In this document: positions 1 to 14,506 of the stretch, piece by piece | Position numbering within the stretch: the stretch's first letter is position 1 | Layout: each line of letters starts with the position of its first letter | The notes under the pieces: generated by a model | Databases searched by the model: none | Seen by the model: only the letters and a program-made list of their open reading frames with translations | What the model was told of the DNA's origin: nothing | Source: a virus | Lineage: Duplodnaviria > Heunggongvirae > Uroviricota > Caudoviricetes | Virus record (IMG/VR): IMGVR_UViG_2554235189_000015 | Location: 1-14,506 of that record | DNA: 14,506 nucleotides | Strand: one strand, 5' to 3' | Position numbers and translations under genes: made by a program

Positions 1-75
1 CTGGGTCATATCCCTCCGGCAGAAGCAGAAAAAGCTTATTATGCTTCCATCAGAAACGATGATCTGGCAGCCTGA
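1..75 (+). CDS. 3-prime end of an upstream gene (partial; by synteny probably the portal protein)
   Basis: The frame beginning at position 1 reads LGHIPPAEAEKAYYASIRNDDLAA and stops at TGA 73-75, using common enterobacterial codons. The other two frames are rich in rare codons (ata, cgg, agg). Portal precedes scaffold in P22-like phages. The protein identity is inferred from position only. Confidence 0.35.
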   Translation: MGHIPPAEAEKAYYASIRNDDLAA

Positions 76-158
76 GTTCACAGATAAAACACTCTCCAGG
101 AAAACCGGGGCGGTTCACACAGCCTGAGAATGAAAGCCAGGATGACAACGGTAAAGAG

Positions 159-914
159 GTGGCAACTGAGCCTGAAAAAACCGAAGAGACACCAGAAGAT
201 TACGCCTTGCGTATTGGTGATGAAGAAATTCAGCTTAACGCTGACGATGATGATCACATTGACGGGAAACCTGCACCGCAATGGGTGAAAGATCTTCGCA
301 AAGGCTTCAAAGAAACACAGAAAGAAAACCGTGAGTTGCGCCGCCAGCTTGAGGAAGCATTAGCCAAGCCTGCGGAACATCAGCAACCACAACCAGACGC
401 TATTCCACCAAAACCGACTCTTGAGTCGTGTGATTATGACGAACAGGCGTTTGAACAGGCATTGACTGATTGGCATGAGAAAAAAGGCCGTGTCGAACAG
501 CAGCAGCAACAAAAACTACGTCAGCAACAGGAATACCAACAGCGTTTCCAGCAAAGGGTAGAAGCGCATAAACAACGGGCAGCCAAACTTCCTGTGAAAG
601 ATTATCAGGAAATGGAGGCCATTGTTCTTAGTGAGCTACCACCAATTCAGCAGGAAATCATCATTCACTGTGCAGACGAAGGCTCTGAACTACTCGCCTA
701 TGGCTTAGGTAAGAGCCAGCAATTACGCCAGCGTGTAGCCGCTGAGACAGATCCAATTCGCGCAGCATTCCTCTTGGGGCAGATTAGCAAACAGGTAAGC
801 CTTGCTCCAAAACCAAAGAAAGCCATCAAGCCAGAGCCGGAAGTACGTGGTGGCGGTGCTGATGCGAAACAAGACGAATTCAACAAATTATGCCCCGGCG
901 CAAAAATCGAATAA
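159..914 (+). CDS. Scaffolding protein (P22 gp8-like)
   Basis: 251-aa ORF with an acidic N-terminus and a C-terminal segment (LPVKDYQEMEAIVLSELPP...LLAYGLGKSQQLRQ...LAPKPKK) that resembles the recalled coat-binding C-terminal region of P22 scaffold. Lies directly upstream of the coat gene. The start is uncertain: GTG at 159 is the only canonical start in a frame that is open back to position 63. Confidence 0.8.
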   Translation: MATEPEKTEETPEDYALRIGDEEIQLNADDDDHIDGKPAPQWVKDLRKGFKETQKENRELRRQLEEALAKPAEHQQPQPDAIPPKPTLESCDYDEQAFEQALTDWHEKKGRVEQQQQQKLRQQQEYQQRFQQRVEAHKQRAAKLPVKDYQEMEAIVLSELPPIQQEIIIHCADEGSELLAYGLGKSQQLRQRVAAETDPIRAAFLLGQISKQVSLAPKPKKAIKPEPEVRGGGADAKQDEFNKLCPGAKIE

Positions 915-925
915 GGAAAAGATAA

Positions 926-2197
926 ATGCCTAACAATCTCGACAGTAACGTCAGTCAAATCGTTCTGAAAAAATTCCTTCCTGGTTTTATGTCAGATTTA
1001 GTTCTGGCGAAAACCGTAGACCGTCAGTTGCTGGCAGGTGAAATCAACTCCAGCACTGGCGATAGCGTTAGCTTTAAACGTCCGCATCAATTCTCATCCC
1101 TCCGTACTCCCACTGGTGATATTTCGGGGCAAAATAAAAACAACCTGATCTCAGGTAAAGCTACGGGGCGTGTAGGTAACTACATCACTGTTGCTGTTGA
1201 ATATCAGCAACTGGAGGAAGCGATCAAGCTTAACCAACTGGAAGAAATTCTCGCGCCGGTTCGCCAGCGAATCGTTACCGACCTTGAAACAGAGCTTGCT
1301 CACTTCATGATGAATAACGGTGCGTTGTCACTTGGTAGCCCCAATACTCCAATCACCAAATGGTCTGATGTTGCGCAGACGGCATCTTTCCTGAAAGACC
1401 TCGGCGTTAATGAAGGTGAAAACTATGCTGTAATGGATCCATGGTCTGCACAGCGACTTGCTGATGCGCAGACTGGTTTGCACGCTTCAGATCAATTGGT
1501 TCGTACTGCATGGGAGAATGCGCAGATTCCAACCAATTTTGGCGGCATTCGCGCACTGATGTCTAATGGGCTTGCCTCTCGTACGCAGGGGGCATTTGGC
1601 GGAACACTGACAGTCAAAACACAGCCAACTGTTACCTATAACGCAGTTAAAGACTCATACCAGTTCACTGTAACATTGACCGGAGCGACAGCCAGCGTTA
1701 CAGGTTTTCTGAAAGCTGGTGATCAGGTTAAATTCACCAATACCTACTGGCTGCAACAGCAGACCAAACAGGCGTTGTATAACGGAGCCACACCAATTAG
1801 CTTCACTGCAACGGTTACTGCTGATGCTAATTCAGACAGCAGTGGCGATGTGACGGTTACGCTTTCTGGTGTTCCGATTTATGACACTACAAACCCGCAG
1901 TACAACTCTGTAAGTCGTCAGGTAGCGGCAGGCGATGCCGTATCTGTAGTAGGCACTGCTAGCCAGACAATGAAGCCAAACCTGTTCTATAACAAGTTCT
2001 TCTGTGGACTTGGCTCTATCCCACTGCCGAAACTGCACAGTATTGATTCTGCTGTTGCAACATATGAAGGTTTCTCCATCCGCGTACATAAATACGCAGA
2101 TGGCGATGCCAACGTGCAAAAAATGCGCTTTGACTTACTGCCTGCATATGTGTGCTTTAACCCTCACATGGGCGGTCAGTTCTTCGGTAATCCGTAA
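926..2197 (+). CDS. Major capsid (coat) protein, Sf6-type length (423 aa)
   Basis: ATG at 926 preceded by AAGGAAAAG (913-921). 423-aa ORF directly after scaffold and followed by a hairpin terminator. The N-terminus does not match the recalled P22 gp5 sequence, so this is called Sf6-like on position and size only. Confidence 0.85.
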   Translation: MPNNLDSNVSQIVLKKFLPGFMSDLVLAKTVDRQLLAGEINSSTGDSVSFKRPHQFSSLRTPTGDISGQNKNNLISGKATGRVGNYITVAVEYQQLEEAIKLNQLEEILAPVRQRIVTDLETELAHFMMNNGALSLGSPNTPITKWSDVAQTASFLKDLGVNEGENYAVMDPWSAQRLADAQTGLHASDQLVRTAWENAQIPTNFGGIRALMSNGLASRTQGAFGGTLTVKTQPTVTYNAVKDSYQFTVTLTGATASVTGFLKAGDQVKFTNTYWLQQQTKQALYNGATPISFTATVTADANSDSSGDVTVTLSGVPIYDTTNPQYNSVSRQVAAGDAVSVVGTASQTMKPNLFYNKFFCGLGSIPLPKLHSIDSAVATYEGFSIRVHKYADGDANVQKMRFDLLPAYVCFNPHMGGQFFGNP

Positions 2198-2201
2198 TAA
2201 C

Positions 2202-2228
2202 AAGGGGCTTCCGCCCCTTTTATGTTTT
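2202..2228 (+). terminator. Rho-independent terminator/attenuator downstream of the coat gene
   Basis: Perfect 7-bp stem AAGGGGC (2202-2208) / GCCCCTT (2213-2219) with loop TTCC, followed by the T-rich tract TTATGTTTT, immediately after the coat stop codon. Confidence 0.7.
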
Positions 2229-2239
2229 AAGGAAACAAT

Positions 2240-2425
2240 ATGGATCGCATGAGTGTATTCCTTGCCGCAGATAACGAATCCGGACATGTACAGGCCGTTA
2301 TCGCAGAAAAAGACTTCCAGTTTTTCGAAAAGTTGGGCTTTGTTGCCTCAGTTGATGAATTGAAACCGACCAGTAAGCGAGGTCGTAAGGCGGCAGACAA
2401 TGGCAACAGTACTGACAAAGGGTGA
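2240..2425 (+). CDS. Small hypothetical protein between coat and gp4-like genes
   Basis: 61-aa ORF with ATG at 2240 preceded by AAGGAAACAAT. Its 3-prime end overlaps the next gene start by 26 nt. Function unknown. Confidence 0.5.
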   Translation: MDRMSVFLAADNESGHVQAVIAEKDFQFFEKLGFVASVDELKPTSKRGRKAADNGNSTDKG

Positions 2426-2882
2426 GATCGTCCTTTTTGCGCTTCGTAAGTTTGCTATTGCTTCTAATGCATCGCTGACTGATGTTGAGCCGCAATCAAT
2501 TGAAGATGGTGTAAATGATCTGGAAGATATGATGTCCGAGTGGATGATTAACCCCGGCGACATTGGTTACGCTTTCGCAACTGGAGATGAGCAGCCATTA
2601 CCAGATGATGAGTCTGGTCTTCCAAGAAAATACAAACACGCAGTAGGCTATCAGTTATTGCTGAGAATGCTATCTGATTACAGCCTTGAACCAACTCCGC
2701 AAGTTCTCAGTAACGCCCAACGCTCATTTGATGCCTTGATGACCGACACTCTGGTTGTTCCTTCAATGCGACGACGTGGAGATTTTCCTGTAGGACAGGG
2801 TAATAAATATGACGTGTTCACATCTGACCGATATTATCCAGGCGATCTCCCTCTGATTGATGGCGATATCCCAAACGCATAG
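2400..2882 (+). CDS. Head completion / tail adaptor protein (P22 gp4-like)
   Basis: The N-terminus ([28 protein letters not shown]) matches the recalled P22 gp4 N-terminus ([28 protein letters not shown]). 160 aa versus about 166 aa in P22. AAGG lies 9 nt upstream of the ATG. Confidence 0.9.
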   Translation: [160 protein letters not shown]

Positions 2883-2890
2883 GTGAATAA

Positions 2891-4309
2891 ATGCCTATTC
2901 AGCAACTTCCGCTTATGAAAGGTGTCGGCAAAGACTTTAGAAACGCCGACTATATCGACTATCTGCCAGTGAATATGTTGGCTACACCCAAAGAAATCCT
3001 TAACAGCAGCGGATATCTTCGCTCATTCCCTGGCATTGCCAAACGTTCTGATGTGAACGGTGCATCTCGCGGCGTCGAGTACAACATGGCGCAGAATGCT
3101 GTTTATCGCGTATGTGGTGGCAAGCTGTACAAAGGAGAAAGCGAGGTCGGTGATGTTGCCGGAAGTGGTCGCGTATCAATGGCGCATGGTCGAACATCTC
3201 AGGCGGTAGGCGTTAATGGTCAACTGGTAGAGTATCGCTATGATGGCACGGTTAAAACCGTCTCAAACTGGCCTGCAGACAGCGGATTCACTCAGTATGA
3301 GTTAGGTTCGGTTCGTGACATTACGCGCTTGCGCGGGCGTTATGCGTGGTCAAAAGACGGCACTGATTCATGGTTTATCACTGACCTTGGAGACGAATCA
3401 CATCCTGACCGTTACAGCGCACAATATCGTGCCGAGTCTCAGCCTGACGGCATCATCGGCATAGGAACATGGCGAGACTTCATCGTCTGCTTTGGTTCAT
3501 CGACGATTGAATATTTCTCCCTGACAGGTGCAACCACCGTTGGTGCCGCGTTGTATGTCGCACAGCCATCACTGATGGTGCAGAAAGGGATTGCCGGAAC
3601 CTACTGCAAAACGCCGTTTGCTGATTCGTATGCGTTCATCAGCAATCCGGCAACAGGTGCGCCGTCTGTATATATCATCGGCTCCGGTCAGGTATCACCA
3701 ATCGCCAGCGCGAGCATTGAGAAAATACTACGCTCCTACACTGCTGATGAACTGGCTGATGGCGTAATGGAATCGTTGCGCTTTGATGCGCATGAGTTGC
3801 TGATTATCCATCTTCCGCGCCACGTCCTCGTGTACGACGCATCTTCAAGCGCCAATGGTCCGCAATGGTGTGTGTTGAAAACTGGCTTGTATGACGATGT
3901 GTACCGCGCTATCGACTTCATTTACGAAGGCAATCAGATAACGTGCGGCGATAAGCTGGATTCCGTGACCGGGAAATTGCAATTCGACATCAGCAGCCAG
4001 TACGACAAGCAACAGGAACACCTGCTGTTTACTCCGTTGTTCAAAGCGGATAACGCCAGAGTTTTCGACCTTGAAGTTGAATCTTCAACTGGAGTTGCGC
4101 AGTATGCTGACCGCCTTTTTCTCTCTGCAACCACTGACGGCATCAATTACGGACGTGAGCAGATGATTGAGCAGAATGAACCGTTCGTTTACGACAAACG
4201 CGTTTTGTGGAAGCGAGTAGGGCGCATCAGGAAAAATGTCGGCTTCAAATTGCGCGTTATCACGAAGTCACCTGTCACTCTGTCTGGTTGCCAGATAAGG
4301 ATTGAGTAA
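2891..4309 (+). CDS. Tail hub protein (P22 gp10-like)
   Basis: 472 aa, the same length as P22 gp10, with near-identity to the recalled gp10 N-terminus ([46 protein letters not shown]). AGGTGA SD upstream of ATG 2891. Confidence 0.95.
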
Positions 4310-5157
4310 TGGCGGATTCGAATCTCAATGTGCCGGTAATCATTCAGGCTACACGGCTCGACACATCAGTCCTTCCACGCAATATCTTCTCGCAGTCGTA
4401 TCTGCTTTACGTTATCGCACAGGGTACTGATGTTGGTAACGTGGCGAACAAGGCCAACGAGGCCGGACAGGGCGCTTATGACGCACAAGTCAGGAACGAT
4501 GAGCAGGATGTGATTCTGGTCGATCACGAAATTCGACTGGCATCAGCTGAAGCGAAGATTCAGGACCACGAAACAAGGATCACTAACGCAGAATCGGCGA
4601 TAGTCGGCCTTGATTCCCGATTAACGACAGCAGAAAACGATATTGATTATCTGACTGATGAAGTTATCGCCATTCAAAACACGCTTTCAGACCATGAAAC
4701 GCGCATTGATGCTCTGGAGTATGCCACTACTCGCAAAAAGTCAGAGGTTGTTTACTCTGGCGTATCTGTAACCATCCCGACAGCGCCGACCAACCTTGTT
4801 AGCCTGCTGAAAACGCTCACGCCGTCATCCGGGACGTTGGCACCATTCTTCGACACTGTTAACAACAAGATGGTTGTGTTCAACGAGAACAAAACCTTGT
4901 TCTTCAAGCTGTCGATCGTCGGGACGTGGCCCAGCGGAACCGCCAACAGGTCAATGCAGCTAACCTTTTCCGGCTCTGTTCCTGACACGTTGGTCAGCAG
5001 TCGTAATGCGGCGACAACAACCGACAACATCCTGTTAGCTACGTTCTTCAGCGTGGATAAAGACGGCTTTCTTGCCACAAATGGCAGTACGTTAACCATT
5101 CAGTCAAATGGTGCGGCGTTTACTGCCACAACCATCAAGATAATCGCGGAGCAGTAA
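4309..5157 (+). CDS. Tail needle protein (P22 gp26-like N-terminus with a C-terminal knob extension, Sf6-type)
   Basis: The N-terminus ([43 protein letters not shown]...[13 protein letters not shown]) matches the recalled gp26 N-terminus. At 282 aa it is longer than P22 gp26 (about 233 aa), with a beta-rich C-terminal domain. The start overlaps the gp10 stop (TAATG). Confidence 0.9.
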
Positions 5158-5612
5158 TGATTCAGTTCAAACCAACGCGAAACATCGACCTGATCGAAGC
5201 CGTGGGAAATCACCCCGACATTATCGCCGGGAGCAACAACGGTGATGGATACGACTACAAGCCTGAATGCCGTTACTTCGAGGTGAACGTGCACGGGCAG
5301 TTCGGCGGCATTGTTTACTATCAGGAGATTCAGCCTTTGACCTTTGATTGCCACGCCATGTACCTGCCAGAGGTTCGTGGATTCAGCAAGGAAATCGGGC
5401 TGGCGTTCTGGCGATACATTCTGACTAACACCACCGTTCAGTGCGTCACATCGTTCGCTGCGCGCAAATTCCGCCACGGTCAGATGTACTGCGCAATGAT
5501 TGGCCTTAAGCGAGTAGGAACCATCAAGAAATACTTCAAAGGCGTGGATGACGTGACTTTTTACAGCGCAACACGCGAAGAACTAATCGACTTCCTGAAT
5601 CACGGGAGATAG
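5157..5612 (+). CDS. P22 gp14-like virion protein
   Basis: 151-aa ORF in the syntenic position between the tail needle and the ejection proteins. Start overlaps the previous stop (TAATG). Assigned by position and size only. Confidence 0.7.
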   Translation: MIQFKPTRNIDLIEAVGNHPDIIAGSNNGDGYDYKPECRYFEVNVHGQFGGIVYYQEIQPLTFDCHAMYLPEVRGFSKEIGLAFWRYILTNTTVQCVTSFAARKFRHGQMYCAMIGLKRVGTIKKYFKGVDDVTFYSATREELIDFLNHGR

Positions 5613-5614
5613 CC

Positions 5615-6307
5615 ATGTTATATGCATTTAAGCTGGGCAGAAAACTGCGCGGCGAGGAACCTTATTGCCCTGAAAAGGGTGGGAAAGGTGGCAGTTCTGA
5701 TAAAAGCGCAAAGTATGCCGCAGAAGCTCAGAAGTATGCAGCAGACCTGCAAAATCAGCAGTGGCAGACGATCATGAAAAACCTTGCTCCGTTCACGCCT
5801 CTTGCGGAGCAGTATGTTAACCAGTTGCAGAATCTTTCCAGTTTAGAAGGTCAGGGGCAGGCACTTAATCAGTATTACAACTCTCAGCAGTATAAAGACC
5901 TTGCAGGTCAGGCGCGTTACCAGAGTCTTGCTGCTGCGGAGGCGACGGGTGGACTTGGTTCGACAGCCACAAGCAATCAACTGGCTACGATCGCGCCGAC
6001 ACTCGGTCAGTCTTGGTTATCAAACCAGATGAGCAATTACAACAATCTGGCAAACGTTGGGCTTGGTGCGCTGCAAGGTCAGGCAAACGCCGGGCAGACG
6101 TACGCCAACAACATGAGCAGCATTGCACAGCAAAGCGCAGCACTTGCCGCTGCTAATGCCAATAAACCATCAAGTCTTCAGACTGCAATTAGCGGTGGCA
6201 CGTCTGGTGCGATTGCCGGTGCAGGTCTTGCCAGCCTTTTGGGAACATCAACGCCTTGGGGCGCTGGCATTGGTGCTGGTATCGGATTGCTTGGCTCGTT
6301 GTTTTAA
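5615..6307 (+). CDS. Ejection (internal virion) protein, P22 gp7-like
   Basis: 230 aa (P22 gp7 is about 229 aa). N-terminus MLYAFKLGRKLRGEE, with a Gly/Ala-rich hydrophobic C-terminus. GGGAGA SD 5 nt upstream of the ATG. Confidence 0.8.
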   Translation: MLYAFKLGRKLRGEEPYCPEKGGKGGSSDKSAKYAAEAQKYAADLQNQQWQTIMKNLAPFTPLAEQYVNQLQNLSSLEGQGQALNQYYNSQQYKDLAGQARYQSLAAAEATGGLGSTATSNQLATIAPTLGQSWLSNQMSNYNNLANVGLGALQGQANAGQTYANNMSSIAQQSAALAAANANKPSSLQTAISGGTSGAIAGAGLASLLGTSTPWGAGIGAGIGLLGSLF

Positions 6308-6316
6308 GGGGTAATC

Positions 6317-7783
6317 ATGGCTACTTGGCAAGGAACAAACGGCGGATTGTTGGCTGGTATCGGCGTCGTCAACTCAAACGCTCCGAGCGTAAATGACATC
6401 GGCAATACGCTTCAGCTTATCAGGCAGAACAATGATATTGAGCGTTCAGGCGCTAACAATGTTGGGCTGACTGCTTTGCAAGGTCTTTCAGGTATTGCGG
6501 GTGTTTTTCAGCAGGAAAAGCAGGCTCAGCGGCAGAAAGAATTTCAGCAGGCATACGCTAATGCTTATGCGTCTGGTGATCGCGGTGCTTTGCGTCAGTT
6601 GGCTACTCAATATCCAGACCAGATTGAATCCGTTCGTAAAGGCATGGGATTCATTGATGAAGACCAGCGCAATTCTATAGGCACCTTAGCGGCTGGCGCA
6701 CGCCTTGCGTCATCGTCTCCAGAAGCAATGCAATCATGGCTGCAAAACAACGCCAAGGAACTGACTCGCGTCGGTGTTGACCCTAACAGCGTTGCTCAGA
6801 TGTATCAGCAGAATCCTTCAGGATTTGGTGAGTTTGTTGATCACCTTGGGATGGCTGCGCTTGGTCCGATTGATTACTTCAATGTTCAGGACAAGATGGC
6901 TGGTCGGGATATTGAGCGTGGCGAGTTGGCAGAGACGATTCGCAGCAATCATGCTGGAGAAGCACTTCAGGCGAGAGGGCAGGATATTAGCCGAGCAAAT
7001 GCGTTAACGTCAGCATATGCACCAACAGCCGCAATGCAGAATTACAATCAGTACGCGCAAATGTTAAAGGCAGATCCAGATGGTGCAGCGGCATTTGCGG
7101 CAGCGGCGGGAATTAATCCCAATGCTAAGAAATTACTTAAGGTTGAAACCAATCCTGATGGCTCGGTAACTAAGTATTACACCGATGGCAGCGAGGAAGC
7201 CGGAAAACTAAACCAACCTATATCTGGTGATGGCATTAAACCAATTAGCTTGCCACAAGCGCAAAGCATCATAGATAAGGCTAATGAGGGTTCCAAGAAG
7301 GCGGCAGGATTTGCTTTGCGATTAAAAGATTCAATGGACTCAATGAATCAGCTTAGTAAAAGCATTGACCCTAAGCGAGTTGCATTAATAAATCGCTCTC
7401 TTGGTGATGGGACTATTGCAAATTTAAGCCTATCACCAGCGGAGCAGCAATACATGGTAAATGCGAGAGACGCCTTGTATGCAATTTTGCGCCCAGAAAC
7501 AGGTGCAGCAATTACTCTGCCAGAGATGCAGGAGTATTCCAAAATGTACCTGCCTCAGCCTGGTGATTCCAAGGCTGCTACTGAAACAAAAATGCGAAAA
7601 ATGCAGGGCCAATATAACTCATTACGTGGTCAGTCTGGTCGCGTTTATGATGCTTTGGTGGTTTCAAGTGCTGCAAATAGTCAACAACAGAGCAATAGCC
7701 AACAACCGACAAATACCCAACAGCAGCAGAGTCAATCCGGATCATATACCTCAAAATCAGGCATTCAATTTACGGTGGAATGA
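6317..7783 (+). CDS. Ejection protein, P22 gp20-like
   Basis: 488 aa in the syntenic position (P22 gp20 is about 471 aa). AAGGGG SD upstream. Q/S-rich low-complexity C-terminus. Confidence 0.75.
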
Positions 7784-9627
7784 TGAAAGTAACTGCAAAC
7801 GGTAAGACATTTACCTTTCCTGATGGTACGAGCACCGAAGATATTGGCACCGCCATTGATGAGTATTTTGCTGGTCAGGCTGTTCAGCAACAAACAGTTA
7901 ATCAGGCCAATAATGCACCAACACGGGAAGAACCATCATTGATGCAACAAGCTGGTGATTGGCTCACTGGTGGTCAAAGTGCAGGGAAAATTGCGGAACA
8001 GGCTGGTCGTGGTCTGGTAAACATACCATTTGACGTATTGCAGGGCGGCGCAAGTCTGATTAATGCAATCAGTCAGGGGCTTGGTGGACCCAAGGTTTTG
8101 GATGATGTTTATCGTCCAGTAGACAGACCGACAGACCCCTACGCGCAAGCCGGTGAAACAATTGGTGGGTATTTAGTTCCAGGAGTTGGAACGGCAGGAA
8201 GCATGGCTATTGGATCACTGGCAGAGGCCGCAAATCAGAAAGGCGATTTCGCACAAAATGCAGCTAAAAATGCCGGAGTTAACCTTGCCGCTCAGGGTGT
8301 TCTTTCCGCAGCAGCAAAGGGAATAGGGCGTGGAATAACGGCTATAAAAGGTGATATTGCGCCAGAAGTGGCGAAGAAAATTGCCACATCAGAATCGATG
8401 GGCGTGACACCAATGACATCTGATGTTATCCCGCCGAAAAATGCTTTTACTCGCGGCCTAACTCAGGATGCCGAGGGGGCTTTGCTCGGGACAGGCTCAA
8501 AGCGAGCGGAGCAATATGCAACGCGTAGTAAGCTGGTAAGTAATTATTTTGACCGTTTTGGTGAGTACAACCCTGATGATGTGGTGAAATCTCTTACCAC
8601 CACGTTAAGGGGGCGGAAGGATGCCGCTGGCGCTGTTATCAATGACGTCACCAATAAAATGGGTAATGCCGCAGTTGATACCACAAATACCATGAATGCT
8701 CTGAATACAGCGATCGCAAGACAGGAACGGCTTGGGACGTCTGCCAATCAAAGCCTGCTTACATCCTTGCGTAACCTACGTGAAGAATTAGCAAACCCTG
8801 CAACTGATTTGGATGTTACGTTTGATCTCTTGCGTCAGCACAGAACAGCATTTAGATCTAATGTTCAGGGAGATGCTATGGTCTTCCCCAACCAGGCAAA
8901 AGCAGCTACCAATATGGTAGAGAATGCAATGTCAAAAGACCTTCGTAACGCAGTTGCTAAAAACCTCGGTGCATCAGACGCAGCAAAATACCTTAAAGCA
9001 AATTCCGATTATGCAAACGTTTATAATAAGGTGCTTAATAAAAACATTGCCAACAAGCTCAACAAGGCAAGCAGTGAAGCCAGTCCTGAACTTATAAATA
9101 CCGTTGTATTAAGCAGAAAACCATCTGACGTGAAACGAATCTGGAGCGCACTGGATGATAAGGGGAAAGATGCTATGCGTGCAGCTTACGTCAGCAAAAT
9201 AGCGGAAAAGGCCGGGGACTCTCCAGCCAAGTTCATCACTGAAGTTAATAAGCTGAAATCTCAGTCAGGCGGTGAAATTTACAACACTATTTTTTCTGGA
9301 AAGCACATGAAAGAGCTTGATGCTCTTCATGAAGTTCTACAGCAAACAGCAAGGTCAGACACCGCAAATGTAGTAACTCAGACGGGGCAATCGCAAGCCA
9401 ACAGGATAAGGACGATTGGCGCAACTGCGACCCTTGGCGTATCAATGGGGCTTGAGGCTGGTTTTGGTGCAATGATGCGCTTGTATGAGTCCAAAGCAGC
9501 AAGGAATGCTCTCTTACGCCTGGCAAACACTAAAACTGGAACGCCAGCTTATGAAAGAGCGCTAAATAATGCTGCAAATGCGATACGCCCTATACTTTCA
9601 AGCCAAATTACAGCAGAACAGCAATAA
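7780..9627 (+). CDS. Ejection protein, P22 gp16-like
   Basis: 615 aa in the syntenic position (P22 gp16 is about 609 aa). Start overlaps the gp20-like stop (ATGATGA), consistent with translational coupling. Confidence 0.75.
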
Positions 9628-9641
9628 AAGATAAGATATAA

Positions 9642-10127
9642 CTACCTGATATTACTGCTACTGTTGCATGTTACCGTGTTTCCAAATCCTGAATTGCAGT
9701 TTGTATATGTGTCAACGCGTGTTGGGTAAGGTTGAGTTATAACAGGCTGGCGCGCTTTTTGCTCGATCGCTTGCATTGTGTTTACAGCCTGATAATTCAA
9801 TAAAGCCTGCTGGAATGCTTGGCTTTGCGCTATTTGTTGGGCTTGCTCTTGGCTTTGTAATTGAACATAAAGATTTTGAAGCTCAAGTCTTGCCTGTGCG
9901 TCACTTATCTTACCTTCATCAACACCTTGCCCGAGCATCTTTGCGGCAAGGACATACAGCTTAGGTGTTGGTGCAGACGCCATGCGTGAGTCGTTCTTCA
10001 CACTGGCATCAAGGCAATTAGCCATATCGCTAAGCTTTTGATAGCGTTGTTCGCAACTTGCTTGATAGTCACTTACTTTTGCGCATCCAACCAGAAGAAG
10101 CGGGATAATTAACAGTGATTTTTTCAT
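9642..10127 (-). CDS. Phage-encoded lipoprotein of unknown function (candidate superinfection-exclusion factor)
   Basis: Start assigned to the internal Met at 10127: MKKSLLIIPLLLVGC is a classic signal peptide with lipobox LVGC, and a strong SD (AAGGAGAG) lies about 8 nt upstream. The track start at 10163 has no SD. The mature protein is Gln-rich with four further cysteines. Occupies the position of sieA in P22 (between gene 16 and mnt, opposite strand to the late genes). Confidence 0.75.
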   Translation of the reverse strand: MKKSLLIIPLLLVGCAKVSDYQASCEQRYQKLSDMANCLDASVKNDSRMASAPTPKLYVLAAKMLGQGVDEGKISDAQARLELQNLYVQLQSQEQAQQIAQSQAFQQALLNYQAVNTMQAIEQKARQPVITQPYPTRVDTYTNCNSGFGNTVTCNSSSNIR

Positions 10128-10197
10128 ATGGCTAACTCTCCTTAGTTTTTCACAGGATATCATGAAGGAAATGCCATTTTAGCCGGAAACTAGATTT

Positions 10198-10464
10198 CTA
10201 TGTTTCCTTTTTATTATTGCTATACATGGTCTTAAGCGTTTCAAAAACCATTTTCTTAACCATATCAGATTGTTGTTCTGCCATACGCTCTGCATCGTCA
10301 ATGTAAACGGATGCAGAGCTTTGTTTAGCCAATGATTCTTCAATCGCTGCAATTATCTCTGAGTTCAGCGACCTGTTATTCATCTTCGCACGCTGCTTAA
10401 TTTTCGCGTGGAGTTCATGCGGAAGTCTCAAGTGAAACTGCGCCTCGTCGTATTTGCTGTACAT
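10198..10464 (-). CDS. mnt: Mnt-like ribbon-helix-helix repressor
   Basis: Clear similarity to the recalled P22 Mnt sequence: FHLRLPHELHAKIKQRAKMNNRSLNSEI versus FNFRMPMEVREKLKFRAEANGRSMNSEL, and DDAERMAEQQSDMVKKMVFETLKTMY versus NDAERLADEQSELVKKMVFDTLKDLY. Start placed at the internal Met (10464, 88 aa, GGTGAGG about 9 nt upstream), which aligns with the Mnt N-terminus. The alternative start at 10497 would give 99 aa. Confidence 0.85.
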   Translation of the reverse strand: MYSKYDEAQFHLRLPHELHAKIKQRAKMNNRSLNSEIIAAIEESLAKQSSASVYIDDAERMAEQQSDMVKKMVFETLKTMYSNNKKET

Positions 10465-10585
10465 CCTTGATGCCTCACCAGTTGGGTGGAATGGCATCGT
10501 AACCTACTGGATAAATACTCAATAGTACCATTTCTGTATGCAATCACATCATGGTTGCATCATATCATTCGTCTGGAGCAATGAA
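10465..10585. promoter_or_regulatory. Divergent intergenic region between mnt-like gene and tailspike; candidate promoter/operator region
   Basis: About 120 bp of non-coding DNA between divergent genes. Contains the inverted repeat ATGCAA-N11-TTGCAT (10538-10560), a CACC-N5-GGTG element (10476-10488) and a GGAG SD (10575-10578) for the tailspike. No confident -35/-10 pair could be assigned by eye. Confidence 0.3.
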
Positions 10586-12652
10586 ATGTCAGATATCACC
10601 GCAAATGTTGTGGTAAGCATGCCTTCGCAACTCTTCACTATGGCGCGTTCTTTTAAAGCGGTTGCCAATGGCAAAATTTATATCGGTAAAATTGACACTG
10701 ATCCGGTAAATCCTGAAAACCAGATTCAGGTTTATGTGGAAAACGAAGACGGTTCTCACATTCCTGTTTCGCAACCAATCATCATTAACGCTGCTGGTTA
10801 CCCGGTATATAACGGGCAGATTGCCAAGTTCGTAACTGTGCAAGGCCATTCTATGGCTGTATATGATGCGTATGGTGCGCAGCAGTTCTATTTTCCTAAT
10901 GTGCTGAAGTATGACCCTGACCAACTAAGACAGGAGTTAGATGGTGTTGGTGGGGTTAATTTAGTAAATGGGGCATTACATGGTGCCATGGATTCAGATC
11001 CAAATGTTGGTTTTAAAATCACCACATCCTCAGGTGAGATTTACGAATATGCTCCGGGAATTACAGGTCTTGCCGATGGGTTTTCGGTATCAGCATCACA
11101 GTTATATTTAACAAGGAATGGCCTATCTTATAAATACTCTTCACCTCATAACACACTGGTTTGGCCATCTCAGTATATCGATACGAGTGCTGATGCGAAA
11201 TATTCAATTGAATCTATTATGGCGCACGGATTGAATGTGGACCTTAACGGAACTACAGTTAAAGCCAGCACCATTAATATTACGAAAGATTTGATTAATG
11301 GTGAAATTGTTGCTATCGGAGATGAAGGATCATTTATAACAGTAAACTCATGCATGCTTAACAATATTAAAGTTAACTGCAATATGATGGCAATTAGAAG
11401 GCCTGTTCATATCAAAACAGGGGCTGTTAATCCAGTAGTTAAGAATGTTGATGTTTTTGATAGTAATGGTTCTCAACTAACTTATGGTATTTTCATAGAT
11501 GCAAATTCTGTATTGAATTTTGTCGTTGATAACATATCAATACATAATATTACCACCATTGGAAATGGTATTCAGGGTGATGTAATTGGGCCATGTCGAG
11601 GGATTCTTGTAGGAACGGCACTTGATCCAGTACCATCAAATGATGATGAGGTATCAAGTGGAGTTATAAGTAACGTAAGGATTTACAAGCTAAACCCTTG
11701 GGAAGATGCTGATGGTGTTGTTATTCAGATTTACAACTCATCATCAAATATGCTCAGCGGGAAGAAAATAAAGGTTGATGGCGTTTATACTTACAATGCA
11801 CTTAAGCGAGCAGTCAAAGTTCAGGCCAATGATGTTACAGTAACAAATGTATTTGCGGTTTGTGATGACGCCTCAGCAACTAACCCTATGTATAGTTGTG
11901 TTAGTGTTTATGGTAGTTCCTGTGTTGTTCGTGGTGTTAGTGGGCGAGGAAGGATTGGCAATGGTGTTGATTCATCTGATGGGTTCAATACTATCAGTGA
12001 TGTTTATCTTAAGACGACAGCAACCTATGAGCTAAGCGCAGGTCTACAGATAACTTCCGGGCAGGTAAACGCGAATAACATTCACTCTGAAGGATCAAGA
12101 TACATAGTCGCAATTCGGGCAGTTAATAACACAACACCGTATGTAAATATTAATGGCATATATGGGCAAGGTTATGACGGGGCGATTTTGTTAGAAATCA
12201 GATACGGATTTAATATTGGTAATGTTTACTTAAGTGATATTTCAGTATCAAGTTCAAATCCCACAAGGTCTTCATTCTTCTTTGATATATTATCAGGTGG
12301 AAGTATATCTCTGATCAGCGTGTCAGACGTCAAGAGAATCAGTCAGGCATTTAACGGAGCAGATATAAACATTTCTGGTGGGGTTGCAAAAGCTATTGTT
12401 AAAAATTCAGTTTTTGAGAGTGGTTCGTCAAGCGTTGGTGTATCAATGACAACTGGTACTTTAGTTGCATCAAATATATCAGCACAAAGTAAATCTTATG
12501 CTGTCAACGCTGTACAAACCACAAATTCACTTATAAATAACATTGATGGAATCGTTAGGGTTGATAGCACAACCAACAGTAATGTCGGCCTTTACAGAGG
12601 GATTACCTCTGTTGGGACTAACACAGGACTGAAAACTGTTTTCTATCAATAA
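10586..12652 (+). CDS. Tailspike protein: P22-type head-binding N-terminal domain plus divergent receptor-binding/depolymerase domain (predicted beta-helix)
   Basis: The N-terminus from Met 10586 ([57 protein letters not shown]...[13 protein letters not shown]...NVLKYDPDQ) matches the recalled P22 gp9 head-binding domain. GGAG lies 7 nt upstream. The remaining roughly 570 aa are AT-rich and rich in Asn/Ser/Val/Ile/Gly, as in parallel beta-helix depolymerases. The track start at 10538 adds 16 non-homologous residues and was not used. Confidence 0.9.
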
Positions 12653-13204
12653 TTATATATAACCTTTTGATGTTTTATATGATGTTATCTTGGCAGGGAC
12701 GCCAGCAATAGTGCAATTTCCATCTTTAAAATCTTTGTTAACGACTGCATTCGCGCCTATTGCACAATTGTCACCTATAACTATCTTTCCGTAAATTTTT
12801 GCTCCAGGACCAATGTAGCAATTATCACCAATTACAGGGGATTCAAGTCCTGCTCCAGCTGATGTGCCAATATTCGTACCTACATGAATTCGGCAATTTG
12901 CACCTATCCTGGCTCCTGCGTTAACAACTATGTTACCATAATGTGGTATTGATAACCCTGGACCAAAGGTATTGATAGGTATTGAAAATCCAAGTTTCAT
13001 TTGAATTTTGCGTAACCTAAGTCTTGTAATCAGAATTAAAACTTTATTTCCTTTGCAATTAGTAAGATACTCCAACCTCCTTAGCAATCTAAGGAATCTC
13101 CATATATCGTTGAATATTATATTTTTTAACCTTGACCCCTGAAGCCTCATAGCCTTTTCGTCAAGGAGAAGGTATGACTTGTAATCTTCCTTGCTGCTTA
13201 TCAT
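12653..13204 (-). CDS. Hexapeptide-repeat (left-handed beta-helix) acetyltransferase, CysE/WcaB/NeuO-like; candidate lysogenic-conversion enzyme
   Basis: The C-terminal half has tandem hexapeptide motifs typical of LbH acyltransferases (NAGARIGANCRIHVGTNIGTSAGAGLESPVIGDNCYIGPGAKIYGKIVIGDNCAIGANAVVN). Strongly AT-rich. Lies between the tailspike and int/att, where P22 has gtrABC and Sf6 has oac. Start is uncertain: Met at 13204 is preferred (184 aa, weak SD); the track start at 13258 adds an odd hydrophobic leader. Confidence 0.8.
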   Translation of the reverse strand: MISSKEDYKSYLLLDEKAMRLQGSRLKNIIFNDIWRFLRLLRRLEYLTNCKGNKVLILITRLRLRKIQMKLGFSIPINTFGPGLSIPHYGNIVVNAGARIGANCRIHVGTNIGTSAGAGLESPVIGDNCYIGPGAKIYGKIVIGDNCAIGANAVVNKDFKDGNCTIAGVPAKITSYKTSKGYI

Positions 13205-13348
13205 TCTATGCTCGCCAGAAATGTGAATAGGTGTAAAGATTAAGAAAAACCTCAACATTTTGCAAGATTAAGGTTAATCATAGTAAATGACAGTTGATCT
13301 GAATGCGCCTTAAGACTACTGTGTATGCATGCAGTGATGTAGGTGGCA
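13205..13348. promoter_or_regulatory. Spacer between acetyltransferase and int 3-prime end: candidate attP region / acetyltransferase promoter
   Basis: In P22-like genomes attP lies between the conversion locus and the 3-prime end of int. This AT-rich spacer contains a 9-bp direct repeat AAGATTAAG (13236-13244 and 13264-13272) and a related TTAAGA at 13310-13315. No tRNA-like core could be recognised by eye. Confidence 0.25.
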
Positions 13349-14506
13349 CTACCCCTCCTTTTCATCAAGCCAATCCGCCCACCACTGCATCATTTCTCTG
13401 CGCTTATCGAGATACTGAGCATGGTTGTAAATTCCACGCACAGAACCGCCGTTGGCATGTGCCAGTTGCACTTCAATGGCGTCGGCAGGCCATTCGTGCT
13501 CGTTCATAATTGTGCTGAATTCATGCCTGAATCCGTGACCGCTTTCCAGACCCTCATAGCCGATTTGTTTGATCACAAGCAATACCGCGTTCTCGCAGAT
13601 TGGCTTCTTCTTATCGTTGCGCCCGGCAAAAACAAACTCTGATACTGGTTTGGTGATTGAGCTTAGCGTAGTGAGAAGTTCAACCACCTGGTCTGACATA
13701 GGAACCACATGAATTTTGCGTCCCTTCATCACACTGGCGTCGATGGTGATAATCCTGTTTTCAAAATCGACGTTCTTCCATAGCATGGAACGAAGCTCTT
13801 TCGTTCTTAGGGCTGTGTAGCGTAAAATTTTAGTAGCAATGAGCGATACGATACTTCCTGAAAATGTTGCAAGTGCTTTGTTGAATGCCGGGATCTGGTC
13901 GGCAGGTAAAAATGGGAAGTTCTTCTTGCGGTATCCCTTCATGGCGTCAGCAAGGTCAGGTGCCGGGTTATATTTAGCCCTACCAGTGACAATAGCGTAA
14001 CGGAAAACCTCGCCGCATCTTCTGCGGGCTTTGTTGGCTCGCTCCATTGCACCGCGATCTTCAAATCTGCGGATTACTTCCAGCAGTTGCATCGGCTCAA
14101 TATCCTGAATCTCAAGGCCGCCGATGATGGGTAAAATGTCGTCATCAAACATTTTGGCAAGTTCAGTTGCATAGCCTACTGACCAGACTTGCTTCTTGTG
14201 CTCGTACCATTCCTTGTAAATCGCACTAAATGAATTGTTGTTAGACGAAGCCTTTTTCGCTTTTACCGGATCGATGCCAACCGAGATGTCTTTCCTCGCA
14301 GTCCATGCTTTATCCCTTGCCTCCTGCAAAGTCATAAGTGGATATTTTCCGACGGTCAGGATTTTCTCCTTACCGTCAATCTTGTAGCGAAGCTGCCATA
14401 CCTTTTTCCCGGATACAGGGACATAAAGGTACAGGCCATTACCATCGAGAAGGCGGTATGGTTTTTCTTTCGGCTTTGCTGCTTCAATCTGCTTAACGGT
14501 GAGCAT
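13349..14506 (-). CDS. int: Tyrosine integrase (P4/P22 family), apparently full length
   Basis: 385-aa ORF. The N-terminus (MLTVKQIEAAKPKEKPYRLLDGNGLYLYVPVSGKKVWQLRYKIDGKEKILTVGKYP) is the typical arm-binding domain of P4-type integrases. The C-terminus carries the catalytic region (HGFRHEF ... LAHANGGSVRGIYNHAQY). The ATG is the reverse complement of the last three bases of the window. Confidence 0.92.
   Translation of the reverse strand: MLTVKQIEAAKPKEKPYRLLDGNGLYLYVPVSGKKVWQLRYKIDGKEKILTVGKYPLMTLQEARDKAWTARKDISVGIDPVKAKKASSNNNSFSAIYKEWYEHKKQVWSVGYATELAKMFDDDILPIIGGLEIQDIEPMQLLEVIRRFEDRGAMERANKARRRCGEVFRYAIVTGRAKYNPAPDLADAMKGYRKKNFPFLPADQIPAFNKALATFSGSIVSLIATKILRYTALRTKELRSMLWKNVDFENRIITIDASVMKGRKIHVVPMSDQVVELLTTLSSITKPVSEFVFAGRNDKKKPICENAVLLVIKQIGYEGLESGHGFRHEFSTIMNEHEWPADAIEVQLAHANGGSVRGIYNHAQYLDKRREMMQWWADWLDEKEG

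Follow-up and report, generated by a model that had tools for sequence, protein, structure and literature searches.

In P22 the gene sieA lies directly after gene 16 on the opposite strand, is convergent with it and has its own promoter, and 85 bp of DNA upstream of sieA is enough for functional SieA expression (PMC10883804). SieA, of which types A-C exist, is an inner-membrane protein with three to four transmembrane (TM) helices, no signal peptide and a cytoplasmic FxRYPxEAxxFNK motif, and it blocks P22-like phages broadly, whatever their E-protein type. Phage entry is also blocked by small lipoproteins such as Cor (phi80/N15/HK022) and Llp (T5), which are outer-membrane proteins of about 60-80 aa that act by binding a host receptor, their target being FhuA, which to our knowledge is not used by P22-like phages; the llp gene adjoins that for the T5 receptor-binding protein. 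TraT is the surface-exclusion outer-membrane lipoprotein of the F plasmid and also provides serum resistance, while Bor/Iss of lambda is of the serum-resistance type. Ltp of the Streptococcus phage TP-J34 is a prophage lipoprotein that binds the tape measure and blocks DNA entry after adsorption. Here we describe a predicted lipoprotein gene, contained in a DNA stretch of 14,506 nucleotides (the whole of which is referred to as the window), whose slot is identical to that of sieA and whose product is a good candidate for a hitherto undescribed factor in phage exclusion or envelope modification.

The open reading frame listed at 9642..10163 on the minus strand is present in the window, and its likely start codon is the ATG at 10125-10127, yielding a 161-aa product that begins MKKSLLIIPLLLVGC and continues AKV. 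This start, which is preceded by the Shine-Dalgarno (SD) sequence AAGGAG at 10138-10143, 10 nt 5′ of the ATG, is preferred because the in-frame ATG at 10163, the end of the listed frame, has no SD and the extension it would add is not conserved; relatives with different leaders have no in-frame N-terminal extension. RefSeq gives the same start and the same 161-aa product in E. coli 2014C-4587, LF82 and O104:H4. The original prediction of a 161-aa lipoprotein with a strong SD in this region is thus borne out by the frame itself, by its lipobox and by the RefSeq annotation. The gene is convergent with the gene 16 homolog, their stops being 14 nt apart, and its dN/dS of 0.03-0.05 at a dS of 0.2-0.7 corresponds to strong purifying selection. 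As this constraint is accompanied by 94 cluster representatives among close homologs and 248 among the distant homologs obtained by profile search, the gene is genuine and constrained and not a chance reading frame. The features of the locus are collected in Table 1.

Table 1. Features of the lipoprotein locus, with positions in the window
Feature	Position	Strand	Basis and remarks
Gene 16 homolog (DNA ejection protein)	7780..9627	+	phrog_770 'DNA transfer protein', E=2.2e-279
Lipoprotein precursor CDS	9642..10127	-	161 aa; stop codon 9642-9644; PHROG 6067 family; ORF list, sequence, phrog_6067, RefSeq
C-terminal beta-hairpin, T-x-C-x3-[FY]GN-x-V-x-C-x-S, Cys144 and Cys154 (predicted)	9651..9713	-	motif conservation, AlphaFold2
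Gln-rich helix continuation and start of Pro-rich linker, residues 84-130 (predicted)	9738..9878	-	composition, AlphaFold2
N-terminal helical domain, residues 16-100 (predicted)	9828..10082	-	AlphaFold2 pLDDT 91-98; invariant Cys25, Cys38
Signal peptide with lipobox (MKKSLLIIPLLLVG-C15)	10083..10127	-	PS00013 match; Cys invariant
mnt-lipoprotein spacer, 70 nt	10128..10197	-	SD 10138-10143; 3′ ~35 nt homologous to P22 sieA leader
mnt (Arc/Mnt-family repressor)	10198..10497	-	Pfam Arc E=1.1e-14, Repressor_Mnt E=3.9e-12
Inverted repeat, candidate operator	10538-10560		inverted-repeat match only
Promoter-like site upstream of mnt, CTGACA-17-AATGAT	10564..10592	-	consensus match only; candidate source of the mnt-lipoprotein transcript

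Export of the product is predicted from its N-terminus, where residues 5-15 (LLIIPLLLVGC) match PROSITE pattern PS00013, two Lys fall within the first seven residues and the lipobox LLVGC designates Cys15 as the predicted lipidation site. This Cys is invariant in all 32 close homologs compared, and of the 250 family proteins no shorter than 100 aa, 223 show the PS00013 pattern. Lipobox, Cys position and n-region Lys are those of a bacterial lipoprotein, with lipid modification predicted. Lipoproteins of E. coli that lack Asp at position +2 are sorted to the outer membrane; the +2 residue is Ala in the window protein and A, T, V, S, G, Q or M across the family, never Asp, and since the Lol avoidance signal is thereby absent outer-membrane sorting is expected.

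The only hydrophobic stretch is the signal peptide, which is predicted to be cleaved, and for the mature part of 146 aa the model shows a helical domain of soluble type. The N-terminal helical domain is common to the 248 distant cluster representatives and is continued, in the AlphaFold2 model, by a single long helix spanning residues 76-125, with pLDDT values under 80 from roughly residue 115 onwards. Gln accounts for 15 of the 47 residues between 84 and 130, so that the Gln-richness noted in the original prediction holds, while the coiled coil that it considered probable is better called possible because the heptad pattern is weak, with 10 of 15 a/d positions hydrophobic. The C-terminal hairpin motif is kept in close and in many distant relatives, and its two strands are modelled with low confidence (pLDDT about 60-70). 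Four further Cys are invariant or nearly so, and these two conserved pairs are compatible with an oxidising compartment; as two of them (25 and 38) lie in the N-terminal domain and two (144 and 154) in the predicted beta-hairpin, the earlier description of a Cys-rich C-terminus was overstated.

Comparison with the P22 genome places the gene precisely. Wherever enough flanking sequence is available (87 loci examined), the lipoprotein gene adjoins a gene 16 homolog. Of the 87, 16 carry the P22 sieA leader, their upstream DNA being ~93% identical to P22 overall and ~98-99% identical over the final 600 nt, and the window retains the last ~35 nt of this leader. Along the P22 genome the homology breaks off 6 nt short of the start of sieA and restarts within gene 16. 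In these 16 prophages the match spans mnt/orf59a and the annotated sieA promoter and continues to the Shine-Dalgarno sequence, where it ends; in three loci (L085, L030 and L059) ~98-99% identity to P22 extends from orf59a via the mnt terminator and the annotated PsieA to CTAAGGAG, after which the sequences diverge. As the P22 homology breaks at the SD, these alignments indicate that in the 16 related prophages the reading frame of sieA has been exchanged for that of the lipoprotein, and the earlier assignment of the gene to the sieA position is upheld. No SieA-like or multi-TM protein was found at the lipoprotein loci, a tblastn search of the window and of all lipoprotein loci with P22 SieA as the only query returned no match, and the motif FxRYPxEAxxFNK is absent from the lipoprotein sequence. 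Like sieA, the lipoprotein gene lies opposite in strand to its neighbours in the interval from gene 16 to gene 9 and, as shown for an ortholog, is expressed in the prophage; unlike SieA, its product is not an inner-membrane protein with at least three transmembrane helices. Other exported morons, of unassigned role, occupy the same interval.

The protein corresponds to phrog_6067, a family of unknown function, over its whole length (E=1.6e-110, with 1-161 covered in both protein and profile). Among 5426 complete E. coli genomes, 186 (~3.4%) carry the gene, including the O104:H4 outbreak strain C227-11, EHEC O26:H11 and AIEC LF82; it is intact at a coverage of at least 80% in 182 of the 186, and is present in two copies in four of them. 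RefSeq proteins named 'hypothetical protein/lipoprotein' (WP_000749291, WP_000749287 and WP_000749286) are encoded at 96-100% nucleotide identity, and the LF82 gene at 92.8%. Family members occur in Escherichia, Salmonella, Serratia, Klebsiella, Yersinia, Proteus, Providencia and Tatumella, and a scan of genome contigs gave five loci. None of the 248 distant representatives carries a name or a Pfam domain, and their contexts are heterogeneous, comprising a polysaccharide-export region, a TIR/STAND neighbourhood and a core-genome orphan in Pectobacterium; these contexts, some of them non-phage and chromosomal, give no hint of function.

Searches for known relatives gave no sequence or fold similarity to any known exclusion protein. 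No Pfam family matched at E <= 0.1 and none of the PADLOC-DB anti-phage defence models at E <= 1; the sole NCBIfam match, GspK, is spurious (18.9 bits against a cut-off of 130), and a sequence profile search of the PDB returned only coiled-coil or signal-peptide noise. A Foldseek comparison of the predicted fold, which had been suggested with the original prediction, gave nothing below E = 0.38 in BFVD and no fold match in the PDB. Similarity to Cor (phrog_1119; E = 0.035) is confined to residues 1-31, that is, to the signal peptide, as is that to T5 Llp (PDB 8a60; E = 1.7), which has no fold match, and neither Bor/Iss nor TraT was matched in Pfam or NCBIfam. An o-spanin of the Rz1 type was likewise rejected, the gene lying between gene 16 and mnt outside the lysis cassette and its mature product having a folded helical domain; the prophage Gally has a separate Rz, GALLYPH_51. 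The initial impression that the family was not recognisable was accordingly correct, PHROG 6067 alone providing a relative, and in the literature on sieA, on lipoproteins of P22-like phages and Lederbergvirus, and on ejection proteins and exclusion the protein appears only as 'hypothetical'.

The gene was also said to lie 70 bp downstream of mnt with no terminator in between, and the spacer is indeed exactly 70 nt; a hairpin that follows the mnt stop (RNA fold z = -2.57) lacks a U-tract, and no terminator-like site was found. Scanning the spacer with the sigma-70 consensus gave no promoter, inspection by eye revealed just an isolated TAAAAT that has no -35 partner, and no Rfam family was found in the window. 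The RefSeq start of mnt in a near-identical genome is Met12 (10464). As the spacer contains neither a terminator nor a good promoter and tight mnt-X-lipoprotein operons exist in O104:H4 and Providencia relatives, co-transcription of mnt and the lipoprotein gene in the window is plausible.

Expression from a prophage is documented for the ortholog LF82_138/GALLYPH_13, which is 97.5% identical to the window protein. Published RNA-seq data show that in LB this gene reaches 70 as compared to a prophage median of 15.6 (4.5-fold), second only to the C2 repressor, and that its log2 fpkm rises from 6.1 in LB to 8.0 in DMEM and 10.3 in macrophages at 1 h, corresponding to ~4-fold and ~18-fold induction, respectively (PMC9928086 S1 Table). 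In the same samples neighbouring gene 16 stays at a log2 fpkm of 3.6-4.1, the neighbouring late genes are at background level and are exceeded ~5-fold to ~70-fold by LF82_138, and the divergent lipoprotein gene GALLYPH_14 is co-induced (PMC9928086 S1 Table). The LF82 study reported no morons on Gally only because the lipoprotein gene fell just below its 5-fold cut-off. These data agree with the expectation that the gene is expressed in lysogens; as the upstream arrangement in LF82 is of the Gally type and different from that of the window, expression in the window's own arrangement is something that we infer.

The leading hypothesis for the lipoprotein, put forward tentatively, is superinfection exclusion at the level of the envelope, for which Cor, Llp and TraT provide precedents. 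The protein would be exported, lipid-modified at Cys15 and sorted by default to the outer membrane, with a compact disulfide-bonded helical domain directly beneath the lipid anchor and with the long Gln-rich helix, the Pro-rich linker and the small disulfide-stapled beta-hairpin projecting into the periplasm. Its gene would represent a prophage moron module, made up of an ORF and its own Shine-Dalgarno sequence, that sits in the sieA expression slot and is expressed in the lysogen, most likely at the 3′ end of the mnt transcript in the window and from the P22 sieA promoter itself in some relatives. Acting from the side of the outer membrane or the periplasm, the lipoprotein might then mask a conserved host envelope component required after O-antigen binding, or might prevent the gp7/gp20/gp16 trans-envelope channel from assembling, such that incoming P22-like phages would adsorb but fail to deliver their DNA. 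Within this proposal the outer-membrane location, the co-transcription with mnt in the window and the exclusion function itself are what we infer. When co-variation was tested as a signal of self-compatibility, none was found between the lipoprotein and the types of gp16, gp20, gp7 or tail needle (the gp16 proteins of the lipoprotein loci show 32 to 100% identity, and 52 of 73 loci have the needle knob), and this uncoupling matches the breadth of SieA across E-protein types. Any exclusion would not be absolute, since four of the 186 genomes hold two copies. A bolder reading, which we consider somewhat unlikely, is that the protein would define a class of podovirus injection blockers of its own, anchored in the outer membrane, in which the rigid helix and stapled hairpin would intercept or mis-template, from the outer-membrane side, the gp7/gp20/gp16 channel or a needed host factor, as a functional counterpart of inner-membrane SieA swapped ORF-for-ORF behind the same promoter.

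The main rival to exclusion, which we regard as somewhat unlikely, is lysogenic conversion for host fitness or virulence, whereby an envelope change aids the lysogen with no direct exclusion role, for instance through resistance to serum, complement or antimicrobial peptides, intramacrophage survival, vesiculation or stress tolerance, in the manner of Bor/Iss or TraT. The rise of the ortholog in DMEM and in macrophages relative to LB points to host adaptation as much as to exclusion, although it may reflect regional de-silencing and not specific regulation, because the entire right end of Gally is induced on both strands, tailspike included. Occurrence in the pathogens O104:H4 C227-11, O26:H11 and AIEC LF82 also favours a role in fitness but may be due to sampling bias, and the other exported morons of the interval, with GALLYPH_14 co-induced, add to this side, while the protein resembles neither Bor/Iss nor TraT nor any other known virulence lipoprotein. 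Such strong purifying selection lacks the arms-race signature that would be expected if phage components were the target, but fits a binder of a host component; together with the chromosomal orphan homologs it suggests contact with conserved host structures, and such distant homologs in non-phage contexts count against exclusion. The same slot is no guarantee of the same function, yet the precise swap for sieA under the sieA promoter fits functional substitution more readily.

It is unlikely that the protein is a lytic-cycle accessory, produced chiefly upon infection or induction, which, like T5 Llp, neutralises a host envelope component and so spares progeny virions from inactivation on debris, or aids virion release or ejection, with expression in the prophage being incidental. 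Its gene does lie beside ejection-protein and tailspike genes, and spontaneous induction of Gally, which is high in LF82 cultures, could supply part of the RNA-seq signal; however, it is on the strand opposite the late operon, is transcribed far above the neighbouring late genes, and has its promoter and operon setting in common with mnt and sieA, which are lysogeny genes. An immunity lipoprotein against a colicin, a bacteriocin or a T6SS/CDI effector, carried as orphan periplasmic or outer-membrane prophage cargo, is very improbable. The notion of a non-functional, spurious or decaying frame might draw on the missing function and family annotation and on the gene having been passed over as a moron in LF82, but it is effectively refuted by transcription and by conservation, the frame being under strong constraint, intact in nearly all E. 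coli genomes that carry it and conserved across genera.

The passage of P22-like DNA across the periplasm, and its block by SieA, are so far partly understood, and a second, unrelated protein in the sieA promoter and ribosome-binding position, in the other membrane, would offer an independent handle on the ejection-protein channel. The gene is common in E. coli and is also found in prophages of Salmonella, Serratia, Klebsiella, Yersinia, Proteus and Providencia, so that it could affect phage-therapy host range and prophage competition, and if the injection-blocker proposal is true the wider family of 248 cluster representatives, many of them chromosomal, would be a reservoir of envelope-level blockers of phage entry. 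Induction in macrophages raises the alternative of an overlooked host-adaptation factor; either way a function would be gained for a sizeable family of orphan lipoproteins.

Among described proteins, PHROG 6067 and the RefSeq proteins cited above belong to the same family as the window protein and differ from it in nothing. With TraT and Bor/Iss the lipoprotein shares carriage on a mobile element, predicted outer-membrane placement and expression in the carrier state, and their roles in exclusion and/or serum resistance represent its two leading hypotheses, whereas family, size and predicted fold are different. Ltp is likewise a lipoprotein expressed from a prophage and blocks DNA entry by binding a phage ejection component, but its host is Gram-positive, its fold is different and without a match, and the tape-measure class of target is absent in podoviruses. 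Cor and Llp are, like the window protein, small phage lipoproteins with (here predicted) outer-membrane sorting that are encoded beside host-recognition or entry genes, and they act on a conserved host envelope component, as is proposed for the lipoprotein and is compatible with its purifying selection; the latter is larger, and its similarity to them is limited to the signal peptide, with no fold match. SieA has no sequence similarity to the lipoprotein, which is predicted to be a cleaved, lipid-anchored soluble-domain protein of the outer membrane. Like P22 sieA, nevertheless, the gene is convergent with gene 16, lies on the mnt strand, is prophage-expressed (as its ortholog) and in 16 relatives has the same promoter and SD, and its product, as with SieA, is not tied to one ejection-protein type, the two never occurring together in the loci examined.

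The window covers the late-gene end of an E. coli prophage of the P22 type (Lederbergvirus); the closest complete genome, that of E. coli 2014C-4587, carries a lipoprotein gene 100% identical to that of the window. The original prediction had placed this gene in the sieA position of P22; it was established that the slot is the same and that in some relatives the promoter and Shine-Dalgarno sequence of P22 are shared as well. In P22 (BK000583) the order after gene 16 is sieA, which lies on the opposite strand and has an annotated promoter of its own (PsieA), then the mnt terminator, orf59a and mnt. We compared 87 loci: the window and 86 others drawn from IMG/VR, phage records and genomes. Wherever enough flank is available, the lipoprotein gene adjoins a gene 16 homolog and converges with it; orf59a and a P22-type mnt are present in 16 loci. 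Three of these 16 were aligned with P22, to which they are approximately 98-99% identical all the way from orf59a across the terminator and PsieA to CTAAGGAG, past which divergence is total, P22 continuing into sieA and the three loci into the lipoprotein gene. In the whole-region comparison with P22 the left homology break falls 6 nt before the sieA start, and homology returns, at 69% identity, within gene 16 approximately 30 nt before its stop codon. As the breaks flank the sieA ORF, the lipoprotein ORF took its place, with promoter and ribosome-binding site unchanged. In the SieA study 85 bp of upstream sequence was enough for functional expression of sieA (PMC10883804). With P22 SieA as the sole SieA query, no match was obtained at lipoprotein-bearing loci, and at none of these loci does a multi-TM ORF lie in the stretch from gene 16 to the tailspike gene.

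A near-identical lipoprotein ORF with its Shine-Dalgarno sequence stands behind at least seven upstream sequences, the junction always lying just 5′ of CAAAACTAAGGAG; the type seen in the window, with mnt directly upstream, is commonest (41/87), followed by the PsieA (16/87), Gally (12/87) and O104 (8/87) types. Of the sieA leader the window retains only the final ~35 nt, the putative -35, the terminator and orf59a having been lost. Three E. coli-type prophages (L085, L030 and L059), whose gp16 is 99% identical to that of the window, carry a P22 immI segment (arc, mnt, orf59a, terminator and PsieA) with 93-99% nt identity to Salmonella P22, which points to a recent exchange of this segment across genera. 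The mnt-lipoprotein interval is also a hotspot of other small exported or membrane proteins.

Coordinates of features in the window and, where a locus is named, in related prophages
Feature	Position	Strand	Remark
Coat	926-2197		
gp4/gp10 homologs			between coat and tail needle
Tail needle	4309-5157		Sf6-type C-terminal knob
gp14			between tail needle and gp7
Ejection protein gp7	5615-6307		
Ejection protein gp20	6317-7783		
Ejection protein gp16	7780-9627		
Lipoprotein ORF	9642-10163	−	strand opposite to late genes
mnt	10198-10497		Pfam Arc and Repressor_Mnt
Inverted repeat ATGCAATCA/TGGTTGCAT	10538-10560		mnt-tailspike spacer
Promoter-like site upstream of mnt	10564-10592	−	mnt-tailspike spacer; -35 within tailspike start
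Tailspike, head-binding domain	real start 10586		after mnt in gene order
Hexapeptide-repeat (LbH) acetyltransferase, 201 aa	12653-13258	−	between tailspike and integrase
Integrase			last in gene order, after acetyltransferase
104-aa secreted protein	L096 (O104:H4 C227-11) 3512-3826		4-nt overlap with mnt
153-aa single-TM protein	L010 (Providencia) 7519-7980		
81-aa membrane protein	L044		
GALLYPH_14, second, unrelated lipoprotein, 139 aa (MKRIIGVVAGAILLSGC...)	L001 (Gally) 3447-3866; L013 5620-6039		divergent from the PHROG 6067 lipoprotein

The mnt of the window is an orphan, with neither arc nor ant, and RefSeq starts Mnt at Met12 (10464); the inverted repeat in the adjoining spacer could be a Mnt operator. 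The mechanical tailspike ORF starts at 10538, yet the conserved N-terminus begins at the later ATG. The acetyltransferase matches EpsC, WbbJ and WcaB of NCBIfam, all under their cut-offs, and the G+C content around its gene is 34-41% as compared to ~48% in the late genes; it probably represents a cytoplasmic-type moron for O-antigen/serotype conversion. In the nearest genome this position is taken instead by a membrane 'acyltransferase family' gene.

The predicted lipoprotein ORF is present in the window, and its start is likely the ATG at 10125-10127, yielding a product of 161 aa: AAGGAG lies at 10138-10143, 10 nt 5′ of this ATG, RefSeq uses the same start in three genomes, and the in-frame 5′ extension is absent from relatives with unrelated leaders. 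The ATG at 10163, which is without a ribosome-binding site, was rejected. The GenBank record of Gally annotates 172 aa from the upstream ATG, a start that is probably mis-called. The proposed lipoprotein signal was recovered, as the N-terminus MKKSLLIIPLLLVG-C matches the PROSITE lipoprotein pattern, which occurs in 223 of 250 family proteins, and the lipobox Cys is unchanged across 32 close homologs. In E. coli the residue at +2 governs membrane sorting of lipoproteins and, since Asp is never found at +2 in this family, sorting to, and hence location in, the outer membrane is predicted from sequence. Pairwise dN/dS of 0.03-0.05 (unsaturated pairs; dS up to 0.69) indicates that the gene is protein-coding and strongly constrained. 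That this is a real, conserved lipoprotein gene is established. The suggested Gln-rich coiled coil stood in part, the Gln-rich region being real (15 of 47 residues) but its heptad pattern weak, while the 'Cys-rich C-terminus' reduces to two Cys in the last 18 residues, with two more in the N-terminal domain.

The gene is already in databases as PHROG 6067 (no function assigned), which the lipoprotein matches full-length at E = 1.6e-110, and as RefSeq WP entries; no study of its function or description of the exact sieA substitution was found in the literature. Its close homologs, all labelled hypothetical or lipoprotein, form 94 clusters, one E. coli cluster holding 871 member sequences, and derive from Escherichia, Citrobacter, Serratia, Klebsiella, Cronobacter, Yersinia, Pectobacterium, Morganella, Providencia and Tatumella. 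Of 5426 complete E. coli genomes, 186 carry the gene, O104:H4 C227-11, O26:H11 strains and AIEC LF82 among them, and so do five phages with sequenced genomes (Gally, vB_EcoP-720R6, VSe13, MS2 LVA and Proteus phage Brookers). Searching 1.84 billion representatives with a profile yielded 248 related clusters (96 at E < 1e-10), none with a name or Pfam domain and most being 125-190-aa lipoproteins with the same N-terminal domain; the C-terminal T-x-C...GN-x-V-x-C hairpin is often kept in distant relatives, whose genomic contexts are heterogeneous and partly chromosomal. An orphan distant homolog of Pectobacterium peruviense (L098 7438-8411; 41% identity), which lacks this hairpin, lies between dsbB and ycgN beside a DNA polymerase III theta-like gene; in Brookers a theta-like gene (L002 1513-1806) adjoins the tailspike, and the Pectobacterium pair may be a remnant of a Brookers-like phage end.

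With 32 close homologs as its basis, a first AlphaFold2 model was of poor quality (pLDDT 63), while that of the mature protein with distant relatives added was good (mean pLDDT 86.9). The latter predicts a compact helical domain from 2 residues past the lipidated Cys (pLDDT 91-98), with Cys25 and Cys38 on neighbouring helices and a last helix that runs on for ~50 residues (76-125), then a Pro-rich linker and, at lower confidence, a two-stranded hairpin bearing Cys144 and Cys154. That the family was not recognised agrees with our searches, as Pfam, NCBIfam, PADLOC and PDB sequence searches returned no relative and Foldseek of the model against BFVD gave no match under E = 0.38. Matches to Cor and Llp were limited to the signal peptide, and both were rejected as relatives.

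The spacer from mnt is exactly 70 nt, as predicted, and in keeping with the claimed absence of a terminator it holds a hairpin that lacks a U-tract and no site resembling a terminator, nor was a convincing promoter found within it. These features, the promoter-like site upstream of mnt and the tight mnt-X-lipoprotein operons in O104:H4 and Providencia would make co-transcription with mnt the parsimonious model for the window. The spacer RNA (window 10120-10215, minus strand) folds better than shuffled sequences (z = -2.57), with one hairpin after the mnt stop and a second stem pairing UUUCCUU with the Shine-Dalgarno AAGGAGA, which may couple or limit lipoprotein translation.

Expression in the lysogen, as had been proposed, is supported by published RNA-seq of E. 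coli LF82, whose prophage 1 is phage Gally and encodes a near-identical ortholog (GALLYPH_13, or LF82_138; 97.5% identity to the window protein). In LB, where the prophage median is 15.6, its normalised reads were 78 and 62 (PMC9928086 S1 Table), second only to the C2 repressor; it fell just below the 5-fold moron cut-off of 78.1, and the authors thus described Gally as without morons (PMC9928086). Its log2(fpkm+5) was 6.1 in LB, ~8.0 in DMEM and, in macrophages, 10.3 at 1 h and 8.6 at 6 h, as compared to 3.6-4.1 for the adjacent gene 16 in all conditions (PMC9928086 S1 Table). These values indicate that transcription of the ortholog from the prophage does not depend on the late operon and rises strongly in cell-culture medium and in macrophages. 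The promoter context of Gally differs from that of the window, as GALLYPH_14 lies between mnt and GALLYPH_13. Gally-type prophages carry a GALLYPH_14-type lipoprotein gene besides that of PHROG 6067; in DMEM and macrophages GALLYPH_14 reached log2 fpkm 10-11, above GALLYPH_13, and was likewise not called a moron (PMC9928086).

With regard to function, we infer, tentatively, superinfection exclusion at the level of the envelope, a reading that follows from the ORF-for-ORF substitution for sieA and the precedents of Cor, Llp and TraT; two lipoprotein copies in 4 of the 186 genomes imply that any such exclusion is not absolute. Host-fitness or virulence-type conversion, to which the macrophage and DMEM induction of the ortholog and the constraint pattern of the gene lend weight, appears rather unlikely. 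An Llp-like role in the lytic cycle, suggested by adjacency to the entry genes, is improbable, and immunity to non-phage toxins, for which there are weak bundle matches only, more improbable still, while a spurious ORF is effectively excluded. The strength of purifying selection favours a partner that is conserved and belongs to the host over an arms race with phage proteins.

The near-invariant lipoprotein co-occurs with at least three gp16 types (32-100% identity to that of the window) and with several gp20 and several gp7 types, and it is unlinked to the needle knob, as the Sf6-type knob is present in 52 and absent in 21 of 73 lipoprotein-bearing prophages. These varied partners indicate a freely reassorting module matched to no particular ejection apparatus. 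Rather than demonstrating a new mechanism, these results single out a well-defined candidate whose effect is cheap to test. Prophage lipoproteins at entry-gene loci are of a known kind, to every known member of which this protein is unrelated in sequence and predicted fold. SieA is a broad blocker that excludes phages with divergent E-proteins, and the free reassortment of the lipoprotein is compatible with such a role, and equally with a function unrelated to phage entry.

Follow-up and report, generated by a model that had tools for sequence, protein, structure and literature searches.

In phage P22, the immI region comprises the genes mnt, arc, ant and sar together with the promoters Pant and Pmnt and the operators Omnt and Oarc. 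It is located between gene 16 and gene 9, and mnt lies on the strand opposite to the late operon. The genome paper of phage epsilon34 names this interval the 'ant moron' and describes ST64T, ST104 and Para1 as having nothing there but mnt and one gene of unknown function (PMC2629481). A lone mnt gene, divergent from the tailspike gene and separated from it by a spacer of 121–136 bp, is known from the Salmonella phages L, ST64T, ST104, SE1 and ST160 (PMC2629481, PMC8022706). Both the epsilon34 paper (PMC2629481) and the genome paper of phage L (PMC8022706) pose the same question, namely whether such a lone mnt is a relic or has been put to a new use; we found no experimental test of it in the published literature. 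In the P22-like BTP1 prophage the leftward antisense RNA STnc6030 is transcribed in the same interval between the injection and tailspike genes and gives superinfection exclusion (PMC7067206). The BTP1 interval contains no ORF of more than 60 aa and its effect is RNA-based, whereas the locus described here encodes a conserved protein; the analogy is one of place only.

The 14.5-kb stretch of DNA analysed here (the window) covers the end of a P22-like prophage (Lederbergvirus) that carries the late genes; the prophage is probably integrated beside a tRNA-Arg. The genes for scaffold, coat, gp4, gp10, tail needle, gp7, a gp20-like and a gp16-like protein follow one another in this order on the plus strand. 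On the minus strand there are a lipoprotein gene (9642–10127; phrog_6067, signal MKKSLLIIPLLLVGC) and, upstream of it, the mnt homologue (10198–10464; 88 aa and a stop codon). The tailspike gene (10586–12652, plus strand) encodes a P22-type head-binding domain (Head_binding, 1e-66) followed by a different receptor-binding part. Then follow, again on the minus strand, a gene for a hexapeptide-repeat acyltransferase (12653–13258), between the tailspike and integrase genes, and the integrase gene (13349–14506; Phage_integrase, 2.8e-39). The same gene order, ending in intS beside tRNA-Arg, is found in E. coli chromosomes. The acyltransferase gene occupies the site where P22-like phages carry O-antigen modification genes and is probably a serotype-conversion gene.

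As in P22, the mnt homologue is located between homologues of genes 16 and 9 and opposite to the late-operon strand. It is divergent from the tailspike gene across a spacer of 121 bp (10465–10585), and the earlier note was correct in describing an Mnt-like repressor which directly adjoins the tailspike gene and has no arc or ant partner: P22 Arc and Ant gave no tblastn match anywhere in the 14.5-kb window. The sar template, i.e. the arc–ant junction, is missing from the window as well, and an Rfam search of 9500–10800 with E ≤ 10 returned only noise and no sar. Neither arc, ant and sar nor a strong Pant overlapped by Omnt, as in a complete P22-type immI, is present; mnt is the sole immI gene between the injection and tailspike genes and adjoins the latter, as in the mnt-only form of the ant moron. 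The region is most likely a deletion-reduced immI module of a P22-like (Lederbergvirus) prophage. By its sequence it represents a sister orphan lineage among the mnt-only remnants of immI that are already known. The arrangement is common, has been described before (PMC2629481, PMC8022706) and is not unusual. The earlier note had also considered that an arc/ant pair might be found elsewhere in the full genome. This was pursued in Sf101, the closest complete phage with the module, and its complete genome encodes no Arc or Ant homologue.

The window gene encodes a ribbon–helix–helix protein of the Mnt family with the Mnt tetramerisation domain. The protein matches the Pfam families Arc (PF03869; 1.1e-14, 54.4 bits, cutoff 20.4) and Repressor_Mnt (PF11423; 3.9e-12, 46.1 bits, cutoff 20.9) as well as the PDB structures 1mnt (N-terminal domain, 5.7e-19) and 1qey (tetramerisation domain, 1.2e-6), and it has the fold of P22 Mnt, with a ribbon–helix–helix N-terminal domain and an Mnt-type C-terminal tetramerisation helix. 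It had been called well conserved, which has to be qualified, as the identity is 90% with Mnt of Sf101 and IME10, 57% with that of L and ST160 and only 47% with that of P22. P22 Mnt reportedly contacts its operator through Arg2, His6, Asn8 and Arg10. This set of residues is not retained in the window protein: in the alignment, positions 6, 8 and 10 are occupied by Gln, His and Arg, as compared with His, Asn and Arg in P22, and the N-terminal arm (MYSKYDEA) differs as well. The strand that reads the DNA has the sequence QFHLR in the window protein and HFNFR in P22 Mnt. The changed contact residues would predict an altered DNA specificity and are no argument against membership in the Mnt family. 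Pfam matches of the protein to HicB and FitA span the ribbon–helix–helix domain only. We also considered a ribbon–helix–helix antitoxin of a toxin–antitoxin pair and rejected it, as a toxin partner is absent: the gene downstream is the lipoprotein gene here, and there is none in Sf101.

The window contains a minus-strand ORF from 10198 to 10497, within which the true mnt start is almost certainly ATG 10464 (88 aa) and not ATG 10497. This position aligns with the N-termini of the Mnt proteins of P22, L and VSe13, it is preceded at a distance of 8 nt by the Shine–Dalgarno motif GAGG (10473–10476, minus strand), and the PGAP annotation of E. coli ZY22049 likewise gives a protein of 88 aa. The 99-aa ORF starting at ATG 10497 was rejected since its extension is not conserved, being interrupted by a stop codon in the L type, and since this extension would precede the start site of the Pmnt-like promoter. 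The labels 'partition protein ATPase' and 'chromosome segregation ATPase' are in wide use for Mnt homologues (phrog_795 and the RefSeq entries of P22, ST64T and Sf101), a propagated mis-annotation of a ribbon–helix–helix repressor of 83–88 aa. The Sf101 gene carries the annotation 'chromosome segregation / partition ATPase' and is absent from the Sf101 paper.

Using megablast, we found the mnt–spacer–tailspike junction with 97% identity in Sf101 and IME10, and at least 243 complete E. coli genomes contain at least 80% of positions 10150–10720. Essentially the same module (97% over 10230–10700) is present in Sf101, IME10 and prophages of E. coli and Shigella at argW or sbcB. These modules share with the window the 121-bp spacer and the hairpin described below; they differ from it in having G instead of T at 10535, and in Sf101 the lipoprotein gene that follows mnt in the window is missing. 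In 69 loci the spacer has a length of exactly 121 bp regardless of the tailspike type. The same architecture with a more distant Mnt is found in Gally, VSe13, L and ST160. The L/ST64T type is found in Salmonella and the window type in E. coli and Shigella. The two types share a perfect or near-perfect dyad at the Omnt position, but the L/ST64T type belongs to another Mnt clade (57% identity), with QFNLR instead of QFHLR in the protein and GACC instead of TACC in the dyad, and its P22-type leader CCGTAGCC...GCTGCGG is absent from the window.

One locus with a QFHLR-type Mnt (L251) retains the final 66 codons of ant, of the P22 type, between the dyad and the tailspike gene, which we regard as direct evidence that the orphan layout originated through deletion. 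In the L-type spacers the P22 Omnt region is joined directly to the P22 gene 9 leader (CCGTAGCCAcGCTGCGGcgATTCCTTGCATCTGGAGCA). The comparison supports the view that the window module is derived from immI and has lost arc and ant. The prophage of E. coli O104:H4 2011C-3493 (L384) is 97–98% identical to the window up to position 10128 and again from 10572; in place of 10129–10571 it carries, at its positions 25525–28056, a different ribbon–helix–helix gene (NPQVNLRLP type) with arc and ant. Because the flanks match and the interior differs, the stretch 10129–10571, comprising mnt, its promoter, the dyad and the hairpin, is an exchangeable mosaic cassette bounded where the similarity to the O104:H4 prophage stops and resumes.

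For a wider comparison about 277 loci with Mnt homologues were gathered from IMG/VR and GTDB. The ORF has a length of 83–88 aa in nearly all loci and, in a set of about 250, is intact with few exceptions. Calculated according to Nei–Gojobori, dN/dS of the window gene is 0.10 against VSe13, 0.16 against P22 and 0.25 against Escherichia sp. E1V33, and the mean pN/pS inside the orphan clades is 0.24–0.30; between these clades the synonymous sites are saturated. The gene is under purifying selection, with dN/dS of about 0.1–0.3. Thus, of the suggestion that the region is a decayed immI, the loss of arc and ant can be upheld, with the ant remnant of L251 as a trace of it, while decay of the gene itself is contradicted by the selection and by the intact ORFs.

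These data also bear on the view, left possible for mnt in the phage L paper (PMC8022706), that gene and site are neutral leftovers of a recent deletion and are functionless now. Such a relic would go along with the fact that our searches identified no target, with the decay seen at some loci (L092 and L093) and with the core mutation in the dyad of the window. Nevertheless, dN/dS is as low as 0.1–0.3 between orphan lineages whose synonymous sites are saturated, the ORFs are intact in nearly all loci, and two orphan clades have different dyads, each internally conserved, so that we consider a neutral relic quite unlikely. The module in L092 (Citrobacter) is truly decaying, with a truncated Mnt ORF and a mutated dyad, and in L093 (Symbiopectobacterium) the dyad is degenerate; both are useful negative controls for the conservation found elsewhere.

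In all lineages the spacer shows the same order of elements away from the mnt ATG: the Shine–Dalgarno sequence GAGGCATC, which is conserved in all orphan lineages, a −10 hexamer TAnnAT, a −35 hexamer beginning with TTG and, directly beyond, a dyad. This is the layout annotated for Pmnt and Omnt in P22. In the window the dyad GTACCATTTCTGTAT is located at 10525–10539, i.e. at the position of P22 Omnt, and is the most conserved stretch of the spacer. The earlier note remarked that the inverted repeat does not resemble the P22 Omnt palindrome, and nothing like the sequence of P22 Omnt is indeed present; the comparison with P22 Pant and Omnt which the note proposed places the dyad at the Omnt position and reveals a Pant −10 element without the −7 T. 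As a match in a single sequence the dyad is not significant (74/200 shuffles).

The dyad varies together with the DNA-reading strand of Mnt. Proteins with HFNFR are associated with the dyad AGGTCCAC-N-GTGGACCT with the core GTCC (18 loci; ant in 18/18, arc detected in 17/18). Those with QFNLR have AGACCAC-N-GTGGTCT with the core GACC (about 70 loci), and those with QFHLR, among them the window, Sf101, VSe13, Buttiauxella and others, have GTACC-N5-GGTAY with the core TACC (about 165 loci); arc and ant occur in none of the loci of either class. The consensus for the QFHLR family is GTACC(A/G)TTT(C/A/T)GGTA(T/C). The three cores, of which GTCC is that of P22 and TACC that of the window, are equidistant from the dyad centre and nearly invariant in their class, while free variation is seen at the central base in the HFNFR and QFNLR classes and, in the QFHLR class, at the symmetric positions 6 and 10; just downstream of the dyad the conservation falls away. 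Such a pattern is the signature of a protein-binding site which would have co-evolved with Mnt, with the three main classes representing few independent events. The likely Mnt operator is therefore not the inverted repeat at 10538–10560, proposed before as the candidate, but the dyad at 10525–10539, itself a candidate from comparative evidence. In the window a G to T change at 10535 turns the right core GGTA into TGTA. This allele occurs in 7/162 of the QFHLR loci counted, is accompanied by no change of the Mnt protein and may weaken binding at one half-site.

The inverted repeat itself is real. It consists of the arms ATGCAATCA and TGGTTGCAT around the loop CATCA (10538–10560, plus strand), with 9-bp arms, one T·G position and a 5-nt loop, and its size is unremarkable for a single sequence. 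A distance of 25 nt separates it from the tailspike ATG, and the subfamily with the 121-bp spacer shows it conserved. With these properties it could be the Mnt operator, through which Mnt would directly control the tailspike gene or the read-through into it, and Villafane et al. have speculated that Mnt and Arc may influence the read-through to gene 9 (PMC2629481). However, the repeat is missing from other spacer families with a QFHLR Mnt, which retain the TACC dyad, and its arms are unrelated to that dyad. Among 16 distinct spacers pairing is kept in 97.2% of the cells, with 4 cells unpaired; one change is double (G-C to U-A), and seven are one-sided and retain pairing through G·U. Since G·U pairs are formed in RNA, these seven changes point to the RNA of the plus strand rather than to a symmetric DNA site. 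In addition, there is no credible rightward promoter, the former one lacking a key −10 base in every orphan lineage, so that there is little support for a control of the tailspike gene by Mnt. A role of the repeat as operator is hence highly improbable, and it is probably, though with weak support, a leader hairpin of the tailspike RNA.

In other families, P22 included, the tailspike ATG is preceded at a comparable spacing by another small hairpin (in P22 CCGUAGC-CAU-GCUGCGG). Folding energies of the tailspike leaders were indistinguishable from those of shuffled sequences, with z-scores from −0.07 to −1.5. Many P22-like phages (L type and VSe13 type) have the short sequence CCGTAGCCAyGCTGCGG, which can form a hairpin, in front of the ribosome-binding site of the tailspike gene. 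It occurs twice in P22 (L004), flanking the region after ant, and its position agrees with that of the 'boundary sequences' annotated in CUS-3 and of the deletion junctions. In the window, the tailspike Shine–Dalgarno motif GGAG is at 10575–10578 (plus strand). The first base of the hairpin is also the first base of ATG 10538, an in-frame start that would lengthen the tailspike gene by 16 codons (10538–10588); this start is probably unused, because it has no ribosome-binding site and because the head-binding domain begins with MSDIT in all relatives. At loci L030, L038, L046, L061, L090, L205, L212 and L218 an HNH endonuclease gene of about 550–600 bp is inserted in the tailspike frame a few codons from its beginning, after ATGTCAGATATCACC, and the tailspike resumes from a new start downstream. 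This looks like the insertion of a homing endonuclease.

Promoters in the spacer were evaluated with a consensus scan and with a heuristic matrix of our own, whose scores serve as a consensus argument only. Since nothing in the spacer exceeded the shuffled background in either, the promoters were assigned by P22 homology alone. By alignment by eye against the annotated P22 promoters, the Pmnt equivalent would be located at 10496–10522 on the minus strand, with the −35 hexamer TTGAGT (10522–10517) and the −10 hexamer TACGAT (10501–10496). It scores weakly in the matrix scan, and its hexamers are separated by 15 bp in the window subfamily as compared with 17 bp in the VSe13 type; the TTG of the −35 and the TAnnAT of the −10 element are kept in all lineages. 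On the plus strand, the remnant of the rightward Pant (10491–10519) would consist of the −35 hexamer ATGGCA (10491–10496) and the aligned −10 hexamer TAAATA (10512–10517), in which the −7 T is lost. P22 Pant has TTGACA-17-TATATT. All versions of the Pant −10 element in the orphan lineages (TAAATA, CAAATC, TGTATC and TGCATC) lack the −7 T; the subfamily of the window has a weak alternative −10 hexamer AATACT (10514–10519) 17 bp from ATGGCA. With the heuristic matrix P22 Pant scores 15.3 and P22 Pmnt 11.9, as against a shuffled median of 7.9, and the best rightward candidate scores 6.0 in the window and 6.7 or lower in any orphan spacer. The old rightward ant promoter thus looks dead.

Alternative leftward promoter-like sequences are found at 10559–10592 (minus strand), namely TGaTATGAT (10567–10559) and CTGACA-17-AATGAT (10592–10564). 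They do not exceed the shuffled background either; the TATGAT is kept in 19/19 spacer variants of the subfamily. The choice of promoter matters for the role of the dyad. With a start from one of the sequences at 10559–10592, the dyad would follow the start site, and Mnt would act as a simple autorepressor; with the Pmnt-like promoter, the centre of the dyad falls near −43.

Taking these observations together, the balance tips slightly in favour of an autoregulated Mnt which binds as a tetramer at 10525–10539 and silences residual rightward starts, with the tailspike expressed by late read-through. In detail, a leftward promoter in the spacer would supply Mnt in the lysogen, and Mnt would bind the dyad as a tetramer, with one dimer on each TACC/GGTA half-site. 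Mnt of P22 reportedly binds as a tetramer and acts on Pmnt. The dyad would be placed over the start point of the former Pant and, relative to the Pmnt-like start, about 43 bp upstream, so that the bound Mnt may set its own level and block any leftover rightward initiation towards the tailspike gene. The tailspike would be expressed, as in P22, by antiterminated transcripts of the late operon which read through mnt in antisense. Weak points of this model are the Pmnt-like hexamers, which are only 15 bp apart and score poorly, and the core change at 10535. Furthermore, if Pant is dead, the silencing of rightward starts cannot explain the continued selection on mnt.

The selection could be explained if Mnt acts in trans: the Mnt of the prophage would repress the ant promoter of superinfecting relatives with the same type of operator and so keep an incoming antirepressor from inducing the resident prophage. 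Mnt naturally has this function in lysogens of P22 (PMC2629481), purifying selection on a gene without a linked target fits a function in trans, and L251 shows that ant was once linked to a Mnt of the QFHLR type. On the other hand, arc and ant are present in 0 of about 235 QFHLR and QFNLR loci, and 80 Ant-encoding loci, sampled with at least 68% identity of Ant, have no TACC or GACC dyad at the promoter (0/80), the 3 matches elsewhere being at chance level. The perfect palindrome GTACCGTTTCGGTAC has 105 matches in IMG/VR, approximately the number expected by chance, and none is near mnt, arc, ant or a tailspike gene. TACC-N5-GGTA occurs once in the 38.7 kb of Sf101, in the mnt–tailspike spacer, and no antirepressor is annotated in the ZY22049 prophage. 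Immunity in trans therefore appears unlikely to us as the main function.

A further explanation starts from what is transcribed together with mnt. The gap of 70 bp between mnt and the lipoprotein gene (10128–10197) contains no predicted terminator, and none is predicted further on until the homologue of gene 16 is reached at its 3′ end. The lipoprotein gene may thus be co-transcribed with mnt, and the autoregulated mnt promoter could serve to express such cargo, or an antisense RNA against the end of the late operon by which related phages are excluded, or both. The lipoprotein gene sits at the place of P22 sieA, is common to the O104:H4 prophage, Gally and VSe13, and could be a superinfection-exclusion or conversion gene. 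However, mnt is not always followed by the same gene: only about 30% of the QFHLR loci have the lipoprotein gene, and in Sf101 mnt is the sole gene between the injection and tailspike genes. Because of this variation a fixed cargo does not explain the retention of mnt, and a role of the RNA only would leave the purifying selection at the protein level unexplained. We give this explanation little credence, no more than immunity in trans, and continue to prefer the autoregulated repressor.

For the window alone the finding is of little import, as the arrangement is common and has already been sequenced. The comparison, nevertheless, turns the published question of relic or reuse, raised for mnt of phage L, into statements that can be tested: the gene is under selection, an operator is predicted at a defined place, the old ant promoter appears to be gone, and the repeat at 10538–10560 would be a separate element. 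It also flags the propagated 'partition protein ATPase' mis-annotation across many database records. For a well-studied DNA-binding fold it points to three natural specificity classes. More speculatively, and we put this forward as a doubtful proposal, the lone Mnt proteins may constitute at least two old maintained lineages with a specificity unlike that of all sampled ant-linked Mnt, and thus a distinct class of prophage regulators instead of relics. If so, candidate roles would be a roadblock which tunes the late read-through into the tailspike gene, or the trans-repression of antirepressor genes of other phages, and HFNFR/GTCC, QFNLR/GACC and QFHLR/TACC would represent a natural recognition series for ribbon–helix–helix proteins.

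What the first reader, a model, noticed from the sequence alone, without database searches (positions are those of the whole stretch)
10586..12652. Mosaic tailspike: conserved P22-type head-binding domain fused to a divergent AT-rich receptor-binding domain
Roughly the first 110 residues are near-identical in pattern to the P22 gp9 head-binding domain. After about nt 10920-10950 ([12 protein letters not shown]) the sequence becomes AT-rich and unrelated to the P22 endorhamnosidase sequence I recall. It is also too short (688 aa) and lacks the C-terminal chaperone domain expected of a CUS-3-type endosialidase. This points to a horizontally exchanged receptor-binding module of unknown glycan specificity, possibly acquired together with the downstream acetyltransferase.
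Basis: partly seen in the sequence, partly recalled or inferred. Interest (0 to 1): 0.6.

Follow-up and report, generated by a model that had tools for sequence, protein, structure and literature searches.

The report
Mosaic P22-type tailspike, probably O76-specific
This is the tailspike of a P22-like E. coli prophage: its virion-attachment domain is conserved, but its sugar-recognising beta-helix domain was swapped in with the neighbouring acetyltransferase gene, and it most likely targets the E. coli O76 O-antigen; this kind of module exchange is well known, and this is a new, uncharacterised example.

Summary
Window 10586-12652 (+) encodes a 688-aa tailspike. Residues 1-118 are a P22-type head-binding domain (Pfam E=1e-66; 88% identical to Sf6 gp14, 73% to P22 gp9). 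From about residue 122 the protein has no sequence relative among solved structures. It models confidently (pLDDT 90) as a right-handed parallel beta-helix.

It is a 2,255-bp low-GC cassette (10951-13205; GC 0.377 against at least 0.433 upstream). It holds the receptor-binding domain plus the convergent, abutting hexapeptide O-acetyltransferase.

- The pair recurs at 87.8% nucleotide identity in an unrelated Enterobacter hormaechei prophage, and in two further prophages with other N-terminal anchors.
- In four E. coli copies the cassette is nearly identical, while its flanks differ by up to 7.4% (head-binding part) and 3.4-5.4% (integrase).

Only 3 of 5,426 complete E. coli genomes carry the cassette. 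All three are among the 5 genomes with the O76 wzx/wzy cluster (p about 4e-10), so the receptor is most likely the O76 O-antigen.

Not shown: enzymatic cleavage, whether the enzyme is a hydrolase or a lyase, and the acetyltransferase's role in masking the receptor. This is a new member of a known kind, of moderate interest.

The parts
10586..12652 (+). Tailspike gene, 688 aa plus stop
   Evidence: ORF and translation. GGAG ribosome-binding site upstream of the ATG at 10586. Annotated with the same ends in KD602, JNE132847 and K99B.
10586..10936 (+). P22-type head-binding (virion-attachment) domain, aa 1-117
   Evidence: Pfam PF09008 E=1e-66 over aa 1-113. Matches PDB Sf6 gp14 7sg7 and P22 gp9: 88% and 73% identity. 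Megablast hits to 31 phages and 1,137 E. coli genomes cover only this part.
10951..10974 (+). Crossover zone in the linker (GGVNLVNGA, aa 122-130), homologous to both parental types
   Evidence: Other E. coli P22-like tailspikes with a different receptor-binding domain match up to aa 130. The E. hormaechei cassette matches from nt 10951 onward. Three-way DNA alignment.
10937..12652 (+). Receptor-binding module, aa 118-688: a small beta neck domain followed by a right-handed parallel beta-helix running to the C-terminus
12653..13204 (-). Left-handed beta-helix (hexapeptide-repeat) O-acetyltransferase, 183 aa, convergent with and abutting the tailspike stop codon
   Evidence: Pfam Hexapep E=1.8e-12. 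Best NCBIfam matches are EpsC and CysE-like models, all below their cut-offs. RefSeq protein WP_000625801.1 is identical in all three E. coli genomes. 94.5%, 86% and 75% identical copies sit beside receptor-binding-domain homologues in other prophages. dN/dS 0.13.
10951..13205 (.). 2,255-bp low-GC exchange cassette: receptor-binding domain plus acetyltransferase
   Evidence: One ungapped 87.8% blastn match to the E. hormaechei prophage, L006 8663-10917. GC 0.377. Across four E. coli copies the cassette shows 0-11 differences in 1,716 nt and 0-3 in 552 nt, while the flanks show up to 26 in 351 nt and 39-62 in 1,158 nt.
13349..14506 (-). IntS-type tyrosine integrase (context: the prophage end next to the argW tRNA-Arg gene)
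   Evidence: Pfam Phage_integrase, Phage_int_M and Arm-DNA-bind_3. Annotated intS next to tRNA-Arg and yfdC in three genomes.

Best explanation
This is the tailspike of a P22/Sf6-like temperate podovirus integrated at the argW tRNA gene.

Shown: residues 1-117 are the conserved head-binding domain that attaches the spike to the tail machine. Residues 118-688 are a beta-helix receptor-binding module. That module arrived by recombination in a short conserved linker (GGVNLVNGA), as part of a 2.26-kb low-GC cassette that also carries a convergent hexapeptide O-acetyltransferase.

Inferred: the beta-helix binds the O76 O-antigen of E. coli, a linear GlcA-GalNAc3Ac-GalNAc-GalNAc repeat. It depolymerises that O-antigen so the virion can reach the outer membrane. 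After lysogeny, the cytoplasmic acetyltransferase O-acetylates the O-unit while it is built on undecaprenyl pyrophosphate. This alters the receptor so that the lysogen and its debris no longer capture phages carrying this spike. Recognition and masking functions therefore travel together between phage backbones and genera, following O76-type O-antigens. Whether cleavage is hydrolytic or by beta-elimination at GlcA is open.
For: Domain architecture.

P22-like late-operon context and argW/intS site.

Cassette:
- 87.8% nucleotide identity from 10951 to 13205 with an E. hormaechei prophage that has a T7_gp14-type backbone.
- The same convergent, abutting pair occurs in L024 (receptor-binding domain 89%, acetyltransferase 86%) and in L011 (64% and 75%).
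- Virulent or large phages carrying the receptor-binding domain lack the acetyltransferase.
- The cassette is far more conserved than its flanks among four E. coli copies.
- GC and GC3 drop across the cassette.
- Both genes are under purifying selection, dN/dS about 0.12.

O76 link:
- The tailspike and the acetyltransferase each occur in the same 3 of 5,426 complete genomes.
- O76 wzx-wzy occurs in 5 genomes, and those 5 include all 3. Hypergeometric p=3.8e-10.
- JNE132847 is serologically O76:H7 (PMC10790564).
- The three hosts have different alleles of neighbouring housekeeping genes and three different prophage contexts: intact mosaics and an IS-truncated remnant.
- The only other O-antigen locus seen, an O8-family cluster, is in KD602 alone.
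- E. hormaechei has an O76-like cluster that is colinear at 73% nucleotide identity.

Acetyltransferase role: its chromosomal relatives sit in O-antigen or exopolysaccharide gene clusters. Its best family match is EpsC-like.

O76 contains GlcA and a partly O-acetylated GalNAc (PMC10304059, citing Perepelov 2013).
Against: No biochemical data exist.

- The O76 link rests on three genomes. JNE132847 and K99B share the same protein accessions across most of the his-gnd region (they differ at hisF and one O76-cluster glycosyltransferase), so the O76 locus itself is not independent between them.
- The host O-type of the window's own source and of the E. hormaechei lysogen could not be checked.
- The O76 gene cluster already encodes its own hexapeptide acetyltransferase (PMC4309606), so what the phage enzyme adds is unknown.
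- Most known phage O-antigen acetylases are membrane proteins of the acyltransferase-3 family, not soluble hexapeptide enzymes (from my own knowledge).
- Fold matches are only 10-14% identical and form a continuum of beta-helix proteins, so they do not identify the catalytic mechanism.
- No promoter-like or terminator-like signal above chance was found around the acetyltransferase.
Confidence: 0.68

Rival explanations
1. The receptor is another surface polysaccharide that happens to be shared by these strains (a capsule or K-antigen, colanic acid, or ECA). The O76 association is then a by-product of shared ancestry or small numbers.
Against: Colanic acid and ECA are nearly universal in E. coli, yet the cassette is in 3 of 5,426 genomes. 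The flanking alleles and prophage backbones differ among the three hosts. The galF-gnd slot holds O76 rather than a group 1 capsule locus. An O76-like locus exists in E. hormaechei, the other species where the cassette occurs. Group 2/3 kps loci were not examined.
Confidence: 0.15
2. The beta-helix only binds the glycan, or removes a substituent, without cutting the backbone. It would then be a non-depolymerising adhesin.
For: No catalytic residues could be assigned. The sequence has no match to any glycoside-hydrolase or lyase family.
Against: All well-studied P22-like tailspikes with this fold are endoglycosidases (from my own knowledge). The nearest structures are active depolymerases. The family has many invariant or nearly invariant acidic and basic residues (D188, D215, R221, D230, E256, D257, D259, K290, R291, K294, Y319 in module numbering), as expected for an active site.
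Confidence: 0.1
3. The acetyltransferase is an unrelated passenger gene, for example a serine acetyltransferase as annotated, and is linked to the tailspike only by position.
For: RefSeq names it serine O-acetyltransferase. CysE structures are the best PDB sequence matches.
Against: It scores 63 bits against a cysE cut-off of 210.65, and it lacks the SATase_N domain. It co-occurs with the receptor-binding domain in 4 of 4 temperate contexts and co-diverges with it. It is absent from E. coli genomes without this receptor-binding domain. Its relatives lie in polysaccharide gene clusters.
Confidence: 0.05

Closest known systems
P22 gp9, Sf6 gp14 and HK620 gp9 tailspikes (P22-like podoviruses)
   Same: The N-terminal head-binding domain (73-88% identity), the position after the ejection-protein genes and the immI-type Arc/Mnt gene, and a C-terminal right-handed beta-helix.
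CUS-3 prophage: endosialidase tailspike, NeoO O-acetyltransferase and integrase at argW (layout recalled from my own knowledge)
   Same: A P22-like prophage with the same gene order: tailspike, then a soluble hexapeptide O-acetyltransferase, then the integrase. The head-binding DNA is 92% identical.
   Different: The receptor-binding domain is a beta-helix, not a GH58 propeller with an S74 chaperone. The acetyltransferase is not a NeoO orthologue: the only polysialic acid O-acetyltransferase in the PDB search (2wlc) matches only over the hexapeptide region, E=3e-6. It has no heptanucleotide phase-variation tract.
Sf6 gene 14, oac and int module (lysogenic conversion next to the tailspike; from my own knowledge)
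   Same: A tailspike followed by an O-antigen acetylase and the integrase. The logic is the same: recognise the receptor, then modify it.
   Different: Sf6 Oac is an integral-membrane acyltransferase-3 enzyme. Here the enzyme is a soluble hexapeptide-repeat protein and is transcribed convergently.
Shigella phage vB_SboS_Gloob gp168 (Agtrevirus tailspike protein)
   Same: It is the closest receptor-binding domain in a sequenced phage: 50.7% identity over 97% of the module.
   Different: It is a 1,010-aa protein with Ackermannviridae anchor domains in a virulent phage. There is no adjacent acetyltransferase, and its receptor is not determined (PMC10791037).
Klebsiella K1 capsule lyases (9k4a, 7w1c) and coliphage K5A lyase (2x3h)
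   Different: Identity is only 11-13%. Catalytic residues could not be mapped. Glycoside hydrolases and epimerases with the same fold score almost as high.

Membership tests
P22-like tailspike (Pfam Head_binding-anchored) | N-terminal PF09008 head-binding domain | tested here: met
   E=1e-66, profile positions 1-113 of 113. PDB matches to Sf6 and P22 spikes.
P22-like tailspike (Pfam Head_binding-anchored) | Encoded at the end of a P22-like late operon, after the gp7/gp20/gp16-type ejection genes and the immI region | tested here: met
   Window 118-10144 is 95-97% identical in parts to Sf6, Gally and HK620. Annotations of the same prophage in L001, L003, L008.
P22-like tailspike (Pfam Head_binding-anchored) | C-terminal right-handed parallel beta-helix receptor-binding domain | tested here: met
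P22-like tailspike (Pfam Head_binding-anchored) | Homotrimer with endoglycosidase activity on the host O-antigen | not testable with these tools
   Needs protein chemistry. Only a monomer model was made.
P22 gp9-type endorhamnosidase | Sequence homology of the catalytic beta-helix to P22 or Sf6 | tested here: not met
   PDB and Pfam matches stop at aa 113-119. A profile of the module finds no PDB beta-helix.
Endosialidase tailspike (CUS-3 / K1F type) | GH58 beta-propeller plus C-terminal Peptidase_S74 intramolecular chaperone | tested here: not met
   No such Pfam hit. The model is a beta-helix running to the C-terminus.
Beta-helix polysaccharide lyase (K1 lyase / K5 lyase / PL6-like) | Pectate-lyase-like beta-helix fold | tested here: met
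Beta-helix polysaccharide lyase (K1 lyase / K5 lyase / PL6-like) | Conserved Brønsted base/acid and charge-neutralising residues in the groove; unsaturated uronate product | not testable with these tools
   No structural alignment or coordinates were available. Conserved Arg, Lys, Tyr, His and Asp/Glu residues all exist in the family, so the sequence does not discriminate.
Hexapeptide-repeat (left-handed beta-helix) acetyltransferase | Hexapeptide repeats forming the acetyl-CoA-dependent transferase core | tested here: met
   PF00132 E=1.8e-12. 81 PDB hexapeptide transferases match.
Serine O-acetyltransferase CysE (as annotated) | Score above the equivalog cut-off, and an N-terminal SATase_N domain | tested here: not met
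   TIGR01172 63.2 bits against a cut-off of 210.65; NF008349 44.9 against 397. No SATase_N domain.
NeoO polysialic-acid O-acetyltransferase | Orthology to a polysialic acid O-acetyltransferase and a 5' heptanucleotide repeat tract | tested here: not met
   2wlc matches only aa 123-175, E=3e-6. No tandem repeat tract. No match to phage CUS-3 among the rows listed in the phage protein search.

The most novel reading that the evidence does not exclude
The tailspike receptor-binding domain and the soluble hexapeptide O-acetyltransferase would form a self-contained 'recognise and then mask' cassette. It would move as one unit between unrelated temperate phage backbones (P22-like, and two types with T7-tail-fibre or Tail_spike_N anchors) and between genera (Escherichia, Enterobacter), following O76-type O-antigens. 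The spike would also be an O-antigen lyase acting at GlcA. Every P22-like tailspike I can recall as characterised is a glycoside hydrolase.
Probability: 0.3. Interest if true: 0.55.

Novelty: new member of a known kind. Interest (0 to 1): 0.36.

Why it matters
- It gives a specific, cheap-to-test prediction of a depolymerase for E. coli O76. O76 is a minor Shiga-toxin-producing serogroup linked to haemolytic uraemic syndrome, and it was hard to isolate in the reported case (PMC10790564). An O76-specific tailspike could serve for capture, typing or decapsulation-type reagents.
- It documents at nucleotide resolution how a receptor-binding domain and the matching receptor-modifying gene are exchanged together. 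The crossover point is defined in a conserved linker. This is useful for predicting host range from prophage sequence and for engineering spikes.
- It shows that the RefSeq name 'serine O-acetyltransferase' is probably misleading for this gene.

Tried and rejected
- Sequence searches of the receptor-binding module against the PDB, as a single sequence and as a profile, found only the N-terminal anchor domains.
- Pfam and NCBIfam gave nothing for the module.
- I considered an endosialidase/NeoO (CUS-3-like) reading and rejected it.
- I considered O8 as the receptor because KD602 has an O8-family cluster. I rejected it because JNE132847 and K99B lack that cluster.
- I tried to show that the E. 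hormaechei lysogen (GCA_019840865.1 / SRR15524783) itself carries the O76-like locus. The Wzy homologues I could look up came from other samples, so this remains open.
- I could not obtain the primary O76 structure paper. The supplementary tables of the O-antigen review are not held.
- I looked for papers on an O76-specific tailspike. None surfaced among the listed results, which was not restricted to O76 papers.
- Promoter and terminator scans around the cassette were no better than shuffled controls.

Full report
**What is in the sequence**

The finding's coordinates are correct. A 688-codon ORF starts at the ATG at 10586, which is preceded by GGAG, and stops at 12650-12652. RefSeq annotates the same gene ends in three complete E. 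coli genomes.

Residues 1-113 match Pfam Head_binding (PF09008) over the whole profile, E=1e-66. Residues 1-118 align without gaps to the solved Sf6 gp14 spike (104/118 identical) and the P22 gp9 spike (86/118 identical). After residue about 119 no PDB sequence matches. A profile built from 25 homologues of the C-terminal part finds only the N-terminal anchor domains of other tailspikes.

At the DNA level, all 31 phage records that match cover only nt 1-356 of the gene. In 5,426 complete E. coli genomes, 1,137 match the 5' part and none of these extends beyond nt 389. Only three match the whole gene.

GC is 0.439 in the head-binding part and 0.380 afterwards, and GC3 falls from 0.436 to 0.277.

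**Surroundings**

The window is the late region and right end of a P22/Sf6-like prophage. Bases 118-10144 are 95-97% identical in blocks to Sf6, Gally, HK620 and related phages. Upstream of the spike lies an Arc/Mnt-type repressor gene.

Downstream, on the opposite strand and abutting the spike's stop codon, lies a 183-aa hexapeptide-repeat acetyltransferase (12653-13204). Beyond it is an IntS-type integrase (13349-14506). In the three E. coli genomes the integrase is followed by the argW tRNA-Arg gene and yfdC.

**The exchanged unit is a two-gene cassette**

A single ungapped blastn match of 2,259 columns at 87.8% identity joins window 10951-13205 to a prophage of Enterobacter hormaechei, L006 8663-10917.

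- The match begins at codon 122 of the tailspike. It ends exactly at the start codon of the acetyltransferase.
- The Enterobacter phage has a different backbone: a T7_gp14-like internal virion protein, and holins and an endolysin directly after the cassette. Its spike is 787 aa with another N-terminus.

The same convergent, abutting pair is found twice more.

- In L024, a 780-aa spike with a T7-tail-fibre N-terminal domain has a receptor-binding part 89% identical, and its acetyltransferase is 86% identical.
- In L011, an 851-aa spike with a Tail_spike_N domain is 64% identical, and its acetyltransferase is 75% identical.

The two genes therefore co-diverge. Homologues of the receptor-binding part in virulent or large phages have no acetyltransferase next to them. 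These include Agtrevirus Gloob gp168 (50.7% identity), a 128-kb contig with several spikes, and a siphovirus-like contig.

I compared four E. coli copies: the window, KD602, JNE132847 and K99B.

- The receptor-binding part differs at 0-11 of 1,716 positions.
- The acetyltransferase differs at 0-3 of 552 positions.
- The head-binding part differs at up to 26 of 351 positions.
- The integrase differs at 39-62 of 1,158 positions.

The cassette is thus much younger than, or far more recently shared than, its flanks.

The cassette's GC (0.377) is lower than that of any same-size window upstream (minimum 0.433). dN/dS between the E. coli and Enterobacter copies is 0.12 for the receptor-binding part and 0.13 for the acetyltransferase, so both genes are maintained by selection.

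**The crossover point**

Another E. coli P22-like spike (strain MFDS1001074), which carries an unrelated receptor-binding domain, is 95% identical through residue 130 (...[21 protein letters not shown]) and then diverges. The Enterobacter cassette is homologous from residue 122 onward.

The roughly 24-nt stretch 10951-10974, encoding GGVNLVNGA, is therefore shared by both parental types. It also belongs to a linker conserved in the receptor-binding family whatever its N-terminal anchor (consensus EL....GVNLVGGA.H). This is the likely site of recombination.

**Structure**

An AlphaFold2 model of residues 118-688, built with the 25-sequence alignment, has mean pLDDT 90.2 and pTM 0.88. It shows a small beta neck domain followed by a long right-handed parallel beta-helix that runs to the C-terminus.

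- Foldseek against the PDB gives only weak matches to tailspikes: phi29 gp12, CBA120 TSP2 and HK620.
- The viral model library gives only 10-16% identical spikes.

The scores form a continuum. They establish the fold and the class (phage beta-helix depolymerase) but not the chemistry.

The family is small. In 1.84 billion representative proteins, about eleven clusters match the module over its full length.

**Which receptor**

Both the tailspike and the acetyltransferase occur in the same three complete E. coli genomes and in no other.

- JNE132847 is a Shiga-toxin-producing O76:H7 isolate typed with O76 antiserum (PMC10790564).
- KD602 carries an O76-family wzx/wzy cluster between galF and gnd.
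- A search with that wzx-wzy segment finds only five genomes of 5,426: KD602, JNE132847, K99B, FORC_042 and MB98. All three lysogens are therefore among the five O76 genomes. The hypergeometric probability is 3.8e-10.

The association is not obviously one clone.

- The three hosts have different protein alleles of sbmC, dacD, sbcB and tsuA near the locus.
- Their prophages are different mosaics, one of them a remnant truncated by IS100.
- A further assembly carries the same spike and acetyltransferase in a tandem prophage at another site with another integrase.

KD602 also has an O8-family ABC-transporter O-antigen cluster, but JNE132847 and K99B do not. O8 is therefore not the shared feature.

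E. hormaechei, the other species in which the cassette was found, has an O-antigen cluster colinear with O76 at about 73% nucleotide identity, with Wzy 63-71% identical. I could not show that the lysogenic strain itself has that cluster.

According to PMC10304059, citing Perepelov et al. 2013, the O76 unit is a linear tetrasaccharide of two GalNAc, one GalNAc3Ac (about 70% acetylated) and one GlcA. I could not read the primary paper.

**The acetyltransferase**

It is a soluble hexapeptide-repeat enzyme. Its best curated family matches are EpsC and CysE models, far below their cut-offs: 79 bits against 150, and 63 against 211.

- It has no SATase_N domain.
- It is not close to the polysialic acid O-acetyltransferase in the PDB, and it has no phase-variation repeat tract.
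- It is only faintly similar to the acetyltransferase inside the O76 gene cluster.
- It belongs to a very large family of 180-200-aa proteins (5,320 hits).

Its chromosomal relatives lie in polysaccharide clusters. One, 72% identical, sits at the end of a cluster next to trmL-cysE-gpsA-secB. Another, 59% identical, sits beside wzy in an exosortase exopolysaccharide cluster.

The RefSeq label 'serine O-acetyltransferase' is therefore probably a naming artefact. A sugar O-acetyltransferase acting on the O-unit at the cytoplasmic face is the likelier function (inference).

**How it most likely works**

Shown:
- the domain architecture and the beta-helix fold;
- the cassette, its boundaries, and its transfer between backbones;
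- its exclusive presence in genomes with the O76 locus.

Inferred:
- the spike binds and cleaves the O76 O-antigen during adsorption;
- the acetyltransferase modifies that O-antigen in the lysogen, which reduces re-adsorption and superinfection, as in the Sf6 oac and CUS-3 neoO arrangements (from my own knowledge).

Open:
- whether cleavage is by hydrolysis or beta-elimination. O76 contains GlcA and the top structural neighbours are lyases, but hydrolases with the same fold score almost as well. The family conserves both acidic clusters (E256, D257, D259) and basic/aromatic residues (R154, R155, H158, K290, R291, K294, Y319; module numbering);
- which hydroxyl group the acetyltransferase targets.

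**Comparison with known systems and verdict**

This is a member of the P22-like, head-binding-domain-anchored tailspikes; the features I could test are met. It is not a P22/Sf6 endorhamnosidase, not an HK620-type enzyme by sequence, and not an endosialidase.

Modular exchange of tailspike receptor-binding domains is textbook knowledge. So is placing O-antigen or capsule modification genes between the spike and the integrase. A neighbouring E. coli prophage even has gtr-type genes in the same slot.

Three things are new:
- an uncharacterised receptor-binding family;
- a specific receptor prediction (O76);
- the demonstration that the domain and a soluble hexapeptide acetyltransferase move together as a 2.26-kb cassette across phage types and genera.

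I rate it a new member of a known kind, of moderate interest.

Noticed in passing
L004 4890-16970 and L005 27642-34642 (E. coli KD602, NZ_CM145715.1): KD602 carries two O-antigen loci: an O76-family wzx/wzy cluster between galF and gnd, and an O8-family wzm/wzt/methyltransferase/mannosyltransferase cluster between wzzB and hisIE. JNE132847 and K99B have only the O76 cluster.
   Followed up: partly
L008 and L009 (GCA_965254175.1, contig CBDGCG010000001.1, 347740-401040): The identical tailspike plus acetyltransferase occurs twice, about 39 kb apart on one contig. One copy is followed by a lambda-type integrase and the other by torT/torR/torC-like host genes. This looks like a tandem prophage at a different attachment site from argW.
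   Followed up: no
L014 4563-15921 (E. coli K99B, NZ_CM135133.1): The prophage is a remnant truncated by IS100 and IS3 elements. It still keeps an intact tailspike, acetyltransferase and intS, and it has a different immI region with an antirepressor-like gene.
   Followed up: partly
L015 7787-9786 (Enterobacter hormaechei CP138219.1): The O76-like O-antigen cluster is interrupted by an IS1 between wzx and wzy. The insertion removes the in-cluster hexapeptide acyltransferase and leaves wzy truncated to 261 aa. An intact, 99.8% identical version is in L020. This may be an O-antigen-loss variant.
   Followed up: partly
L021 3501-7389 (E. coli MFDS1001074): Another P22-like prophage shares residues 1-130 of the spike, then has an unrelated receptor-binding domain. 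It carries gtr-type glucosylation genes (yfdH and a 421-aa membrane-type gene) in the slot where this window has the acetyltransferase.
   Followed up: partly
window 9642-10163 (-): A 173-aa ORF between the gp16-like ejection gene and the Arc/Mnt repressor has no Pfam match and no NCBIfam match above cut-off. A shorter version (161 aa) is annotated as hypothetical in the related prophages.
   Followed up: no
window 12653-13258 (-): The mechanical ORF for the acetyltransferase is 201 aa, starting at the ATG at 13258. Both the cassette homology and the RefSeq annotation start at 13204 (183 aa), so the upstream 18 codons are probably not translated.
   Followed up: yes
phage records H65-H82 (Streptococcus thermophilus phages SW and 987x, about 16.9-17.7 kb): Hexapeptide acetyltransferases about 36% identical over residues 86-201 (58% of the 201-aa ORF) are encoded in the structural region of S. 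thermophilus phages. Phage-borne soluble sugar acetyltransferases may therefore be more widespread.
   Followed up: no

Follow-up and report, generated by a model that had tools for sequence, protein, structure and literature searches.

A gene between the tailspike and integrase genes of a P22-like E. coli prophage likely encodes a cytoplasmic enzyme of lysogenic conversion, which adds O-acetyl groups to the O76 O-unit and masks the receptor of the adjacent tailspike. Comparison of loci indicates that this gene and the receptor-binding domain (RBD) of the tailspike are inherited jointly in different phage backbones, as a single cassette of low GC content. Here, "the window" denotes the whole stretch of DNA that was analyzed, the 14,506 nucleotides of IMG/VR virus record IMGVR_UViG_2554235189_000015. 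The features on which the argument rests are the following.

10586..10933, plus strand: P22-type head-binding domain of the tailspike (Pfam PF09008, E 1.1e-66); 10586 is the annotated start
10934..12652, plus strand: tailspike RBD, 572 aa, a predicted right-handed beta-helix with a GC content of 0.380
12650..12655, no strand: stop-to-stop junction TAA/TTA of the tailspike and acetyltransferase genes, with zero intergenic bases
12653..13204, minus strand: predicted acetyltransferase coding sequence, 183 aa, beginning MISSKEDYK and identical to WP_000625801.1
13205..13258, minus strand: 18-codon 5' extension of the longest open reading frame (ORF), delimited by the homologue starts and the end of homology to locus L004
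13237..13265, minus strand: predicted promoter-like element TTGCAA-17 nt-TAATCT, located 61 nt before the 13204 ATG
13349..14506, minus strand: IntS-type integrase at the end of the prophage, beside argW

The longest ORF at this slot (12653..13258, minus strand, 201 aa from an ATG) is real. It is flanked by the tailspike gene (10538/10586..12652, plus strand) and the integrase gene, and it runs in the same direction as int and against the late genes. The preliminary description took this ORF at its full length, but translation probably begins at the ATG at 13204, yielding 183 aa. This is the start that NCBI annotates in three genomes, and all 62 aligned homologues begin with MI(S/T/D/N/Q)xx at the equivalent position. 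DNA homology with the different phage backbone of L004 stops at 13205, and a Shine-Dalgarno-like GGCGAG lies 6 nt before the 13204 ATG; no such motif was found before the ATG at 13258, which falls within the spacer of the promoter-like element conserved in four backbones. A start at 13258 was rejected on the strength of the homologue starts, the end of the L004 homology, and this conserved element. Positions 13205 to 13258 are probably untranslated, comprising the 5' UTR and part of the predicted promoter.

The element itself recurs as TTGCAA-17-TAnnnT 56 to 94 nt upstream of the ATG in L004, L095, and L106, where the surrounding upstream DNA is divergent. Its -10 hexamer is weak; a generic promoter and terminator scan showed no enrichment and missed the conserved element because only 3 of 6 positions of the -10 match the consensus. 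The low GC content of the gene, pointed out in the preliminary description, was confirmed (0.370, versus 0.480 in window positions 1 to 10500 and 0.476 in int), but it is not peculiar to the gene: the RBD and the intergenic region upstream of the acetyltransferase (0.375) share it, so that the three together have a GC content of 0.37 to 0.38 versus 0.48 elsewhere.

The prophage has a P22/Sf6/HK620-like backbone, with argW, beside yfdC, as its integration site. The integrase gene, annotated intS and adjoining tRNA-Arg and yfdC, is 96 to 98% identical to the int genes of Sf6 (97%), HK620, and CUS-3. P22-like relatives carry seroconversion genes in the slot between tailspike and int (PMC8787464). 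A location between the tailspike and int/att, opposed to the late operon, matches that position and bears out the earlier assignment to a lysogenic-conversion slot. At two loci with other integration sites (L097 and L102), the acetyltransferase is still at the prophage end.

The two domains of the tailspike have different affiliations. In the PDB, the spikes of Sf6, P22, and HK620 match residues 1 to 119 only, and this places the N-terminal domain with the backbone and outside the cassette. The RBD was modeled by AF2 with a pLDDT of 89, and its Foldseek matches were weak (HK620 and CBA120 tailspikes and PL6 lyases, with E about 1e-3 and TM 0.2 to 0.38); these generic beta-helix matches do not distinguish a hydrolase from a lyase. 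The best PHROG of the tailspike carries the label "colanic acid degradation," and the sole match to the RBD above 26% identity in the phage database was from Shigella phage Gloob (50%).

At least four phage backbones carry the RBD together with the acetyltransferase. The RBD matches the C-terminal portion of a T7-tail-N-type spike (L004) at 89% identity and the spike of an Enterobacter hormaechei prophage (L106) at 84%; in both prophages the RBD is joined stop to stop to an acetyltransferase (86 to 95% identity). L106 has exactly the same TAATTA junction, and L004 a nearly identical one. The two genes abut also in L095 and L096-L105, and no terminator lies between the convergent genes of the window. 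A Proteus prophage (L107) pairs a 64% identical RBD with a 75% identical acetyltransferase. A scan of IMG/VR gave only 11 loci. Among the further loci examined that encode the exact acetyltransferase, 10 of 10 carry the same RBD, at three integration sites. Next to two more distant RBD homologues in prophage-like contexts (61% and 58%), the same position is occupied by a convergent gene for an AT3-SGNH O-acetyltransferase. No acetyltransferase was found with three RBD homologues (45 to 50%) that have no lysogeny genes nearby, on the L110 and L111 contigs and in the Ackermannviridae phage Gloob. The link between enzyme and adjacent tailspike, suggested earlier from adjacency, is stronger than first proposed, given the co-inheritance of the RBD across backbones and the restriction to O76 hosts.

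That restriction emerged from 5,426 annotated complete E. coli genomes. The acetyltransferase gene is present in 3 and the O76 wzy gene in 5, and all 3 carriers are among those 5, with an O76 wzx/wzy cluster (hypergeometric p = 3.8e-10, for three genomes that are possibly partly related). The three carriers differ in their yfdF alleles and prophage backbones. The exact protein is also encoded in complete genomes CP027484 and CP169402, which lie outside that collection. One strain, KD602, has an O8 mannan cluster besides O76, i.e., two O-antigen clusters. The O76 repeat unit is described in PMC10304059 as a GalNAc/GlcA tetrasaccharide with GalNAc3Ac, and the O-antigen as already partly O-acetylated. 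The O76 gene cluster has an LbH acyltransferase of its own, and this enzyme, rather than that of the phage, could explain the reported GalNAc3Ac.

The preliminary description read a soluble left-handed beta-helix (LbH) acetyltransferase from the letters and proposed that structure prediction be used to look for the fold and an active-site His. Both appeared. The AF2 monomer model (pLDDT 95, pTM 0.88) has four N-terminal helices (residues 5 to 71) followed by a left-handed beta-helix, and the 50 best Foldseek matches were all LbH serine acetyltransferases, with a probability of 1.00 and top TMq values of 0.73 to 0.76. All 63 sequences compared have His88, which lines up with CysE H158 and with the HH motif of WcaB. 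The protein matches Pfam PF00132 (Hexapep; E 1.8e-12, 46.8 bits versus a cutoff of 27) and, over residues 13 to 178, positions 17 to 183 of the 185 in PHROG 2154, a phage family of unknown function (E 1.7e-45). Its highest 19-residue Kyte-Doolittle hydropathy is 1.14, with no transmembrane segment, and Pfam gave no match to the AT3 domain (Acyl_transf_3, PF01757). Modeling and alignment thus identify a soluble LbH enzyme with a CysE-like fold and a predicted catalytic His88. In the phage database, the best acetyltransferase relative was only 36% identical (S. thermophilus phages), and the scan of species-representative genomes yielded no homologue above 61%, so that it informed on family context only.

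Homologues of the enzyme lie among polysaccharide genes. The 133 nearest neighbors of homologues in 36 species-representative genomes include GT1 (27), Wzy_C (12), GT2 (10), UDP-GlcNAc 2-epimerase (5), and AT3 (4) families; about 37% of the neighbors within two genes are glycosyltransferases or Wzy, and no cysteine-synthesis family is among the 25 commonest neighbor families. In Providencia (L005), a 72% identical relative ends a polysaccharide cluster, probably the O-antigen cluster, after ugd, GT4, epimerase, wzx, and AT3-SGNH genes. It adjoins trmL-cysE-gpsA-secB, and a true CysE of 273 aa is encoded roughly 1.2 kb from it. Best matches to housekeeping enzymes with no polysaccharide link, named in the preliminary description as grounds for abandoning its reading, are not what we found: serine-binding residues are absent, and the neighbors and the Providencia cluster tie the family to polysaccharides. 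The fold, the His, the slot, this genomic context, and the RBD link all lend computational support to the original reading of a surface-polysaccharide acetyltransferase.

In the mechanism that we favor, the acetyltransferase gene would have a sigma-70-type promoter of its own, from which it would be transcribed leftward in the lysogen without depending on the late operon. Judging from its class, the enzyme would be an acetyl-CoA-dependent sugar O-acetyltransferase whose target is a hydroxyl either of the undecaprenyl-PP-linked O76 unit or of a nucleotide-sugar precursor, and it would work on the cytoplasmic side, ahead of flipping by Wzx; the cytoplasm is the expected site because a soluble LbH enzyme reaches acetyl-CoA only there. 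Wzy and WaaL would then assemble O76 LPS that is extra- or differently acetylated, and this LPS would no longer be bound or cut by the adjacent beta-helix RBD. Lysogens would be protected from superinfection, and progeny would be spared adsorption to lysogen debris.

Points against masking are the LbH acyltransferase of the O76 cluster, the small number of carrier genomes (three), the O8 cluster of KD602, the colanic-acid PHROG, the truncated forms of the enzyme described below, and the weak -10. An enzyme that acetylates a surface glycan without masking the receptor, either by building the epitope recognized by the tailspike or by altering another polymer (colanic acid, ECA, or capsule), is unlikely, but some of the evidence would suit it. 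The coupling of RBD and acetyltransferase is silent on the direction of the effect. In Proteus locus L092, an acetyltransferase 75% identical to that of the window lies beside a tailspike that resembles G7C gp63.1 and contains a GDS(L) esterase motif; spikes of this type act on O-acetyl groups. The colanic-acid label of the tailspike PHROG and the two O-antigen clusters of KD602 point the same way. In the variant with another polymer, the benefit would be serological or immune variation or defense against other phages. However, a lysogen has no obvious gain in making the receptor of its own phage, all E. coli have colanic acid genes whereas the cassette occurs only in O76 genomes, and, to our knowledge, all known occupants of the tailspike-int slot in P22-like relatives (oac and gtr) mask the receptor.

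A decaying or silent passenger gene, traveling with the tailspike and having no current function, is a more doubtful proposition still. It would account for an N-terminally truncated 144-aa form on 120 contigs and a 115-aa form on 11, as well as for the weak consensus of the promoter-like element, and the prevalence of the 144-aa form implies that some lineages can do without the gene. The pN/pS values of 0.095/0.637 between backbones and 0.018/0.116 (a ratio of about 0.15), however, indicate strong purifying selection. The exact 183-aa protein occurs on 520 contigs of the collection, the gene is intact in IS-broken prophages (K99B and L098), four backbones retain the promoter-like element, and the analogous AT3-SGNH enzyme fills the same slot in relatives.

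RefSeq/PGAP names the protein serine O-acetyltransferase in three annotated genomes, which would make it an auxiliary metabolic enzyme boosting cysteine synthesis. We consider this very improbable, even though CysE (PDB 1T3D, 1SSQ, 6WYE, and 4HZC) is its best structural match and best PDB sequence match and both proteins combine a helical N-domain with an LbH domain and a catalytic His. The TIGR01172 (CysE) match is significant (E 3.6e-17), but its 62.9 bits fall far below the curated cutoff of 210.65, as do the 44.4 bits for NF008349 (CysE) below 397. The window protein is 90 residues shorter than CysE and gave no match to SATase_N (PF06426) at E <= 0.1; the genuine Providencia CysE has this domain. 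E. coli CysE Asp157, Arg192, and His193 we take, from published serine acetyltransferase structures, to bind serine, and Asp143 to be the partner of the catalytic His. Across the aligned family, D157 is replaced by P or A and R192 by S or A, and H193 is deleted; the D143 position is S or T in 24 of 25 aligned members and Tyr in one. The RefSeq name is probably wrong because the serine-binding residues and SATase_N are absent. The candidate was rejected on these grounds together with the cutoffs and the gene context, which consists of glycosyltransferase and Wzy genes and not of genes for cysteine synthesis.

Among named families, EpsC and CysE come nearest. EpsC (NF041874) is the best NCBIfam match (E 3.3e-22; 79 bits versus a cutoff of 150), and the scores for WcaB (38.3 versus 194.65), WbbJ (41 versus 243), and NeuD (47.2 versus 160.8) are also below cutoff. 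With scores under the EpsC and WcaB equivalog cutoffs, the protein is therefore an orthologue of neither. Close homology to NeuO, WcaF, WbbJ, or the O76-cluster acyltransferase was rejected, as BLASTP similarity was confined to the hexapeptide repeats. LbH enzymes include Vat and CatB, and the protein has weak NCBIfam matches to Vat and ApmA; a xenobiotic or antibiotic acetyltransferase (Vat/CAT-B-like), or one with another non-glycan small-molecule substrate, is just as improbable as a serine acetyltransferase, since those matches reach 19 to 23 bits against cutoffs of 300 to 550 and cover generic hexapeptide turns only, and the family context is polysaccharide synthesis and the gene tightly linked to tailspikes.

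Returning to the masking reading, Oac (Sf6), OacB (Sf101), and GtrABC (P22) occupy the same tailspike-[gene]-int-att slot in the same backbone family and share the role presumed for the window gene, namely to modify the O-antigen that serves the tailspike of the same phage as receptor. Oac and OacB belong to the integral-membrane AT3 enzymes and act after export. The window protein has neither an AT3 domain nor a hydrophobic segment and must therefore act in the cytoplasm, on a lipid- or nucleotide-linked precursor. EpsC and WcaB (colanic acid) belong to the same size class (160 to 190 aa) and superfamily branch, WcaB being 26% identical over 143 residues. Their genes lie in polysaccharide clusters, like those of the relatives of the window family, whereas the window gene is phage-borne and coupled to an RBD.

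NeuO of prophage CUS-3 (E. coli K1), the parallel drawn in the preliminary description, is likewise a soluble hexapeptide-repeat acetyltransferase encoded in the tailspike-int slot of an argW P22-like prophage. It modifies polysialic acid, the glycan that its neighboring endosialidase tailspike recognizes. The parallel stands as one of function. Homology is confined to 50 residues of generic hexapeptide repeat (BLASTP, 32% identity, 27 bits), and PDB 2WLC, a polysialic acid O-acetyltransferase, matches the window protein at residues 123 to 175 only. NeuO belongs to a LacA/NodL-like branch and the window enzyme to a CysE/WcaB-like one; neuO is co-directional with its tailspike, whereas the window gene is convergent; and the target of NeuO is capsule, whereas that of the window enzyme is probably a Wzx/Wzy O-antigen. 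There is no 5' tract of the phase-variation heptanucleotide AAGACTC, of which CUS-3 has 19 copies; TRF on 12500 to 13450 reported only one 1.9-copy 10-mer and no phase-variable repeat.

Other prophage acetyltransferases for which lysogenic conversion is proposed track the capsule type of Klebsiella hosts (PMC13123978) or, for Atr29/30/44 of Acinetobacter, the surface-polysaccharide locus (PMC6586298, PMC13228068). As described there, they concern other hosts and glycans than the window enzyme, and the length of Atr29, about 348 aa, suggests a different enzyme family. An RBD-acetyltransferase cassette common to several backbones is not mentioned in the portions of these three papers that were available.

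Tentatively, we extend the masking reading to the cassette. It may be a self-contained unit of about 2.3 kb that both recognizes and masks a receptor, has a conserved stop-to-stop junction and its own predicted promoter, hops among unrelated temperate backbones, and in E. coli creates an unrecognized, phage-determined O-acetyl subtype of O76. The backbones concerned are P22-like, T7-tail-N type, and two further ones, in Escherichia, Citrobacter, Enterobacter, and Proteus. Selection would act on the pair and not on either gene, so that the masking enzyme could be swapped for a nonhomologous AT3-SGNH enzyme with the pairing kept. If so, the O76 Wzx/Wzy machinery must tolerate an acetyl group added by a cytoplasmic enzyme.

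Masking by a phage of its own receptor is known, and what is new here is most likely a further example and not a new kind of system. If the reading is correct, a cytoplasmic, CysE-like LbH enzyme would be a third class in the P22-like seroconversion slot, beside Gtr and the AT3 Oac. A misleading RefSeq name would be corrected, for a protein checked in three annotated genomes and found in identical form on 520 contigs. E. coli O76, to which the haemolytic-uraemic-syndrome collection strain HUSEC39 belongs, would also contain a hidden O-acetyl subtype, and this would bear on serotyping, on susceptibility to phages, and on the design of glycoconjugates. The cassette, with its nonhomologous replacement, offers a clean natural system for the coevolution and joint travel of receptor recognition and masking. 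A simple rule for host-range annotation would be that an acetyltransferase gene convergent with a tailspike gene points to a glycan receptor sensitive to acetylation.

The window is the right arm of a prophage resembling P22, Sf6, and HK620: after the late and ejection genes come the tailspike gene, a short reverse-strand gene, and an IntS integrase gene. Three complete E. coli genomes have an identical layout adjoining tRNA-Arg (argW) and yfdC. The preliminary description had placed a gene transcribed opposite to the late operon between tailspike and int, and the longest open reading frame there does occupy 12653..13258 on the reverse strand (201 aa), convergent with the tailspike gene. The start at 13258, however, gave way to the ATG at 13204. 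NCBI annotates the product, WP_000625801.1, from this codon in all three genomes; MI(S/T/D/N/Q)xx stands at the equivalent start in 62 of 62 aligned homologues; and DNA homology to an unrelated phage backbone (L004) reaches its limit at 13205. Further, a GGCGAG motif lies ahead of the 13204 ATG, and no purine-rich motif was found ahead of the 13258 ATG, which is itself located in the spacer of a promoter-like element that is conserved. Four backbones have a TTGCAA-17-TAnnnT element 56 to 94 nt ahead of the ATG, which suggests that the gene has its own promoter.

12653..13204, reverse strand: acetyltransferase coding sequence, 183 aa, start corrected to the ATG at 13204
Within 9642-10497, reverse strand: 173-aa protein, PHROG 6067 ("unknown function")
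Within 9642-10497, reverse strand: Arc/Mnt-family DNA-binding protein

The latter two genes separate the gp16-like ejection protein gene from the tailspike gene, in an immI-like region that varies among otherwise similar prophages. The longest tailspike frame starts at 10538; the head-binding domain and RefSeq coding sequence start at 10586 (MSDITANV), and the first 16 codons (10538-10585) are probably untranslated.

The enzyme had been described as a soluble left-handed beta-helix (LbH) acetyltransferase, and our analysis agrees. It contains hexapeptide repeats (PF00132, E 1.8e-12), and an AlphaFold2 monomer model built from 63 sequences (pLDDT 95, pTM 0.88) predicts a beta-helix preceded by four N-terminal helices (residues 5-71). 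With hydrophobic segments lacking (the maximum over 19 residues is a hydropathy of 1.14) and no AT3 domain by Pfam, the protein is classed as soluble. The 50 PDB matches listed by Foldseek are all serine acetyltransferases (TMq 0.73-0.76, 22-28% identity), in agreement with a PDB sequence search. In an alignment with genuine CysE and WcaB, H88, invariant in the family, aligns to the catalytic H158 of CysE, the active-site histidine that had been sought. In published serine acetyltransferase structures, CysE D157, R192, and H193 bind serine and D143 is the partner of the histidine; here, D143 is replaced by S/T, D157 by P/A, and R192 by S/A, and H193 is deleted. Pfam found no SATase_N domain, and the cutoffs of all NCBIfam named families were missed widely (EpsC, 79 versus 150; CysE, 62.9 versus 210.65; NeuD, 47 versus 161; WbbJ, 41 versus 243; WcaB, 38 versus 195). 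On these grounds "serine O-acetyltransferase", as RefSeq calls it, is probably a misnomer; the CysE-like fold stands, but membership of the CysE, WcaB, or WbbJ families does not.

Instead, the protein falls within a widespread family of ~185 aa that carries no name, with 55-96% identity to it among the best 120 of 5431 matches (E <= 0.001); phage members form PHROG 2154 ("unknown function"). Intact 183-aa members are also found in Citrobacter amalonaticus and C. farmeri. The protein's own cluster (P0122 and P0125) includes N-terminally truncated forms of 144 aa (120 contigs) and 115 aa (11 contigs); these are missing the helices, suggesting that the enzyme has been inactivated in some lineages of E. 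coli. Among distant members (46-60% identity; IMG/VR contigs L115, L116, L119, L120, and L121), the gene directly follows a tail-fibre or tailspike gene, in the same direction, in 5 of the 7 viral contigs compared and stands between terminase and portal genes in one. Streptococcus thermophilus phages carry acetyltransferase genes 36% identical to that of the window.

The anticipated link to polysaccharide was recovered in the family's neighbourhoods. When the homologue's two nearest genes on either side were taken from 36 species-representative genomes, Pfam analysis of the 133 encoded proteins identified 27 GT1, 10 GT2, 12 Wzy_C, 5 UDP-GlcNAc 2-epimerase, 4 AT3, and 2 Polysacc_synt_3 proteins, with no cysteine-synthesis family among the 25 commonest. 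A 72% homologue comes after ugd, GT4, epimerase, wzx, and AT3-SGNH genes and adjoins trmL, yefM-yoeB, cysE (an exact Providencia protein), gpsA, and secB, a site that we take to be the known Providencia O-antigen locus position. A Proteus prophage copy is 90% identical to this homologue, which points to movement of the gene between O-antigen clusters and phages.

The tailspike and acetyltransferase genes abut without intergenic bases, TAA being directly followed by TTA at 12650-12655. Solved Sf6, P22, and HK620 spikes match only tailspike residues 1-119 (numbered from the 10586 start); the remaining 572 aa are predicted to form a beta-helix (pLDDT 89), and the fold matches of this receptor-binding domain (RBD) to HK620 and CBA120 spikes and PL6 lyases are weak. 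The low GC content noted earlier for the acetyltransferase gene (0.370, versus 0.480 in the first 10.5 kb and 0.476 in int) was confirmed but is not peculiar to it, as the RBD and upstream spacer share it (0.37-0.38).

RBD homologues and adjoining acetyltransferases at the loci compared
L004, prophage, T7-tail-type spike N-terminus: RBD 89%; LbH acetyltransferase 86%, abutting
L106, Enterobacter hormaechei prophage, third N-terminus: RBD 84%; LbH acetyltransferase 94.5%, identical junction
L107, Proteus prophage: RBD 64%; LbH acetyltransferase 75%
L108, contig, tail genes (GpJ-like) upstream: RBD 61%; AT3-SGNH acetyltransferase, convergent
L109, L107-like backbone, lysis cassette: RBD 58%; AT3-SGNH acetyltransferase, convergent, split
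L110, large multi-spike contig: RBD 50%; no acetyltransferase
L111, contig with DNA polymerase A and SNF2 genes: RBD 45%; no acetyltransferase
Gloob, Ackermannviridae phage: RBD 50%; no acetyltransferase

Across these loci, an acetyltransferase accompanies the RBD in prophage-like contexts and is absent in the three without lysogeny genes. Ten further loci encode exactly the E. coli protein, and the same RBD adjoins it in all 10, across three sites of integration (argW, a torT-side site, and dacD) and alongside ejection-protein and immI modules that differ. The acetyltransferase and RBD thus behave as one cassette in which the enzyme class can change while the pairing is kept.

At L108:4001-7977 and L109:140-4570, an OafA-like AT3-SGNH gene convergent with the RBD homologue is a non-homologous replacement in the slot of the LbH enzyme; in L109 this gene is broken into two parts, of 438 aa and 55 aa. 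In L097 and L102, the tailspike-acetyltransferase prophage end lies at two other chromosomal sites without an adjacent integrase gene, one with a periplasmic-binding-protein gene beside a two-component response-regulator gene (read as torT/torR-like) and one adjoining dacD; homology to the window stops at 13433 and 13409, within the int 3' end.

Of 5426 complete E. coli genomes, sensitive blastn detected the gene in three (KD602, JNE132847, and K99B). Each of these has the O76 wzx/wzy cluster in the galF-gnd interval, and O76 wzy occurs in only five of the 5426. The chance of three carriers all falling among the five is 3.8e-10, a value that treats possibly non-independent strains as independent; their yfdF alleles and prophage mosaics differ. 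KD602 (NZ_CM145715.1, 1836644-1861969; L088/L089) has two O-antigen loci, the complete O76 cluster (galF-gnd) and an O8-type wzm/wzt mannan cluster (wzzB-hisI). According to PMC10304059, which cites Perepelov 2013, the O76 unit is a linear tetrasaccharide made up of two GalNAc, one GalNAc3Ac (~70% acetylated), and one GlcA; the cluster encodes its own LbH acyltransferase, unrelated to the phage enzyme. The phage enzyme would thus add or shift an acetyl group.

We consider lysogenic conversion the probable role. The soluble enzyme would use acetyl-CoA to acetylate the Und-PP-linked O76 unit or its precursor before flipping, and the acetylated LPS would escape binding or cutting by the adjacent RBD. 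The weakest links are the target glycan and the direction of the effect. The best PHROG of the tailspike is labelled colanic-acid degrading, KD602 has the O8 cluster as well, and a Proteus copy of the acetyltransferase also stands beside a G7C-like SGNH-esterase spike. In that prophage contig (L092:25-3049), the 75% homologue is convergent with a 787-aa tailspike with G7C gp63.1-type domains (Tail_spike_N, Gp63_3rd_G7C, and G7C_GBD) and a GDS(L) esterase-like motif, a pairing of an enzyme that adds acetyl with a spike that putatively removes it. L107 has the same Proteus enzyme beside a beta-helix RBD, and L093 has it beside an AT3 gene.

Serine acetylation is unlikely given the altered CysE residues, the absent SATase_N domain, the missed CysE cutoff, and the neighbour families. 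A silent remnant is likewise unlikely: pN/pS (0.095/0.637 versus L004 and 0.018/0.116 versus L095) shows purifying selection, and the gene is intact in two IS-broken prophages, K99B (L003), where IS100 truncates the ejection-protein gene and has BREX gene fragments on its other side, and L098, with an IS within the tailspike head-binding region. Xenobiotic acetylation is also unlikely: NCBIfam matches to Vat and ApmA reach 19-23 bits where the cutoffs are 300-550, the family's neighbours serve polysaccharide synthesis, and the gene is closely tied to tailspikes.

Under the lysogenic conversion model, the gene would be a functional counterpart of oac (Sf6), gtr (P22), and neuO (CUS-3), although it belongs to none of these families. 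Unlike Oac-type enzymes, it lacks an AT3 domain. The suggested parallel with NeuO would hold for function but does not for homology: similarity is confined to 50 residues of generic repeat, the NeuO repeat tract is absent, and the gene is in the opposite orientation. Prophage acetyltransferases are described as tracking the surface-polysaccharide locus in Klebsiella (PMC13123978) and Acinetobacter (PMC6586298, PMC13228068), and the O-antigen-modification gene of the related phage Kapi1 is still unknown (PMC8787464). We found no mention of accession WP_000625801.1 in the literature. The behaviour of the acetyltransferase and RBD as a cassette and the link to O76 are the parts of these findings most worth pursuing.
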